A stretch of DNA of 64,000 nucleotides, from positions 67,349 through 131,348 of the forward strand of contig CDMY01000296.1 in the NCBI GenBank assembly GCA_001179505.1, read 5' to 3'. The position numbers and the translations under genes are program-made. The notes below the pieces were generated by a model, which worked only from the letters and a program-made list of their open reading frames with translations, had not been told where the DNA came from and did not search any database. Numbering within the stretch: position 1 is the first letter of the stretch; the number at the start of each line of letters is the position of its first letter. This stretch comes from Vitrella brassicaformis CCMP3155 (Eukaryota > Protista > Chromerida). Shown one piece after another: positions 1 to 64,000 of this stretch.

Positions 1-1866
1 TCGCTGGGCGAATGGGGCCCCCTGAGGGACACCCGCTGCTGGCGCCTCGGTGGTACGGATGTTGACGTGGACTGCACGCAGACAACAGCAGAGCGGATGG
101 TCCGACGACACGACAGCATGATGATGGGTTGTCAATGTGTTGTCAATGTGTATGCGTACCGCTCTGGTTGTTGGCTGGGCGGATGCCAAAGAGAATCCAG
201 GCGATGAATGGGTCGGCAGCCGTTGTCAGCACGTGCGCCTGCCCACAGAACCCACTGGCCCGCTCGCATGCCGTCACGTCCGAGCACTCGTCGAGGGGCG
301 TGTGCGGCGATCGAGTCATGATGCGGTCGACGTGGCCGCCACGCACACGCCTGACACACACATCAATAACGCACCACATAGTCATTCGCCCTCTCATTTT
401 GTGCCGTCCATCCACTCACTCATCCACCGCCACTGTTGGCGAGTAGGTGAAGCCGCCCACAGCCCGCAACCGGCGAACCAGCATCAGGCTCTTTAACAGG
501 GAGCTCGCCGATGCGTCAACAGCCCCGTTGTTGACGCCACCTGTCGCCCAGCCCACACCATGCTGCCACCGAATGCGGCTGCGGACTGGTGGGTCGTGTG
601 GCTTGGTGTGGTGGGTGAAGGGGTGCTGCGAGAAGGGATGGACGGGGCGGTTGGGGAGGGGGAGGGGCGGGTTGACTGTGATGGTGAAGCCGGGCTCGTT
701 GCGGATGGCGCGAATCTCGTTGTTGTGGCGGAACAGGTGGAGTGTGCCGTCTTGCTGGCCGTTGGGGCGGCGGAAGGCCACATAGCGGCCGACGAGCATC
801 CACTGAGCACAGAAACGGGGCAGCGCCAGGAAGTCCTGCATTCAACAGCTCACATCCAGCAGCTCACCCATTGCCCCTTCTGTGTGTTGTGCTTACCGCC
901 TTGGTGGCGTGTGTCTGCAGATCTACAGCACCCACAGTGACCGGCAGCTGGCAGCAGCCGCAGTGCTCGGCGACTCTGAGTGTGTCGCCCACCTCCCGCC
1001 AGCCGCCCTCGCCCCCCTCCTCCACCACCCACATGGCCTTCAGCACGTCGCGGTGGCTCAGCTGATCGTCGAACTGTACCACACCGCTCACCCCCGCCCG
1101 CTCGATGGCCTTGTCCAGCCGAAAGCGTCGGACGATCGGCCGGAGGGCATTTCTGATGGGTAGGGCTGTCGACTTGAGGTGGGCGACGGTGGTGAGGTCA
1201 GACAGCGCCAGGACGATGCTCATGGGCTCGGCAGGGATGTCAGTCAGATGCAGCCGTCGGGCCTGATTGCACACATAAGAGGTGCACACCGCATCAGTGT
1301 GGGTCTTGCGTTTGTGCCTGCCTGTGGCCACTCACTCCCTCACCTGTGTGCGGCTATGTCTTGTGAGTGCGATGGTCGAGTTGATGGTGTCTGTCAGGTC
1401 GGCCAGCAGGTCGGACACAGCCTCGAGTTGACGACTCACCTTATCCACCATCTGACGAAGAAAGTAGCCTCGACAGACACACAGAGAGCTTTGTGGTGTG
1501 TGGTGTGTTTGGCAGCCTGCCGCACCAGTGGTGCCATCGAAGCTGCGGTGTCCATCTGCAGGAGTTGGTCTATGCAGCTGTTGATCTGCGCACGCACACC
1601 ACACACACACACACAAGCAAACAGCGATAAGCTTTGGATGCACTGCATGGAATGGACGAGTTGGTTGGTGTGTTGGTCGGCTGGCTACATGAGCCTGCTT
1701 CATCCGATGAACTTCTACTCGGGGCAGCAGCTGCGCCCGTACCGCTGCGCTCAACTGCACCAAACCGAATGGCAAACCACACACACACCACAAATGAGCG
1801 GCTGGCCTGAACCTTCCTCTTCTCCAATTCCTCTTCTCTCACCTGGGCGGCGGTACTGGCAGCCAT
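1..1866 (-). CDS. Multi-exon hypothetical protein of a lineage-expanded family (N-terminal coiled-coil, F-box-like segment); 3' end runs off the window start
   Basis: Spliced exons: MAASTAAQVREEELEKRKVQ (ATG 1866), INSCIDQLLQMDTAASMAP, QMVDKVSRQLEAVSDLLADLTDTIN, LHLTDIPAEPMSIVLALSDLTTVAHLKST (F-box-like), DFLALPRFCAQWMLVGR, GGHVDRIMTRSPH, VHVNIRTTEAP. Family resemblance is from recall only. Confidence 0.55.
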
Positions 1867-2278
1867 GAGCACCTAAGTCGCGAAAGCTATGAATCGGAGT
1901 GCTGTTTTGTGGCTTCAACGGGCTCTGCAGCTGGCAAGAGCTGCTCACGCAGACGCATTGCAACCATCTGCACCACACCGACCGGAGGACAACACAAACA
2001 GCACAGCACATGAACTGATTCACGTGCGTTGCTTCATGCTTTGCTCATGCATGCCTTCTTGGCCTGCAGGCTCCTCTCCTCTCACCCGAGTGTGATTGAT
2101 GTTGACGGCCATTCAGAAAAGCAATCCTTGCGAGCTCAATATAAAGCTCGCAATCAGCCCTTCCCGAGAAATGACAAGCTGCCATCCCCTCAGGCTGGGC
2201 CTCAGCTGATGCTGACGATGACCATCTCTTGTCCCGTCCAGCCACTAACACACCCCGCCGCCGCCTGAGCACATCGCG

Positions 2279-4953
2279 ATGAAGCAGCGTTCACCGATGA
2301 GGGACCTCGGCGTCCCGCTGCTTGCCCATCATCAAGATCCCCATGTGTCGGCTGCAGTCCGCTCCTCGTCCACGACGCGTGCCGGCGGCCCAGCGCCATA
2401 CAGCACCATGGCGGTGCGTGAGGCCAGGGGTGCCGATGTGGCAATCAACACAAACACCACGGTGACCGGCGGCAGCAGCGGGAGCGTTGGCTTCAAGACG
2501 CACCGGTATCCGTGGCTGGACCTGTACAGAGGGCTGTTGTGTGTGGTCATGGCCTGGGAGTGCGCCATTGTCTTCCTCGAGAGCGTTGCCGAGGCCGCCA
2601 GCGGAGAGGAAAACTGGACAGGTCAGACAGACAGACAGACAGACAGACAGATGGACAGACGAGGGAAGTGCAGCGCGTGTGGGTGTGGGTGTGTTGTGTG
2701 TGTTGGTGGTGTGTGTTTGCAGGTGCGCTGACGGATTACAACGACGATATAGGTTACTTTGTGGCCCGGCAAGTGAGCATGGTGTGCGCGCCTGGCTTCT
2801 TTTTCTGTATGGGCGTCTCCATGACGCTCTTCGCCATGCACAGAAGAGAAAAGGGATGGAACAGACTCAGGGTAGGGAGGGAGGGACGGACGCACGCACG
2901 CCGGCCCGCGGCACTCAGACAGACAGACAGACGCACACCACCACCAACGGACAAACAGCAGCTCTCATGCATATCTGTCGCATCGCTTCGCATCGCGTGT
3001 GTGTGTGAGTGTCTGCAGATAGCTCGTCATTTTGTGGTCCGCGGCGTGTTGTTCCTGCTGCTAGATCGGGTGGTGTCGGTCATCATCGCCTCAGACCTCA
3101 TCGCCAAGCAGCCCTTCTCGCCTCCCCCCACACCATCATCCCCACCGCCCTCCCCTCCCGAGCCCTTTCCGCCGTCGGCCATCGAGCGGTACCGGCAGAT
3201 CACCGCGGCCCACGGCATCTTTCCCTCCCTTCTCATCGGCTTCTACCAGCCCCTCACCGCACTCGGCGTCTCTTGTGTCCTTGTGGGCCTGCTCATGCCC
3301 GTCATAATGGCCACAGCGCAGCAGCGGCTCAAGACACCGTTGGCGAGCTACCCGCCGCAGCTCAGGAAGAGGCGGCTTGGGAGGGGGTGGGCGGCCGTGA
3401 GGCGGCGGCTGCTCGAGTTTGTCAATTTTGCTGTGGGGCAGGCGCTGGCCGTGTCGCTGGGGATGGCGTGCATCATCGTCTCGAGTGTGGTGGTGGGTCT
3501 GGCACAGACGCACCACCACACCACTGGGGCGTGGCCTGGCTATGGCGCCGTTGCGACATCGGCGCATGAGATCGTCCTGAGGCTACTGGTCTTTCCCGGA
3601 CGGTGAGCGAGTCAGTCCGTATGCATCAACGGCGCTCTCTCTGTGTGTGTGCGTGTCTGTGTGTAGGTGGCTGTACGGCTCGTTCGATTACTGCATTCTG
3701 CCCTGGATCGGCCTCACTCTCTTCGGCGTGGCTGCTGGTGGGTCAAGGAGGGGAGGAGAGGGGACACTGAAGCAGCCCCTCTCTGTCGTCTAACCAACCA
3801 ACCGGTGTGTATGTTATGTGTAGGTGTTGAGATGCGCGAGGATGTGCGCGGTGCCCAGGTGCGGTGTCTGGTCAACGCCCTGCTGTCAGCCATGTGCTTC
3901 TTGATGCTGCGCACGCTCGGAGGCGCTTTCGGCAACCTCAGGGGCTGGCCGAGAGGCGAGCACGCCGGGCCCATGAGGGGGTTCCTCACTTTCAGCAAGT
4001 ACCCACCGTCTCTCTCCTACTTACTGCTCACCCTTGCCGTCAACTTGCTGCTTATCGCTATCGCTATCGCTGTCGATACTCTGCTTACACCCAGTAAGAG
4101 CTCAGCAACGAGGGAAGGACACTCCACGTGACTGACGTGCCACACACACAGACGGAGCGCTGCATTCATTGTGTGTGTATCAAATCAAATCGGTGTGTGT
4201 GTTTTGATTGCAGAGTTGCGGCCGCGTCCGATAGTGCCTGGTTCAGTCGCGCAGCCCCAGTCCAGGGACATTGGCTTCCAGCCGCACCAGTCGTCGGCCG
4301 CCTCGTCAGCCTTTTACCCTCCGTACCCCTACGGGCTGCCCCTCCCCGTGCCCCTGCCCCCCTCCTCCATCGACACCCTCCCCCCCGGACACACACACAT
4401 GCACATGACCACCATGGCCACCATGACCAGCACCACCAGCAGCAGCAGCACCGGCAGCAGCTCTGCCTACACCCACATGGCCCACCTGGCATCCACCAGC
4501 AGCACCGTCCCCACCGAGTCGATGAGCGACGGCTATTTCGGCAAGAAAAAGGACTATGGCTGGGGATCCTACCCCTCCATGGCTGGTGCTGGTGGTGCGG
4601 ACGTCGGCAGGAGTCTCAGCGCGGAGGCGGCCAACGCCACGCCGACCCGACTGCGCGAGCAGCGCCCGCGGCGCGGGAAGACCTGGGGCTTGTGGTGGCA
4701 GAGACAGGGCGGGCGGCTGGTGTCCCCTCTTGTCAACTACGGCAGGGCGCCCTTGTTCTTCTACGGCGTCCAGCTGGCTGCTCTGGGGGTGTTCGGGATA
4801 GTGCTGCGGCTGGTGTGGCGGGTGGACGGGCTTCCTCTGGCGTGGGTGTGGGTGCCCTGGGTGGTCCTGCTGGTGGGGCTGCATTTTGCGGCCAAGGCCT
4901 ACAGCCAATGGAAGCTGCGCAGCCCACTGGTGTCTTGGAGACACCTCCTGTGA
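2279..4953 (+). CDS. Polytopic membrane acyltransferase, DUF1624 / HGSNAT catalytic-domain-like
   Basis: Six exons with GT-AG junctions (2279-2621, 2723-2871, 3019-3602, 3667-~3739, 3824-~4093, ~4213-4953). Motifs WLDLYRGLLCVVMAW, VSMVCAPGFFFCMGVS, HFVVRGVLFLLLD, ILPWIGLTLFG, FLTFSKYPPSLSYLLLTL and YGRAPLFFYGVQL match the bacterial-type DUF1624 pattern. Confidence 0.85.
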
Positions 4954-5059
4954 GTGAGGCAGCCAGCGCATTGCATTTAGCGCCGTCCGTTGGCTGTGCA
5001 GTACATGGGGAGGGAGGGCGCGGTTGCGTTGTGTGTGTGTGAGTTAGTCTCATGAGGGG

Positions 5060-5095
5060 GTGGGTGGGTTGAGTGGCCGGACCGGACAGACCCCC

Positions 5096-5131
<36 letters not shown>

Positions 5132-5290
5132 CTTGTTTGTGTCAAGGTGCTTGCATCGGCAAGCGCGGCGCAGTCTCATTCTCTCGTCCGCTTCCCCCCC
5201 TTCTCCCGTCAGTTTTCTTCTCTCTCGTCCGTCCGTCCGTCCGTCCGTCTGTCCGTCTGTCCGTCTGTGTGTCTGTCAGTTTGTATGAGT
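5060..5290. repeat. Compound microsatellite (CT)n(GT)n(CCGT)n, representative of the window-wide intronic and intergenic simple repeats
   Basis: Seen directly. Similar CAGA, GT, GGAT, GCCT and GTCA arrays occur in nearly every intron. Confidence 0.9.
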
Positions 5291-7170
5291 TGGTCCCTCC
5301 CTCTATGGTGTGGTTGTTGGTGTGTTATATATAGAGAGACCCAACCCACATGCACCCACAGCTAGGGGCGGAAAGGACGGCCGGCCGGCCGTCCGCAGTA
5401 CATTCATTCATTACATGACATATATGAACGATGCTACAGTCTACGGTAGGTACGCCGCTACAGTACCTGCGGTACGGTGCGCACAGTGGCGTACCTGCCG
5501 CCTCGTTTGTCTGTTGTTTCTCTTATAAATACATATAGAAAGAACGACCAGCACGGCTCGCACAAGGCAAGGATGTCTGGCGTGGCGGCCTGCCTACCTG
5601 CCTACCTGCCTGCCTGCCTGCCTGTCAGTCAGTCAGTCAGTCAGTCTGCGCGAGTCCGTCACTGAGTGTGTGTGCGTGTGAGTGAGTGAGCTGGTGTGTT
5701 GTGAGGTGGGTTTTCATGATTACTCGACTGGATACCATACAGGCAGGGAGGTGGGGTGTGCGCCTGAACAGAGAGCTAGCCAGTGGCCGGCACTGACATG
5801 CAACCAATCAAGCAAATCACATCAGTGGATGGCTGCAGGCCGGCCTTTCAACGTGGCGGGCCTGCAGCGGGCCGGGCTGGGGGAGGGGGATGCACTAATC
5901 TGCCGTGCCGTGGCGCGGCGTGTGTTTACTAGAGGGAGGGAGGGAGGGAGGGAGGGACAGAGGGGGGCGGGGGCTGGGATGGGAGGGGTGCAATAAGGGA
6001 AGGGAGAGGGGTGGCTGGCTGACAATCGCGTCATACATCTTCTTAGGGAGATAATGACGTTGGTATGTTATTCTGCTAACGGCGTTTTGCGCTGCACACA
6101 GACAGACAGACAGACGACCTCGCCATAGACACTCCGCCCGCCTGACACACCGGACCGAGCCTTTTCGGCTTGTCTTAGTTAGTCATTCCGTCAGGCAGGC
6201 AGGCAGGCAGGCAAACAGGCACACACAATGGTAGCTAACTTTGCCTATCCATCCATCCATCCGAGAGAGGAAGGGGATTGAAGGGAGAGAACGCGGTCGG
6301 TCAGTCTTTCCAGCCAGCTGAAGATTGCGTGGCGTGTGTTTCTCCCACGGTAGGTAACCGGTCGGTATGTTATACTAGCCATTCGATGATGATTGAGTGC
6401 GTGTGATGTCATTGATGTGGGCCCGTGCAGTGAGTGAGGTTGCAGTGAATGACACGAGAGGGGGTGTGCGGCGAGAGAGGGAATGTGGGGGTTGCGTCAG
6501 GGGGCAAGAGCAAGACAGCAGGCAGTCAGTGGTCATGGGATCCGGATCCACCAAGCCATCAGGACACTCTTGATTGACAATGAACGAACCATCCTGTCTG
6601 TCTGTCTGTCTGTCTGTCGGTTCAGCCGTGCATCATCCAAAAGGGCGCGAGTGAAGTCTCACACGTACGTCACCACCATGCAATGCAGCGAACATCAATC
6701 AACGCACAGATCGGCATGCGACGGACGGTGACGCTGCCTGCCACCGACACATGGCATGGCATCATCAGCTAGCTGCCGTGTCTCATCTATGGCGCACACA
6801 ACCACGGCACACAAGCAGCCCCTCCTATCCATCAGGCTGTGTCTCTCCCCTTTGACAAAGCCGTCCGACGTCATGGCAGCTGCTGCGATGAAGCTGCCAC
6901 TGCGTTGGACGGGATTGTCAAAGGAGAGAGTCCACCCCCGACAGGAGGGGCAAGTCATCAACAAAAATCACGCGCAGTGGCAGCCGGCCAGTCTCGTCAG
7001 TCAATGAAACGTCGAGCTGTGTGGGGGCAAGACGTAATGAGACCGCCTACACAACACAACACATACGCACACACACACACACGTCAGTCAGTCAGTCGGT
7101 AATATCCTTTGTGTGTGAGTGAGTGTGGTGGTGTCGTTGAGTTGATGTGTATGTTTATGTGTATGGTCGC

Positions 7171-10100
7171 TCACGCCATGGAAGCCAGGCTGTCGTCCAT
7201 GGATCCGTTGACGCTGCCCACACCGCTGCCGCCCTGCCCGGCGCCCCCCACTCCAATTCCCATCGCCGCCCCGCCCGTGACGCTGTCGGCCATGTTCACG
7301 TTGCTGCCAGGGGGGTAGTTCTCTCGGACGCTCATGAAGCTGCTCGCCATGTTGCCACCTCCCTGATCCATAGGAGGAGGCCCCAGATGCTGCTGCTGCT
7401 GTGGCGGCCCGCTGCCCACGTCGCTGCCCCTCCCAGCAGCAGGGGCAACGGCAGCAGCAGCAGCAGAAGAAGAAGCATCACGATGGTGCCCCAGGTACTG
7501 GCTCTGACTCCCGCCGATTGGGATGTACTGGAATGAAGAGCTGACAGGTGGTGCGGCTGAGGACGGTGGGACGCTGGGAGGTGCGACAGAGGGTGGGGGC
7601 TGGTGCGGCGCGGACCGCATGGCGGCGTGGTGGTGGTCTGGCATGACCCATGAGGCAGATGGTGCTGGGTGTCCGGCGAATGGCGGCATGGCCATGGATG
7701 AGGCAGGGGGGAACATGGGCATGGCGCCCAGACCCTCATAGCCCGCCTGGGGAGGGCCGGGGGGAAAGGAACCAGGGAGGGGCGGTGGGGGCTGATTGAC
7801 CAAATCAGTACAGTACGCACACAGGATCCTCATCCAGTCACATGTCAGTCATCGAGACGCTCCACCATCTATCTGCCCTCCCTCCCTCCCTCCCTGCCCC
7901 TCTCACTCACCGGCATGAAAGGGAGGCCGGCCATGGTGGGGTCCATCGGGCCACCGGGGAAGCCGCCCGGCGGGTGGTGAGCGAAGGCAGGTGCGTTGGG
8001 CGGGGGTCTCATGGGCGGTGACCTCTGTGACCTCTGGGCCCTCTGCTGACCACCGCCGGTGCGGTTGGGTGGGAGGAGGAAGGACGGCAGGCAGCTGCTG
8101 ACGGTGTCGGCCCACGCCGGCGGCAGCAGGCTCAGGAGCTTCCCGGTGCCGTCCTCTGCGTATGTCCATGGAATGGAATGCAAAACACAACAGGACAGAC
8201 AGACGGGCAGACAGACAGGAGCCCATCATGGATGGCATCATGCTGTGCACTCAAGTGTCGGATGGATGGATGTGTGCCAGCCAATCTTAGTTACCGTGCA
8301 TGACGAAGACGATGAATGCGCCGATGACTGCGACCTGCACGGCCGATGTAAGGATGTCGCCGAGGCCGCCCCAGGCACCCGAATTGCCGTTGCCGGATAC
8401 CTCCACCAAATACGACTGAACAAGCCAGCCAGCAGAGGTGGATGCATTTGGGAATGTGCGTGGCGTCGGTTGTGTCGTTTGTCCGCTCACCATCGGAGGT
8501 TTGATGGCGTCAACCAGGTTGGTGTAAAGTCGGTCGTCAATCGGCTGCTGAGACCTGCACGCACCCACAGACACAGACACAGACACCGACACGGAAGAAT
8601 TCCCACATATGAGCCCTTCCTTTCTTTGGCGGTTCCTCCCTCTGTCTGTTTGTCTCCCCCACTCACTTGAAGAGTGCGGTGGCGAGTGTGTGGATGCCCT
8701 TAGCCGTCCTGCTTTTTTCGGCAAGGACGGCCTGAAGGTCGGCCTCGTAGGCCGCCACACTCTCACCCGCAGCAGCCTGCCCCTGGTGCTGCCTCACGGC
8801 CGTCTCGCTGGGCTGCAGCCGCCTCGCACGCACATCGTCGTCCACCCACACCAGCCGACGCAACGGACGGTATACACCTGTGTGGGCATCATAGCACAGC
8901 ACAGCACAGCACAGCACACGTGTGGACGTATGGACATATTAGTGTAGTGTGTGGTTTCCCATTCTCTCCCCACTCGCTCAACTCAACTCACCTCCCAATG
9001 CGCAGCACTTCCACAGCTCCGCAGCGGCCAGCTCGCCGTCCTCCAGCGACGCCTCGAGAGACGTCTTCAGAGGCGGTGGGACGATGGCGTGGTTCAGTAC
9101 AGCGGGACGGGCTGAGGGACTGGTCTCCTCCTCGCCCTCAGAGCCCTCCGTCTCACCCTTGGGGCTCGTCTCTTCGTGTGCTGTGGCGATGGCCACGACA
9201 GGCTCATCTGCTGCCGTCTCTGTCTGTGGCTGCTCCAGTGCCCCGCCCTCATCGCCTTCCTTCTCCGTGCAAGGAGTCTTCTTGGCGAACCACTTGGAGA
9301 AGAAGCCAGCAGAGGGGGGGGCAGCCAGGGCTTCCGATGAAGTGGCGCCCTCCTCGCTCTCATCTGCGCTGGTCTCCTCGGCTGTCGGCTCGATGGTCTC
9401 TTGCTGCCGTGTGTCGGGTGTGGGGGTATCTTCGACGACAGCCTGTGGCTGCCTGCGCTTGCTGAACAGGTTCACACCGCTCTGGAAGATACCGCTGACC
9501 TAAAAAGAAGAAAGAAACACAGAGGAGGAATTGTCTGGATTGTTGCCGGCCACAATCCAACGATTGATGTATGTATCTATCGCACTTTGTCTGTCTCACC
9601 GACCCTACCCCGCTGAGCATCGATTTCTTGGGCATGACCTCCCCGCCCTCATCGCCATTGCCCTCCTCATCCACAGGGCCATTCTCCACAGCACACATCT
9701 CCGTCCCAATCACCTCGACCGCTGGCTTGTGCTCCTCCTGCTGCGCCACGGCCGCTGGCTGCCCCTTCAAAACGTCCCCCTCTCGGCTGACAGCGCCAGC
9801 GTCATCCTTGTTGCTCGATGGGCGTGTGTATCTGCCCAGGATGGCCCCGAGTGACCACCGGGAGGTGGCGGGCCGTGTGACTGTGTCGTCGGGGAGGGGT
9901 GGAGGGGTCGGCGGGGGCGGGGGTCTAAGTGCCTCTGAGATGCGGATGGAGGTGAGGAGGGCCGTGTGGGTCAGCTGCAGGGCGGTGAGCTCGTCCTGCG
10001 GACGCTGCAGCTTCTTCTGCACGAACTCTGAGGGACGGCAAAGGGCAAAGGAACGGATGGGATGGGATCGGTCGTGGGTGTGTCGTGTCACCCGCCCACT

Positions 10101-10979
10101 CCACCGACCAACCTACCTTGTTTGGCGAGGTTTCTGAGTGCCACAGCGACTTTGCCGTAGACCTCCTCGGCATCCAACACCCACCCCTGCTTGGTCCGAC
10201 GGTAACTGAAGATGCTCACCGGCGCATCTACATCCACACACCACACACACACACAACACACCAGCCTCCATCTCTCCCTCCACAGATGCATCCTATCTAT
10301 GTTGTGGTATGGGTGTCTGTCAGTATTGATTCACCCACCTTTGCCGTCGTCGAGTTGGATCCTAGGGTGTTGTCCATCTTGCTTGACGTACTTGTCGAGG
10401 TAGATGCAGCAGTGGTGCAGCCGGTCGACCAGCGTGTGCCAGTTGAGCTCCAGCAGGGGGGCGCTGATGGCCGGGTGGTCAGTGCACTCGCACAGACGCA
10501 CCAGCACCAGCCGGTTCAGCACAGGTGACTCAATGCGCTGACACAGACAGAGGGAGGGACGACAGACAGACAAGCCAGTCAAATGAATGAATCACGTCGC
10601 AGCGCAGCCAAATGAATGACCAGCCTATCCTGTTCGTTCTGGCTCACTCACGAGTTGCTGTGCCACTTTGGAGACTTGTCCATAGATGCGGATGCGTGTC
10701 GGCCGAATCGCCTCAACACGGTCTGACACACCTGCACACAAACACGCACTCAGTCAAGTCTGGACACCCTACCCACGCCTCTGGCGTTTCTCTCTCATCT
10801 AGCTGGAGGGCGGCAGTGAGTGCGGATGCCATGTCAGCATCGGCACCTTCATAGGTCCAGAGGACAGAGAGCGGTATGTATGAGAGGGGGTTGTTGCCCT
10901 GGTTGATGGACACGCCGCACAAAGCACCGGTGCCGACCACGATGGGCACCTCGAGAAAACGACGGATGGGGTGACGCAT
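7171..10979 (-). CDS. Hypothetical single-pass membrane protein: N-terminal globular region, acidic linker, coiled-coil, TM helix, proline-rich tail
   Basis: About 10 exons that join in frame (e.g. MLSG|VSGIFQ, CALG|VYRPL, LFK|SQQPIDD, VMH|EDGTGK). TM segment DILTSAVQVAVIGAFIVFVMH; tail rich in PPG/PPP. Start codon uncertain. Confidence 0.6.
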
Positions 10980-11418
10980 CGCGATACGCCTGCTCCTATA
11001 GCATGGCAAGCAACTAACTCTGTCGACGGTACTTCGGGGAAGAGATTTCAGTGTTCAAGGAATGCGAGCTTGTACTGAAGAAGGAAGAGATCCCTGCGGA
11101 GACCACCATGCAAGCGATGACGCGTTGATGGATAGTTTTGCACTGACATCTTCACAAAAAAACCATTGCCATTCACTCTTGCACGTGAACACCTGATGAT
11201 CTAGGGACCTGCCTGGTTACGTCACAGAAGCTTCACTCACTCACCTAAATCTGACTGACACCTTCCTTTCTCTCTCCCCGCCGCATCAATACCTACACCC
11301 TACACACCCCCACGTCAGCCATGCACCCACCTGCCGTCTCTCGCCAGAGTCGACCAACCCACCACCCGGCCGATCAGATCATCTCGTCCATTCGTTGTCC
11401 AGTGAGTGCCTCTGTCTG

Positions 11419-12356
11419 TCACAGTTCGTCGTGTTCGCCTCCCTCCCACAGTAGGTGTTCTATGTCGTGCTGGATGGCCAGAGGGTCGGTCCGGTGGGTG
11501 TAGCGCTTGAACGGCCGGCCCTTCTTGTCTATCAGGAACTTCTCAAAGTTGTCCTGCTCGTTCACACAGCACAGCACGCCACGTGAGCCAACAGACAGAC
11601 ACAGACAGACAGACAGACTCATCCATGAGCTGGCGCGTGTTTGTTTTGCCTGTCTGGCTGTGTGCCTTCCTTCCCTCCCTCGTCGCTCCGTCGATTGACA
11701 GGTACCTGTATATCGTGCTTGCCGCAGTTGTCCGTGAGCCACTTGAAGACCAGGTGCTGGTCACGGCCCATGACGAGGTGCCTCTTGAGCATGGTAAACC
11801 TCGGCTCGACGCCCAGCGCGTCTTTGATGTCTTGGAGTATCTCGAGCCCCTCCTTGGGCTCCGACTTGTCGATCTGGTTGGTGGGAAATGCGAAGATGCG
11901 CAGACCTCGCGAGTGGTACTGGTCGTGCAGGTCGTTGAGCGCCTCGTACTGCTCCTTGGCGTGGGGGTCGCGGGTGGCGACTATCACACACAGAACTGGG
12001 TGGCCCTTGAACCTGCAATCACACACACACACACACACACACACACAACAGACAGCACAGCACAGCACAGCACGGCATCACTGCAGACCAGCCACGCGTG
12101 TCTGTCCCGGTGCATGCGGTGCATGAGATGGGATGGTCCTACAGCTGACTGACTCGTGGAATTCATGTATGTGTTCTCCGTCGATGTCGAAGAACATGTA
12201 GTGGCCGAGCTTGTGCCGCCGGTCCCACTTGCACTCCTCGCCAACGTCACCCTTCGGAGGGGGCGTGTTCGATAATGTCAGCCTCGGGAGCACCAGCAAC
12301 ACGCACACAATCGACACAAGCACCCTCGGGTGGGCAGCCCTTCTTCGTTTCATCAT
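11419..12356 (-). CDS. ER-resident glutathione peroxidase-like protein (GPx7/8-like fold) with degenerate catalytic site, C-terminal HDEL
   Basis: Three exons (12356-12154, 12012-11706, 11553-11419) give 214 aa. Signal peptide VLVSIVCVLLVLPRLTLS; GPx motifs QYEALNDLHDQY, GLRIFAFPTNQ, EP, HLVFKWL, NFEKFLIDKKG; ends EHDEL*. Confidence 0.9.
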
Positions 12357-12589
12357 TCAGATGCCTCAAGAGCCTCCAAAGCACGGCAGCAGCGGCCAAG
12401 AGCCTCCCAAAGCCTTGAGATCTCTCGCAGGGGAGCAGCAGCGGTTTCATGGAGCACCCTAGGCGAGTCATGCGTGCTTAGGAGTCAAAGTTTGCAAGGA
12501 TCCCTCTCCCCTGGCCGCATTGCGTTCGAGGGCGTTTGAGAGTGAACAAATTGGACGACGTCCCGGCGAGACGGTTTCAGTCAAGGACC

Positions 12590-15500
12590 ATGAAGGCAGC
12601 CGTCTTGGAATGTGGCGGTAGCGTCCGCGTGCGGTCTCTGAGCGGCATGGATGCACGAGAAGGCCGGCGACTGATTAGCCTGGCAAAGGAGAAGCCCAAA
12701 GAGGCGCTGGATGAGTGGCCAGAGGCGAAGCAACAGGTGAATGAGATTTCAATGAGTGAAACCTGTGCATGGAGGACAAGTGAATGGCATTCATGTACCT
12801 CTATTCCTGCAGGCGCTGTGCTATCACCTGTTGGATGTGTTGCGCGACGACGGCCCATCGATGTCATTCAGCCGCAGTGAAGAGCGCCTGCCCAAGCCCA
12901 CAGACACGTCGGACACCACCAGTCCTGCTCCACTAAGACTTTGCCTGCGGGATTTGTGGCCGGTGGTGCTCCGCTGCCTGGGGAGGCCGCCCACACACAT
13001 GAGTGAGTCGTCATCGATGGCCACAGTGGCCGTCAAGCTCTTGCAGAGGTGCGGTGCGTGCACACGACGTTGATTTAAGTACATTCATTCGTGGTGTTGT
13101 CGTTTCATTCATCAGGGACTCGGGATTCCTCCCCGCCCTGCTGTCGACATACCATCGGACGTCGTCCCCCGTCATTTTCATGGCGCTCAAGACACTGACC
13201 GACGAGGGCCACATACAGGTAGGTAGGTATGGACAGAGAGGCTCTCTCAGTGCAGTGGGACGGGTTGTCTCCCGTGTGGTGTGCATACCATAACATACAT
13301 GCAGGCCTTCCTGTCGATGTACTGTGCGGAGCTCCTTAAGGCCCACCCAAAGGCCAACGCGCGGGATCTTGGCAGTGGCCCACTGCCCTTCCTGCGTGTG
13401 GTGCCTTCAATCACAAATGCTATCGTACGTGGAAGGAGAGGAGCCGCTCAGCACAACACGTTTGGCATGCGTTTCGCGATTGAACCACTCAGGAATGTCA
13501 ACCGTCGCTTGAGTTTCCCACTACGGTGCTGCACCACATCGCCCAAATGATGCTGCTGAAGGATGGTGATGGCCCGCAGCCCCCCTCATCGTGTGGCGAG
13601 GGCCTCTCACAGCAGCTCGGTGCTCTACATGCACTCACTCTCCTGCTCCGGTACGTACAGGGGCACACCGAAAGAAAGGGGAGCCACAGCTTTTTTATTT
13701 CTATGTATGTGTGCCGCCGCTCTGTGCTCGCGAAGGTCACTGTGTCGTTGCCTGAGCCGCGTTAGTGCTGCCGCGTCCTTGTCGCCCGTCGAGCAATCAC
13801 ACCTGAACGTATGAATGCCGCTCGGCTATGTTGTCAGACACGGCACCAGACGTCAGTGTTCCGTCTTCTTCTTGTCTCAGGCCTGGAATTCGTTATGTCC
13901 CCTCGTCCCTTCCCTCATCGCCGCCCTCGTTGATCTGATGCCTGTGCTTCATCCCTTGACCCCACAGACCCCGCAGAGCGGCCCTTTCACCCTGGCTGAG
14001 TCAGACGAACAGCCACCGTCACCATCGACGGCCATGGCAGCAGCGAAGAAGGTGGTCCCGGAGATTTCTTTGACTTTGACGTCACCCGTGGCCCTGTTCG
14101 TGTCATCCTTGTACGCCCTACACCCATGGCCGACGCTTGAAGCGGTCCGCAGCAGTCCCTTATCTACCGCTGTCAGGGAGGCCGTCACCGGCATGCTGAC
14201 ACAGTGGCGCTTCCACGGCAACCTAATTCTCGGATATGTCGACGTTGCAAAGGACACCAAGAAGGGATCGGCGGAATGGGACGCCACCTCCCCCGACGTC
14301 CGCGAGCTGGCCTCATTCTGTGGTGACTTTGTCAAAACACTGGATGACTTCTTCTGCCTCCGACCCGAAGCCGCTCAAGAGTCCACACCCTCCACCCCGG
14401 TCAAGCGGGACCCCACCCCTCCCTCGCCCCCATCCAGCCAGCAGCCCACTTCCTGCGCGTCACCTCTGCTTGGCTTGATGGACTGGACCAGCTGGTTCTC
14501 GCCAAGGGGCGGTGTGTCTCCCATGAGGACCCGTGCAAGAGCGACCAATCGACGTCAGCTGCGGCACGGTGCCACGCCCTGGCTGCTCGACACAGAGGCC
14601 ATGGGTCAGAGCCTGAGCATGACACCACCAGCAGCTGTCGAGCGGGATCGACTGGTGGAGAGAAGGGAGTGTCCGGTCCTGTTTCTGGCCGAGAGTTGCT
14701 GTGCTGCGGCTCCGGGAGGGTTCGACGAGCACGAGATCCGGATTACCAGTGACGTGCATGAGCCGCGGCCACGTGTGCAGAGCCTGCCGTCGGCCAATCC
14801 CCCTCATGTCGAGGTGGCGGTCAAGTCCGCTTCGGCCCCTGACCTCTCAATCGAGCCGTCTGCCACCGCAAGTGCAAGACGGGACGTGGCTGAGCGTCGT
14901 GCATCGGCTGCTGCGCTCGCCCTGCACGCCCCCCTACCACCGCCAGTGTCCGATGGACGGTCAGTGAACCGCTTACAATCAGAGTCGGCCATGTCTGCCG
15001 TGACAGCTATCTACCGGGACAGTTCGACGCCCCCGCCACGTCCAGCCGACAACGAGAACGCAATGGAGGCTGTTTGTCGCGAGATGTCCCCGGATGGCCA
15101 TCGCAACAGCGACAAGAGCGAGTGGGTGCTGGAGCTGGAGACTGACAACGTGGAAGCAGCCCGCGTGGACTTCGACTCTCCAGAGTGGAAGGTCACTTCT
15201 GTCGTCGGACAGGAGGAGCAGGGACCGAGGCGCCAACCCACACCGAGGCGACCCCTGCCGCTTCTGACGCCGTCCTTCGGGCTGCCGGTCGTGTCGACCG
15301 TCCCGCCCCTCACAACAGCCTCAACCGCGCCTCTCACCCTGCACCCCATGCCGCCCTTCTCAATGGGCCTCCAGCCGTCCATGGCTCCCTTCATCCAGCC
15401 ATCCCCGCCATCACCCTCGTCCCCCCGTCCACCGGCATCATCGCCGTCATCCGACTCCCATCTGCGGCCGCCTAGTGCCGGCACCGGCCGTGAGGTGAGG

Positions 15501-18500
15501 CGCCGGGGCGTGCGGTCGGGTGTGCGGACGAGCAGCCAGGAGTCGATCAGCAGCCGTGGGAGCATGGTGGAAGGGGAGGACGCTACTGCCGCGGCTGCAG
15601 GGGCTGTGGGTGCGGCAGAGGGCATTTCGGATCAGCAGCCAGACCAGCAGCCCTCTGTGACCGACTTCTTCACCATGGCGAGGCGAGCGGCGGCACAGAA
15701 GGCCGCCACGCCTCCCACTCAGGCAGCAGGAATGTCACTGACTGGGATTAGGGCCTCAGTGTCCAGCTACGGATCATTCGGGTCATTGCCGCTCCGTGGA
15801 GCCGCTGTGGCATTTCAGCCAGTATCGCCGCTGCTGAGGCCATCGTCATCATCCCAGGCTGATTCGTCGGTGGCTACGCGAGGGAGAGTGAACGAGACGC
15901 GGACGTACCAGCTGGTGGATGACGAGTCGCGTTTCCAATCGTCGCGGTCGTCAAGGCGGGTGACGTTAGACATGATATCGGAGGGGCCTGGCGAAGGGGG
16001 AGAAGGGTCGGCGCAGCAGGCAGGTGGAGAGCGGTGAGTGTTTGCTGACTGACTGACTGAAAGGCTGTCGATTGTGGCTTTATGGATCTGTGTGGATAGC
16101 ATACCTTGGTGCACGTCGAGTGTTTCATTGGAATGTGTTGCATGCCGATGTAGATACATACAATGGGCCCGCGAGATTGATCGGAATGATCCCCCTAATG
16201 GGGGCCAGCAGGGGGCCGTTCTAACAAGCGAGCTTGCATGCATTTCGACGCGCGAAGGCGTAGCGACTCCCGACAGCCCGACGGTAGGAGGGAACTTCAT
16301 GGCGTCCGCCGGTGCTGTGGGCTTTGCCGACGCCATAGGCACTGTGGGGAAGGTGAGCGGTGGTCAAGGTGTCGCCGCAAGTGAGTTTGCAATGAGTCAC
16401 GCTTCTACGCGCCCCTCCATGGATGTGCCACGCCTTCCACCTGTGCCCGAGGAGGCCGACGCCGACGAAAACCCAAGCAGCCTGACGGCCATGCCAGTGG
16501 AAACCGATGAGGCTGCAAAGAATAGCGGTCCCGGCCAGAGGGGGCTGATGTCAAGGATCAAGGAGCTGGAGGACAAGTGCATGTATAGGACAATGACCAA
16601 TAAACGACGAAACACATGCACCACCCTACCTGTATGTCTCTCTCGTTGTAGGTCACTTCTGGAGGAGCGTGCCAGCATCCACGCCGACTGCCGCGTCAAG
16701 ATTGACCAAGGCAAGCAGGCCACTCAGCTGAGAACGCACGCACAGTCATTCGATATATCATCCCCTTCCTTCTTGTCGATCGAACGTCCTTCTGCAGAGG
16801 CGGCCAAATGGCAGGGTGCCTTGATGGAGTCGGTGGCCGCAAAGCATCGAGCGGAAGAGCGCCTCAATGTTATGGAGGAGGCACTCGCCTTGGCCCACGA
16901 GAAGCTGGAGAGGCGGGCGGGCGAGACCGGACCACCAATGCCAGCAGAGGGACCACAAACTAACGCAGGTGGGAGCCTTAAGGGAGCAGAGCCCGGCTCC
17001 TTGGGCACCGTCCCTGGCACACCCGGACCGGTCTGTCTGTCTCACCTCTCTGTCCCTGCAGAGAACGATCGTCTGCGTTGTCTTGTGCGTGAGCTCAAGT
17101 GTGCGCTCGAGGAGAAGGACATGTATGTATGTATGTATATATGTATGGCTATAGACGGGGGGGATTGCCTGCCTGATGGCCTGATGTATGTTTGTTGGTT
17201 TCTGTTTTCAGCCTCATCTCAAAGCTCAAGGCCGACAAGGACAAGTGAGCAGCAGACAGAGACAGACACATCATGCATGTGATCCCTCCCTCTTCATGGC
17301 TCTCTCTGCCCTCGTGCGTGTGTGCAGGCTGCTTCGTGTGCGCGTGCAGATGTCTCACAAGATGTTCAAGACCGAGACCGAGAAGCAGCAGACACTGCGG
17401 GACCTTGCCTATGCAAAGCAAGCCCTCAACTTCGCAGCAAAAAAGGTACTTGTGTGTACTCACACACAACACACTGGACGGCACAAACAAACCACTTTCT
17501 CCCACTGTCAGGGTCGAGAGTATCAGGAGAAGCTCAAGGACGTCATAGGCCTCGTCAAGGCAACCACCACCCCAGAGCTCACCACTTGTCCCCAGCAGCC
17601 GTCCGCCCTTGCCAGCCAGAAGACACCACGCCGCTCAGTGACCGCAGACTCACTGCCCAGCACACTCAAGCTTACGGACCGAAAGACGAGCAAGACGAAC
17701 ATACACCAAGAGCTGATTGCTACACGCCCAGGAGTCGACACGTCCCATCTCGACAGCATACATCTTGAGGGTCATGCCGATGCCGATGCGCCATTCTTCT
17801 TCCCCGCGCCCCGGCTCCGTCTCTCAGGCAGTGTCCGGCGGGAGGACATGCCACAGACCATCACCCAAATGAACGGCAAGGCCGCCTCGCCGCGCGATGA
17901 TGAGGCGGCGGATGACGAGACGGCATTCCAGTCGTCGGCTGCCGCTGATGCTGACGACCAGGGAGAGGGAGACATGGACAACGACAGCCATGAGCAGGAC
18001 GAGCAAGGGAAGGGGCCAGAAGAGGCGGAGGGCAAGGACGGCCCTGCACTCTCGCCGCTGGAGAGCCGGTGCTCGTCGAGACAAAATCTACCCAATGTGC
18101 CGCCGTCGGCCAGCAAACGAAGCAGGAGCGTCTGCCCAATGCCGGTTGCCATCACCAAGGCAGCAACCTCTTTCCTGCAACCGACAGCAGCAGCGTCAGC
18201 AGCCGTGCGCCGGTCTGTCTCGTGCGCCCCAGTGTGTATCAGCTCACCCGCGGCCTCACCCCGGACACCGCTCTGCTACTACGTCCCACAAACAGCCAAC
18301 AAAGTGTGGGCCAAGTCTGTCCACCACCTGCCGAGGGCGGTGCCTGTATGTCGGCTGGCCTCCGCCCCGTGCACTCCCCGGCTGCAGGTGTATCCGCGAA
18401 TGCCCCTGCCGCCAGCACAAGCGGGACAGAGAAGCCTGTCTGCCCACCCCGCCCTCCGCAGCGTATTCTGCCTGACCTCCCCACGGCCCCCTGTCGGCCA

Positions 18501-18699
18501 CACACACAGGGCGATCCCAAGAGGCCTGGCATTGTGTGTGTCGCCGCGTGCGCGGCTAGTCCAGCCTGTGAGTGGTGTGGGCGTGGGTGTGGGTGGTGGT
18601 GGTGGTGTGCGGGCCCACTCGCCCATGGTGCAGGCGCCGGGCAGGGCAGTGAGTGCAAGTGAGGAATCGGACAGGGGCCGGTGGTCACGGCATGTGTGA
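12590..18699 (+). CDS. TSC1: TSC1/hamartin-like protein (hamartin N-terminal domain, long Ser/Pro-rich region, C-terminal coiled-coils)
   Basis: Exon peptides LLSTYHRTSSPVIFMALKTLTDEGHIQAFL and LFVSSLYALHPWPTLEAVRS...VTGMLTQWRFHGNLILG...W...DVRELASFC align in order with recalled hamartin segments. Coiled-coils MSRIKELEDK...AHEKLERR, ENDRLRCLVRELK and EKQQTLRDLAYAKQAL...EYQEKLKD follow. Gene symbol is provisional. Confidence 0.7.
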
Positions 18700-19230
18700 A
18701 TGAATCTCTAGGCGATGGATGGTAGTGATGATGCCGACGAGACCGAGAGATATATAGAGGATGTGTGGGGGTGCTGCCTGGGGGTGCACCCACGACTCGA
18801 CTCAGTCAACTGAGTGTGTCCATCGTCATCGGTTCTGTCGTGGTGTTGCTATCTATATCAAGCAAGTGTCGAGGTGTCTGTCATCCAGCCAGTCTGTCAC
18901 ACCCACACCCATGAAATGAATGAATGGATGGATGAAGGTGCGATCCATAGCTGACTGACACCGTCTGTCTCGTGCACCAAGCTCACCCCCTCACACACCG
19001 CGCTCGACAAAATTCAAAGACAAGAGAAACAGACAGACAGACAGACATGCACACATCCATCCATCCCTCCCTCACGCGCGATCACCATCTGAAAGAAGAC
19101 CCAACTGCACTACAACCTCAGCCACATCCCTCTCTCTTCTCTCCTCCCCTATGGGCGCTCTCTCTCTCGTGCGTCGCTCTGCTGGTTTCTCTCTCTGTCT
19201 GTGTGTCTGTCTGTGTGTCCATCCATCCAT

Positions 19231-20352
19231 CTAGTAGTAGGACCCGTCAGCCTTGCCCTGTGCGTCCAGCAGCCCCTTCCAATAGTTCTTCTCGAAATTG
19301 GCCTTTGTGTTTGAGTCGACGAGGACCTCGATGGTGCGGCCGCGCTGCCTGACGGGGAATGTGGCAAGGTTCTGTGGCGGCCTGAGCTTGCCGGTGAGGG
19401 GGCCGACGAGGGGCGGGAAGGGGCACCACTCGCCCACCACCTCGCCCTTCTCGAGCGAGAAGGCCGTGCGGTGCAGCGGACAGATGACCTTGCCGTCCTT
19501 GACCTCGCCCTGCTCCAGGGGCGTGCCGATGTGCGGACACACGTTGGCCACGCAGTAGATGCTGCCGTCCGTGTCGGCTACCAGCAGCAGATTCAGTCCA
19601 TTCACCTAGGTGACGACAGTCACACCGACGCGACAGAAAAACAAGTTCGGGGGGGGCGAGAGAGAACTCGTGTGTGTGCCGTGCCCGCACTCACCTGGAC
19701 AGGCACGAGGTCGCCCGCAGCGATCTCGTCATCGTTGAGCACCGCTTTCCACTCCTGAGCCTGTATGGATGGCCAGACGCAGCATTGGTGAATCAATCGT
19801 CACACCCATCCACCCACCCGGCCTCCCGCCAATCAAGGTCGGTCGCCTACCGTCGTTGTCTTGCCGCCGAACACAGCTTGGAGGCTTGTACGAGGGGCAT
19901 GGCGCTGACAGACAAACACACACACACACACACACACACACGGCGTCACTCACTGTCCTGTTTGCCCCCTATGGTGTGCGGTATGGATGTGGTGTGATGC
20001 CCACCGCCTGATAGAGTGAAGGTGAGACGCCCAGTTGGCCCGCGTCAGACACGACCAGGGAGGCGCGCTGCGTGAGGCAGGGGGGAGGCGACACGAAACC
20101 CAAGCCGCCACGCATACGCGCACCGCTGCACAGACCTGCAACCACACTCACAGATACTTGCACATGGCAGCAGCCTGGCCTGGCTGTGGTGGTGTGCGTC
20201 TCGTCTGGCTGCCCATATTCCCCTTTGGTCTGTCTGCCCCGTGCCCCATCCTTGCTTGTCTCTCTGGTGCCCGTCCGTAGATCAGATCATGAACTTCTCA
20301 TCTACGTACCTGCGGCCAACGCCGCGACCAGCAAGTGGCAGACGCACTTCAT
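19231..20352 (-). CDS. Plastid-targeted Rieske [2Fe-2S] ferredoxin-type protein
   Basis: Five exons. Bipartite presequence MKCVCHLLVAALAAGLCSG-ARMRGGLGFVSPP; Rieske ligands CPH...CPLH intact; C-terminus NFEKNYWKGLLDAQGKADGSYY. Confidence 0.9.
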
Positions 20353-20624
20353 TCTCGCAGACCACAGGCGAGTTCTAAAGTGAAAAATCAATCGGCGCAC
20401 TTCGCTGCTTTCCCCTTCCGCTAAGCTCGCAGATGCCGGGAAACGTGGCGAAAACAGCCGGAAAGAAGGGTAAGAGCGGCGGCACGAGTGGGTGCTTGTT
20501 GATTGATGCTCTGTGGACAGAGCGGTTCGATTCATCGTCATCACCACCTCAGCATTGCCACCACCTGACCTGAGCCGTGTCCCGACGCCGTGTCCCCGTC
20601 GGCAGTACGTGCGCATCGCCCGCC

Positions 20625-23600
20625 ATGGCTGAGGAGGGCATGATGAGCTTCAGCATGGAGGGCGACTTTGAGGGCGGTGAGTTCGACGAGCAGGGGGAAT
20701 TCTGGTTCCGCAGCAAGAAGCAGAAGAAGCGGCTGTCCAAGGAGCAGGCCATCTACGGCGTCTTTTACGACGAGGCGGCGAGTTCTGACGAGGAGGACAA
20801 GAGCTACAAGCGCCGCAAGATGGCCGAGGTGGGCAGTGCGGTTCGGTTCGTGTCCAAGGGTTCCGTCGGCGGCACCATCCATGAGACCACCAAGCCGCAA
20901 ACACGACCGTCGCCATCACCGCTCAACCCGGACCAGGACAGCGAGCCAGAAGAGGACACCGACGGGCAGCCGCCAGAGGGAGAGGAGGACCGTGGTGGTG
21001 GTGGTGGTGAGCAGCGGGAGGATGAAGACGATGACGAGATCGATCCACGGTTTCAGTTCAAGGACAAGTCCGCTGCGGAGGAGGGTGTGGATTCGGCTGC
21101 TGATGCGGCGGGTGGGTCGAAGCAGAAGCACACGTGGGGTCAGCAGAAGATGAGCAAGGAGTACGGCGTGGGGTTCAAGCTGCTGCAGAAGATGGGATAC
21201 AAGGGAGGCGGACTGGGCAAGGGCGGATCAGGTAGACAAACACGGATGGATGGATGGATGGATGGATGGCTGCACACACAGATGTTTATGTCTGCTCTGT
21301 CTGTCTGTCTGTCTGTCCTGCCTGCAGGCCGCGTCAACCCCGTGGAGGTCCGGCTCCGCCAGAAGGGCCGCGCCCTGCAGGACACAGGCGAGAAGATCCA
21401 CGAGAACGAGCACGACGGCCACAAGCCGCCCACCAAGTCGGCCGTCGAGATCCTCCTGGGCAGCGGCGACAAGGCGGGCGCCTCGTCCGACCGCACCAAG
21501 GTGTCCGACGGCTGGAAAGCCAGCCGTGGCAAGAAGGGCGGCCCCAAGAAGGTCTACCGCACTGTGGCCGAGATAGCCGAGGAGACCAGGGGCGCGCCGG
21601 GGGTACTGGGTGAGGCGGTTGGAGCGGGCAGGTCGTCCTCGATGAGGATATTGGACATGACGGGGCCCGAGGCCAGGGTGCTGGACGCATCGGCGGGGGT
21701 CGGTGGGGTGACGGTCGCCCCCGTCGCCGTCGCCAAGGAAGACGAGAAGCTGCCACTCAAGGCAAGAGTTCACGATCGACGGATGCGAGCGAACAGAGAG
21801 GCACAGCACATCCATGTGTGTCGGTGCGTCTTGCCATGCATGCAGGAGCTTCGATACAACCTTCGCGTGACGGTGCTAGCGCTCGAGAGGGAGGTCATGT
21901 CGGTGGCCCGCGACAGGAAGCAGCAGCAGGACGCCCTCCTCAACATGTCACACGAGAAGGAACAGCTGGCAAAGGGCGCAGAGATGATCGAGGACGAAGC
22001 CATCCACATGGAGGCCATCCTCGACCGGCTCTCGGGCTGCAAGGTCCGCCTCGCCGACGGCACCATGTCGCTCGCCGAGCTGACCAGCGAGTTCCGGCAG
22101 ATACAGAGGGACTACCCCCACGAGTACGTCGCCCACAGCATCCCAGCCGTCGGCCTTTCCTTCGTATTCCCGGCTTTGCGGGCCGTCTACCAGGACTGGC
22201 AGCCGCTCGCCGACCCGACACGCGGCGTGGCTGAGCTGCAGCAGTGGGCGGGGCTGTGTGGGGCCGAGGGGCTGGCGCGTGTGACGGACGAGCTGATAGT
22301 GCCGTGCATCCGCTCGTGCGTCACCAATGTGTGGCTGGTGCGTGAGGTGGAGGGTATGGTGAAGCTGGTGGAGAGCTGGCAGCCACTCCTCCCTGTCGGC
22401 GTCTTCCAATCGCTGCTCACCGAGGGCATCCTGCCCAGACTAGTGGCCGAGGTGAGGCAGGGGGGGAGGAAAGGCAGGCAGAAACATTGCCGTGTCGGTC
22501 GATGGATTTGTGTGTGGATTGGATTGGATCGGTTCTATATGATCGGTCAGGTTGAGGCGTGGAATCCACGGACGGACCCCGTGCCCATCCACACGTGGGT
22601 GCATCCGTGGCTGCCCATCATGGGCCCCCTCCTTGAGGGACTGTGGGCACCCATCCGATTCAAAGTTGCCCTATGCCTGCAGCACTGGCACCCTGCTGAC
22701 AGGTACGGTGGATGCGGGGCGGGGCGCATGTGAGTGTGCACACGTTGCGGGAGGGAGTCGATCGATCTGATCTACTTGATGTGCTGTGCTGTGCGTGAGT
22801 GTGTGCAGGTCAGCGGTTCACATGCTGAAGCCGTGGCGCGACGTGATGGATGCGGCCAACTGGGGGCAGCTGATGCTCAGGAGCGTCATGCCCAAACTCA
22901 GAGACCAACTCACCACCATGCAGGTCAGTCAGTCAGTCAGCTGAGTCAGCTGAGCTGACGGCCACAGATGAAGGGAGAGATGGATATCATGATCGACGTC
23001 TCCCTCTCCTCTCTGTGTGTGTATGTCAGGTTCGGCCCGACAGTCAGTCGCTAGCGCCGCTGCAGAACGTCTTTGCGTGGCTGGATGTGGCCCCGCTTGA
23101 CGCCATCGTGGCCCTACTCGAGACGCACTTCATCCCGCAATGGCTGCAGGTACAATAGGCGGCCGACACAATGCATTCAATGGAGCGAGAGGTCACGCTT
23201 GCTCCCGCCCCCTTGTCTGTCTGTCTGTCTGTCTGTGTCTTTTTTCTCTCTTGTCGCTGCAGGCGCTTCAGGTGTGGATCAGCACGCCCGGCGCGGACCC
23301 CGAGGAGATGATGAAGTGGTACCAGGGGTGGAAGACCGTCTTCCCCGAGGCACTCCTCACACAGCCACGCATCCAGCAGGGCTTCATGCAAGCCGTCCAC
23401 ATGATGAAGGCATTCGCCACACAATCCACCACACCACCAGCGGCCCCTCCCCCTCCCCCTCCCCCGCCCCCGTCCGAGCCGCCCCCTCCCACCCCCGAGG
23501 ACCGCCTGGCTGCAGCGTCGTTCCGCGAGTATTTGGAGCAGGTTGCCAGCGAGAATGACCTGTTGATGCGGCCCAAGGTTGGGCGGATTGTGAATGGGAA

Positions 23601-23766
23601 GCAGGTGCATGCGTTCGGCCGGGTGAGCCTGTACTTGGACCAGAATGTGACCTTTGTGCTGCAAGGGGGGGAGTGGAAGGCCGTTAGTGTTGAGGCCCTG
23701 CTCGACATGGCCAAGAAGGGCAAGATAAGTAGGGCTGGCGGCGGGGCATGGTGTGGTGTCGTGTAG
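20625..23766 (+). CDS. TFIP11: Tuftelin-interacting protein 11 / Ntr1-Spp382 spliceosome disassembly factor (G-patch + GCFC domain)
   Basis: N-terminus EGDFEGGEFDEQGEF...LSKEQAIYGVF; G-patch YGVGFKLLQKMGYKGGGLGKGGSGRVNPV; GCFC motifs WQPL.DP, VEAWNPRTDPVPIHTWVHPWLP; C-terminus FREYLEQVA...LLMRPK...NGKQVHAFG. Last-exon end uncertain. Confidence 0.92.
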
Positions 23767-24023
23767 ACTCGTGTGCATGACGACGGCTAGTTGTGAGGAG
23801 ATGCGTGTGAGGCTACTGCCTTGCCATAGGTAGTTGCCGGACCCGCCTCCCTTCCTGTCTTGTGATGCCCACATCATTGGACACACAAAATGAATCGATC
23901 AATCGCATACATATGTCGTGTGATTCGGTGCGCACACACGCACACACACATGAAGCTGTACTGACTGTACACGGGCAACGCCACACGCACGCCATTGTCG
24001 TCATGCCATCCATCGATGGCTGT

Positions 24024-25676
24024 TTACTTGACCAATTGGCCGACCAGCATGCCGCCCGACCCCACCAGTATCCCCGCCACAGACACAACCCACAACCACC
24101 AATCCCCCGCAGCACCATCAAACGTCCTGCCCTGCCTCTTCCCCTCCACCTCCCCCTCCCCCTCCCCTCCCCCCCTCTCTCTCTGCGTCGATCTGTCTTG
24201 CCACCCAAGCTGCTGCTGCTGCTGGTGGTAGTAGCACTTTCCCGGCAGCCGGCCAGTGGACTGCTGGTCGTATGCATAGTAGGCCGCGTAGAAGGAGCAG
24301 CTCTCTGTGGCCCACTCGGCGATGGGAAGCTTCGCAGCTGTGTGGTGTTGTATGGGGAATGGTGTTGATTCGAATGTGAAAGTGCCGGTGGATGCGAGGA
24401 AGTCGGTGACTCGTGTGGCGTTGAGGGGCTGCGGGAAGAGGTCAGTGCGGACCTCGGGAGTGGACTGCAGGTCAGCTGCACGAACGACACACAGACAGAG
24501 CACAAAGAGGGTGTGCGAGGGTGTGGGAAGGTGGTGGTCATGGCTGGCTACGGTGGGTGCATGCGGACGTAGGTACCAGGGTCGAGAGCGTCGAAGAAGT
24601 GCTGCATGGTGTTGGTGGACCACGGCTGCAAGCCCTCCAGGTAGCGAAGGCTGTAATACGTAAACCTGCGCACACACACGCACACACGTATGCAGCTGAG
24701 CTGCGTTGCAACCATCTTCCCTCCCTCCCTCCCTCCCTCTCATGTGTGTCTTGTCTTGTCTTGCCCCCTCACCGCACCGCAGCGACGCAACCCACATGCT
24801 GACCTGTCAATGACGGCGATGCCCACATCCCTGTCGATGTGGTGCGAGTAGGAGTTCTCCCCCAGCTTCGAGCAGCCGGCCGCCAGGATGCCGGGCGAGT
24901 AGAAGCGGGTCTGCAGTGTGGCCGCCTGGCACGTGTCGGTGACGAACAGCACTTTGCCATACCGCTGCTGCCGGTACATCTGCTCGAACGCATCAGCGAA
25001 GTCCTGGCTGGTGATCTCTTCCCAGTCCTGAAACTTGAGGAACTCTTCGCCCCCGTGGCCCGTCATAAAGATGAAGACGTTGCTGTCGGCATCGGTGAGC
25101 AGCCGCCGACTCTGCGCCACGAAGGGCGCCTGCCGGCCGGTGAGGAGGCGGATGAAGCTCGTCACCGTCACCTCGTCGCCGCGAAAGTCGACCTCCACGC
25201 CGTGAGAGTTCTCGCCGCCGTATAAGTTGAGCCTGTGGTCGGCGTCATTGAAGATGCTGCCGGGCGAGGGGGACCGGGGGTTGCAGGCTATGTCCTCGGC
25301 AAGCATCAATATGATCTGATCATATCACAGACAGACAGACACGAGGGAGGGAGGGACACAGGAGGGAGAGAATATTATATGGGATCGCATATGCTCATGC
25401 ATACATATGTACTGCGTGAGTGTGTGTCGCTGACTGACTGACTGGCGTGCATGCCTGGTGGTCTGGAATGCCGAGCCTCTTGACGGTGTGATAGAAGGAG
25501 AGCGTGTTGGCCACATGCCGGTAGTTGTACCAGTACCGGGACGTGTCCACTATCACGGCCCAGTTGTTCCTCTGCTGGCCTGTTGACAAAGACGATAAAG
25601 CAGCGACGGCCGCCCGGGGTGCGCCGATAAAGCATGCAACGGCAAGGATCCACCAGACAAAGACAGACAGGGTCAT
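24024..25676 (-). CDS. GPI8: GPI-anchor transamidase catalytic subunit (peptidase C13)
   Basis: Signal peptide; NNWAVIVDTSRYWYNYRHVANTLSFY; IILMLAEDIACNPR; catalytic FMTGHGG and TDTCQA; IAVIDRFTY; C-terminal TM WWLWVVSVAGILVGSGGMLVGQLVK*. Confidence 0.95.
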
Positions 25677-25814
25677 GACGGGGTGGTTGGTGGAGAGGAC
25701 GAAAGGCTCTCAAGATCCATGATCACCACATGAATGGCAACCAGCGTTGGACAGGCGAGATGCAATTGCAAGTCGAAACACGCAGTTTCAGCCTTCCGGG
25801 GGACTCGCGGGGCT

Positions 25815-25860
25815 GATTAGGGTCACGGGTCACGGGGTTAAGGAGTTAGGGTCACGGGTT
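25815..25860. promoter_or_regulatory. Telomere-repeat-like (telo-box-like) cluster upstream of GPI8
   Basis: TTAGGG at 25817 and 25846, interspersed with GGGTCAC repeats. Confidence 0.4.
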
Positions 25861-26089
25861 TGGTTGAATAACACAGACGAGCGCGGGGGTGTGAATATTG
25901 ACATTGTGAGAGAGGGGCGTCTGGGGGCCTGGGATCCCCGCCAAGCCGGCCAGTCGCACCCTCCGCCCTCTTCCGAATACTCACATCAAACGGCCACATG
26001 TACACACAAGTCGGTCACTCTACCTACAGCGGGTCAGTCAACACATGGGCTCGCCCTCGTCCCCCCCGTCCTCCTCACCCATCTCTGCC

Positions 26090-26840
26090 TTATCCTCGGC
26101 ACCCAGACGATCCCCACTGCCGCAGGCCAGGTGCAGACCCCGGGTGCGCTGGACAGCTAGCATGCCGCGTCCCGAGTTGAAGCCCTTCCCCCCCCCCTGT
26201 CCTCTGCCGAACCAACCGATCCACTGGCCGGCTGGGCTTCACGTAGGGGGCGGCGGCAAGCAGCTCCGCAGTCAGCTTCAGCCGAGGTCTGTTGTGCGAG
26301 AGCTCGTCTGCCTGCTCGTTGCGCACGTCGACGCCCTGCTTCACCAGCGAGTCCACTGCAGCGGGGGTCGCGGGCGCGTAGAGATTGAGGCTGCGCTGTT
26401 CGGCTGGGCGGGAGTAGCAGGTTCTGATAATCAGCTCATCGGTGTCCACGGCGGCGATGCTCAGGTTCCGACAAACCTCGCCCTCCCTCCGTCCCTCTTG
26501 TGTCCCCTCCACCACACAGGTGTGGGCAACCACTTCGTCGAGCCGCTGCTGTGCGTGGGTGTGCATCGCCACCAGGCCGAGTTGACCAGCAGCTGCAGGG
26601 TCGTGGGGAGGTGGGGAGCGGCGTGGTGGGGGTGGCGGCCGGTGTTCGTCAGGGAGCCAGTGGTCGTCAGGGTTGGCCATCTCCTGAGGGGATGAGGCGG
26701 GTGGGTCCAGCTCGTTGCAGATGTCATCGACCTCAGCGTCGATGACGCCGTAGCACCGGAGGACGGCAGGGAGGTGACGCAGGCCACTGCCACCAGCAAA
26801 CGCCTCGCCGCAGTCACTACCTACACACACACACACACGA

Positions 26841-26874
<34 letters not shown>

Positions 26875-27140
26875 TCGACACGCAGACGCGCACACCGACA
26901 GACGTACCGATATAGCCCAAGTCGTGGACCGAACGGCCGGGTACCCTGACGTCGCCAAGCACGTAGTGGTACGCACACCCGTCACCCAACACTGACACAT
27001 ACCGATCCATCCACTGTGTCTGTCGTTTGTGCCCTCAGGTTGTGCATCATCTCGACAAGGACGGCCAGGCCGACATCGTCTTCCCGAGTGTAGTGTGGAG
27101 GGAAATATGGGACCGGTGGGGGCTCCTGCCATGTAAGCAT
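26090..27140 (-). CDS. Hypothetical protein (three exons, no recognised domain)
   Basis: MLTWQEPPPVPYFPPHYTREDDVGLAVLVEMMHNLRAQ...DGS|VLGDGCAYHYVLGDV...GYI|GSDCGEAF... joined by GT-AG introns into the long 26090-27010 ORF. Confidence 0.5.
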
Positions 27141-27514
27141 GCTAGACGGGGTGCTCGTTCAACGTGGCGACCACATCTGCAGACAACGGAGGGCGAGAAT
27201 GCGCTTATCTTCCCACACCTCAAGCCGTTTGCATTGAAACTTACCGGCTGTCCAGCGGGTTTCGGCGAGCTGGGACAGAAAGGCGATGCATGCGCCCAAC
27301 CGGCTTTCGGGGGAAGTGTCTGCATCGCTGAAACGCTCTGCTGCAGTCGCAGATGACGACCGACCAGCCGGATCTTCGCAAGGCTCTTCGGTCTCCAGGG
27401 TTGGCGAGAAAGAGGGAGAGGGGACGAACGACCGTGGCGCTTCCCCCATGTTGGTGCCCTTCCTCTCACTCAGCGCCTCCCGCCACAACACGACCAAAGC
27501 TACCAGACAAAGCG

Positions 27515-27570
27515 CAGGGTTCGGTTTGCAGGGTTGCGCGGTAAGGGTTACAGGGTTAGGGTAGGGTTGC
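27515..27570. promoter_or_regulatory. AGGGTT/TTAGGG cluster in a divergent promoter
   Basis: Five AGGGTT copies between two divergent starts (27140 on -, 27681 on +). Confidence 0.4.
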
Positions 27571-27680
27571 GAGCTCGAGAGGGAAGGGAGAAGGGAGGGA
27601 TTCGAGGCGCTTTACGAAAGTCTGACGACCACGATAACATGCTCTGACGGCTGATATACTGTAAAACCGACCAAAACCCA

Positions 27681-28574
27681 ATGAGCGACTATCAGCCTGT
27701 GTTTCCTGTCAGTGCGGCGCATCATGATTCTCTGCAGTATCACTTCTACTTCCCCAGCACCTTCATCGCCCTGCGGCTCTTCTACACACAGTCACTGCGG
27801 CACTACTCCATGTGGTGCGCAGATCTGGCCACCGGCAGCCTCCAGGAACTTATCAACGAGCAGGACGGCGCGCAGACGAAGGCCGTCCCGTTGCGGGTGA
27901 CTGGCCGGGAGGGCCTTTCACTCAAAGCCGCCGATGAGGAAGGCAGATCCCATCAGCAGCTGACCATCGACGACAACAAGGAGCTGCATGAGATCTCTGC
28001 GACACTCACTGACGGCCGGAGCATCAAGATCAGCTTCGGCAGCGGGCCTATCCATAGCTGGATGACCGGGGACCCTGAGGAGGTCGTCATTCATCGCCCG
28101 GTGATGCCCTGCCAGCTCACCACAAACGACGGCAAGACCGAGAGCGGCTTCGGCTACTCGAAGCGCTACTCCTGGGCCTCTCCCCCAAACCACTGGTGCT
28201 ATCGCTTCGTGCACGCCCTGGTGCCGGCAGACCAACAGGCATGGCGAGAGGTCTACTGGACAGCAGACGCGCAATTCGGCGATGGCAAATACGACTACTT
28301 CAAGCGCCTGACCAACGCGGAGGGGGCGCAGCTCGAGGCGGCGGCGGACTCATATCATCAGCACTCGCGAGTGGTGGGCCTGCAGATGTCGGGCACGGAG
28401 AGGGTGGAGGTGAAGCTGACGCGCGAGGTCTGCAAGTGGCAGGCGGACATGAGGAGCGGCTCGATGAACAGCAGGATGGTGCAGCGTCTGTGTGAGTGTG
28501 AGGTCTGGGTGGACGGCCACCTCGCCCACAAGGGACTGGCGCTCAATGAGTACTGCCTGGGCACGCTGGGCTGA
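27681..28574 (+). CDS. Intronless 297-aa hypothetical protein, possibly AttH/tocopherol-cyclase-like beta fold
   Basis: Single uninterrupted ATG-TGA ORF with globular, aromatic-rich composition and no microsatellites. The segment GFGYSKRYSWASPPNHWCYRFVH resembles the GYxExNWG..P..W motif of AttH-like folds. The fold call is inference. Confidence 0.8.
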   Translation: MSDYQPVFPVSAAHHDSLQYHFYFPSTFIALRLFYTQSLRHYSMWCADLATGSLQELINEQDGAQTKAVPLRVTGREGLSLKAADEEGRSHQQLTIDDNKELHEISATLTDGRSIKISFGSGPIHSWMTGDPEEVVIHRPVMPCQLTTNDGKTESGFGYSKRYSWASPPNHWCYRFVHALVPADQQAWREVYWTADAQFGDGKYDYFKRLTNAEGAQLEAAADSYHQHSRVVGLQMSGTERVEVKLTREVCKWQADMRSGSMNSRMVQRLCECEVWVDGHLAHKGLALNEYCLGTLG

Positions 28575-29355
28575 TGCATAGATAGTGTCAGTCAATGGGC
28601 TTGTGGTGCAGTGCACCGTGTGATGTGATGTGTTGTATCGTCGGTCGGTGGTGCGATCACTTTTCATGGTCCTCAGGGAGACTGACTTTCAAAGAGGACG
28701 GCAGGCAAATCAGACATGTGTTGGATGGATCAAGCACGAGCCGTCGTCATGTCAGTCATCAATGTCTGTCATCATGTTATAAAGGCAGGCAGGCAGTGCC
28801 CATGCAATGCAATCAATACTCATTCATTCGGAAGACGACAAGCTTGGCGAACACACCATGCAGACACCGACCACATGGACACCACACCACACACCGACCA
28901 CACCACACCACATCGACACTACGTCTCATCGATTCATTCCGTCACAGCTGTCTGTCACATGAATGTGGTGGCCACCATTAGCCACACAAGCATAGCAGTA
29001 AGTAAGGCAGGCAGGCGTGTATCAATCGATCGTACGTATCAACACGGAAGAAAGTCATGTACACACGCAGTCAGCTCATACCATCCTACCACACCACACA
29101 TTAATGGCCGTAGATAGATAGATGCGCACACACACACACGCGCACACACACACGCACTCGCTCCACGACGAGACTCCGTCTGACTGATTGCTTGGCTTGG
29201 CTTGCCTGCCGCCCATCTGGCGAATTGCTCTTTTCACACATCCAATCCAATCACCCCACCCCATGCAGCACTTCTTAACGCCATTATTGCGGCATGCACA
29301 GCTGGATGGATGGATGGACATCACGGCTGGCCTCCTTGAGCTATCTTTCTATCCA

Positions 29356-29993
29356 TCAGGCTGAAAAAACGTCGGTCTGTGCAGAATTCGAACGTGCGAC
29401 GACATCACGCGAGGGCTCCTTCTCTGTCACCGGCAAAGAACTCATCGACACGTCAGAGGGCAGCGGCGCCCGGGCAAACGTCTCGCCAGTGCGACTCTTC
29501 CTCTGAAGAACACACACAGACAACACAACCAGCATGGAGGGATGCGGTCGCCGCCATGCTGTGCTGTGTCCGCCGTACCCAGGAGCAGATGAGCCATCGA
29601 ATGACCCAGAAGGCGACGAAGGAGCCGACGGTGAGGAAGACGAGAGCTGTTCTGATCGTGCAACCATCTATTGTCTCGCCCGTCGCTCCGTCAGCGTCGC
29701 CATCAGACTGTGTGTCCGATTCGTCATCCTGGGCACCAAGCGCCCTGAGCAGACCTCTCTGGGCAGTCCTAGACAAGCTGTCGTCACCGGGCTGCAACCA
29801 AAGCACGAGATCAGTGCACTGTACCTCCGCATCTGTGTGTGAGTGTGTGAGTGTGTGACCGTGTGCCTACCAGCACTGGGAAGAGGTGACAGAGCAAGAG
29901 GAAGGTGATCATCAGGACGGCCATGCCCGCCAAGAAGAAATCAGCAACGTCGGACATCTGCCGGTGCCAAGACGAAGACGCAGACGCCACCAT
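29356..29993 (-). CDS. Small hypothetical membrane protein (two hydrophobic segments)
   Basis: Exons ...FFLAGMAVLMITFLLLCHLFPVL, ...TALVFLTVGSFVAFWVIRWLICSW|RKSRTGETF...DVFSA*, with plausible splice sites. Confidence 0.45.
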
Positions 29994-30189
29994 TCTGACT
30001 GTGAAGTGCACAAACAAGGGCGAGGCTGCCTCTGGAGAAGAGAGGGGAGAGAGGGGAGAGAGGGAGGTCTTGTCTCCCCTTGCGATCCGCAGCCAGAGAG
30101 CACTGTTTGTGCTCCAGCTCTGCAGCTGGTATCAGGTCGACGAGAGACGATGGCAGACGCCTCAAGAGAGGCCAGATCTTTTGCATTGG

Positions 30190-30213
30190 CCCTAACTCCT
30201 AACCCTAAACCCT
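30190..30213. promoter_or_regulatory. Telo-box-like CCCTAACTCCTAACCCTAAACCCT in a divergent promoter
   Basis: Seen directly, between the starts at 29993 (-) and 30284 (+). Confidence 0.4.
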
Positions 30214-30283
30214 GTTGGGTGCGCACAGCTGAGGTGGGGCTGGGTTTGTTGTGCAGCAGGCCTTTGCTTCGAATCCATCCACT

Positions 30284-31190
30284 ATGATGCTCTTGGCAGC
30301 TCCCCTGGTTGTGTGCTTCATGGCTGCAGATCTTGCGGGTGAGGAAGTTCTGAGAAAGGAGAGTGGGTCAGTCACGTGCCGGAAGATCTTCCTTCCTCTC
30401 GTCTGTTTGATCGATTGTCCATCCATCAGGCGGCTTCCTTGCATCTCCGCAGAGGCACCCGCCCTTTCGCCGAACGGTGAGCGAGGGCTGCACCCACTCA
30501 CTGTCAGTCAGCAAGATCCATCAACATCTGCGCTGTTTCTGTGCGCTGGCCTGGCAGGGGTTCTCGCGCATGAGGGCCTCCCTGGAGGCCCGTCAGCAGA
30601 GGGAGGGGGAGATGGTGCAGAAGCTGACTCAGTCGCTGGGCGGTGACGTGGACCAGGAAACCGTCCGTGCGGCGCTGCAGGAGTCGGCCTACTACCTACC
30701 GCGGGCCTACCAGGTGCTGCAGAAGAAGATATTCAAGGAGCAGCTGCTGAGCGAGATGAAGGCCGGCTTCGGCACATGGAATGCCACGGACCTGCCGAGC
30801 CGGCGGCCGGAGCGGCTGGGCTACAAGGTCGACAACACCTTCATTCGCGAGGTGGAGAAGCCACGGACACAGCCACTCAAGGACTCGCACTTCAAAGGTA
30901 CAGAGGTCACCTGACCTGACTGACCAGCCAAGGGAAGGAAGGAGGGCTGCCACACGTGTGGGCAGATCAGATGGTCGTGTGCTTTTGCGCCTGTGTGTGC
31001 GCCTGTCGTAGGCGGTTCCAACCCGCTGACGGAGGGTGAGTGGTGGCTGGCTTTGCGGCCCAGCACTGAGGAGTTCGAGGCGGCGATAGCCGGGTTCGAC
31101 ACACAAAAGGCGGAAGACTGGTTGGCGCGCTACTCGGACGTCTACAACGACAAGGGCAGGCAGCAGTCCAAGAAGGTACTGGGAGCGTGA
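30284..31190 (+). CDS. Hypothetical protein with UBA/CUE-like helical motif; possible signal peptide
   Basis: LGGDVDQETVRAALQESAYYLPRAYQVL is UBA-like. Last exon GGSNPLTEGEWW...KKVLGA*. N-terminus MMLLAAPLVVCFMAA is hydrophobic. 5' exon structure uncertain. Confidence 0.6.
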
Positions 31191-31852
31191 CGTGACCACT
31201 CACTCATTGAGGGAGGGAGGGACTGGCCAGCCGAGTGTACTGAGTCACTGGGGAGCTCGCATGGCTCCCACTGGCTGGGCTGCCTGTCATGATCGTGGCT
31301 GCTTCGTCTGTGTGAAGATTTTTCACTCCATTTGTGTGGGGGTCGTGGAGAGAAGGGACCGGACCATGGAAATGACTTTTTCCAGTCGTCAAGTGAATCG
31401 TCACTTTGAAGGGACACCCAAAGCAGACAGACAACCGAATCCATCGGGTCTGTCTGGCTCATATCCCTCAGGCCGCGGCGAAGGTAGATACTCATCCATC
31501 CGTTCAGTCCACTAATTAGCGTGTGTCTTATTTATCGTGTCCTCTCTCCACAAATACTCACATCGATCGTCAGTCACGAAACCCTTCGGTGGTCCATACA
31601 CACACACACACACACACGGGCATCACACGAATGAGCTGGCATGCAGCTCACTCGCAAGCAAAATTCAGCCACGCAGTGTGTGTGAGTATAGAGGACGCAC
31701 CGACTCCCTTCCTCCCTCCCTCCCCCCCGCCTCACCTCAGAGGGCTCTGCTCGCCCTCCGGTCGACCTGGTTCACTCATACCTGCTGCTCCTGCCTGCCC
31801 TTCGCTCGCTACCCACTACACAATGCCTGGACGCACACACGATCTGTCTGCG

Positions 31853-34564
31853 CTATGTGGTGGGAGTGGCGTTGGTGCCGCCGCCGCCACCACCCTGGCC
31901 CTTCCCGCCGCCCCGATTGCCGCCGTTGCCGCCACGACCCCCGCCGCGACCAGAACCACGGCCTGCACACAGACAGAGACACCACACACCCACGAGACAA
32001 CAGAGAGTCTTACTATGCGGGAAGAGAGAGGTGCCTCACTCAACTCATTCATTCAGTGCTGTGTGTGCAGTGTACGGGGCTGTTAACATAACAGGTGACC
32101 TTACCTTGTGGTGGGTGTAGGAGCTGTGCGCCCTCCTGCGATGCGGCCATGCTGATGAGCTGCATGCCGTTCATGCCGCCAGAGGGAAGGGCGCCGGCCG
32201 GGGGGCTGGCCGTGTTGGAGGTGGGGTGGATCGACTCGGGGTTCTCCTGGTGGCCAGGATGGTGGTGCGGGTGGGGCGGTGGGGGCCGGTCCCTCTCACG
32301 ACCTTGCCCTGGTGGCCCTTGCTGCTGCCCTGGTGGCCCTTGCTGCTGCTGCTGTTGTTGGGGAATGTTGTCCCTGTCTTGCTGCTGCTTCCAGCCGCCC
32401 CGCCCCCCACCGGCTCCCCTGCCCCCCCGACCACCGCGACCACCTCTATCGGCACCTCGATCGCCGCCTCTATCATCCCGCGGGTTGGCCTGATCGAGCA
32501 AGACAACCATGAGCGGTGGACGAGGGAGGGAGGGTTCGTTCCCTTTGTGGTTTGTCGGGTGTGCGCCTACCTCGTTGTTGGGAGGCCTCTTGCCCCGCCC
32601 TCGCGGCCAGCCGCCGACCTGACGCTCCAACTGCAGCCATGCAGACAGACAGACAGAAATGAAGGGGCGGAGGGGATGGGTGAGTGTGTGTGTGTTGTGT
32701 GTGTTGGTTGTGCGTCGTCTGTTTGTTTGTTCTGTTTTAGCGGACGGACCTCTTCAAAAGACCTGCGGATGTCATCCCGCTCCCTGTCGTGCTTGTCGTA
32801 CTCCTACACACATCATACACACATGGGACACAGACATGCACCTTGGCACTCCTCCCTCCCTCCCTCGCTCTCTCTCCCCTCTCTGACCGACCGGTATGTA
32901 TTCGAAGATGGAGTCGAGAATCAGCACGGCGTCGTCAACGTTCATCCTGAGACCGACCAACATCAAACTCTTCGCATGGTCGTCGACCCTACACACACAC
33001 ACACACACAGACGGACGGACAGACCGGTCAGATCCATCCATCAAGGAATGCACCACTGCACTGCTTAGGTCGCTGTCTCTTTCCCACCCACCGACCAGAC
33101 GTTGCTGAGGTGGGCCTGTTTGGCGACGTCGACGACGTTGCGCGAGTCCCGCTCATAGAGCCAGGCCTCGCTGCCGGGGCCGGCAGGGATCTTGTACTCG
33201 TGGTAGACGTACTCCAACTCCTGACGGGCATCTGAATGAATGCACTCAGCCATCCATCAATCCATGGCACACAAGCAGAGCAGTGAATGGCATATATGGC
33301 ACCTGACGAATGTGATGTGTGGGTGTGGGTGTGTGTGTGTGTGCGCACCGGCAACCTGCTTCTTGGTGTTGCCGAAGATGCGCACGAGGCAGTGGCCGGG
33401 CTGGATGGTCACACTCTCGTCGATGCCCGGGTCGCCGGGGTACAACATCTTCACCTCAACCTGACACACACCACACCACACGCCCCCCCTACTTACTGTG
33501 CCCGAGCCCGTGTGCTGTGCTGTGCTGTGCTGTGCACTGCCTCCCTCACTGACGTCGTAAGTGGTGCAGACGCGTCGTAGGTTCTGCCCCTCCCTGCCGT
33601 AGAGGAAGTATGAGACGAGGCTCTCGTCGACCTGGAAGTCGTCCCTGACGGCGTTGCCGTAGTGCTCCCGTCGCCTGCGGACGTTGGCCATCTTGTTGCC
33701 GCGGATCTCGTGGAACAGCTGGATCTCGCGCTGGTGCTTGAAGTGCACACCGAACAGAGCTATCGCGCGGTGGATGGCCGTCTCCTCACCTGCAGGACAG
33801 GCATTCCAAACACCCCGACGCACGTGCAGGGGTGGGCAGGCTCGTGTGTTGTGTGTCGGGGTGTGTGTGGCTGACTGACCGGTGAGGATGAGGTGCGATG
33901 CGTCGTCGGCCACCTGAACGCGCAGGAGGTTGGTCTGCGATAGCACCTGCTGCAGACAGCCGCTGGAGTCCTCCACGTCCGTGTCCAACCAGGGACGAAC
34001 CTGAACACACACACACACACACACACACACGTGTCCTCTCCCTCCACTGTTTGTGTCTGTGTAGCCGCGCCACTCCCCCGCCCACCCAGACAGACAGACA
34101 GACAGGCAGACAGACAGACTGACCTTGGGGTCTATGTCCAGCTGCCTCTGTTTGATGGTGCTCTGCTCGAGTGTGGGGGCGTTGTTGAGGGGCCGCAGGA
34201 CGTCCTTCTCGAAGATCATGCTCTGGATGGTGCCCTCGAACTCGACAAAGTAGAAGTTGCCCTTGACCTGCGTCACCGTCCCCAGCCGCCAGTGCGACGA
34301 GCTGTTGTCGGTGTAGGAGATGAAGACCTCCACCTTGTCGCCCTTGTGCGGCTCCCAGTCGGCAGGGATGTCCGTCAGGCACGACGGCAGCCGCACGCTC
34401 CGCGCCGGGACGACTGCTGGCTGCATGGCGCCGTCTGGGAAGAGCACCAGGAAGCTGTTGCCGTCGGGCTGGAGGTCCTGAATCTGCGCCACGTACCACC
34501 TGTCGCACCGACCGCCCTCATCGATGTTGCACTCCACTGTCGACCCTGGCACCTCGGTCCTCAT
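31853..34564 (-). CDS. FMR1/FXR-like RNA-binding protein (tandem Agenet/Tudor, KH0, KH1, KH2, RGG boxes)
   Basis: Agenet1 WYVAQIQDL...FLVLF...VPARSVRLP; Agenet2 GDKVEVF...HWRLGTVTQVKGNFYFVEF; KH0 AIHRAIALFGVHFKHQR; KH1 FQVDESLVSYFLYGREGQNLRRV...VRIFGNTKKQV.DARQELEY; KH2 EYKIP...; RGG stretches DRGGRGGRGGRG and GRGSGRGGGRGG. Confidence 0.85.
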
Positions 34565-35011
34565 GCTGTTGCGCTGTTGTGCGATGCGTCCGTGAAGGGG
34601 GATGGCTGCGTGTGCACTGGTATGCGCGCTGATGCCTGATAGGCGCTCCGTCCTCCGAGAAAAGGACTGCAACCACTTCTTCAGGGAGAAGAGAACGCAG
34701 CTATCCTGGGGAGTGCCGCTCTGCTCCGTAAAAGTGTTCTAGCCTTTGACCGTGAGACCAACGTGAGACGAAGCCTGCTCCCCCTTTTCACTGCTGAAGA
34801 ACTCCAGAAAAGCTGCCTGTTCTTTCCAACCCGATGGCGGCATCTGTGAACGACGGAGTAGTAGGTGCAGGAAGCGACAGTCAGCCACGCAAGCGTGTGG
34901 AAAGGAAGCGTGTGCCGGGCACTTTGCGGCGTTTTATTCTTCGATCTGTGTTTGCGTGCAGCCTTTGGTGCGGGTGGAGGGCTCGACGACGACGCACCAC
35001 AGCCCCACCGG

Positions 35012-37543
35012 ATGGGCTGCCAGGAGGAGCTTCAAGAGGAAGCAGCCCCTGATGCAGCCACAGGTGCGTTGAGTGAGTGCAGACTTCACAGCATGGAGGT
35101 TGTGATAGGATTGGTGCTCTCAATGGCTCACTGCAGGCCTCGAGGTGGTGTTCCTGGTGCGCAGAGTGGAACCCAAGGTGGCCCAGGTCCGCAGGATCTC
35201 TGGCGACGGCCAACCTTTGACCATCCGTGGCGTTCCTGACCCCTTCGACCACCGCTTCCGCACAGAAGGGCGCACCATCTGCTGGGCGGTGGCGGTGGCT
35301 GTCGTGGCCCTTTTGTGGCCTTCCTGGCTGTGCCCCTCCCAGCTCTCGTCCCTCCCTGCCTGCGTTGGGTGGTTGGTCAGGGGGGTCCTGGTTCTTGTCG
35401 GCGCCTTCAATCTCGCATATGCGGGCAATGCAGCGAAGAAACTTCTGGCGGCAACGAGTTGGTACCTGGCCACAGGCCACAAAGAGGACATTGTGGTGCC
35501 CAGGACTGTTTTCCACGTCGCCATAGTCGCCGTGTATGCCGTCGACAAGTGGCTATATGCGTGGGAGGCTATCCTTCGTTCCTGGCGCCCATTGGTGTCG
35601 CGGGCTGGGCGGTGGCTGGCTGCTGGGTTGTTGGTCGTGCTGCTGGTTGTCGCCGTCGCTGCCGTCATAGTACTGGGACGACAAGCTATGCCCACATCTA
35701 CGCCCGTATCCCTGTCGGCCAATGAGTCCAGTACCATCCCCTCGCCGGCACCGCCACCCCTCCACGTGCCCCTCAGTGCCACCACTACCAAGGCCCACCA
35801 CAGTGACGAAGCAGCGACCGAACCACCCGAACAAGAATCAACACCCGGGGACGTCCCGGCTGCATCGCAGCCCCCCGCCACTCCCCAGTCCAAGCCGCAG
35901 GCTGACAAAGCTAGCGCCTTGTCCTATTCATGGAAATGGTGCAAGGTGTTATTTTGGAGCACTCTCGTCGTGGTGGCTCTGGTTTGTGGCTTGGAGAAGT
36001 ACGGCTGGCGTCCGCCCGTCGTGATGAGATCTATTCTGCCATTGTTTGTTTCGTCTGGGTGGGCGTTACGGCCGTTGTTTCCGTCTTGGTGTTTGGGACG
36101 CCGACGCAGGAGAGTGTACTCCCCCACAGACCACACAGTCCCCCCACCCAAGCAGCAACTGAGTGGGTCGCCTGGTTCACGGCAACTGGTGCTGTCGTCG
36201 GGTTGGGCCTGGTCGTCCTCGGGACTCTCATACTGGCGCTGCGTTCTGGGCTGCGTGCGTGCGGCTGGCTCCCTGCATTTGACGCATATGTGAAAAGGAC
36301 GCTCGACGAGACCAGGGGGGCGATCCTTCGCAAGCTTGATGATATCCACCGCGTGATGGTTCGCACGCGTGAGGCCATCGCTGACCGAAACGCCCAGGAA
36401 CTCATTCAGGAGGAGGAGGCCGCAAGAGAGCAACAAACACAGCGGGGCCAGCAGAGGGGGAGGACCAATAACAACAGGGGCGGCCGAGCCAACAACCAAG
36501 CGGCCGGACAGAGGAATGCTCGTCAGCAGCAGCAGCAGCAGGAGGAGGGGGGGCAGGCCCAGCGACATGTGGCGGAGGAAGAGGGGGACCGCAGAGTGCA
36601 GCCTGAAGACGAAGGCGGTGGAGCCCATGTGGATCACAGCGAGGCGACCTACAGTGGCGGCTGGCAGCGAGCCGTGTGCCAACGACGCCGCCCCAGAGGC
36701 AGCCAGTCGGTCATTCAGGACCAGCAGCCAAGAGCACAACCACCGCAGGCACAGCATCCAGGCCCGCAGGCACCATCAGGAGCAGCAGCAGCAGCAGCAG
36801 CAGCAGCGCAGCAGGCAGCACGTCCGGCAGCCAGTCGCTCGTCCGTCCCTCGCCCCTCTGCACCTCAGGGCTCTCCTGGTGCCCAGCAGGCGTTGGATGG
36901 GGCAGGAGGGAACGGTGCCGTGAGAAGCGGCCTGCCCCCGATGGTCGCTCCCGTAGGCGTGCCCAGGTATGTACGGGTGTCTGACGGACACGTGCAGTGC
37001 AGTCCTTGCTATGCTGGCGTGAACTAACTTGTTTGGTGCGTGTCGTGTCGTATGACTCTGTCTACAGGGTGAGTGAATGGCTAGGCGGTCTGTTCGGGTA
37101 CGTAAGGCCAGCAGCACACTCACTCACGTACATAATGGATGCATCCAGGTGTGCTGTGCCTCTCTGTGTGTGTGTGTATGTGTGAGCTGTCTTTCCTTCA
37201 TTCCTCGCTTCAGGCCGTCCACCGACACGATCTGCACCGTCTGCCTGGACAACCCAAGGGTCATCAAGTTCATGCCGTGCAGGCATTTCCTGACGTGTGC
37301 CAAGTGCTATGACCAGCTGCAGAAGCACCATGAGGAGGAGAAGGCGCAGGGGCGGCAGCAGAGCGAGAGGCCCGTTTGTCCCGTCTGCCGCAGGTCAGTG
37401 ACTCAGTCAGTCAGCCAACCCTTGACGCGCAACGAGACGCGCGCACTCGTGTGTGGCCTTCCTTCTGCATTGTGTGCAGTGAGATCCACTTTGCTGGGAC
37501 GGAGATGGAGGTCAAGAAATGGGCTGAGATGAAGTTCACCTAG
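35012..37543 (+). CDS. Multi-pass membrane RING-HC E3 ligase-like protein with an internal -1 frame break near 36005-36030
   Basis: TM-rich ORF 35145-36293 overlaps TM/coiled-coil/Gln-rich ORF 35930-37027. The latter splices at 36966 into the RING exon CTVCLDNPRVIKFMPCRHFLTCAKC...CPVCR; final exon ends MKFT*. The start may lie at 34834. Confidence 0.7.
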
Positions 37544-38615
37544 GCAACCAGACCAGGGGTGATCGGAATGTCTGTCTGTGGTGTCCGACGCTTTTTTCCG
37601 TGTATGTGATGTGTCGATCGACTGGACTGACTGTGTATGGTATGATGGATATAGACAGAGAGCTTCAGTCCATAAGTTTCCTGCCTGTCCTCCTCCTGGC
37701 CTGACGTGGCTGCACTAAGAGCTTTTTTCCATTACAGCTCCTCCCTCTTTTCGCGGGTCATGTGCATGTGCATGTGTGTGGGTCGATGGGATGGAGAGAT
37801 GCGTCAGTCAGTCAAAGTATGTATTCACGGATATGTATGCATCATGTCACTCATGTGCGGAAGTGTTTTGCGTCTGTCTCTGTCTGTCGGCTGCTGTCCT
37901 CCCTGCGATGGACCTGGACGAACAGAGAGAGCCTGACCCTTCATTCGTTCAGCCATGGCCAGGCGATGTGATGCTTGTGCAGGTGGAGGGAGACACGGCA
38001 CGCAGGACAGCTGGCCGAGTGTATTTGATATGTGTAGCTAGGTAGGTAGGGTGTGTATGTGTGTGTGTTCACCCAAATTAGTTTGGCCTGTCTGCACGCA
38101 CGTTTTTCTTGGCGTGCAGAAGTGTTTCTTGGTCGCCGTGTCGCGATTGAATGGATATATCTCTGGTCAATGGTCCTTCGTGCAAAGGGGTGAAAGAAGA
38201 GCGTGCTGTTCTCGGTTGTATAGGGTTCTGCTGTGCCAGCAATGGACACAGAGAGGATTGGAATGGACGTTCATGTGAACCAACGCACGAGTACCCACCG
38301 CCAGAGGGACAAAGATTCGACATTTGCAGCCGGCGAAATCAATGTGTAGCACATCTGAATGAGTGTCAGTCACCCACAGAAAAACGCATCTCTCGCTACA
38401 CGATCCACACATAGAGACATCACACACATGACATGCAGTGAGTGCATTGCAGTCCTTCATGCAAGCAACCAAGGCAGCGATCGCATCTCTCTCCCATCCG
38501 TCAGCCCACCCACCGCACCCCGTCGCTCACGCACCCACGAAGGCCCAACGGCAAAAAAATACGCGCAAAACTGAGCACTCTCTCTCGCCGAACGCACACG
38601 CGGTCAAGCTGCTGT

Positions 38616-40526
38616 CTACGCTGCAGCAGGCACGGCCTCCACCTTTTTCTGAACACACAGACACACACACACACACCAAGGGTGAAACGTCGCTTCCTCT
38701 CTAGTGCGTTCGTCCGGTACGTCCGTCCTCACCAGAAGTTCCTCGACGGTCTCGCCCTGGATCTTCTCGTACACCTCCCTGATCTTAAGGGCGCAGAGGG
38801 TCTGGAGGAATCCGGTGCCGTTGAGGCTACCGGGGGCGTCCTTGACCTTCTCCATCGCACTCACCACCTCGGCGCTGCTCTTCTCGCCCGCGTTGACCAG
38901 GAACTTCTCAATCGCTGCCAGAGAGGACACGTCGTCGTACTCGCCGTCCATCTCCAACACACGGGCAGGCTGCAGTGGATGGATTGCGATCAGTCAACAC
39001 ACACAGGGGCTGAGTGTGTGGCTGACTGAGTGTGTGGCTGGGCGGGTAGCTCACGTGTCCGAACCAATCTTCAGAGTACTGCTTGATCTTCAGACCTGCA
39101 CACGCACACACCACAGACCACAACACAAAACAGCACACAGGTCCATCCATCCATCCATCCCCTCTCCCTCTCTATGAGCCTGACCAATGGTGGATTGCGG
39201 CACAGATGTCTTGGAGGGTGCGAATCCGTCGACGTCAGCGCCGCTCTCGAACAGCTCGACGGGCGTGAAGTTCTCGACGCCCAGCCGCTGGATAAGCCGC
39301 ACCTTGAGGTACTTGCCCTTGGGGTCATCCACCAGGGAGCTCGGCAGCACCTGGATCACTATATCGGCCTCCTTCTTCTGGGGCTCAACGTAGGCGGCGA
39401 AATCGGGCTTCCGCGACTCGATCGACTGCCACGGGAGAGGGAGAGGGGGGGGGGTGTATGGGGTGGGGTGGTTGTGTGTGCCTCTCCACCGACTGACCTT
39501 TTGGATGGATTCGAGTGAGTGTCCTCTCTCCTCCATGTCACGCTGGATTTTCCAGGCGAACTTGACGTCGTCAGTGATGTCCAGATACACGCTGAAGTCT
39601 ACCAGATCCCTACACACACACGCGCATTGATTGCATTCACACGAACAGACGCAATCCATAATGCAGAGCCATCCCATCCATGTGGTAATTCAATTGTCCT
39701 GTTTGCAATTGTGCTGTGTTGCTTTGCAAACCGTCGCTTACTTGACTCGCGAGTCGTAGATGGGGTGGAGGCCCTCCACAATAAAGATGGGCGACGGCTC
39801 AATCGTCTCAGCGGGATCCAGCTCACCTGCACAGGCAGACAGAGATCCGTCTGTGCGCATCTGTCCGTGTGTGGCTATCTAGGTATCCATTCACACCCAC
39901 CCGTGATGTGGTTGTAGATGGGTTTCTCGACGGTGGTTCCCTCCTTGATGGCCTTGACCTGCTCGTACATGAGGTCGAAGTTGTTGGCCTTGGGGTCCAG
40001 CGCTGACAGGCCCGTCTCGGCCCTCCCCTTCCTGTCCAGCGAGTGGTAGTCGTCCAGACAGATAATGGTCGCAATGTCAGACACAAGCGTGTTGGTCTCG
40101 CGACCGATGGGCAGCAGACCGACGTTCTTGCCGCCAAAGATCTGCAGAGCCACACACGAGAGCGGATAATCCATGGTCAAAGATCTATCACTCTCGCCAC
40201 ACCTGAGTGACCCTCCTCATGAAGGTTGACTTGCCGCACCCCGAGTCAGCCGCCACACCGATCACCACCGGCTTCTCGCCAGGCGGCAGGGACATCCTCG
40301 GCCCATCATAGACGCCATACCCCGAACGCGGCGATGACTCACCCACAAGCGTCACGGGGTTGACGAACGAGTTATCGAGCCTCTTGCTGAGAGCATTGGC
40401 TGCCTTGGGAGGGGTCAGCACGGGTGCTGCGAATCCGGTGGATGGGCTCTGTTTGGATGAGCGGAGGGTGGCCGCGATGGCAGAGCACACACACAGGGAC
40501 AGCACCACGCACACCAGGCTCTTCAT
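38616..40526 (-). CDS. PRK: Plastid phosphoribulokinase (Calvin cycle)
   Basis: Signal plus transit peptide (MKSLVCVVLSLCVCSAIAA...GFAAP); VIGVAADSGCGKSTFMRR; IICLDDYHSLDR; EGLHPIYD; DVKFAWKIQRDMEERGHSLESI; RKPDFAAYVEPQK; APGSLNGTGFLQT. Confidence 0.97.
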
Positions 40527-41671
40527 TCTGCAGACAACGCGTGCGGCACAAGGGGAGATCGTTGCGAGCTTTTGATCACTGGTCCTGGCCAGCTTGCTTT
40601 GGCCATTTTTTAGGGAGTTCGGTCATGCCCTCACGGATTTATGTGGTCTGTAGTACGTACGTAGTCGTGCATGTATATGTATGTATGTAGGTAATGTGTA
40701 ATGCACTGCATGTACGTGTTGTTCGTCGGTCGTCGGTTTGCTCATCAGAATAGAACAGGCCATATGACAGAGGAGAGAGAGAGAAACAGCCGACAGACAG
40801 GCAGAGACAAACAGAGGATTAAATAAATAAAAGAGAGTTCGGTGCAACAAACACACACAACACACACAGAGAGCAAGAGAGCAAGAGAGCACGAGAGCAC
40901 GAGAGCAAGAGAGGCAGAGAAGAGGCTATGAATGAAAGCAGCGATAAATAGACAAACAAACAAGCAAGCAAACAAGCAGTCGAGCAGAGAGGCGGAGCGA
41001 GCAACTTGATTGAAGAGAGAATTATAGGCCTCATCACATCAGCCGGCCGATCGGATCAGACGACGGACGAGGGGATGGTCTTCCCACAATCCCACTCGCC
41101 TGCAGCTGACACTCGATCCAGCTCGACGTGCACACATTCGATCATACATATGAATCATCCATCAGTACTTACACACTTGTACTTGAATACTACATACTGC
41201 ATCTGTACGCAGGTGGGTATGTACGAACGGATGCGTGTGTGGCGTTAGTTATGGGACAGACAGACACCATACAGATAGATCACATGCATCGCATCGCATC
41301 CATAGACAGACAGACATCCACAGACAGACATCCACGGACAGACAGACAGACACCCTGTAGATCTTCCCGCCTCTTTCCCCCATCAATGAAGCCCTCTCGG
41401 CTTCCCTCCTCCCTGCCCTGTGTGTGCTCTCTTTCCTCCCCTGATCGATCAATCAAACAGCCAGTGAGTGTAAGTGTAAGTGTGGATACCGAGGAGGCGC
41501 GCGTCGCTTAGCGTGTGCGTGCAAGGCATGGCATGGGTCATAAGTGGGTAAGTGGGCGGGCGGCGAATTTTACAAAACTACAAAACACCGTGTGAAGTGT
41601 GGAGAGTGACGACATGCGAGTGAGTCAGTCGAACAAGCAATCAGAGAGCATGGATGATGCGATTAGATGCG

Positions 41672-41971
41672 NNNNNNNNNNNNNNNNNNNNNNNNNNNNN
41701 NNNNNNNNNNNNNNNNNNNNNNNNNNNNNNNNNNNNNNNNNNNNNNNNNNNNNNNNNNNNNNNNNNNNNNNNNNNNNNNNNNNNNNNNNNNNNNNNNNNN
41801 NNNNNNNNNNNNNNNNNNNNNNNNNNNNNNNNNNNNNNNNNNNNNNNNNNNNNNNNNNNNNNNNNNNNNNNNNNNNNNNNNNNNNNNNNNNNNNNNNNNN
41901 NNNNNNNNNNNNNNNNNNNNNNNNNNNNNNNNNNNNNNNNNNNNNNNNNNNNNNNNNNNNNNNNNNNNNNN
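41672..41971. other. Assembly gap (300 N), followed by a poly-C run
   Basis: N run seen directly. Confidence 1.
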
Positions 41972-43147
41972 CCCCCCCCGCCCCGCCTCGCCCCTCCCCC
42001 CCATGCAGGCAGCCCGCCCCTTCTGTCACTCAGTGACTGAAAACGCGCTCACCGCCCATTTCGCAGCCCCGTCGTGAATTGGTCGTGTGTTGCGTGCGAG
42101 TGTGCAAAAGTGATCACCTTGCTACTCCGACGGTGTGTAGCTGTGCAAAAGTGATCTGCCCTATTACATATACCCACCTACAAACCTTACCCGGAACACA
42201 CGTCGGATTGTGAAAGAGACTCTGTGTGTCAGGAGGCAGGAGCTAACCCGAAACAACACATGGACAGCGCCGTGATGTGATGTGTGTAGCTGGCCCCCGA
42301 GAGACATACATGAAGAACCATAGACACACGCAGATGAAAGCGGTGCGCACGCATGCATGCATGCATGTTAAATAACATGGACATGCAGGGAGGAAGAGGG
42401 AGGGAGGGAGGAGGGGATCGAGAAATCGAGAAAAGGAGAAGGATCGATTGAGAAAGCGGGAGAGCCCTAGCCCTCCGTTTCTCTCTCTTCGCTTCTCTTC
42501 TTTTGGTCGGTCGGTCTACATCGGTCGGTCCTAAATGGTTTCACTCACTGTCAATCACTGACTGACTTGCGATTCACCCACCCCCCCACTCAACACTCCC
42601 CCAGGCACCGCACCCTTACCCACCAACCAATCAACGGCAAGCAAGAAAGGCGCCGCGAGGCAGCTGCTGCCACACACATGACCTGTCTATCTTCTGTCCA
42701 TCCATCCAGGAGATCCATCCATCCATCCATCTCATGTCTTGGTCAAGACAGACAGGTGAGTGAGATGTACCGCTCAGTGCGGTACTTTCAAACACGGCAG
42801 CCAGCAAGGGAAGGCAGGTGACACGAACTCATTGCATCAATCAATGGCAGCCACTCGCACTCACATGATATAACAAACAACATCACACCACTAGCTGAGC
42901 AGAGAGGAGTTGCTCACCGACCCACCGGCCCACCGACCGATGTAAACTGCACGCCGCGCCTCATCCCTCCATCCCTCCCTCCCTGCAACATCTCGCGTAC
43001 ATCCAGCCATATAAACCAAATATACACTTCCCGCCACCCCATCCCCTCCAAGCCAACCATCGACTCATCCCTCGCCCAATCGTTCAAACCAGACAGGCGA
43101 AGTAAATGAAAACCACTCGTCCGTCATCTTCCCCCCCCCCCCCCCCC

Positions 43148-43447
43148 NNNNNNNNNNNNNNNNNNNNNNNNNNNNNNNNNNNNNNNNNNNNNNNNNNNNN
43201 NNNNNNNNNNNNNNNNNNNNNNNNNNNNNNNNNNNNNNNNNNNNNNNNNNNNNNNNNNNNNNNNNNNNNNNNNNNNNNNNNNNNNNNNNNNNNNNNNNNN
43301 NNNNNNNNNNNNNNNNNNNNNNNNNNNNNNNNNNNNNNNNNNNNNNNNNNNNNNNNNNNNNNNNNNNNNNNNNNNNNNNNNNNNNNNNNNNNNNNNNNNN
43401 NNNNNNNNNNNNNNNNNNNNNNNNNNNNNNNNNNNNNNNNNNNNNNN
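43148..43447. other. Assembly gap (300 N), flanked on both sides by poly-C
   Basis: N run seen directly. Confidence 1.
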
Positions 43448-45671
43448 CCCCCCCCCCCCCCCCAAACCCACATGCAGCCCCGCCGCCAGGAGGTGAGTCA
43501 GTGTGGTGGGTGGGCAGGGATATATGGGTGAGGTCGGGGAAGGGAAAAACGACTGCCAACACGAACCAATATAAAACATCAACTAGTCCATGCACGGGCA
43601 TCGCATCGGTCGATCGGCTGTGTCGTTGAAAGGCTGGCTGCGTGGGTCGGACGGACGGGACGGACAGGTGCGTGGGCGTGCCAGAGGCAGAAAGGCAAGT
43701 TAGGCAGGCAGGCAAGCTGACAGAGTCTCGAAGGGCCGCTCGCCGCACCGTGCTCGCACGCACATCACATGGCGGCAAAAAATGAAAAACGAGGAGGGGG
43801 GCTGCAATGAATGCTAACGAAAAAAAGGCAATTAAGGCAACAGAACAACCAGCAATTGTCGTGTCGAGCGAAAAGGGCCTGTGGGCTTGTGGCGGTGGAT
43901 CGTCGGCCGGCTTAAATCATCAGCGACACGCACACACACACGTATGAAATGCTATGCGTAGGAGCACCCTGTCAGTCAGGAAGTAATCATGTGTTTGTAC
44001 GCAAGTAAGACAACGGAAGGCCTGCACTCACCGAAGGTCAGGTCGGCCGCCAGGAGCTCAGGAGCCCTGTAATAACAACATAAGAAACACCAGGGTTTGT
44101 ATCACACCAACCTCAACCCAACCAGGCCAAAACAATTGCACAAATAAATAAACACGCAAGCAATGATATACGAGCAACAATCACGAGCGATAAAACACCG
44201 ACCGACCGACCGATCTTACAGGGCCCCACTCACGTCCTTCTCCGACAGACATTTACTTACTTCCCTCCCTCCCTACCTCTCTCTCTCATCTGTCTGTCCG
44301 AGCGTGTGCGTAGGTGCGTGTGAGCATTGTACGTATGAGCGTGAGTGAGTGCATCACATGGCATGAGTGAGCGTGAGTGTGGAGGGCGGAAAGAAATCAG
44401 TAATTGGCCATGTACGCACACAGGCAGGGAGGGAGACAGACGGCCACTTACGCGGACAGAGATGTGGATATATGTATGCATGTCATGTGTGGCTGATTCA
44501 TGTGTAAGCATGTACGTATGCATTCCATGTACGCATCCATACAGCCGCAGCCGCCAGTGTATGTCGATAAAGCAGGAATCCATCCATGTACACGAGCGCG
44601 CAGGAGCAACCAATCCAGCGATCGAGCCAGAGCGAGGGAGAAGAACACTTAGAGCAAGTATGCGATGAATGAAGCAGGCAGCCAAGCCGAGTCAAATCAC
44701 GCCGAAGAAGCCCCTCTCTGGCCCACCGTCTGTACAAAATAGTGGGGGGTCTCGGCCAACCCTTGGGAAGAAGTGACACACACACACACACAGATAGATG
44801 GCACATCATCACATCATCACATCTCATGGAGGAGCAAAACCAGCGTTTAGATATGGGAATACGTGTACGGGGTGGCAGTGCATGTGCGATCGGTACCTAC
44901 ATGTATGTGTACCGATGGATGCACCTTCACCTTCGTAGCACCAACTTGCCAATGAATGAATGAATGTATACAGACAGACAGATGTGTATGTATGGATGTA
45001 TGTATGTATGTAGGCAGACAGACAGACATGCAGACGTGCCTCCCTCCCTGCTTCCATCCATCGATCCTTCAGACACTTCACCAGACCGCAATGCATCACA
45101 TCACATTACACACACCACACCACGGGCTGCACCAATTCTGACCCGCTCGAGTTGCCCGTAGACACACATCCATGTACCTCCGTACGTACGCACCTGCGAT
45201 CCGTCCCCCCTTCATTTATCCCTTCATTCACTGATTCATCTCTGTCTGTCTGTCTCTCTTCCTGTCTGTCTGTCTTGATAGCCTCTTCGCAACTGACGGA
45301 GAAAATGGTACGAAATGCCCGTCACAGCAGGCAGCCGAACACCTCACTGACAGCTCCCTCCCTCCCGGCCCGTCCATCCATCCATCGATCCATCCGTATG
45401 CATACATCAAAACTGCATTGACAGTCAACCAAACACCGACCGCATCACTCGCACCACATCGCACCACACCACACCACACCGTCACCTGCCTGCCTTCAGC
45501 CATCGGTCACTGTCTCCATTACACACGCACCACCACACCATCAGCACATCACACCATACATCGTCACATACACGCTCAAGCAAGTCCAGACAGACACCAT
45601 TCATTGCGATCCACAAGGCAGACACCCAAACCAGCATGTGCCCCCTCCCCACTGTCGTGGGTGGGCCTCAT

Positions 45672-48600
45672 TCACCGACTCCCGCCTCCCGATAGGGCGT
45701 CCAGGCGTTCCAGCGGCTGCAGGCCGGTGTAGCACTGGCCTTCAATGACCCACGAGGGAATGCCGCACGACGGCGCGCACTCGTTGGTCAGTGTGGGGTC
45801 GTTGACGCACTCGACATAGTCGATCTTGTCAGCTGCATCACCGAACATGGCCTTTTGCTGCGCGCAATAGGGACACCAGTTCATGCCGTACATCACAGCT
45901 CCTGCCATGCCATGCCACACCAACACAGACACATACACACAGTGTTGTTGATTGCGCCATGCCCAACGGGCACTCCCCCCTTGCCCGCCCATTCAGCTCA
46001 CCGACGCTGTCGAGCTGCTCAGCCACCCTGGTTCCCATGTCCTCACCACCATCACCATCACCATCAGCATCAGCATCGTCGGGAGGTGGGGTGGTGCCAT
46101 CCGCCACCTGCAGCCACCTCCTCGCCCCACGCATGTTCCCGATTTTCACATCGACACCAACAGTGGGCGCACTGCTCAGCTGCCGAGTGGATGCGATAGC
46201 CTCTAGTCGCTCCAATGGCTGCAGGCCGGTGTAGCACTGGCCTTTGATTGTCCATGACGGGATGCCACACGCAGGCGCGCACTCGTTGGTCAGTGTGGGG
46301 TCGTTGACGCACTCGACGTAGGTGATCTGGTCGACGGCATCACCGAACATGGCCTTCTGCTGCGCGCAGTAAGGGCACCAGTTCATGCCGTACATCACAG
46401 CACCTACAGGAAGTAAGACGACAACAGACAAATGAAAAGCGCCACGTCAGCCAGCCAGCGGTGTCTCTTATGCCGCGTACGTACCAGCGTCCTTGAGTTT
46501 CTCTGCCACTGCTGTGGCATTCGGCGCCCCCTGCAGCTGTCTTGTTCTCATCCGTGTGGTGTTGTCCATGTACTCGTGGTCAAAGTTGCTCCACTTGGCC
46601 AGTGTCTCGAGTGACTGCACGCCCGTCATCGAGTCGACCGTGTTGTTGACCGTCCGGTTGGAGGCGTCATTGAAACGGAACCATGAGGGCGTCTCCTTTA
46701 TCTGCAAACACACAGATGAATGAAACCAGATGGTGTGCGTGGGTGGGGTGGGGGAGAGGTCAATCAAAGCGGGCTGCTGACTGACCTCCATGACTTCGCA
46801 TTCCTTGGGGGCTGCCTCGCACTCGACGTAGATCTGGTGCTTCCTGAGCTTGTCGAAGGCCTCGCCGAACTCGGTCTTCTGTTTCTTGCAGTAGATGCAG
46901 AAACGAGACCCGTACACAACCACATCTGTATGAGACCCCACACACCACACGAGACAGACCACCCAATACAATACAATGCATAACCACTTTCCTTCCCCGC
47001 CACCATTCCATATATTACGTACGTACCATTTTCCTTCATGTGATCAGCAAGGCCGTGTGCGAAGGCCTGGCGGGCCGCATCGAGAGTGCTCCACTGGAAG
47101 CCTGTCGCCTCAGCGACGCTCTCCGGGTCGAGCAGGTCGAAGTGCATGGCGCCGTCGATGCTCCAGACGGGCAGGACGGGTGGCAGGTTGGCGGCCTCGC
47201 ACTCCCTGGGGGTGACCTCGCAGTCGACGAAGGCGATGGCCTCGAAGGACTCACCGAAGGACTCCTTAATGCTGTCGACCTTCGGATCGCTGCCCTGGCC
47301 GTACAGCTTCGCACCTGTGTGGGTTTCAATCAACGTGTGTGTAAGTCAGTACACAGGGGGCAGATGCTCTGCTCGTGTCTGGTCTGTTGACTGACTGACC
47401 TTTCTCCTTGAGGTGGGCAACGAGCTCTGCAGTGGGCTGCTGGTCGGTCTGCTGCGGGCTGACCGCCCCAGCGCCAGACACCATCACGCCCGCCAGGCCG
47501 TCCTCATCCACTCCTTTGGTCTGCTGGTGCGGGCGGAGCTCATTTCCCTGCAGCAGCGTCACGAGCTGCTCGAGTGTGAGGATGCCCTCGTAGTGCTGCC
47601 CGTCGATGACCCATGTGGGGTAGGAGGCGATGTTCTTGTCGAGGCACTTCTGCGGCTGGGCGTCGGGGCCGCTGCGGGCGCACTCGACGTAGTTGGGCTT
47701 GACGGACTCCCACTCCTGGCCGAAGAGCTTCTTCTGCTTCCGGCAAGCTGAGCACAGCCATGATCCGTAGATGTTCGCATCTGCGTGGCGTGAAACGACA
47801 CACAGCCAGAAGTGATTGATAGATACATGGATGGATGTAGTCAGTCAGTGAGTGCTGTGGTTGGAATGTGAGGGTGTGTAGTGAGTGCTGTGGAGTGGTG
47901 CAGTGGCCCACCAGGAACCCCACCCACCTTTGTCCTTGATGAGTTGTGCCGCCATTTTGGCCTGCTTGCGCTCCGAGTCTTCGGTGAGTGTGAAGGACTT
48001 GCCGCCAGCTGTGGAGAAGTAGTCGGCAAAGGTGATGTTCTGCGCGGCGAAGTCACTCACTGTGGTCACACCTACACACACACAAAACCCAACAGATGAT
48101 ATGTGGGAGGCCTCTGTCTGCTCGATGTCCTCGTGTTGTGTAGTGTCGGCTCGCTTGGCAACTCACCGAGTACAGTGGTTCTGAATTGGACCCAAGCGAA
48201 GAGGGCCATGACACCTGCCATGGTGGTACATGTCAGGACAGCCATCTTGGTCGGTGTGACGACTCGGGTGGTGGTTGCGATGACGAAGAGGATGAAGCAC
48301 ACGCACGCACTGATGATGCAGTAGGGACAAAACTCCTGGATGTAGTAGCCCATCAAGATCATCAAGTAACAGCTGCATGCACCAAACCACCACAACAGCC
48401 ACACCACACCACACCACACCCGTCAGTCAACACACAGACAGACACACATGGAGCTTCCGATCGCCTCCCTCCTCCCCGCGGCCGCCCCGCCCACCTGAAT
48501 GTGGCCATGGCGGCGACGCAAGCCAGGATGAGCACCCGATTGACCCGCTCCCACTTGCCCCTCCCGCCATCGCTCAGGCACTCGCACACACCGTCGCAGC

Positions 48601-49579
48601 CCTCAGTGCTCGAGCTGTCCCACTGCTTGATGGGCTGCACCGACGAGGACTTGGCCAGACTCAGTGCGCGCCGCTTGCGCGCCACCATCCTGACCATCCG
48701 CGTCATCAGAGGCACCAGAGTGAGGCACGCCAGAGCCACGTAGGCCAGCAGCCCGAAGGCAGCCACGGGGAAGCCCAGGAACTCAGAAAACGGACCTGAT
48801 GGACATTGATAGTAGATTGACAGACATGTCATGTACACACCTGCTTGACCAGCAGGGTGTGACGTTCATTAATCACTCTCTCTCATACGCTCGCTCATCT
48901 ATATATATGGCCCCTGACTGACTGCCTGACGTCTTGACGTACCATCGAGGACAGCGCTGCATCCGCCGGTTGCGCAGCCTCCCTTGTTCTTCTCACTCGA
49001 GAAGTGGCGCGCCGTTAAATAGAGAGACTCGCCCACACCCCCCAGCGCAATCACGCCCATGACCACACGCACGCTCCAGTGCCACCCACCCCAGGCGATG
49101 CCTGCTGCTGCTGCCAGTTCTGCCCTTGCTGCAGCAGTGGGCCGCTGCTTGCCTTGATGATGATGTTTGTGCTGGTGGTGCTGGCCAGGCTGAGTGGTTT
49201 TCTTCACTCCCTTGGGCATCCGCCGACTGCCGGGCAGCTGATACGGCCCCTCTGGAGGCCAGTGCTCGTCCGTGTTGGCCTCACTGCAGACCTTGGGGGT
49301 GACAGAGTAGACTGTAGGGGTGCTGCTTTCAGGGGCGGCCATGGCCTCCTCGACCAGCCCGGAAAGGGCCTCGCTCCGGGGGCTGTCGACCAGGTGGTCA
49401 ACGGTCTGCTGGATCCGCCGCTCGTTCTGCCTGTTGGTGTCTTGGGGGTTGAAGATGGCGTCAGCAAAGCTGGCCTGGTCGTCTGAGTCGAGCATAATGC
49501 CGGCGACGTCCGTCATGCTGGGAGTTTGGGTGAGGTGCGACGAGGGCGTCTGGATCTGCTGGATCTGCTGATCTTCCAT
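45672..49579 (-). CDS. Vitamin K epoxide reductase (VKOR/LTO1-like) fused to five tandem thioredoxin/glutaredoxin-like domains
   Basis: VKOR: TM1 VVMGVIALGGVGESLYLT, loop CATGGCSAVLDGPFSEFLGFPVAAFGLLAY, CxxC FCPYCIISA, TM5. Trx domains: IYGSWLCSACRKQK; LYGQGSDPKV (no Cys); VYGSRFCIYCKKQK; MYGMNWCPYCAQQK twice. Each has YVEC (FVDC in domain 2) and a P-S/T/V-W motif. All five domain-module lengths check in frame. Confidence 0.92.
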
Positions 49580-49748
49580 TCTCAGTAATGCTGATGGTAT
49601 CGTACTCCACCGCCTATCCGTATCTCCTTTGAGCACTAGAGAAATAGCCGTTAAGGTGGTCTAAGCTCGCAAGATCTGAGCTGAGCTCGCTGACGGCACC
49701 TCAACGTCTCCACTGTCTGGTGCAGCAGAGAGACCTGCTGGTCACGAT

Positions 49749-50770
49749 ATGCGGAGAAGAGTGTGCATGCGGCAGGATTCGTCGATTTGCAACAGGCATG
49801 GACAACTGCAGTGGAGGAGAATGGACGGATATTCGATGAAGGCACCGGACGCCGGCAGGAGGGCTGAGGTCATGAGGAGCGTCGAGACACAAGCTGCGAC
49901 ACGGCGACATGAATCCACCCACAGACCACCGTGAGAGAGATGCTTGACAGACAGCAAATGCTGGCAAACTCCTGGCATGCTCTTTGTGCGCGCGTGTGTG
50001 TACATGTGGCTCTTTCTTTCCGCTTAGGCAGCTGCATTATGCTGGGACCGTGTGCCGTGACCCGTCTGCACTGATGAAGAAACCCGCAAGAGCCAAAGGC
50101 ACGTTTTCTTGCAAGGCAAACCCGCCCAGCCGTCTCCCCAGCTGTCTGTTTATCTCCCCCTCTCTCTGTTCCATGCCATGCACGCAGACGCTGTTCGGGC
50201 CACCCTGGCGGTTCTTGAGAGCAAGACACCGAGTGAGAGGACTCCCTGTCTATGACTGCAGACGCATCTATCATGAAGGGCCCTTCATGCAATCAATGCA
50301 TTGTCATTCGTGCAGCCGTCGAGAGAAGAGAGGATCTCGAGTATGATGGCGCCTCAGCTGCTCGTCCGCCAATGCCGCCGACACAGCGGAGAGGCAGGAG
50401 TGTGGGGCCGCATGCCGCCGCCATCCGGAAGGCTGTCAGCTCTTTGTCGGTCTCCAAGTTGAACACGACCCGTGAAGAATCGGTGACCCGCGAGACAGAG
50501 GAAGGCACATACACACACACTCCTTCATCTAATTGATTGGTTCCCTTGGTGTGCCTTCAGGAGGTTGGGGCTTTTTACGACTGGTTGGCCTCGCATGGTC
50601 TGGAGGGGTACATGGCCCAGCTGCTGTCGAATGGATTCTCAATAGACGTATGTAAAAGGGAACGAACATGCATACGAGGGGCTGGCAACCAGACGCATCA
50701 GCCCACACTGTTGCTACGCGCAGGTGCTGTCGCGGGGGTGTGATAACGGGGAGCTCCATAGGCGAATGAG
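49749..50770 (+). CDS. Possible hypothetical protein with SAM-domain-like exon
   Basis: Exon 50561-50648 EVGAFYDWLASHGLEGYMAQLLSNGFSID resembles a SAM domain N-terminus and has good splice sites. The remaining exons are not resolved. Confidence 0.3.
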
Positions 50771-51231
50771 AGAGGTCCTCACCTTCCAAACAGGTAGGCA
50801 CTAGTGTCAAGCGCACACGAGTTCACACTACATGAAGCAGCGATATCGATTGCCCTATGGTCTGGTGGAATGCTGTCTGCAGAGGCCGACTGCAGGCGAC
50901 TGTTGAAAGCGGTCAAGGCTCTGGCGGGCCCTGAAAGGCACTGAAAGAGTGTGTCGTAGGCCAGACCCGTATCATCGATAGCGCCACACGTGCATGTATG
51001 TACGGACATCTCCCGATGGATGGATGGATGGACACGCCTCGTTTGTGTCTTGCTACGACTCTCTCTCTACCTTGGAGTGCCGATAAATGTTGTTTCGCAT
51101 AGCCAAGCGGGAACTGCGTATACTGTGCATGGCTGTCTTCGTCACTATACTTGCATGGCAGTGACGAGCGAACAAGGGAGACGCCCCCCAGGACGACCCG
51201 CGTCTCGCCGTTTGTAAATTAATGCGGCGGA

Positions 51232-53037
51232 ATGATGTTTGTGGTGGTTTTGGCTTCTCTGACCTGTTGTGCGGTGGGTGCTCCATTGCCATGGTGGCAG
51301 GAATCTTCACTCGCCAACGCCAAGTCCATGGCGCTGACGTACGGGCTCTTCCATGAAGATGAAGGCACACTCAGATCAGATCTGGCATGCACTGTGTGCA
51401 TGGATGGCGTCATGCAGCATGGACAGGGAAGCTAAACGATACTTCTCTTACTCGGAGGGACACATTGCAGGTAGGTACATACGTACAGTACTGCATGGTG
51501 GCACACTCACATCTGTTTCTCTTGTGGGTGGATCTGTTGTGGTATCGGTGCTGTCTGCAGAGAGCGAGAAGGTTCTGCAGATGTACTTCGAGTACTCAAG
51601 GAACCCCCTCGTCAAAACGGTGAGGCACAATCAGCCGGCCCATTGGCACACATTGGATTGTGTGCGACCCGGCCCGGCCCTGTCTGTGCCGTTTGTTTGT
51701 TTGTGTCCCTTCCATTGCAATGGATTGGCAGATATATGAGACCGGCTTCAACGGTGGCCACAGTAGTGCCATCTTCCTCACGGCCAACCCCACCGCACGG
51801 GTCATCTCATTCGACATCGGACAACACCCATACACACAGGGCAACGTACGGACGGACGAGTGCACACACACACACACACACACACAAGGCTCCGCTGCTG
51901 CTGAATGGATGGATGGATGGATTGCGATGCAGGCGGGAGTGTTGAGGGGTCTGTATGGCGAGAGGTTCCAAGTGGTGTGGGGCGACTCGCGCAACTCCAT
52001 CCCCTACATGCAGCGAATGATGCCGCAACTCAGGTGTCCACTCATGGATGGATGGATGGACGGATGGATGGATGGACGGATGGCCTGTGTGTGTTGACGT
52101 GTGTGCAGGTGCGACCTCTTCAGCGTGGATGGGTCACACTCCTTTGAGGGTGCGTTGGGAGACCTGCTCAACTTCCACAGAATGGCCTCGTGCAGAAACT
52201 GGATACTCATGGTACAGCTTACATGCCCTGTCTGTCTGTCTGTGACAATTCATCTGTGGTGGGCAACTGTTTTGGCGCCTGTCTGGTGGCAGGACGACGC
52301 CGGCTGGCGGTCGGTGAATAGGGCGTGGCAGACGGCAAAGGACCTGGGCATCGTCACACAGCTCGAGTGCTTCGCTGACACGCACGGAGCGCTCAACTAC
52401 CCATTCATCGACACGCCCGACAACCGCACGTACGAACGAAGAGTCAGTCCCCCCGGCCCCNNNNNNNNNNNNNNNNNNNNNNNNNNNNNNNNNNNNNNNN
52501 NNNNNNNNNNNNNNNNNNNNNNNNNNNNNNNNNNNNNNNNNNNNNNNNNNNNNNNNNNNNNNNNNNNNNNNNNNNNNNNNNNNNNNNNNNNNNNNNNNNN
52601 NNNNNNNNNNNNNNNNNNNNNNNNNNNNNNNNNNNNNNNNNNNNNNNNNNNNNNNNNNNNNNNNNNNNNNNNNNNNNNNNNNNNNNNNNNNNNNNNNNNN
52701 NNNNNNNNNNNNNNNNNNNNNNNNNNNNNNNNNNNNNNNNNNNNNNNNNNNNNNNNNNNNGAGTGCATTCGACAACGGGGCGCGACAGCTGAAAGAGCTG
52801 GAGCAGCAGATCATCAGGGCGGCACAGATTGGGGGTGGGGGTGGGGGGTGGGCCGGCAAGAATGCGACAGCATGTAGTGGACAGCAGAATGGGACGGCGT
52901 GCAGCCAGCAGACGCAGCAGACGGCAGAGGGAGAGCGAGACACCGCCAGAGGAGGTCTGCCGCCTTCGTATGACGCTACGTGTCGGTGGTTTGCTGAGCG
53001 GCCGGTGTCGACACGGACGCTCGTCAGGCCCGTGTAG
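51232..53037 (+). CDS. Secretory-pathway class I SAM-dependent methyltransferase (Methyltransf_24-like)
   Basis: Signal/anchor MMFVVVLASLTCCAVGA; IYETGFNGGHSSAIFL, VISFDIG, VVWGDS, CDLFSVDGSHSFEGALGDL, LM|DDAGW. Interrupted by the gap at 52461-52760; the tail frame after the gap is inferred. Confidence 0.8.
52461..52760. other. Assembly gap (300 N) inside the methyltransferase gene
   Basis: N run seen directly, preceded by a C-rich run. Confidence 1.
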
Positions 53038-53528
53038 CAGTGGGAAGCTGTAGCCACGTGTGTATGTCATGTGTACAGTGAGCCAATGGAATGGAATGAT
53101 GTGTGTGTAGGGGGCGGGGCAGGCAAAAGCGTCACATCAAGACAGACACCGAGGTGTGAATATCTGTCCGTATCAACTGACCTTTCCTTTCTGTGCTCCA
53201 CGGACGTCAACAGCTAATGTACACCCACACGCCGACCCGACGCACATGGACAGGCACAGGCACAGGCACAAGTGTGGCCGCGTGCCGTGGCCGCGCAAAA
53301 AAGCATGCGAGCAGCCAGCCAGCCAGCCAGCCATTGATCGCTGATCCTTCCCTTCATTAATCAGAAAGATAAGACAGACAGACTGCACCCGACAAACCAA
53401 ACCAGTACACATGCACCCATCAATCACATCAACCAAGCCGAAAAACCGGCTGGCTGTTTGGCATTTCACTCCCACACTCCCCCACACACAGACACACACA
53501 TACTCGACTCGTTCTCTCTCATGTCATG

Positions 53529-59772
<6,244 letters not shown>

Positions 59773-60826
59773 CGTTAGTCTCGTGCCTTCTTAGGCGACT
59801 TTGAAATTCAACGAATCTCTCAACGGGGTGAACTCCTGCTGAACTACCAATTCGTTTCGGCTTTTCTCCACGAGATCACCTTTGGCTGCGAGCTAAGCTT
59901 GCAGACCTGCGCGCTCAAAAAGAATGTCACTTCGCCACTGCCAGTGCAGGATGCACCTGCTGACGTGCTGACGGTGAGGCATGAACACAAAAGCAAACAG
60001 ACAGACAGACAGACAGATGAATGGATGACGACTTCTGGCTGTCTGTGTCTGTCCGTGTGTCTGTCTGTCTGTTCTCACTGCAGATGGCATTGCTGGCGAT
60101 GGCGTCGTTGTGCGCTTGATTGGTCAATGGCCGTCAAATGGGCTTACCCCGTATGTCAGCAATGTGGAGAGGAAGGTGCGTGACAGTGTGTGTGTTGCGC
60201 GTCCAGGGATGGGACTCGAGTGATGGCTGGGTCGTGCTGGTACGCTGCCGCCCGGCAGTTTGCAATTGGGGCTCCCGACGGCTGGGGCTGAAGAGTCTAC
60301 TGTGCTACTGGGTTGGATCTTGCGGCTCTTGGGTGTGCTTTCAGCGTTTATTCCAGCAAGGTATGATTGCGGTTGCTTGATTCGGTTTGTCCGCGACGGT
60401 CCGCCTCCATGCATGATGAGACGACTGCATGGATGAGGTGAAACCATTGTGAGGATGGGCATGTGGGTGGTGGTGTGTGTTGGTTGGGGCGGGAGGGGCT
60501 TGGTGCTGCATGTTGATGGCGGGAAAACGGGTGTGACTGAGCAAGAGAAGTACTATAGCTAGTGTGGTGGTGGGGAATGTGTGTTTTTTTGCAGCTGCCT
60601 GTGGTGTTCTTTGTTTGTGTATGAGTGTCCGCTCGCCTGTTGATTTGGTGGTACTATACTGTACTGTACGTGTGTTGTGATATATATGTAGGCGTGCGTA
60701 CGTACACACACTTGTGGCTCACTGATTGATTGACTCACTGATTGGTCAATTGATTGACTCATTGGTGTCTCGTTGACAGCATTGATTGATTGACGTCACT
60801 CACGTGCACTGATTGGTTCACTGACG

Positions 60827-63244
60827 ATGAGTGAGTGTGGGTTGAGCGTGTCGTCGCGTGGCGACAGCAGCAGCAGCTGCAGCTCTGTGGTGCGGGTCGT
60901 GTCGAGCGAGGCGGACGGCGGCGGGCAGTTTGTGCGAGTCACTGCCGTGCCTCACTGCCCGCCTACAAAGTCGGCTCCGCCGGCAACGGGTGAGTGAATG
61001 AGTGAATGAGTGAGCGTTCCTCTCTCATTCATTCTGAATGTGACGCTCAACTGCACCCAACAGCCGTCACTCATCAGTGAGACAGCTCAGGTGGACAGCG
61101 GATGGGAGGCTAATCTGTGTGTGTGTGTGCTCAGGCTTGATCGAGCATACCAAGCGCAAGGCCAGGTGAGTGAGACATGGAATGACACACACGCATCTCT
61201 GTCTGTCTCCATCTGTGTGTGTCTGCATCTGTGTGTGTGGCGTCTTTCCATTCCAGGTCGTTCAAGAAGCGCGTCAAGTCGGGCCGGATCTACGACTCCA
61301 TGTGCATCAAGTGCATGGGCCTGCCTGTCCTCTCGCTCGACACACACGATCACGCCGACCCCGACAAGGCGACGCTGCGCTGCTCGTCCCTCCTCGACAG
61401 TCTCGTGTCAGTCACCATGCATCACACAGACACACCCACGCTGCTCGGTACAGACACACACATCCATCCATCCACACAGGCATCCACTGTGGCATGCATC
61501 AGATGTGTCTGAGGCTGTGTTGTTCTCGTCCAAACCTCTCGTGTTTTTCCCCACGCATCGCCTCATACTCAACTGCATCCATCAGAAGCACATCTACGAG
61601 TGGGTCAAGCGGCGGGTGTCGCCGGATCTCTCCATGTCGCCCACAAAGAGCGCCAAGGAGGTCAGCCCACCCACTGGCCACCAACAACCAAACACACTCA
61701 CCGCTTGGTGCATTGGATGCATCCATCCATCAGGCGGGTGACAGTCTGATCAGCGGTGGCGGCAAGGCCACTGGCGCAGACGTGTCGGGGTCCCCCACGC
61801 GAGCGATCTCAGCCAAGCCTTCGATGGCTCAGACGATCGCCCAGGACAATCTCATCACACCCAAGTGAGACAGCAACACCACCGGCAACACGCATCTACT
61901 CATGCATGTGTGTGTGTGTGTGTGTCGCAGGGATTCGGTGGCCCATGTGGTGGAGTGCGAGGAGAGCAGCGACAGTCTCGACGGCGTGTCGGCCTCGTCG
62001 TCCGATGCTGATGATGCTGAGGAGGCGGAGGATGTGCTGTCGTTCCCACCCACGCCCTTCTCGTCTGTGCCCTTCCCTCCCCCCGACTGCCCGCCACACA
62101 TCGACACGGCCCCACCCGCCCTCTTGGCCTTCGAGTTGTGCTTCGCTGCCAACGACAAGATCAAGATGCACGCGGTAAGCCACACACACACCCCCAACGC
62201 ATGTATCGACACCCATATGTGTGTGTGTGTGTTGCAGGTGGAGGTCGCGCCGATGAGCAATCCGGCACACACGGTCTTCGCACCGCCCGACTCGGTGTAG
62301 GCAGCCGGCAGCCGGCAGATGCACACACTCACATTGACGTGGCTGAGATGGATATGTATGTATGTGTGTATCTGTCCATCCATCCAGTGAGATAGAGTTT
62401 TGGCTGGAGTCATGCAACAAGCAGACACCCGTCGTGACACAAGCCATCGGGAGCTTCGAGGTCACCAAAGCATGACGCACAAGACGTGCATGTCGGTCGG
62501 TCTGTCTGTCTGTGTGTGTCCGATTGCAGGCCGATCACGCGTGTCAGATGTCGTGCTGCGCTGGTGATGAGCTCGTCATCCACATGCGCACCACAACGCA
62601 GTGGACATACGCAACTCACGCCACCTCTCGTCTATCTGGGTGAGGCCAGCACACACACACACATATATATATGTCGATGTGCAATGGTTGTGCAGGTGGG
62701 TGCCGACGTGTGTGTGTCCGATGCCGATGTGGTCCGAGTGTGAGATACAGAATGTCGTCTGCCAGAACGTCGTCACCATCCTCAACCCGCCGTCTCGTGT
62801 GAGTGGCCAAGCCCGACAGACAACCAACACTGTGTACTTGTGGATGCCCCTCTGTGTGTGTGGTCTCAGCGTGTGTGCTTTCCGGCGTTGCAGTGCTCCG
62901 TTGGCGACAAGGTGGTGATCCTGCAACACGGGGCCGTCAGGACACACACTCAGGGCGCGTCAGTGCTCGTCAGGGCATACGGACAACCGCACAGAGAGGG
63001 GTAAGGGCACACACACACACACACGTCACCGCATTGTATGTCCGGCAACCACACTTCAGCTACGTGAGCTGCGCTGACATCGGTCTGCCCATCCCCCACA
63101 GCAAGACACGACAGGTGAGGACAGAGTCTTGCTGCACGATGGCCTCTGTGTGTGGGTGTCACTCTCTCTCCTGCACTGTGTGTGTGTATCTGTGTGCGTT
63201 AGGTCTGGAAGAAGCTGGGGCATCCGGTGCTCATGAAGGAGTGA
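60827..63244 (+). CDS. Hypothetical protein with tandem C-terminal SH3-like domains
   Basis: Spliced VVTQAIGSFE|ADHACQMSCCAGDELVIHMRTTTQWTYATHATSRLS|GWVPTCV fits the SH3 consensus. A second degenerate unit is CSVGDKVVIL...REG|YVSCADI. Upstream exons encode a Cys/His-containing segment and an acidic linker. Last exon uncertain. Confidence 0.65.
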
Positions 63245-63473
63245 TCGGTGTCAATCGACTCAGACAGAGACAAGCAGACCCTCAGACCGACAAACAGCGA
63301 GGAACAGACACTCAGACAGAGACAGCAGACAGACAGACCGACAAAGAGAGGGTGGAGGGATCGATGCGTGTGACGGTGAGCTGCGTGAACTGTGAGAAGT
63401 TACAGCATAGGGTGCACACACAACCACACATACAATGTGGTATGGTGGGTGTTATGGACACCAACACCGACCG

Positions 63474-63521
<48 letters not shown>

Positions 63522-64000
63522 GCACATGCACAGTGCACGCCCCGCCCCCTCTCTCTCTCCCCTCTCTGCACACACAGCCCACCCCAGCGCACATCCGTGT
63601 GTGGCAAGGTGCCTGCCTGTCTGCTGTGTACTCCTGCACACGCGCATTCACGAAATTCACAAACCCAACGCATAATTAGGGTTTAGTTGAGCACATCAGC
63701 CGCCTCGCCGCCCCCCTGCAATGGGAAAAAGCTCTCAAAATCAGAGAGTGTTTACAGTTGCGAGCTTGAGTGGTGCTAGGGGTCGCTAACGGCCCATGCC
63801 CTTTCCGAAAACACAACAGCACCAGAGAGGCGCTCACACAGAGAGGCCACACACGAAGCGAGGAGCAGCCAGAAGGCCCCCCAGCTGACATCTCTCTCTG
63901 TCTGTGTTTGCCTGTCTTCAGGAAGATGCTGCCCATTCTCAGCGAATCGGCCATCCTGTGAGGTGCCCTAGCAAAGTGTTTGTGGCCCATCTATGAAAGC

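Follow-up and report, generated by a model that had tools for sequence, protein, structure and literature searches.

The product of a 14-exon gene on the + strand of Vitrella brassicaformis is probably a hamartin (TSC1) homologue that has diverged very far. This identification is not proven. It draws on the domain layout of the product, on the best fold match of a model of its N-terminal domain and on a block of motifs at the end of that domain, and it has to contend with the fact that every sequence and profile test was negative. The latter speaks for a competing explanation, namely that the gene encodes a lineage-specific scaffold with HEAT-like repeats, a disordered linker and a coiled coil that is unrelated to TSC1. 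The motif matches, the top fold match and the database name would then all be due to coincidence or to generic architecture. We consider this explanation unlikely.

Gene model and transcript evidence

The first 190 codons of exon 7, used as query in an exhaustive HMMER search, retrieved a database protein with 100% identity over the piece (P0001: CEM00672.1 / UniProt A0A0G4ERZ2, Vitrella brassicaformis CCMP3155, 1663 aa). Analyses at the level of the whole protein were all made with P0001. This protein maps exactly onto the window, by which we mean the whole stretch of 64,000 nucleotides that was analysed, with a coding span of 12647-18699 on the + strand. The mapping gives 12 GT-AG introns and one GC-AG intron. 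Short exons precede exon 7, which is about 2.1 kb long, and seven more exons follow it. Base composition around 12590-18699 is 53-66% GC, and the whole stretch is present in a single piece in two DNA runs.

12590-12646, + strand: 19 codons that may extend the N-terminus, starting from an in-frame ATG further upstream (sequence reading)
12647-12736, 12813-13048, 13116-13218, 13305-13424, 13493-13650, 13736-13808, 13881-16033, + strand: exons 1-7 (P0001 mapping)
16154-16582, 16652-16710, 16798-16968, 17062-17122, 17212-17244, 17328-17445, 17512-18699, + strand: exons 8-14 (P0001 mapping)
16711-16797, + strand: GC-AG intron with donor GCAAGC, demanded by the P0001 reading frame and outside the RNA contigs
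18697-18699, + strand: stop codon TGA, in exon 14

Five GT..AG joints are found in the RNA-type contigs of a public run, X1 (13425-13492, 13651-13735, 13809-13880, 16969-17061 and 17446-17511), so that the gene is evidently transcribed and spliced. The first-pass annotation had placed the gene at 12590-18699. The 3' boundary was right, as 18699 is the last nucleotide of the stop codon, while the 5' boundary is an in-frame ATG that lies 19 codons 5' of the annotated start. The annotated product begins at 12647, and the segment 12590-12646 has no RNA contig coverage.

Domain layout of the product

The product can be divided into four regions, in addition to which a pattern scan picked out one short site in the linker.

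12954-14375, + strand: helical-repeat (HEAT-like) N-terminal domain, residues about 78-425, exons 2-7 (AlphaFold2 model all-helical)
14376-16529, + strand: disordered Ser/Pro-rich linker, residues 426-1103, split by intron 7 (composition; pLDDT below 50 from residue 426 in the model of residues 1-450)
14481-14498, + strand: D-W-T-S-W-F, residues 461-466, candidate WIPI-interacting (WIR-like) motif (pattern scan)
16530-17565, + strand: coiled-coil region, residues 1104-1286, two long helices with a Pro/Gly break, exons 8-14 (AlphaFold2)
17566-18696, + strand: disordered tail of about 375 residues, acidic and then Pro/Ala/Ser-rich, residues 1287-1663 (composition)

The linker contains 30-64% S, P, T, G and Q per 50 residues. 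Downstream of it, AlphaFold2 predicts helices at residues 1104-1183 and 1193-1286 with pLDDT about 80. Their spacing is heptad-like, with a hydrophobic occupancy of the a and d positions of 0.5-0.88, as opposed to 0.40 overall. The region has a weak Pfam coiled-coil match (KIF21A_4th, E 0.015), and a fold search with its model returned only generic, unspecific coiled-coil hairpins. The C-terminal tail, residues 1287-1663, matches no Pfam family. Composition and predicted helices thus bear out the disordered middle and the C-terminal coiled coils that had been claimed as the layout of TSC1.

Human TSC1 has the same order of parts, with a HEAT-repeat domain, a long disordered linker, a coiled coil and a disordered tail (9CE3, PMC11578170). 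The proportions differ. The Vitrella helical domain contains inserted loops and exceeds the human one by about 150 residues; the linker has about 680 residues and the tail about 375; and the coiled coil, of about 180 residues, is shorter than in the human protein and broken by Pro/Gly. A linker followed by a coiled coil is found as in TSC1, and by analogy this coiled coil is a putative carrier of TSC2.

Sequence and profile searches

The first-pass annotation had set a search with the Pfam Hamartin profile beforehand as the profile side of a refutation test, and this went against it: hmmscan against Pfam-A with each exon, the whole protein, residues 1-450 and residues 1000-1663 gave no match to PF04388 at E<=10. 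As HMMER filters conceal matches above about E 0.1, the result is to be read as "not significant", not as "dissimilar". NCBI lists the protein as "unnamed protein product". UniRef calls it "Hamartin", an automatic label that we count as a second unverified opinion rather than as a test. Because there is no Pfam match, the UniRef name must come from another automatic source, which we take to be either a PANTHER match, of a kind that coiled coil or low complexity can drive, or a name given by a language model.

Searches for relatives were negative as well. Among 177,635 distinct PDB sequences, phmmer with five queries had no TSC1 chain in its matches at E<=10; EscN, designed armadillo repeats and an outer-membrane protein were matched by chance only. 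An exhaustive HMMER search of 1.84 billion cluster representatives with residues 261-450 found no relative beyond the protein itself, two further matches being spurious repeat proteins, and with this query no orthologue was found in the related lineages (Chromera, dinoflagellates, perkinsids). Only the protein itself came back from word-index searches that covered several ranges of length (queries: exon 7, region 1-450 of P0001 and region 1-450 of P0001:1-750), and a scan of metagenome contigs returned no relative. Language-model feature searches of the ESM Atlas gave assorted HEAT and TPR families only, not hamartin. All this suits an unrelated scaffold, both in that relatives were found nowhere in the searches, as would be expected of a fast-evolving orphan, and in that the language-model features led to HEAT and TPR families instead of hamartin.

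Similarity to human TSC1 is therefore undetectable at the level of sequence or profile. Poor conservation of its sequence makes TSC1 difficult to recognise outside opisthokonts (PMC5745459). The TSC1 proteins of Acanthamoeba castellanii and of the oomycete Aphanomyces invadans (Tatebe and Shiozaki, PMC5745459) were nevertheless found by BLAST and Pfam, unlike the Vitrella protein, which Pfam missed. Judging by these searches, the usual presence-absence methods would score the Vitrella protein as "no TSC1".

Fold comparison of the N-terminal domain

The AlphaFold2 model of residues 1-450, predicted from the single sequence, is of poor quality, with a mean pLDDT of 46 and values of 57-67 at residues 75-140. 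With this model, Foldseek found nothing in the PDB at E<=0.001; its list consisted of armadillo and HEAT proteins, with chain 9ce3_D ranked 32nd. A fold search of the ESM Atlas gave generic HEAT and TPR proteins only. A fold search of 48,161 chains with the N-terminal model, in turn, ranked chain 9ce3_C first, its rmsd and identity being far better than those of any other chain. The alignments cover residues 6-120 and 6-218 of the HEAT-repeat domain of this chain.

The 9CE3 entry contains the human TSC:WIPI3 complex, the structure that resolved the HEAT-repeat dimer at the N-terminus of TSC1 for the first time (PMC11578170). From its chain length (616 resolved residues; 581 in the twin chain 9ce3_D) and from the aligned residues 6-218, we infer that 9ce3_C is human TSC1, which would make human TSC1 the best fold match of the N-terminal model. 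Generic HEAT/ARM scaffolds (MO25, CRM1, beta-catenin) align much worse, with rmsd 5.5-7.3 A and 8-11% identity, and they do not have the linker-plus-coiled-coil layout of the Vitrella protein. None of the other TSC entries, including the fission-yeast Tsc1 domain, was among the best 50 fold matches listed. Nor was 9ce3_C among the best 50 listed for the coiled-coil model, and this chain is therefore no general attractor for helical models.

The model thus suggests a structural match to the TSC1 HEAT-repeat domain that is pointed but weak. The refutation test is thus divided: its profile side speaks against the hamartin match that had been claimed, and its structural side points weakly towards it. 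Against an unrelated scaffold it has to be held that the family which came out on top among 48,161 chains, best in both rmsd and identity, had been named beforehand.

Motif blocks and chance level

Two motif blocks had been described from the sequence as resembling hamartin. Both are encoded on the + strand and in the order given.

13150-13212, + strand: motif block 1, YHRTSSPVIFMALKTLTDEGH, residues 121-141, exon 3 (P0001 mapping)
14109-14279, + strand: motif block 2, LYALHP ... V-R350-S ... MLTQWRFHGNLILG ... W393, residues 337-393, exon 7 (P0001 mapping)

Block 1 has an ungapped score of 20 against the string quoted for it. This is the top place within residues 1-450, and taken alone it is at chance level; the best local match of the first quoted string in the protein falls elsewhere than block 1. 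None of the single quoted motifs is above chance, as the six-frame translation of the window contains equal or better matches at other places, and for the first and third quoted strings these chance matches are better. Motifs that are each at chance level are what an unrelated scaffold would show. Block 1 lies within the best-modelled stretch, which aligns to 9ce3_C. By the human numbering that we assume, Y121 of block 1 presumably pairs with human Y49, which makes the offset 72. At its start, the fold alignment has this offset too (residue 78 against residue 6). The 9ce3_C alignment is therefore in the register that the motif predicts, granted this numbering, and this agreement counts against an unrelated scaffold.

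Block 2 was scored as a composite of LYGMYP, LRS 10-14 residues on and MMEHVRIHPELVTG 24-40 residues on. The composite reaches 58, at residues 337/365. In 3000 shuffles of residues 1-450 the mean was 23.4 (sd 4.5) and the maximum 45, and the other six-frame chunks of the window, 264 in all, reached at most 39. The statistic was chosen after the match had been seen, so that the contrast between 58 and the shuffles overstates the case. The local similarity of block 2 to the motifs quoted in the first-pass annotation is real all the same, and a score far outside the shuffles counts against an unrelated scaffold.

By the same assumed numbering, we take block 2 (residues 337-393) to correspond to human TSC1 residues 191-247. 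On our alignment from the quoted strings and the human sequence so numbered, R350 of "VRS" would stand at the place of human R204, and T367 and V380 would stand at the places of human E225 and K238, which are not kept. The numbering that we assume yields R204, E225 and K238, and these are also the residues named in PMC11578170. In human TSC1, residues 197-237 form the HEAT-repeat dimer interface, with R204:E225 salt bridges, and R204 and K238 line a pocket for monophosphorylated phosphoinositides (PMC11578170). The Vitrella protein would therefore be like human TSC1 in having ordered motifs at the positions of the dimer interface and the phosphoinositide pocket, with the R204-equivalent arginine kept, and unlike it in that the change to T367 and V380 would cost it the salt bridge and one half of the pocket. 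Block 2 is also placed at the C-terminal edge of the helical domain, directly before the linker. The corresponding block of human TSC1 has the same place (PMC11578170), another point that an unrelated scaffold would leave to coincidence.

The WIR-like site in the linker was a post hoc find. D-W-T-S-W-F (residues 461-466) is the sole such site in the protein, and the pattern D-W-[ST]-(x)-aromatic occurs in 0.34% of linker shuffles. The key residues of the WIPI3-binding motif of human TSC1 are W676, H678 and F679 (PMC11578170). The Vitrella site resembles this motif in its Trp and aromatic residue and differs in that the histidine is not kept (Ser instead); it is also far from the coiled coil.

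A possible TSC module and the age of the family

For the probable TSC1, functions can be proposed by analogy with the human complex (PMC11578170, PMC5745459). The HEAT-repeat domain would dimerise and would dock on membranes through phosphoinositides. The coiled coil would pair with, and stabilise, a TSC2-type Rap-GAP protein, which in turn would switch off a Rheb-type GTPase and so restrain TORC1. The D-W-T-S-W-F site of the linker may bind a PROPPIN/WIPI protein. According to a 2025 survey, Vitrella retains TORC1 as well as TORC2, and the two complexes have been lost in apicomplexan parasites (PMC12467227). A bolder interpretation, which we put forward tentatively and with rather more doubt than confidence, is that Vitrella has a complete working TSC1-TSC2-Rheb brake on TORC1, with a TSC1 that has diverged beyond the reach of profiles. 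The block of the HEAT-repeat dimer and lipid pocket may have been retained in such a module, together with the candidate WIPI-binding motif.

Published surveys are at odds over how old TSC1 is. It was described as an animal-fungal invention by van Dam et al. (PMC3236823), which is contradicted by the findings in Acanthamoeba and Aphanomyces (PMC5745459). As the family has members in Amoebozoa and SAR, it must be older than the opisthokonts. If our identification is true, a chromerid TSC1 extends the family to alveolates and supports an ancient origin with later losses. It would also provide a free-living point of comparison for how apicomplexan parasites dismantled their TOR signalling, and it would mean that standard presence-absence tables based on Pfam and BLAST undercount TSC1. 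If, moreover, the module works, TSC1 and its membrane recruitment would date back to at least the common ancestor of SAR, Amoebozoa and opisthokonts and would have been lost, along with TOR, on the way to the parasitic apicomplexans; the "missing" TSC1 of other TSC2-bearing protists may then be hidden by divergence.

The gain is incremental, since the family and its mechanism are known and a public label exists, and the functional claim still depends on TSC2 and Rheb. The protein is already labelled "Hamartin" automatically in UniRef, and we found no publication that describes it: our literature search turned up no paper that links TSC1 with Chromera and none that cites A0A0G4ERZ2. What a paper on Toxoplasma calls "TSC2" is a suture protein and unrelated.

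Intron 7 and a possible short product

One uncertainty concerns the gene model and applies equally to a TSC1 and to an unrelated scaffold.

16034-16153, + strand: intron 7, 120 nt, GTGAGT..TAG (P0001 mapping)

RNA-type contigs of both public runs cross the exon-7 donor into this intron (X1, 15767-16094; X2, 15643-16117), and none of the RNA-type contigs of X1 and X2 bridges exon 7 and exon 8. Intron 7 may be kept in some transcripts. Its retention would bring an in-frame TGA (16035-16037) into the message, so that the protein would end with residue 978 and lack the coiled coil. The read-through at the donor may stem from RNA that was not spliced, from a genuine short isoform or from the effect of a (CTGA)4 repeat on the assembly. 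RNA folding near the donor is unremarkable (z 0.34).

The entry of both runs into the intron, with no bridge to exon 8, could be taken to mean that the gene has two products, or mainly a short one, in which intron-7 retention yields a 978-residue protein without coiled coil and the coiled-coil exons are perhaps on a separate transcript. We think this quite improbable, since the contigs are short and of low depth, the reads are cut at the (CTGA)4 repeat, unspliced pre-mRNA would give the same picture, exon 8 is open upstream and lacks an obvious start codon except deep within it, and the public model joins exons 7 and 8 in frame through a GTGAGT..TAG intron.

Database name and linker motif

The whole public product of the gene (CEM00672.1, a probable divergent hamartin) bears the UniRef name 'Hamartin', and as a whole protein it has no match to the Pfam Hamartin model; the name is a case of a database label that is not reproducible with standard profiles. 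Its disordered linker contains a candidate site similar to the motif through which human TSC1 binds WIPI3:

14481-14498, + strand, D-W-T-S-W-F

It is the only site of this type in the whole protein, and such a site is rare by shuffling (0.34% of shuffles).

Splicing

RNA-type contigs from two runs read through the exon-7 donor into intron 7 (window 16034-16153, 120 nt), which contains a (CTGA)4 repeat at 16041-16056. If intron 7 were kept in the transcript, translation would meet an in-frame TGA at 16035-16037, and the product would be without the coiled coil. The public protein model also demands an intron that is without RNA contig coverage:

16711-16797, + strand, GC-AG intron, donor GCAAGC

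Neighbouring genes

11619-12068, - strand, glutathione-peroxidase-like exon (PF00255, E 1.5e-16)
19231-19605, - strand, Rieske [2Fe-2S] domain exon (PF00355, E 1.8e-13)
20577-22733, + strand, 718-codon open reading frame that codes for TIP_N, G-patch and GCFC domains (E 1.6e-36)

The first of these is a close upstream neighbour of the hamartin-like gene, which the Rieske exon adjoins on the downstream side, on the opposite strand. The three domains of the 718-codon frame are the set found in the spliceosome-disassembly factor TFIP11/Spp382.

What the first reader, a model, noticed from the sequence alone, without database searches (positions are those of the whole stretch)
31853..34564. Full-architecture Fragile X (FMR1/FXR)-like protein in an alveolate
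Seen: colinear similarity to recalled FMRP segments across Agenet1, Agenet2 (GDKVEVF...WRLGTVTQVKGNFYFVEF vs SDEVEVY...WWLAKVRMIKGEFYVIEY), KH0 (AIHRAIALFGVHF vs TSKRAHMLIDMHF), KH1 (GREG loop; IFG...DARQELEY vs IYG...KARSFLEF), KH2 and C-terminal RGG boxes. Established: the FMR1 family is usually described as animal-specific. The gene has the same microsatellite-rich introns as its neighbours, so it looks native. Inference: the family may be much older than animals, or was transferred.
Basis: partly seen in the sequence, partly recalled or inferred. Interest (0 to 1): 0.82.

Follow-up and report, generated by a model that had tools for sequence, protein, structure and literature searches.

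The report
Fragile X protein homolog in Vitrella
A photosynthetic relative of malaria parasites (Vitrella brassicaformis) carries and transcribes a native gene for a true relative of the human fragile X protein FMRP, and related genes in other protists indicate this RNA-binding family is much older than animals and nervous systems.

Summary
Confirmed. Window 34564→31853 (minus strand) is a 10-exon gene. It encodes the public 583-aa Vitrella brassicaformis protein P0001, annotated only as "Agenet-like domain-containing".

- **Expression:** intron-less contigs in two runs show the gene is transcribed and spliced as modelled.
- **Sequence:** P0001 alone matches only FXR1, FXR2 and FMRP in the PDB (E 5e-8). 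It aligns with an animal FMR1/FXR profile over 360 columns (hhalign 99.3%, E 1e-20).
- **Profile test:** a 58-sequence profile with no animal proteins hits FMRP Agenet1-Agenet2-KH0 (6e-28) and KH1-KH2 (2.8e-24).
- **Phylogeny:** the gene sits in a chromerid clade inside an alveolate group, and animals plus choanoflagellates form a separate clade. Transfer from animals is therefore rejected.
- **Range:** relatives also occur in a rhizarian and a haptophyte, and some intron positions are shared.

Differences from animal FMRP: the KH2 GXXG loop is lost, there is no KH2 variable loop, the methyl-lysine pocket is not conserved, and the C-terminus is a different RGG/Q-P-rich tail.

The likely role is a cytoplasmic mRNA-binding translational regulator (inferred). 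The paper searches turned up no report of non-animal members. One automatic Perkinsus cluster name ("Fmr1-b protein") hints at database-level recognition. The scan had noted this same stretch twice, in this genome only.

The parts
31853..34564 (-). Whole coding span of the FMR1/FXR-like gene. Ten exons: 34124-34564, 33880-34000, 33554-33789, 33349-33460, 33096-33231, 32892-32988, 32750-32803, 32571-32630, 32105-32489, 31856-31962. Stop codon TAG at 31853-31855.
   Evidence: Every residue of public protein P0001 threads through these exons with GT..AG introns. Intron-less contigs in runs X1 and X2 skip the same intervals, while X3 and X4 contigs are colinear with the genome.
34565..34716 (-). 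5' untranslated region, at least this long. It contains no upstream ATG.
   Evidence: Transcript-type contig X1 record 3 covers 34325-34716. Sequence read.
34385..34543 (-). Agenet (Tudor-like) domain 1, residues ~8-60.
34187..34348 (-). Agenet domain 2, residues ~73-126.
   Evidence: Pfam Agenet E 6.6e-10. Alignments and structure.
33656..34162 (-). KH0 domain (KH fold without a GXXG loop) plus a long connecting helix, residues ~135-232. Interrupted by introns 1 and 2.
33212..33655 (-). KH1 domain, residues ~233-310, with GXXG loop GREG. G296 sits at the Gly of the conserved IYG motif that closes KH1 (the human G266 position by my recollection). Interrupted by introns 3 and 4.
   Evidence: Pfam KH_1 E 2.8e-4, 21.0 bits against a 21.5 cut-off. 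Alignment A3. Superposition on 2qnd.
32940..33211 (-). KH2 domain, residues ~311-365. The fold is kept but the GXXG loop is replaced by ERDS. The animal variable-loop insertion is absent. Interrupted by intron 5.
32619..32939 (-). Long helix / coiled coil after KH2, residues ~366-403. Aligns with the start of the animal C-terminal core. Includes the phase-0 intron after residue 381, which is shared with the Saccoglossus FXR1-like gene.
   Evidence: AF2 helix 363-403. hhalign runs to animal residue 389-391. Intron mapping.
32391..32615 (-). RG/RGG box 1, residues 405-452.
   Evidence: Motif count and composition. Sequence.
32109..32390 (-). Q/P/H-rich low-complexity spacer, residues 453-546. 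Includes a 21-nt tandem repeat at 32305-32349.
31856..32108 (-). RG/RGG box 2 and C-terminus, residues 547-583. Interrupted by intron 9.
   Evidence: The spliced joint 31961/32104 is seen in X1 and X2.

Best explanation
This is a native, transcribed gene of the chromerid alga Vitrella brassicaformis. It encodes a genuine member of the FMR1/FXR (fragile X-related) protein family. It descends from a gene already present in the common ancestor of myzozoan alveolates: apicomplexan relatives, chromerids, syndinians and dinoflagellates. It is homologous over its whole structured region to animal FMRP, FXR1 and FXR2. Shown here: the gene model, its splicing, the homology, the fold, and its place in the family tree. 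Inferred: like its animal relatives, the protein is a cytoplasmic mRNA-binding protein that assembles messenger RNPs and tunes their translation. It probably contacts RNA through KH1 (intact GREG loop) and the two C-terminal RGG boxes. KH2, like KH0, has probably become a structural or protein-binding module because its GXXG loop is gone. The tandem Agenet module probably mediates protein contacts rather than FXR-type methyl-lysine reading, because two of the four pocket residues differ.
For: - Gene model: public protein P0001 maps residue for residue onto 10 GT..AG exons.
- Splicing: contigs in runs X1 and X2 lack exactly these introns, while X3 and X4 hold the unspliced DNA.
- Direct similarity: the only significant PDB sequence hits are FXR1 5e-8, FXR2 1.2e-5 and FMRP 9.5e-5.
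- P0001 alone against a 9-sequence animal FMR1/FXR profile: hhalign 99.3%, E 1.1e-20, 360 columns, residues 18-403 against 17-389.
- Non-animal 58-sequence profile against the animal profile: 100%, E 4e-49, 372 columns in one colinear block.
- The same non-animal profile against the PDB: FMRP Agenet1-2+KH0 6e-28 and FMRP KH1-KH2 2.8e-24. The best unrelated KH protein scores 1.4e-13 over a single KH, and the best plant Agenet reader 7.5e-4.
- AF2 model: pLDDT 92.7.
- Foldseek: the top six hits are all the FMRP N-terminal domain, E 5e-13.
- IQ-TREE: chromerid clade 97/92, holozoan clade 97/95, alveolate half separated at 100/99.
- Intron positions with identical phase: four shared with the Vitrella paralog, two with Amoebophrya, one with the Saccoglossus FXR1-like gene.
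- RGG tracts.
Against: - Pfam's FMRP-specific models (KH_9, Tudor_FRX1, FXMRP1_C_core) give no hit on this protein, and KH_1 scores just under its cut-off.
- KH2 lacks GXXG.
- The Agenet2 pocket residues named for FXR1 in PMC2970552 map to V, R, F, M instead of V, W, Y, E in the HMMER alignment.
- Sequence identity to animal proteins is only about 21%.
- No functional data exist, so RNA binding, localisation and any effect on translation are inferred from family membership.
- AlphaFold was trained on the PDB, which contains the FMRP structures, so the structural match is not fully independent of the sequence evidence.
Confidence: 0.9

Rival explanations
1. The family is native to holozoans (animals and choanoflagellates). 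It reached alveolates, rhizarians and haptophytes through one or more ancient eukaryote-to-eukaryote transfers, rather than by descent from an early eukaryotic ancestor. Under this reading the Vitrella gene is still a true family member, inherited vertically within Myzozoa after the transfer.
For: The gene tree does not match the species tree. Plasmodiophora (Rhizaria) and a haptophyte group with holozoans rather than with alveolates (100/99 for the split, 92/84 for Plasmodiophora plus unnamed sequences plus Holozoa). Both Plasmodiophora introns coincide in position and phase with Saccoglossus introns. The named distribution is patchy: none of the 30 hits whose names I looked up came from a fungus or a land plant.
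Against: The alveolate half is deep and diverse and follows alveolate relationships: Digyalum, chromerids, Amoebophrya, Oxyrrhis and core dinoflagellates. Its branch to the other half is long, so any transfer would have to be very old. The tree is unrooted, and fast evolution in alveolates could also produce this topology. Only 30 of 150 listed hits could be named, so absences are not established.
Confidence: 0.15
2. Recent horizontal transfer from an animal into Vitrella, or animal contamination of the assembly.
For: The family was previously known only from animals (PMC4216185).
Against: Animals plus choanoflagellates form one clade (97/95) that excludes the Vitrella protein. Identity to animal proteins is only about 21%. 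The gene lies on a 131-kb Vitrella contig and has the short microsatellite-bearing introns typical of this genome. A second Vitrella paralog shares four intron positions, and a Chromera ortholog exists.
Confidence: 0.01
3. Convergent architecture: an unrelated protein that independently combined two Agenet domains, several KH domains and an RGG tail.
Against: A single gap-poor alignment covers all domains and the linkers between them. The KH0 domain, whose dedicated Pfam model (KH_9) hit only holozoan proteins among those tested here, is present in the right place. The KH1-KH2 rigid-body arrangement matches FMRP at rmsd 2.1 A, while other tandem-KH proteins do not. FMR-family PDB hits beat other KH or Agenet proteins by more than 10 orders of magnitude. 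One intron position is shared with an animal gene.
Confidence: 0.02

Closest known systems
Animal FMR1/FXR family (human FMRP, FXR1, FXR2; Drosophila dFMR1; Saccoglossus FXR1-like P0143/P0152)
   Different: About 21% identity. The KH2 GXXG loop is replaced by ERDS. There is no KH2 variable-loop insertion. Pfam FXMRP1_C_core, KH_9 and Tudor_FRX1 do not match. Pocket residues of Agenet2 are changed. The tail has two RGG tracts separated by a Q/P/H-rich spacer. The leucine-rich export-signal pattern that I recall for FMRP in the post-KH2 helix is not evident (from memory, untested).
Other alveolate members: second Vitrella paralog CEM18671.1 (P0002), Chromera velia Cvel_18060 (P0014), Amoebophrya (P0005), Oxyrrhis (P0008), Yihiella (P0011), Digyalum (P0029)
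   Same: 29-34% identity over the whole structured region. Forms a clade with P0002 and Chromera (97/92). Shares four intron positions with P0002 and two with Amoebophrya.
   Different: Chromera (GDRG) and Amoebophrya (GKKG) keep the KH2 GXXG loop. Both Vitrella paralogs have lost it. Tail lengths and compositions differ.
Plant tandem-Agenet chromatin readers (ADCP1/AGDP1, AGDP3; PDB 6ie4, 5zwz, 7yta)
   Different: The match stops at residue ~133, before KH0. Sequence match is 7.5e-4 against 6e-28 for FMRP. By my knowledge these proteins have no KH domains or RGG tail and read H3K9me2 on chromatin.
Multi-KH RNA-binding proteins (IGF2BP1-3, FUBP1/2, PCBP, Nova, vigilin)
   Same: KH type I fold. 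The profile hits a single KH at 1e-13 or weaker.
   Different: The tandem arrangement does not superpose (rmsd 10-19 A for two-domain fits). Their matches cover the KH region only (profile positions ~216-307); by my knowledge they have no Agenet domains or KH0.

Membership tests
FMR1/FXR (fragile X-related) protein family | N-terminal tandem Agenet/Tudor domains | tested here: met
FMR1/FXR (fragile X-related) protein family | KH0 domain (KH fold without GXXG) fused directly after Agenet2 | tested here: met
   The non-animal profile aligns through FMRP residues 130-212. The model superposes on 196/199 residues of 4ova, including KH0. Caveat: the Pfam KH_9 model does not hit this protein, although it hits the choanoflagellate member at 1.3e-9.
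FMR1/FXR (fragile X-related) protein family | KH1-KH2 tandem in the FMRP-type rigid arrangement | tested here: met
FMR1/FXR (fragile X-related) protein family | Functional GXXG RNA-binding loops in both KH1 and KH2 | tested here: not met
   KH1 has GREG. KH2 has ERDS where animals have GKNG (alignment A3). This is a lineage-specific loss: Chromera and Amoebophrya keep the KH2 GXXG. It qualifies the mechanism, not the homology.
FMR1/FXR (fragile X-related) protein family | C-terminal RGG box in a disordered tail | tested here: met
   Two RG/RGG tracts at residues 405-452 and 547-583. The last 179 residues contain 50 Gly and 19 Arg. G-quadruplex binding is not testable here.
FMR1/FXR (fragile X-related) protein family | Conserved C-terminal core (Pfam FXMRP1_C_core) | tested here: not met
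   No Pfam hit. Only the first helix after KH2 aligns, to animal residue ~390.
FMR1/FXR (fragile X-related) protein family | Significant colinear whole-length homology, with family members as best hits | tested here: met
   hhalign 99.3%, E 1.1e-20 for the single sequence. 100%, E 4e-49 profile against profile. phmmer hits animal representatives at 1e-8 to 1e-10 in 1.84 billion proteins.
FMR1/FXR (fragile X-related) protein family | Methyl-lysine pocket of Agenet2 (FXR1 V66, W, Y95, E104 as listed in PMC2970552) | tested here: inconclusive
   By the HMMER alignment these map to V, R, F, M in P0001, so two of four are kept or conservative.
FMR1/FXR (fragile X-related) protein family | Association with polysomes or mRNPs and regulation of translation | not testable with these tools
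   Needs polysome profiling, CLIP or localisation in Vitrella, Chromera or another alveolate.
Plant Agenet chromatin readers (ADCP1/AGDP) | Agenet arrays without KH domains; H3K9me2 reading | tested here: not met
   Three KH folds follow the Agenet pair. Sequence match to 5zwz is only 7.5e-4.

The most novel reading that the evidence does not exclude
The complete FMR1/FXR architecture (Agenet x2, KH0, KH1, KH2, RGG) was already present in a unicellular ancestor shared by alveolates, rhizarians, haptophytes and holozoans, that is, close to the last common ancestor of eukaryotes. It was then lost repeatedly, for example in fungi and land plants. The 'neuronal' fragile X protein would then be an ancient general mRNP and translation regulator. 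It would have diversified into many paralogs in dinoflagellates, which rely heavily on translational control. No publication describing this turned up in the searches I could run.
Probability: 0.5. Interest if true: 0.72.

Novelty: new member of a known kind. Interest (0 to 1): 0.64.

Why it matters
Reviews of the fragile X field state that the gene arose with the first nervous systems, in the cnidarian-bilaterian ancestor (PMC4216185). This gene shows otherwise. Full-length members exist in chromerids, syndinians, dinoflagellates, an apicomplexan relative, a rhizarian, a haptophyte and choanoflagellates. Together they show that the whole structured core, including KH0, long predates neurons and animals.

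This changes how the ancestral function of FMRP should be framed: as general mRNP and translation control rather than synaptic regulation. It offers unicellular systems in which to study that core function. It identifies the positions conserved across this deep range, including the one whose mutation causes disease (R138) and the Gly of the KH1 IYG motif (human G266 by my recollection). It also provides natural variants, such as the KH2 loop loss and the absent variable loop, that test which modules are essential. For alveolate biology it adds a candidate translational regulator in lineages where post-transcriptional control is dominant.

Tried and rejected
- **Single-sequence AlphaFold** of residues 1-415 gave pLDDT 40 and was unusable. 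Only the MSA-based model was used.
- **Pfam FMRP-specific models** do not hit P0001, so membership had to be tested with custom profiles.
- **The word-indexed protein search** found only the protein itself or a handful of relatives. The exhaustive HMMER search was needed.
- **Circularity check:** the first family profile (A2) may have contained holozoan sequences. I rebuilt it from 58 sequences on the alveolate side of the tree only (A4) and repeated the PDB and hhalign tests.
- **Saccoglossus isoform X2** is not on record as a gene. Isoform X1 was used for intron mapping.
- **Ten literature searches** for non-animal FMR1 homologs found nothing relevant.
- **Rejected readings:** animal-to-alga transfer or contamination, convergent domain assembly, a plant-type Agenet chromatin reader, and a generic multi-KH protein. 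Reasons are given under rivals and the membership test.
- I did not build or submit a joined spliced sequence of my own. All searches on the full protein used the public database entry P0001, whose residues I verified against the exons.

Full report
**What is in the sequence.** The finding's coordinates are exactly a coding span on the minus strand, from ATG 34564 to TAG 31855-31853. One long reading frame (33257-34672) runs through three in-frame introns. Searching it against the large protein collection returned one protein, P0001. This is 583 aa, from Vitrella brassicaformis CCMP3155, on a 131-kb contig, annotated only as "Agenet-like domain-containing protein". Threading P0001 through the window places every residue on ten exons separated by nine GT..AG introns of 81-142 nt. 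The full protein was always handled as the database entry P0001. The introns carry (AC)n, (TG)n and (CAGA)n microsatellites, as do neighbouring genes.

**Expression.** Two runs of one study (X1, X2; labelled RNA only as a guess) hold contigs that skip the modelled introns. Four joints are listed explicitly: 31961/32104, 32488/32570, 32630/32750 and 33787/33878. All have CT..AC ends on the plus strand, which is GT..AG on the gene strand. The pieces of a 1,337-nt contig show the remaining exon blocks. Two other runs (X3, X4) hold the colinear genomic form. An intron-less copy alongside unspliced DNA is what a spliced transcript gives, so the gene model is supported and the gene is transcribed. 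Contigs cannot give expression level.

**Direct similarity.**
- phmmer of P0001 against all PDB sequences gives six significant hits. All are tandem Tudor/Agenet or N-terminal domains of FXR1 (5e-8), FXR2 (1.2e-5) and FMRP (about 1e-4). The next hit is at E 0.23.
- Pfam finds Agenet (6.6e-10) and KH_1 just under its cut-off (21.0 against 21.5 bits, residues 249-310). It does not find the FMRP-specific models KH_9, Tudor_FRX1 or FXMRP1_C_core.
- An exhaustive phmmer of residues 1-415 against 1.84 billion representatives finds 216 proteins at E ≤ 1e-3 and 110 at ≤ 1e-10. Most align colinearly from about residue 20 to about 410.
- Name look-ups identify a second Vitrella paralog, Chromera velia, two Amoebophrya species, Oxyrrhis, the dinoflagellate Yihiella, the apicomplexan relative Digyalum, Plasmodiophora (Rhizaria), the haptophyte Scyphosphaera and the choanoflagellate Salpingoeca helianthica. 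Animal proteins named FXR1-like (Saccoglossus) and FXR2 (a frog) are also among the hits.

**Non-circular profile tests.** Because a family profile could contain animal sequences, I built profile A4 from 58 sequences on the alveolate side of the tree only. I built a separate animal profile A5 from nine FMR1/FXR representatives.
- hhalign of A4 against A5 gives probability 100%, E 4e-49. It is one block of 372 columns, from P0001 residue 6 to 405 against animal residues 9-391.
- P0001 alone against A5 gives 99.3%, E 1.1e-20, 360 columns.
- A4 against the PDB hits FMRP Agenet1-Agenet2-KH0 (4qvz, residues 5-212) at 6e-28 and FMRP KH1-KH2 (2qnd) at 2.8e-24.
- The best unrelated KH protein (IGF2BP3) is at 1.4e-13 over a single KH. 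The best plant Agenet reader is at 7.5e-4.

**Structure.** With A4 as the alignment, AlphaFold2 gives mean pLDDT 92.7 and pTM 0.71. The model shows two β-barrels, a KH-like module, a 43-residue helix, two KH modules and a 41-residue terminal helix.
- The top six Foldseek hits are all the FMRP N-terminal domain, with E from 5e-13 and TM by target about 0.70.
- Caveat: AlphaFold has seen the FMRP structures in training.

**Origin.** A careful IQ-TREE of 42 members gives the following:
- a chromerid clade (this protein, its paralog and Chromera; 97/92);
- that clade lies inside a group holding Digyalum, Amoebophrya, Oxyrrhis and dinoflagellates;
- animals plus choanoflagellates form one clade (97/95);
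- the alveolate half is split from the rest at 100/99.

Transfer from an animal, or contamination, is therefore rejected.

Intron mapping gives these shared positions with identical phase:
- four with the Vitrella paralog;
- two with Amoebophrya. By simple arithmetic on about 1,170 aligned nucleotide positions, chance is about 1e-3;
- one with the Saccoglossus FXR1-like gene, phase 0 at the KH2/coiled-coil junction. Chance is about 6%, so this is only suggestive.

Both introns of the Plasmodiophora gene coincide with Saccoglossus introns (chance about 1e-4). These estimates assume uniform intron placement, which is optimistic.

The deep history is not settled. Plasmodiophora and the haptophyte group with holozoans rather than with alveolates. 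This fits neither a simple vertical history nor a simple transfer, and the tree is unrooted.

**Differences from animal FMRP.**
- KH1 keeps a GXXG loop (GREG). KH2 has ERDS in place of GKNG. The paralog has also lost it, while Chromera and Amoebophrya keep it.
- The animal insertion in KH2 is absent in all protist members shown.
- The residues that PMC2970552 lists for the FXR1 Agenet2 pocket map to V, R, F, M in P0001. The paper's numbering is partly ambiguous.
- The tail has two RG/RGG tracts separated by a Q/P/H-rich spacer and no FXMRP1_C_core match.
- The residue at the R138Q site is conserved as R149 in P0001, and the Gly of the IYG motif closing KH1 (G296) is nearly invariant across the family. 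That this Gly is the human G266E site is from my memory of human numbering.

**Mechanism (inferred).** By homology the protein is most likely a cytoplasmic mRNA-binding regulator of translation or mRNP assembly. It would use KH1 and the RGG boxes for RNA. KH0 and the degenerate KH2 would act as scaffolds, and the Agenet pair as a protein-interaction module. None of this is tested.

**Novelty.**
- Ten full-text searches found no paper describing non-animal members. Subscription literature is not covered.
- At database level there is a hint. The nearest ESM Atlas cluster, mostly Perkinsozoa where the phylum is known, carries the automatic name "Fmr1-b protein". Pfam KH_9 already hits the choanoflagellate protein.
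- The protein is thus a new, unrecognised member of a known family. The interesting part is the family's age and range.
- The scan's earlier notes on this stretch are the same DNA read twice and had not been followed up.

Noticed in passing
L001:2001-3959 (Vitrella contig CDMY01000506.1): A second Vitrella FMR1-like paralog (P0002, CEM18671.1, 511 aa, annotated 'K Homology domain-containing'). It shares four intron positions and phases with the window gene and has also lost the KH2 GXXG loop (LNQQGVS).
   Followed up: partly
L004:1001-2552 (Plasmodiophora brassicae) against L002:1001-19973 (Saccoglossus kowalevskii): Both introns of the Plasmodiophora FMR1-like gene coincide in alignment column and phase (0) with introns of the Saccoglossus FXR1-like gene. 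In the tree the rhizarian protein groups with holozoans rather than with alveolates. This means either conserved ancient introns or an old holozoan-to-rhizarian transfer.
   Followed up: partly
one search hit list (P0003-P0150): Most of the 216 hits are transcript-sized contigs from marine metatranscriptomes, MMETSP or EukProt. They fall into many distinct alveolate-side clades, which suggests a large paralog expansion of the family in dinoflagellates. Only 30 were named.
   Followed up: partly
P0024 (2448 aa): A very long protein that matches the Agenet2 region of the query in 25 separate stretches: an Agenet-repeat array of unknown origin.
   Followed up: no
window:30190-30213: An interstitial telomere-like repeat, CCCTAA x3.7, between genes.
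   Followed up: no
window:36400-36900: A GC-rich stretch with strong AT skew and CAG repeats (36524-36541 x6, 36777-36820 x14.7). It is probably a low-complexity (polyQ, polyA or polyS) coding segment of the neighbouring gene. It gave weak tblastn matches to the Q/G-rich tail of P0001 through composition only.
   Followed up: no
ESM Atlas cluster 'Fmr1-b protein': The nearest Atlas cluster (54 members, Perkinsozoa commonest where the phylum is known) carries an automatic FMR1-type name. At least one source annotation has therefore already labelled a Perkinsus homolog as Fmr1-like.
   Followed up: no

What the first reader, a model, noticed from the sequence alone, without database searches (positions are those of the whole stretch)
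45672..49579. VKOR fused to five tandem thioredoxin-like domains: candidate self-contained disulfide-generating module
Seen: an intact VKOR (loop pair CATGGC, TM CPYC) followed after TM5 by five Trx-like domains with active sites CSAC, none (GQGSDPK), CIYC, CPYC and CPYC. Established: cyanobacterial VKOR-Trx and plant LTO1 carry a single Trx domain. Inference: a multi-domain electron relay or PDI-like array, with a redox-dead second domain analogous to PDI b domains, hard-wired to a quinone-reducing VKOR. I do not know this architecture from any described protein.
Basis: partly seen in the sequence, partly recalled or inferred. Interest (0 to 1): 0.88.

Follow-up and report, generated by a model that had tools for sequence, protein, structure and literature searches.

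The report
VKOR enzyme fused to five thioredoxin-like domains
A chromerid alga (Vitrella or a close relative) makes one messenger RNA for a membrane quinone reductase of the VKOR family joined to five thioredoxin-like domains, a layout described nowhere and seen otherwise only in a three-domain sister gene, and probably an all-in-one machine for making protein disulfide bonds.

Summary
Window 45672-49579 (minus strand) holds a 10-exon gene for a 981-aa protein. It has a hydrophilic N-terminal region, a five-helix VKOR domain (loop Cys pair CATGGC, membrane CPYC), and five Trx-like modules of the cyanobacterial-VKOR/LTO1 type (CSAC, none, CIYC, CPYC, CPYC).

- **Single gene:** Spliced contigs from public RNA-like runs match every predicted junction and link VKOR to the last Trx exon. 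A DNA-like run shows no joints.
- **Module 2:** It lacks both catalytic Cys but folds as a Trx-like domain (AF2 pLDDT 88; best PDB match 3KP8).
- **Selection:** A 92%-identical environmental contig keeps modules 2-5 and all motifs. Exons are 95-99% identical, introns 79-93%, and dN/dS is 0.30.
- **Rarity:** Of the 47 multi-domain proteins among the best 150 hits in 1.84 billion representatives, only one carries VKOR: Vitrella CEL94418.1 (three Trx). It is the sister of this gene and shares intron positions.
- **Other arrays:** Stand-alone tandem arrays of this Trx type (2-5 domains) exist in other algae.
- **Targeting:** There is no signal peptide or plastid leader, unlike diatom LTO1 homologues.

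Most likely function is a quinone-driven thiol oxidase with a built-in multi-Trx array, probably in the endomembrane lumen; this is inferred. It is a new variant of a known kind.

The scan had already noted this same stretch in overlapping windows, and a three-Trx paralogue elsewhere in this genome.

The parts
45672..49579 (-). Whole coding region: 10 exons, 981 aa. Exons are 49579-48943, 48795-48495, 48372-48167, 48071-47928, 47780-47400, 47314-47027, 46925-46786, 46701-46485, 46403-46002 and 45901-45672.
   Evidence: All introns are GT..AG and 81-147 nt long, giving a single open frame. The lengths of the spliced RNA contigs equal the model exactly.
49085..49579 (-). Hydrophilic N-terminal region (about aa 1-165). 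It is acidic at the start, then His/Lys-rich, with no signal peptide.
   Evidence: The hydropathy scan finds no hydrophobic stretch before aa 170. The RNA contig ends at 49627, and the only ATG in 49700-49570 is at 49579. Pfam finds nothing before aa 173.
48167..49084 (-). VKOR domain spread over exons 1-3 (aa ~166-379), with five hydrophobic helices at about aa 170-190, 222-242, 300-318, 327-345 and 356-374.
   Evidence: PF07884 matches in three exon pieces. See also the alignment with 17 VKORs, the hydropathy scan and the VKOR tree.
48959..48976 (-). Loop cysteine pair C202-ATGG-C207.
   Evidence: It aligns with the conserved loop Cys pair of the other VKORs.
48318..48329 (-). Membrane active site C328-P-Y-C331 at the start of helix 4.
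   Evidence: It aligns with the invariant CxxC of the VKOR family.
48578..48598 (-). Cys cluster CDGVCEC inside a roughly 55-aa basic insertion between helices 2 and 3 (predicted cytosolic loop).
   Evidence: Seen in the translation and alignment. It is absent from the three-Trx sister protein. Its function is unknown.
47539..47778 (-). Trx-like module D1 (aa 431-510), active site CSAC at 47743-47754.
   Evidence: phmmer against PDB: 3KP8 E=2.7e-16.
47091..47312 (-). Trx-like module D2 (aa 558-631) with no CxxC (GQGSDPK at 47280-47300). It keeps the structural Cys pair and the Pro-x-Trp.
   Evidence: 3KP8 E=1.4e-3. AF2 model pLDDT 87.7. Foldseek best match 3KP8, TM 0.68, rmsd 2.1 A. The motif is identical in the relative L005, and dN/dS is 0.21.
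46591..46923 (-). Trx-like module D3 (aa 654-739), active site CIYC at 46888-46899. It is split by an extra phase-0 intron (46785-46702) and carries an 11-aa insertion with N-x-T sequons.
   Evidence: Profile hit, full-length alignment and RNA joint 46701|46786.
46180..46401 (-). Trx-like module D4 (aa 773-846), active site CPYC at 46366-46377.
   Evidence: 3KP8 E=2.5e-15. A 207-nt direct repeat shared with D5 is 86% identical.
45675..45899 (-). Trx-like module D5 (aa 907-981), active site CPYC at 45864-45875. The stop codon is at 45672-45674.
   Evidence: D5 is the sister of D4 in the domain tree. The two modules are 74% identical as protein over 90 aligned columns, N-terminal helix included. 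An RNA contig runs unspliced through the stop.

Best explanation
This is one expressed gene of a chromerid alga, Vitrella brassicaformis or a close relative. It encodes a five-helix VKOR-family quinone reductase whose C-terminus carries five tandem Trx-like modules of the LTO1 / cyanobacterial-VKOR type, on the side of the membrane away from the cytosol.

Proposed mechanism, by analogy with the solved Synechococcus enzyme:
1. Substrate cysteines are oxidised by the CxxC of a Trx module. Four modules are competent: CSAC, CIYC, CPYC, CPYC.
2. The electrons pass to the VKOR loop pair C202/C207.
3. They then pass to the membrane CPYC (C328/C331).
4. They end on a quinone.

The Cys-less module D2, which lies almost directly against D3, would act as a non-catalytic binding or spacer module. 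The long flexible linkers would let several catalytic heads reach substrates and the VKOR loop.

The array grew by tandem duplication of an exon unit that begins at a conserved phase-1 intron. D4/D5 is the latest copy.

The protein has no signal peptide or plastid leader, whereas a single-Trx paralogue and the diatom homologues have N-terminal extensions. Helix 1 therefore probably serves as a signal anchor, placing the array in the lumen of the ER or endomembrane system rather than the thylakoid. This last step is the least certain.

Shown here: gene structure, transcript, domain homology, fold of D2, conservation and rarity. Inferred: catalytic activity, order of electron flow, role of D2 and location.
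For: Gene and transcript:
- Model. Spliced contigs in runs X6, X7 and X1 match all junctions, and the DNA-like run X3 is collinear.

VKOR features:
- Pfam VKOR over three exons.
- All four catalytic cysteines are conserved.

Trx modules:
- D1, D4 and D2 are each closest to 3KP8/3KP9, the VKOR-fused Trx.
- The D2 model matches 3KP8 with TM 0.68.
- All modules keep the structural Cys pair and Pro-x-Trp.

Topology:
- K/R residues are concentrated before helix 1 and in the helix 2-3 loop, which fits the VKOR topology with the Trx side extracytoplasmic (read).

Selection:
- Against environmental contig L005, exons are 95-99% identical and introns/UTR 79-93%. Exon indels are only multiples of three. 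dN/dS = 0.30 (15 synonymous, 16 non-synonymous changes; Fisher p = 0.0014). All active-site strings are unchanged.

Origin of the array:
- A phase-1 intron precedes every module.
- The same intron positions occur in the three-Trx sister gene.
- D4 and D5 are sisters.
- The VKOR domains of the five-Trx and three-Trx genes are sisters (87/87 support, 42% identity).

Targeting:
- There is no hydrophobic stretch before aa 170, and the RNA 5' end is 48 nt upstream of the only ATG.
- Diatom homologues P0157 and P0151 begin with a signal peptide ending in an ...SAF / ...NGF motif. The Vitrella single-Trx paralogue P0182 has a 95-aa extension.
Against: - No activity, redox potential or localisation was measured.
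- The position of the family's conserved Ser/Thr (six residues after the second loop Cys) is Gly here. A Ser lies three residues further on, in a G-P-[FY]-S motif. Seven of the eleven other eukaryote-group sequences in the alignment share it, including both Vitrella paralogues.
- The proximal module D1 has the most unusual active site (W-L-CSAC rather than WCPxC), so it is unclear which module talks to the VKOR loop.
- The gene descends from the plastid (LTO1-type) lineage (red-algal origin of a Chromera VKOR in PMC3516247), so a plastid location cannot be excluded. Some plastid membrane proteins of this group are known, from the literature, to lack canonical leaders.
- No ER-retention motif was seen.
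- The dN/dS estimate rests on only 31 substitutions.
Confidence: 0.6

Rival explanations
1. It is a thylakoid (plastid) LTO1 paralogue. The array faces the thylakoid lumen and oxidises lumenal photosynthetic proteins, as plant LTO1 does. The extra modules would widen substrate range or reach.
For: The VKOR and Trx parts belong to the eukaryotic LTO1-type clade (99/95 support). The Trx modules are closest to the cyanobacterial VKOR Trx. The organism is photosynthetic, and a Chromera VKOR was traced to the red-algal endosymbiont.
Against: There is no signal peptide or transit peptide on an RNA-supported 5' end. Diatom homologues carry classic leaders, and the same lineage has a separate single-Trx VKOR with an N-terminal extension that can fill the LTO1 role. 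A five-helix protein would have to cross four plastid envelope membranes without a leader.
Confidence: 0.25
2. The array works mainly as an isomerase/reductase or redox sensor rather than as a net oxidase. The VKOR part would serve only to reset it, or the distal modules would act independently of VKOR as a tethered PDI-like chaperone.
For: - CPYC is the classic glutaredoxin motif, and D4/D5 give weak Glutaredoxin Pfam/NCBIfam hits.
- The modules carry different xx dipeptides.
- Stand-alone arrays of the same Trx type without any VKOR exist in other algae, so the array can work without a fused oxidase.
Against: All four VKOR catalytic cysteines are kept and under constraint. Every characterised VKOR-Trx fusion is an oxidase (established: Synechococcus VKOR, Arabidopsis LTO1).
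Confidence: 0.12
3. It is a decaying or functionless product of exon duplication, or a mis-assembled or mis-joined locus.
For: D4/D5 is a recent duplicate. D2 has lost its cysteines. No full-length model of this protein was found in the protein collections searched.
Against: - The 981-codon frame is intact.
- The spliced transcript appears in three runs from two or three samples.
- A genomic contig in a DNA-like run is collinear with the window.
- An independent environmental contig shows the same D2-D5 order and purifying selection.
Confidence: 0.03

Closest known systems
Synechococcus sp. VKOR-Trx fusion (PDB 3KP9, 3KP8, 4NV2/5/6)
   Same: It has the same membrane core with a loop Cys pair and a membrane CxxC. 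A fifth helix leads to a Trx-like domain of the same subfamily. D1, D4 and D2 all hit it best.
   Different: It has one Trx domain (WCPHC) and is bacterial. The window protein has five modules, one without cysteines, different xx dipeptides, a 165-aa N-terminal region and a 55-aa loop insertion.
Plant LTO1 / AtVKOR (thylakoid lumen thiol oxidoreductase 1)
   Same: It belongs to the same eukaryotic clade of VKOR-Trx fusions. Reviews describe it as bimodular.
   Different: LTO1 has a plastid transit peptide and a single Trx-like domain. The window protein has no leader and five modules.
Vitrella brassicaformis CEL94418.1 / A0A0G4EG13 (VKOR + three Trx: CGHC, CGHC, CEPC), uncharacterised
   Same: It is the sister in the VKOR tree and is 30% identical over 566 aa. 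It shares intron positions in the VKOR part and before Trx modules. It also has no N-terminal signal peptide.
   Different: It has three modules, all with CxxC (two of them the PDI motif CGHC), 21 introns and a short N-terminal region.
PDI family of the ER (PDI a-b-b'-a', ERp72, ERdj5) working with Ero1 or VKORC1
   Same: A string of Trx-fold domains mixes catalytic and non-catalytic members. Animal VKORC1 takes electrons from membrane-tethered Trx-fold partners.
   Different: The modules are of a different Trx subfamily; PDI-family structures score far below 3KP8. There is no signal peptide or KDEL. The oxidase is fused rather than separate.
Stand-alone tandem arrays of LTO1-type Trx-like domains in other algae (P0001, P0002, P0003 and others), undescribed
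   Same: They use the same Trx subfamily, have two to five modules with the same helix-plus-core unit, and include degenerate active sites.
   Different: They have no VKOR. Their degenerate sites keep the first Cys (CxxT). They are an independent expansion near the stramenopile VKOR-Trx group, and they carry a signal-peptide-like N-terminus.

Membership tests
VKOR family (Pfam PF07884) | Profile match over the four-helix core | tested here: met
   Three exon pieces cover profile positions 2-46, 49-87 and 103-133 with 14.5, 21.2 and 17.8 bits. Each piece alone is below the 27.5-bit cutoff, but the simple sum is 53.5 bits. phmmer of the spliced region finds 17 VKORs.
VKOR family (Pfam PF07884) | Four conserved cysteines: a loop pair and a CxxC in helix 4 | tested here: met
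   C202, C207, C328 and C331 align with the invariant columns.
VKOR family (Pfam PF07884) | Conserved Ser/Thr six residues after the second loop Cys | tested here: inconclusive
   This position is Gly. A Ser lies three residues later in a G-P-[FY]-S motif. Seven of the eleven other eukaryote-group sequences in the alignment share it, including the Vitrella single-Trx and three-Trx proteins.
VKOR family (Pfam PF07884) | Quinone reduction coupled to thiol oxidation | not testable with these tools
   This needs an enzyme assay or complementation.
LTO1-type VKOR-Trx fusion | A fifth helix followed by a C-terminal Trx-like domain with CxxC, a second Cys pair and a cis-Pro motif | tested here: met
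   Helix 5 lies at aa 356-374. D1 matches 3KP8 with E=2.7e-16. All motifs are visible in the alignment.
LTO1-type VKOR-Trx fusion | Bimodular layout: exactly one Trx-like domain | tested here: not met
   There are five modules.
LTO1-type VKOR-Trx fusion | Plastid targeting leader and thylakoid location | tested here: not met
   The leader was tested and is absent: there is no hydrophobic or transit-like N-terminus on an RNA-supported start. The location itself is not testable here.
PDI family | PDI-type a and b Trx domains, an ER signal peptide and a C-terminal KDEL-type signal | tested here: not met
   The best structural and sequence matches are the VKOR-fused Trx, not PDI. There is no signal peptide. 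The C-terminus ends in GGGSR.

The most novel reading that the evidence does not exclude
A plastid-derived LTO1 gene was duplicated and lost its plastid leader. It then grew a PDI-like array by exon duplication. The result is a self-contained, quinone-driven oxidative-folding machine in the ER or secretory lumen of chromerids. That would be an Ero1-independent route in which oxidase, relay and substrate-binding modules are one polypeptide, with a division of labour among modules of different redox potential.
Probability: 0.35. Interest if true: 0.75.

Novelty: new variant of a known kind. Interest (0 to 1): 0.6.

Why it matters
VKOR-Trx fusions are the textbook case of a disulfide-generating enzyme joined to its electron donor, and all described ones have a single Trx domain. 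A natural VKOR carrying four catalytic modules and one non-catalytic module would be useful in three ways.

- It offers a ready-made system for asking how electrons move between tethered Trx domains and a membrane oxidase.
- It shows what a redox-dead Trx module may contribute to such an array.
- It shows how exon duplication builds PDI-like arrays.

If the protein sits in the ER, it would also be an example of a plastid-derived enzyme recruited to the secretory pathway in the closest photosynthetic relatives of apicomplexan parasites.

The side observation is that the same Trx type forms stand-alone arrays in other algae. This points to an unstudied group of multi-Trx proteins, possibly plastid-targeted.

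Tried and rejected
**Searches that led nowhere**
- Pfam and NCBIfam on single Trx exons gave only weak Glutaredoxin/Thioredoxin_2 hits below cutoff. The VKOR-fused Trx type has no good model of its own in those libraries, so PDB sequence search was used instead.
- The first alignment of the modules misplaced the second half of D3. I rebuilt it without that fragment.
- Two word-based searches found no full-length copy of the window protein: P0007 whole, and P0165 residues 150-245. The only near-identical entries are exon-sized ORFs from one ENA contig (P0006, P0180).
- A metagenome scan with the D1 exon found no relative.
- The look-up of sequencing runs was busy twice before it answered.

**Ideas considered and dropped**
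- A link to the apicoplast thioredoxins ATrx1/ATrx2. ATrx1 has CPPC and a cytosolic-Trx ancestry according to PMC5823475. I did not test this by sequence.
- P0150, listed with 10 'stretches', is a fibronectin-repeat protein and a false match.

**Limits**
- The Trx-domain tree does not resolve where D1-D3 belong: the branches are long and only 78 columns were usable. Whether the three-Trx and five-Trx arrays share ancestral modules is therefore open.
Full report
**1. What is in the sequence**

On the minus strand between 49579 and 45672 a set of open pieces can be joined through nine GT..AG introns of 81-147 nt. The result is one frame of 981 codons. The exons are 49579-48943, 48795-48495, 48372-48167, 48071-47928, 47780-47400, 47314-47027, 46925-46786, 46701-46485, 46403-46002 and 45901-45672.

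**2. The transcript**

Public runs that hold this stretch were found and four of them were laid on window 45300-51200.

- Runs X6 and X7 hold spliced contigs of 2478 and 2399 nt that run from 49627 (or 49548) in exon 1 to 46288 in exon 9. The pieces and their record positions add up exactly to my exon lengths: 685+301+206+144+381+288+140+217+116 = 2478.
- A 418-nt contig joins exon 9 to exon 10, skipping 100 nt between 46001 and 45900.
- A third contig covers 45300-45801 unspliced, so the stop codon is in the mRNA.
- The contigs break only at the near-identical D4/D5 repeat, as a de Bruijn assembler would do.
- All listed splice joints have CT..AC ends on the + strand, which is GT..AG on the gene's strand. 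They are absent from run X3, whose 5073-nt contig is collinear with the genome.
- Run X1 shows three of the same joints.
- In X6 the depth is zero just upstream of 49634. The only ATG between 49700 and 49570 is the one at 49579.

The VKOR and all five Trx modules are therefore on one mRNA, and no upstream coding exon is seen.

**3. The VKOR part**

- Pfam VKOR (PF07884) matches three consecutive exon pieces over profile positions 2-46, 49-87 and 103-133.
- In an alignment with 17 other VKORs, the loop pair C202/C207 and the membrane C328-P-Y-C331 fall on the conserved cysteine columns.
- The family's conserved Ser/Thr position is Gly, with a Ser three residues on (G-P-F-S). Seven of the eleven other sequences of the eukaryotic group share this G-P-[FY]-S motif, including both Vitrella paralogues. 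It is therefore common in this group rather than a defect of this gene.
- Hydropathy gives five helices.
- Basic residues cluster before helix 1 and in the long helix 2-3 loop. This fits the known VKOR topology, with the Cys loop and the C-terminal domains on the non-cytosolic side. That topology is my reading from the sequence.

**4. The five Trx-like modules**

Each module has the same parts: a helix (..A..LA..LK..G), then x-x-Y-G, the active-site position, Q/K-K..F-G, Y/F-V-E/D-C...C, Pro-x-Trp, Gly and L..L.

- D1 and D4 find the Trx-like domain of Synechococcus VKOR as best solved relative (E=2.7e-16 and 2.5e-15).
- D2 has GSDPK where the others have CxxC, yet still finds the same structure first (E=1.4e-3).
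- An AlphaFold model of the D2 exon, built with a 49-row alignment, has mean pLDDT 87.7. Its best PDB match is 3KP8 (TM 0.68, rmsd 2.1 A over 78 columns), far ahead of any other Trx-fold protein.
- D3 has an extra phase-0 intron and an 11-residue insertion in the hairpin after Pro-x-Trp.
- D4 and D5 share a 207-nt repeat at 86% identity. As protein they are 74% identical over 90 aligned columns, N-terminal helix included.
- The other pairs of modules are 26-36% identical.
- Every module starts two bases after a phase-1 intron at the same place, the Gly/Asp codon before x-x-x-Y-G.

**5. Conservation**

An ENA metagenome contig (L005, 2079 nt) aligns to window 47445-45330 at 92% identity.

- Exons are 95-99% identical, and their only indels are multiples of three in a linker.
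- Introns and the 3' UTR are 79-93% identical, with many indels.
- Over 422 codons there are 15 synonymous and 16 non-synonymous changes. dN/dS is 0.30, and 0.21 for D2 alone. Fisher p = 0.0014 for an excess of synonymous change per site.
- All four active-site strings, including the Cys-less one, are unchanged.

The numbers are small, but they point to purifying selection on D2-D5.

**6. How rare is the architecture**

A profile of the window's modules was run against 1.84 billion representative proteins. It gave 3303 hits, and the best 150 were listed. In that list, 47 proteins have two or more modules.

- A Pfam scan of all 47 finds VKOR in exactly one, P0007. Its 90% cluster contains Vitrella brassicaformis CEL94418.1 / A0A0G4EG13, with 643 aa and modules CGHC, CGHC and CEPC.
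- The nearest large clusters in the ESM Atlas are all single-Trx VKORs of about 290-410 aa.
- Three full-text searches and the VKOR phylogeny review describe only fusions with one Trx-like domain, called 'bimodular'.
- Caveats: only the top 150 hits were seen, so divergent two-module VKORs could lie lower in the list, and eukaryotic gene models are often incomplete.

**7. Relatives in the same lineage**

The VKOR domains of the window protein and the three-Trx protein are sisters (87/87 support, 42% identity). They sit inside a eukaryotic LTO1-type clade (99/95) that also holds a plant LTO1, diatom proteins and a third Vitrella protein, CEM02571.1, which has one WCPHC Trx.

The three-Trx gene (locus L004) shares several intron positions with the window gene:
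- after the loop (..G|P-Y/F-S);
- in helix 3 (..ATFS|);
- at the G|x-x-x-Y-G position before two of its three modules.

In addition, a 425-nt stretch of the Vitrella contig matches window 63553-63974 at 87%. Together these make Vitrella brassicaformis, or a very close relative, the likely source. This identification is inference. No full-length copy of the window protein was found in the protein collections searched.

**8. Targeting**

- The window protein has no hydrophobic segment before aa 170.
- The three-Trx protein likewise has none before its first VKOR helix.
- Diatom single-Trx homologues start with a signal peptide that ends in ...SAF or ...NGF, the usual plastid signature of that group.
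- The Vitrella single-Trx paralogue has a 95-aa Arg/Ser-rich extension.

The simplest reading is that helix 1 acts as a signal anchor, so the array faces the lumen of the ER or a later endomembrane compartment. Five N-x-S/T sequons lie in the array, four of them around D3; this is close to chance expectation and is only weak support. A plastid location is not excluded.

**9. Mechanism**

Proposed by analogy with the solved Synechococcus enzyme and with LTO1 (established knowledge).

- Electrons would flow from substrate thiols to a Trx CxxC, then to the loop pair, then to the membrane CPYC, and finally to a quinone.
- The xx dipeptides differ between modules (SA, IY, PY, PY) and between paralogues (GH, GH, EP in the three-Trx protein; PH in the single-Trx one). 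In Trx-fold proteins this dipeptide sets the redox potential, so a division of labour is plausible.
- D2 sits only a few residues from the helix of D3, whereas D1-D2 and D4-D5 are separated by linkers of about 40-60 low-complexity residues. D2-D3 may therefore work as a pair, somewhat like a non-catalytic plus catalytic pair in PDI.

None of this was tested here.

**10. Other arrays**

Arrays of the same Trx type without VKOR occur in several independent groups.

- One group has four or five modules with position-by-position orthology and CxxT variants (P0001-P0004). It comes from an intron-poor eukaryote, probably a diatom, with no VKOR match in the protein itself or among the called neighbour genes.
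- There are several two-module groups, one of them on MMETSP transcripts.
- There is a three-module group.
- P0005 carries three nearly identical modules.

Multiplication of this module is thus recurrent. Fusion of the array to VKOR is what is special here.

**11. Verdict**

- It is a new variant of a known kind.
- Interest is moderate to high for people working on disulfide-bond formation and on chromerid/apicomplexan cell biology.

Noticed in passing
L001:6001-9009 (protein P0162; also P0001, P0002, P0003, P0004): Stand-alone proteins have four or five tandem LTO1-type Trx-like modules, with CxxC alternating with CxxT-type sites. They have a signal-peptide-like start and one hydrophobic helix. 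They lie on contigs of an intron-poor eukaryote, probably a diatom. No VKOR match was found in the protein or in the called neighbour genes. The modules are orthologous position by position between the proteins. I found no description of them.
   Followed up: partly
L004:8974-10407 versus L004:6681-7999: In the Vitrella contig CDMY01000218.1, the 3' half of the three-Trx VKOR gene (aa 445-643) is repeated about 2.4 kb downstream and annotated as a separate 219-aa protein (CEL94419.1). It is either a partial tandem duplicate or an assembly artefact; 339 N lie in the locus.
   Followed up: partly
window 63553-63974 and L004:8504-8922: A 425-nt stretch is 87% identical between the window and the Vitrella contig. 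It is probably a dispersed repeat or mobile element of this genome.
   Followed up: no
window 45373-45393, 48400-48420, 51015-51032: Short CA/CCA-rich repeats show very high read depth (hundreds to thousands) and many loose ends and false 'joints' in all four runs. This is a dispersed microsatellite-like motif that breaks assemblies. One copy lies inside intron 2 of the gene.
   Followed up: no
window 48578-48598 (-): A Cys cluster, CDGVCEC, lies in the basic, probably cytosolic insertion between VKOR helices 2 and 3. It is absent from the three-Trx sister protein and its function is unknown.
   Followed up: no
window 45300-45671 and beyond (-): The RNA contig that covers the last exon continues more than 1.7 kb past 45300, at higher depth than the gene body. 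This is either a long 3' UTR or an overlapping neighbour transcript.
   Followed up: no
window 41672-41971, 43148-43447, 52461-52760, 58097-58396: Four runs of exactly 300 N, either assembly gaps or masked stretches. They explain the apparent low-GC dips in the composition profile.
   Followed up: no
L005:1-2079: An ENA metagenome contig (ERZ893784) is 92% identical to window 47445-45330. A close relative of the source organism is therefore present in that environmental sample.
   Followed up: partly

What the first reader, a model, noticed from the sequence alone, without database searches (positions are those of the whole stretch)
46480..49579. The VKOR-Trx5 protein appears retargeted from the thylakoid to the secretory pathway
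Seen: the N-terminus (MEDQQIQQIQTPSS..., about 160 hydrophilic aa) has no signal plus transit peptide, unlike PRK and the Rieske protein in this same window. The post-TM5 region carries N-glycosylation sequons NITF, NRTV, NNTV, NTTR and NATA. Inference: the Trx array faces the ER lumen or cell surface, so a cyanobacterial-type VKOR-Trx would have been repurposed for ER oxidative folding alongside or instead of Ero1.
Basis: inference. Interest (0 to 1): 0.7.

Follow-up and report, generated by a model that had tools for sequence, protein, structure and literature searches.

The report
Plastid-type VKOR-thioredoxin gene lacking plastid leader
An expressed gene of the alga Vitrella brassicaformis encodes a cyanobacterial/plastid-type disulfide-forming membrane enzyme (VKOR) fused to five thioredoxin-like modules, and it lacks the signal-plus-transit peptide needed to reach the thylakoid, so it probably works in the ER or a related compartment, though this is not proven.

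Summary
A 10-exon minus-strand gene (49579..45672, about 800 bp longer than the finding's span) encodes an LTO1/cyanobacterial-type VKOR with five TM helices and five Trx-like modules. Transcriptome contigs confirm two of its introns.

The N-terminus has no signal peptide. The first hydrophobic segment is VKOR TM1, at about residue 165. A divergent plus-strand spliced transcript starts by 49694, and no ATG lies between it and the annotated ATG, so a missed leader exon is unlikely.

The Vitrella paralogue (CEL94418.1, VKOR plus three Trx modules) also lacks a leader. The Chromera velia VKOR was published as red-algal derived and "plastid targeted: No". A diatom-type LTO1 has a classical bipartite leader.

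The five sequons exist but are weak evidence. They number 5 against 2.3-2.8 expected (P=0.13), and only the cluster of four in exon 8 stands out (P about 0.02). N-glycoproteins are also imported into complex plastids, so sequons cannot separate ER from plastid.

- ER/endomembrane lumen: about 0.45.
- Outer plastid compartments via a recessed signal anchor: about 0.2.
- Thylakoid by a missed or unusual signal: about 0.25.

"Instead of Ero1" is untested. This scan had already noted this locus and the paralogue. It is a new variant of a known kind, of moderate interest.

The parts
45672..49579 (-). Whole coding region of the VKOR-Trx5 gene. It has 10 exons and all 9 introns are GT-AG. Exons: E1 49579-48943, E2 48795-48495, E3 48372-48167, E4 48071-47928, E5 47780-47400, E6 47314-47027, E7 46925-46786, E8 46701-46485, E9 46403-46002, E10 45901-45672. 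The product is about 981 aa.
   Evidence: Manual model. Introns E7|E8 and E8|E9 appear as joints in the RNA-like runs X1 and X2 and are absent from the DNA runs X3 and X5.
49088..49579 (-). Hydrophilic N-terminal tail of about 164 aa with no signal or transit peptide. It is predicted to be cytosolic.
   Evidence: Hydropathy and charge. The single-sequence AF2 model has mostly low confidence, with helices at residues 32-81 only. The tail has 14 K/R and 20 D/E.
49580..49693 (-). Only 114 bp separate the start codon from the neighbouring divergent transcript. The stretch contains no ATG. An in-frame TAG lies at 49661-49663, and the ATG context is GAGAATGG.
   Evidence: sequence.
49694..51052 (+). 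Divergent plus-strand spliced transcript. Its introns are 49931-50027 (GT-AG), about 50099-50187 (GC-AG), 50482-50559, 50648-50723 and 50791-50879 (GT-AG). It occupies the DNA where an upstream leader exon would have to lie.
   Evidence: Joints in run X1, table 5. Splice dinucleotides were read.
49019..49087 (-). VKOR TM1, the candidate signal anchor. It is followed by the loop cysteine pair CATGGC at 48959-48976.
   Evidence: Pfam VKOR profile positions 2-46 match here. It aligns with the paralogue and with the diatom LTO1.
48183..48769 (-). Rest of the VKOR core. TM2 is 48707-48769. A basic TM2-TM3 loop (12 K/R) contains CDGVCEC. TM3 spans the E2|E3 intron. TM4 carries the active-site CPYC at 48318-48329. 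TM5 is 48183-48245.
   Evidence: Pfam VKOR profile positions 49-87 (E2) and 103-133 (E3). Coordinates were checked and loop charges.
47401..47778 (-). Trx module 1 (CSAC at 47743-47754), the module directly behind TM5.
   Evidence: Hits the Synechococcus VKOR-Trx structures 3KP8/3KP9 at E=2.7e-16. Alignment A2.
47028..47312 (-). Trx module 2. It has no CxxC (DPKV at 47277-47288) but keeps the second cysteine pair and the cis-Pro/Trp motif.
46486..46923 (-). Trx module 3 (CIYC at 46888-46899), split by a phase-0 intron. A 13-residue insert after the P-x-W motif carries NRT (46651-46659) and NNT (46639-46647). The linker to module 4 carries NTT (46555-46563) and NAT (46513-46521).
48031..48039 (-). 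Sequon NIT in the linker between TM5 and Trx module 1.
45675..46401 (-). Trx modules 4 and 5 (CPYC at 46366-46377 and 45864-45875). They are a recent tandem exon duplication, 83% identical in nucleotides and 86% in amino acids over the Trx part.
   Evidence: Module 5 hits 3KP8 at E=1.3e-15.

Best explanation
The gene encodes a quinone-linked disulfide-generating membrane enzyme of the plastid/cyanobacterial LTO1 lineage (VKOR core, fifth TM helix, 3KP8-type Trx domain). In Vitrella its Trx domain has been multiplied to five modules, four with CxxC. The protein has no cleavable signal peptide or transit peptide. The likeliest route is therefore co-translational insertion into the ER membrane, with VKOR TM1 acting as a recessed N-in signal anchor. 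This leaves the tail of about 165 aa in the cytosol. It puts the VKOR loop cysteines, the CPYC active site and the whole Trx array in the lumen of the endomembrane system. There the Trx modules would take electrons from substrate thiols and pass them through the loop cysteines and CPYC to a membrane quinone, as shown for the Synechococcus enzyme and for LTO1. Shown here: the gene structure, its expression, domain identity, absence of a leader and the topology signals. Inferred: ER insertion, lumenal residence and oxidase function.
For: The gene model and its transcription rest. VKOR Pfam pieces are colinear over profile positions 2-133, with a summed score of about 53 bits against a cut-off of 27.5. 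The loop Cys pair and CPYC are present. Trx modules 1 and 5 hit 3KP8/3KP9 at 1e-15 to 1e-16. The nearest ESM Atlas clusters of the paralogue are streptophyte LTO1 and cyanobacterial VKOR-Trx. No N-terminal hydrophobic region exists, unlike PRK, the Rieske protein and the diatom-type LTO1 P0151. ATG 49579 is the first AUG below a divergent plus-strand transcript that starts by 49694. The paralogue CEL94418.1 also lacks a leader: its transcript starts 14 nt upstream of its ATG, and a divergent GST gene starts 60 nt away. Positive-inside charge is 12 K/R in the TM2-TM3 loop against 3 in the TM1-TM2 loop. The Chromera velia VKOR is listed as red-algal in origin and 'Plastid targeted: No' (PMC3516247). 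ER-resident VKOR proteins exist in a related lineage: T. gondii TGME49_249760 is ER by hyperLOPIT (PMC7670262 supplement). They also exist in vertebrates (bioRxiv 10.64898/2026.03.26.714578 introduction).
Against: There is no localisation data. RNA contigs stop at 49534, 45 nt short of the ATG, so the 5' end is not directly seen. Photosynthetic eukaryotes are expected to need a thylakoid-lumen disulfide catalyst, and both LTO1-type genes known in this genome would then be elsewhere; I could not search the whole genome for a third copy. TM1 is only moderately hydrophobic (19-residue Kyte-Doolittle maximum 1.59). There is no KDEL/HDEL or other retention signal at the C-terminus (...LSGGGSR). Sequon enrichment is not significant overall.
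Confidence: 0.45

Rival explanations
1. The protein is a plastid-periphery protein. It enters the ER through TM1 as a recessed signal anchor and is then sorted by a motif in its long cytosolic N-terminal tail to the outermost plastid membrane(s). The Trx array would sit in the space between the outer membranes, where it could oxidise or isomerise disulfides of proteins in transit to the plastid.
For: The sequence features are the same as for the ER reading. Apicomplexan relatives target leaderless membrane proteins to outer apicoplast membranes through a recessed signal anchor plus a cytosolic N-terminal tyrosine (PfoTPT, PMC4956234). Thioredoxin-family proteins ATrx1 and ATrx2 act in the apicoplast periphery and in import (PMC5823475 and PMC4219833, listed). 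The cytosolic tail of about 165 aa is unexplained under a plain ER role.
Against: No sorting motif was identified or tested. The tail is not conserved with the paralogue. No homology to ATrx1 or ATrx2 was shown.
Confidence: 0.2
2. The protein is still the thylakoid LTO1 of Vitrella. Either the true 5' exon with a bipartite leader was missed, or a non-canonical signal delivers it to the thylakoid, with the Trx array in the thylakoid lumen.
For: It has LTO1-type ancestry (PMC3516247). Tandem arrays of the same Trx domain type in other algae carry plastid/lumen-like leaders (P0001, P0007, P0009, P0012, P0049), so multi-module lumenal relays exist. The ATG itself is not covered by RNA contigs. A minus-strand ORF at 49742-50005 reads ...VAACVSTLLMTSALLPASGAF..., which is signal-peptide-like, and frame-compatible GT/AG pairs to exon 1 exist. 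The need for lumenal disulfide formation in PSII biogenesis is established knowledge for LTO1.
Against: The signal-peptide-like ORF lies inside DNA that is transcribed and spliced on the opposite strand. All of its candidate donors are weak, and 844 frame-compatible combinations arise by enumeration alone. No joint links exon 1 to upstream DNA. The N-terminal 60 aa are acidic, unlike transit peptides. The paralogue and the Chromera gene also lack leaders. No leaderless route to thylakoids of four-membrane plastids is known.
Confidence: 0.25
3. The leaderless N-terminus is an artefact of a decaying or mis-modelled gene, or the protein has inverted topology with the Trx modules in the cytosol.
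For: No intact model of this gene was found in the protein libraries. One Trx module has lost its CxxC.
Against: All ten exons are open with canonical splice sites. The gene is transcribed and spliced. The catalytic cysteines, the second cysteine pairs and the cis-Pro motifs are conserved in the modules. The positive-inside rule supports the canonical orientation.
Confidence: 0.07

Closest known systems
LTO1 / AtVKOR (Arabidopsis) and diatom-type LTO1 (P0151)
   Same: VKOR core with a loop Cys pair and a CxxC. A fifth TM helix. A C-terminal 3KP8-type Trx-like domain with CxxC plus a second Cys pair. A shared insertion between TM2 and TM3 and the MATFS motif seen in the diatom protein.
   Different: Five Trx modules instead of one. 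No plastid presequence: P0151 has a signal peptide, an 'ING|FSIP' site and a transit peptide. A hydrophilic N-terminal tail of about 165 aa.
Synechococcus VKOR-Trx (SynDsbAB; PDB 3KP9, 3KP8, 4NV2/5/6)
   Same: Best solved-structure match of Trx modules 1 and 5, at E 1e-15 to 1e-16. Same order: VKOR, then TM5, then Trx.
   Different: The bacterial protein is 291 aa with a single Trx domain. The Vitrella protein is eukaryotic, intron-rich and about 981 aa, with a multiplied Trx domain.
Vitrella brassicaformis CEL94418.1 (P0152), the paralogue in the same genome
   Same: 41-46% identical VKOR core. LTO1-type Trx modules. Leaderless N-terminus. Head-to-head neighbour gene.
   Different: Three modules (CGHC, CGHC, CEPC) and 643 aa, with a short N-tail of about 50 aa. 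Its sequons NMT and NGS lie in the cytosolic TM2-TM3 loop.
Vertebrate VKORC1 / VKORC1L1 and T. gondii TGME49_249760 (ER VKORs)
   Same: A VKOR-family enzyme in the ER membrane with a lumen-facing active site that takes electrons from Trx-fold partners. This is what the window's protein would work like if it is ER-resident.
   Different: These are small 4-TM proteins with separate partners (TMX, TMX4, ERp18, PDI) and belong to a different VKOR subfamily. The window's protein is of the cyanobacterial lineage with covalently fused partners.
Tandem LTO1-type Trx arrays without VKOR in other algae (P0001, P0003, P0005, P0006, P0049)
   Same: Two to five repeats of the same Trx domain type, some lacking CxxC.
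   Different: They have no VKOR domain. P0001 (from an internal Met at residue 37) and P0049 show hydrophobic plastid-leader-like N-terminal segments, while P0003, P0005 and P0006 are N-terminally incomplete or were not assessed.

Membership tests
VKOR family (Pfam PF07884) | Match to the VKOR profile over the 4-TM core | tested here: met
   Three colinear pieces cover the profile: E1 positions 2-46 (14.5 bits), E2 49-87 (21.2 bits) and E3 103-133 (17.8 bits). Each is below the 27.5-bit cut-off only because introns split the domain. The rough sum is about 53 bits. The paralogue scores 84.5 bits.
VKOR family (Pfam PF07884) | Loop cysteine pair after TM1 and CxxC at the start of TM4 | tested here: met
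   CATGGC at 48959-48976 and CPYC at 48318-48329. Both align with P0151 and P0152.
LTO1 / cyanobacterial VKOR-Trx fusion | Fifth TM helix followed by a 3KP8-type Trx-like domain with CxxC and a second Cys pair | tested here: met
   TM5 is at 48183-48245. Trx1 and Trx5 hit 3KP8/3KP9 at E 1e-15 to 1e-16. The columns G20, C33, C45, P54 and W56 are nearly invariant in A2.
LTO1 / cyanobacterial VKOR-Trx fusion | Single Trx domain | tested here: not met
   Five modules are present, one without CxxC.
LTO1 (thylakoid lumen thiol oxidoreductase of plastids) | N-terminal plastid targeting presequence (signal peptide plus transit peptide in complex plastids) | tested here: not met
   There is no hydrophobic N-region and the start is acidic. 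No upstream ATG or exon is supported. The step with SignalP, ASAFind or DeepTMHMM was not available.
LTO1 (thylakoid lumen thiol oxidoreductase of plastids) | Thylakoid membrane localisation | not testable with these tools
   This needs microscopy or fractionation.
ER oxidative-folding VKOR (VKORC1-like role) | ER membrane residence with a lumenal active site | not testable with these tools
   Only the topology signals (positive-inside) and the lack of a plastid leader bear on it.
N-glycoprotein of the secretory pathway | N-x-S/T sequons on the lumenal side, in excess of chance | tested here: inconclusive
   Five sequons are all lumenal and none lies in the 379 cytosolic or membrane residues. 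Overall P is 0.13. The exon 8 cluster has P about 0.02. The paralogue has two sequons in a cytosolic loop.
N-glycoprotein of the secretory pathway | Occupied glycosylation sites | not testable with these tools
   This needs a PNGase F or Endo H shift, or glycoproteomics. Occupancy would not exclude a plastid location (Peschke 2013 via PMC8678454).

The most novel reading that the evidence does not exclude
In chromerids, the red-alga-derived thylakoid enzyme LTO1 was moved out of the plastid into the endomembrane system and expanded into self-contained VKOR-(Trx)3 and VKOR-(Trx)5 relays. These would give the ER or the plastid periphery a quinone-driven disulfide pathway parallel to Ero1. The thylakoid lumen would then be served by some other, unknown oxidant.
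Probability: 0.35. Interest if true: 0.65.

Novelty: new variant of a known kind. Interest (0 to 1): 0.45.

Why it matters
If the location is confirmed, this would be a clear case of an endosymbiont-derived thylakoid enzyme redeployed to the host's secretory system. It would also be a natural one-polypeptide "DsbB plus several DsbA" machine in a eukaryote. It would further raise the question of how chromerid thylakoids make lumenal disulfides. Because chromerids are the photosynthetic sisters of apicomplexan parasites, it bears on how redox folding and plastid-import pathways of those parasites arose. As it stands, the result is a well-supported absence of a targeting signal plus an untested inference about location.

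Tried and rejected
1. Word-index protein searches with the paralogue's VKOR region, the whole paralogue and exon 1 found only one useful relative, the diatom-type LTO1 P0151. No model of the window's own protein appeared.
2. Two scans of metagenome contigs, one with exon 1 and one with a TM3-TM5 alignment of the two paralogues, returned nothing. No alveolate orthologue N-termini could therefore be compared.
3. Enumeration of hypothetical upstream exons gave 844 frame-compatible combinations. The most signal-peptide-like one (ORF 49742-50005) lies in DNA spliced on the opposite strand and has poor donors. I rejected it as evidence and kept it as the basis of the thylakoid rival.
4. Single-sequence AlphaFold of exon 1 had mean pLDDT 45 and was uninformative beyond possible helices at residues 32-81.
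5. The hyperLOPIT supplement lacks TGME49_203720, the larger Toxoplasma VKOR-family protein. Only the small ER VKOR TGME49_249760 was found.
6. Literature searches for Ero1 in chromerids and scan notes on Ero1 or glycosylation in this genome were blank.
7. I at first misplaced the in-frame upstream stop. It is TAG at 49661-49663.
Full report
**What is there**

Reading the minus strand between 45400 and 50400 gives a 10-exon gene. All nine introns are GT-AG.

| Exon | Coordinates |
|---|---|
| E1 | 49579-48943 |
| E2 | 48795-48495 |
| E3 | 48372-48167 |
| E4 | 48071-47928 |
| E5 | 47780-47400 |
| E6 | 47314-47027 |
| E7 | 46925-46786 |
| E8 | 46701-46485 |
| E9 | 46403-46002 |
| E10 | 45901-45672 |

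- The finding's lower bound (46480) is the end of exon 8. Two more exons, encoding Trx modules 4 and 5, follow down to the TGA at 45672-45674.
- The product is about 981 aa.

**Expression and model check**

- Two small runs that behave as transcriptomes (X1, X2) carry contigs that skip exactly the E7|E8 and E8|E9 introns.
- The two DNA runs (X3, X5) read straight through these introns.
- X1 also covers parts of E1, E3, E4 and E5 without any other joint.
- The gene is therefore transcribed, and two introns are confirmed.
- Coverage is low and fragmentary. The most 5' contig ends at 49534, 45 nt short of the ATG.

**Identity**

- Pfam's VKOR profile is matched colinearly by E1 (positions 2-46), E2 (49-87) and E3 (103-133).
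- The loop cysteine pair (CATGGC), the active-site CPYC at the start of TM4 and a fifth TM helix are all present.
- Behind TM5 lie five Trx-like modules. Their motifs are CSAC, none (DPKV), CIYC, CPYC and CPYC.
- All five modules keep the second cysteine pair and the P-x-W motif.
- Modules 1 and 5 hit the Trx domain of the Synechococcus VKOR-Trx structure (3KP8/3KP9) at E 1e-15 to 1e-16, and nothing else significantly.
- Modules 4 and 5 are a recent exon duplication, 83% identical in nucleotides.
- A full HMMER scan with module 5 found 1472 relatives.
- The top hits are tandem arrays of the same domain in other algae. None contains a VKOR domain, and some (P0001, P0049, P0007, P0009, P0012) have hydrophobic, leader-like N-termini.
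- The only VKOR-containing multi-module relative found is P0022/P0152. This is Vitrella brassicaformis CCMP3155 CEL94418.1, 643 aa, with VKOR plus three modules (CGHC, CGHC, CEPC).
- That protein matches an earlier scan note on "another piece of the same genome". The window is therefore from Vitrella brassicaformis, and the species has two paralogous VKOR-(Trx)n genes.
- Their VKOR cores are 41-46% identical. Both share with a diatom-type LTO1 (P0151) the TM2-TM3 insertion and the MATFS motif.
- The paralogue's nearest ESM Atlas clusters are streptophyte LTO1 and cyanobacterial VKOR-Trx.
- Burki et al. 2012 (PMC3516247) show the Chromera velia VKOR as an example of red-algal endosymbiotic gene transfer.
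- "Cyanobacterial/plastid-type" is therefore confirmed.

**The missing leader**

- The N-terminus (MEDQQIQQIQ...) has no hydrophobic core. The table compares the best 10-residue hydropathy mean within the first 35 aa.

| Protein | Best 10-residue hydropathy |
|---|---|
| VKOR-Trx5 (this gene) | 1.27 |
| PRK (same window) | 3.24 |
| Rieske protein (same window) | 2.52 |
| Diatom-type LTO1 P0151 | 3.32 |

- The first 30 residues carry three acidic and no basic residues. This also differs from a transit peptide.
- The first membrane segment is VKOR TM1, at about residue 165.

Could a leader exon be hidden upstream?

- In X1, a contig begins at 49694. It is spliced at 49930|50028 and further on, with GT..AG (one GC..AG) read on the plus strand.
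- A divergent plus-strand transcript therefore occupies the upstream DNA.
- The 114 bp between it and the start codon contain no ATG.
- The reading frame is closed by TAG at 49661-49663.
- The ATG has A at -3 and G at +4.
- No joint leaves exon 1 towards upstream DNA.
- A minus-strand ORF at 49742-50005 does contain a signal-peptide-like stretch ending in ASGA|F. Frame-compatible splice pairs can be enumerated for it.
- That ORF lies within the oppositely spliced transcript and has weak donors. Such enumeration yields hundreds of combinations by chance.

The paralogue gives an independent control.

- Its MMETSP transcript starts 14 nt before its ATG.
- In the genome (CDMY01000218.1), a divergent GST gene starts only 60 nt away.
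- It too begins with a hydrophilic stretch of about 50 aa before TM1.
- The Chromera VKOR is listed as "Plastid targeted: No" at full alignment coverage.
- A modelling artefact in all three genes is unlikely.

**Topology**

- The TM2-TM3 loop carries 12 K/R, against 3 in the TM1-TM2 loop and 2 in the TM4-TM5 loop.
- This fits the canonical VKOR orientation solved for Synechococcus. The N-terminus and the TM2-TM3 loop lie on the cytoplasmic side. The loop cysteines, the CxxC and the Trx domains lie on the far side.
- Insertion through TM1 as an N-in signal anchor into the ER would reproduce that orientation, with the array in the lumen.

**The sequons**

- All five sequons exist, and all lie after TM5.
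- NIT is in the TM5-Trx1 linker.
- NRT and NNT are in a 13-residue insert specific to module 3.
- NTT and NAT are in the module 3-4 linker.
- These are plausible surface sites, but the statistics are weak.

| Region | Observed | Expected | P |
|---|---|---|---|
| All 594 post-TM5 residues | 5 | 2.3-2.8 | 0.13 |
| Exon 8 (72 aa) | 4 | 1.31 | about 0.02 |

- The paralogue has two sequons in its cytosolic loop.
- Sequons also cannot separate ER from plastid in an alga with a complex plastid. Proteins pass through the ER lumen on the way, and N-glycosylated plastid proteins are documented in a diatom (Peschke et al. 2013, as cited in PMC8678454).

**How it most likely works**

- Shown: this is an expressed LTO1-type VKOR with five fused Trx modules, no bipartite leader and canonical topology signals.
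- Inferred: it inserts into the ER through TM1, and the lumenal Trx modules oxidise client thiols.
- Inferred: electrons then pass through the VKOR loop cysteines and CPYC to a membrane quinone. The CxxC-less module 2 may act as a spacer or as a substrate-binding unit.
- ER VKORs are known in vertebrates and in Toxoplasma, where TGME49_249760 is ER by hyperLOPIT. The mechanism would be a fused, plastid-derived variant of something known.

My probabilities:

- General ER/endomembrane location: about 0.45.
- Outer plastid compartments, reached by the recessed signal-anchor route described for apicoplast membrane proteins (PMC4956234; ATrx1/2 in PMC5823475): about 0.2.
- Thylakoid by a missed or non-canonical signal: about 0.25. 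The main argument for this reading is biological. A photosynthetic cell should need a lumenal disulfide catalyst, and I could not search the genome for a third VKOR.
- An artefact or inverted topology: the remainder.
- Nothing here speaks to "alongside or instead of Ero1".

**Novelty and limits**

- The scan had already noted the five-module fusion at this locus, and the paralogue elsewhere in the genome.
- The literature already lists the Chromera VKOR as plastid-derived but not predicted to be plastid-targeted.
- New here is the combined evidence that both Vitrella paralogues are truly leaderless, and the resulting specific localisation hypotheses.
- I rate this a new variant of a known kind, with moderate interest.
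- The joined protein model was not searched, folded or run through predictors.

Noticed in passing
window 49694-51052 (+): A divergent plus-strand transcript has at least five introns, one apparently GC-AG (about 50099-50187). Its first exons carry only short ORFs, so they look like a long spliced 5' UTR or a non-coding RNA. Downstream ORFs (50252-50743) have no Pfam match.
   Followed up: partly
window 48386-48448 and 51015-51048: GGTGT-type microsatellite-like repeats, one inside intron 2 of the VKOR gene, attract very high depth and many false joints in all four runs. They are a genome-wide simple repeat.
   Followed up: no
window 48596-48616 (exon 2, TM2-TM3 loop): The cytosolic TM2-TM3 loop is about 57 aa, far longer than in the bacterial enzyme. 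It contains a CDGVCEC cluster, possibly a metal or redox site on the cytosolic face. The paralogue's loop lacks these cysteines.
   Followed up: no
window 45675-46401 (-); P0181: Exons 9 and 10 are a young duplication (83% nucleotide identity), and DNA contigs break there. An ENA contig product (P0181, 162 aa) is exon 9 read into its intron, with a few substitutions. It probably comes from another Vitrella strain.
   Followed up: partly
P0001, P0003, P0005, P0006, P0049 (one search hits): Other algae encode arrays of two to five LTO1-type Trx domains without a VKOR domain; whether they are soluble was not tested. P0001 and P0049 have hydrophobic, plastid-leader-like N-terminal segments; P0003, P0005 and P0006 are N-terminally incomplete or were not assessed. 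Some modules lack CxxC. As far as I know this is an undescribed family of candidate multi-module lumenal thiol oxidoreductases.
   Followed up: partly
L003 1063-3940 (-) and 4001-8002 (+): The paralogous VKOR-Trx3 gene also sits head to head with its neighbour, a GST-family gene, with 60 nt between the start codons. The annotation also lists a separate 219-aa 'thioredoxin domain' product downstream (8974-10407). That product clusters at 90% identity with part of the VKOR protein, which suggests a local duplication or a split model.
   Followed up: no
PMC7670262 supplement; PMC3616887; PMC12607534: Toxoplasma has two VKOR-family proteins. TGME49_249760 (169 aa) is ER by hyperLOPIT. TGME49_203720 is enriched in oocysts and sporozoites and is absent from the stored hyperLOPIT tables. 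Whether the latter is the orthologue of the chromerid VKOR-Trx genes is unknown.
   Followed up: partly
window 41690-41990, 43150-43450, 52400-52750, 58100-58400: Runs of N flanked by short G or C runs are assembly gaps.
   Followed up: no
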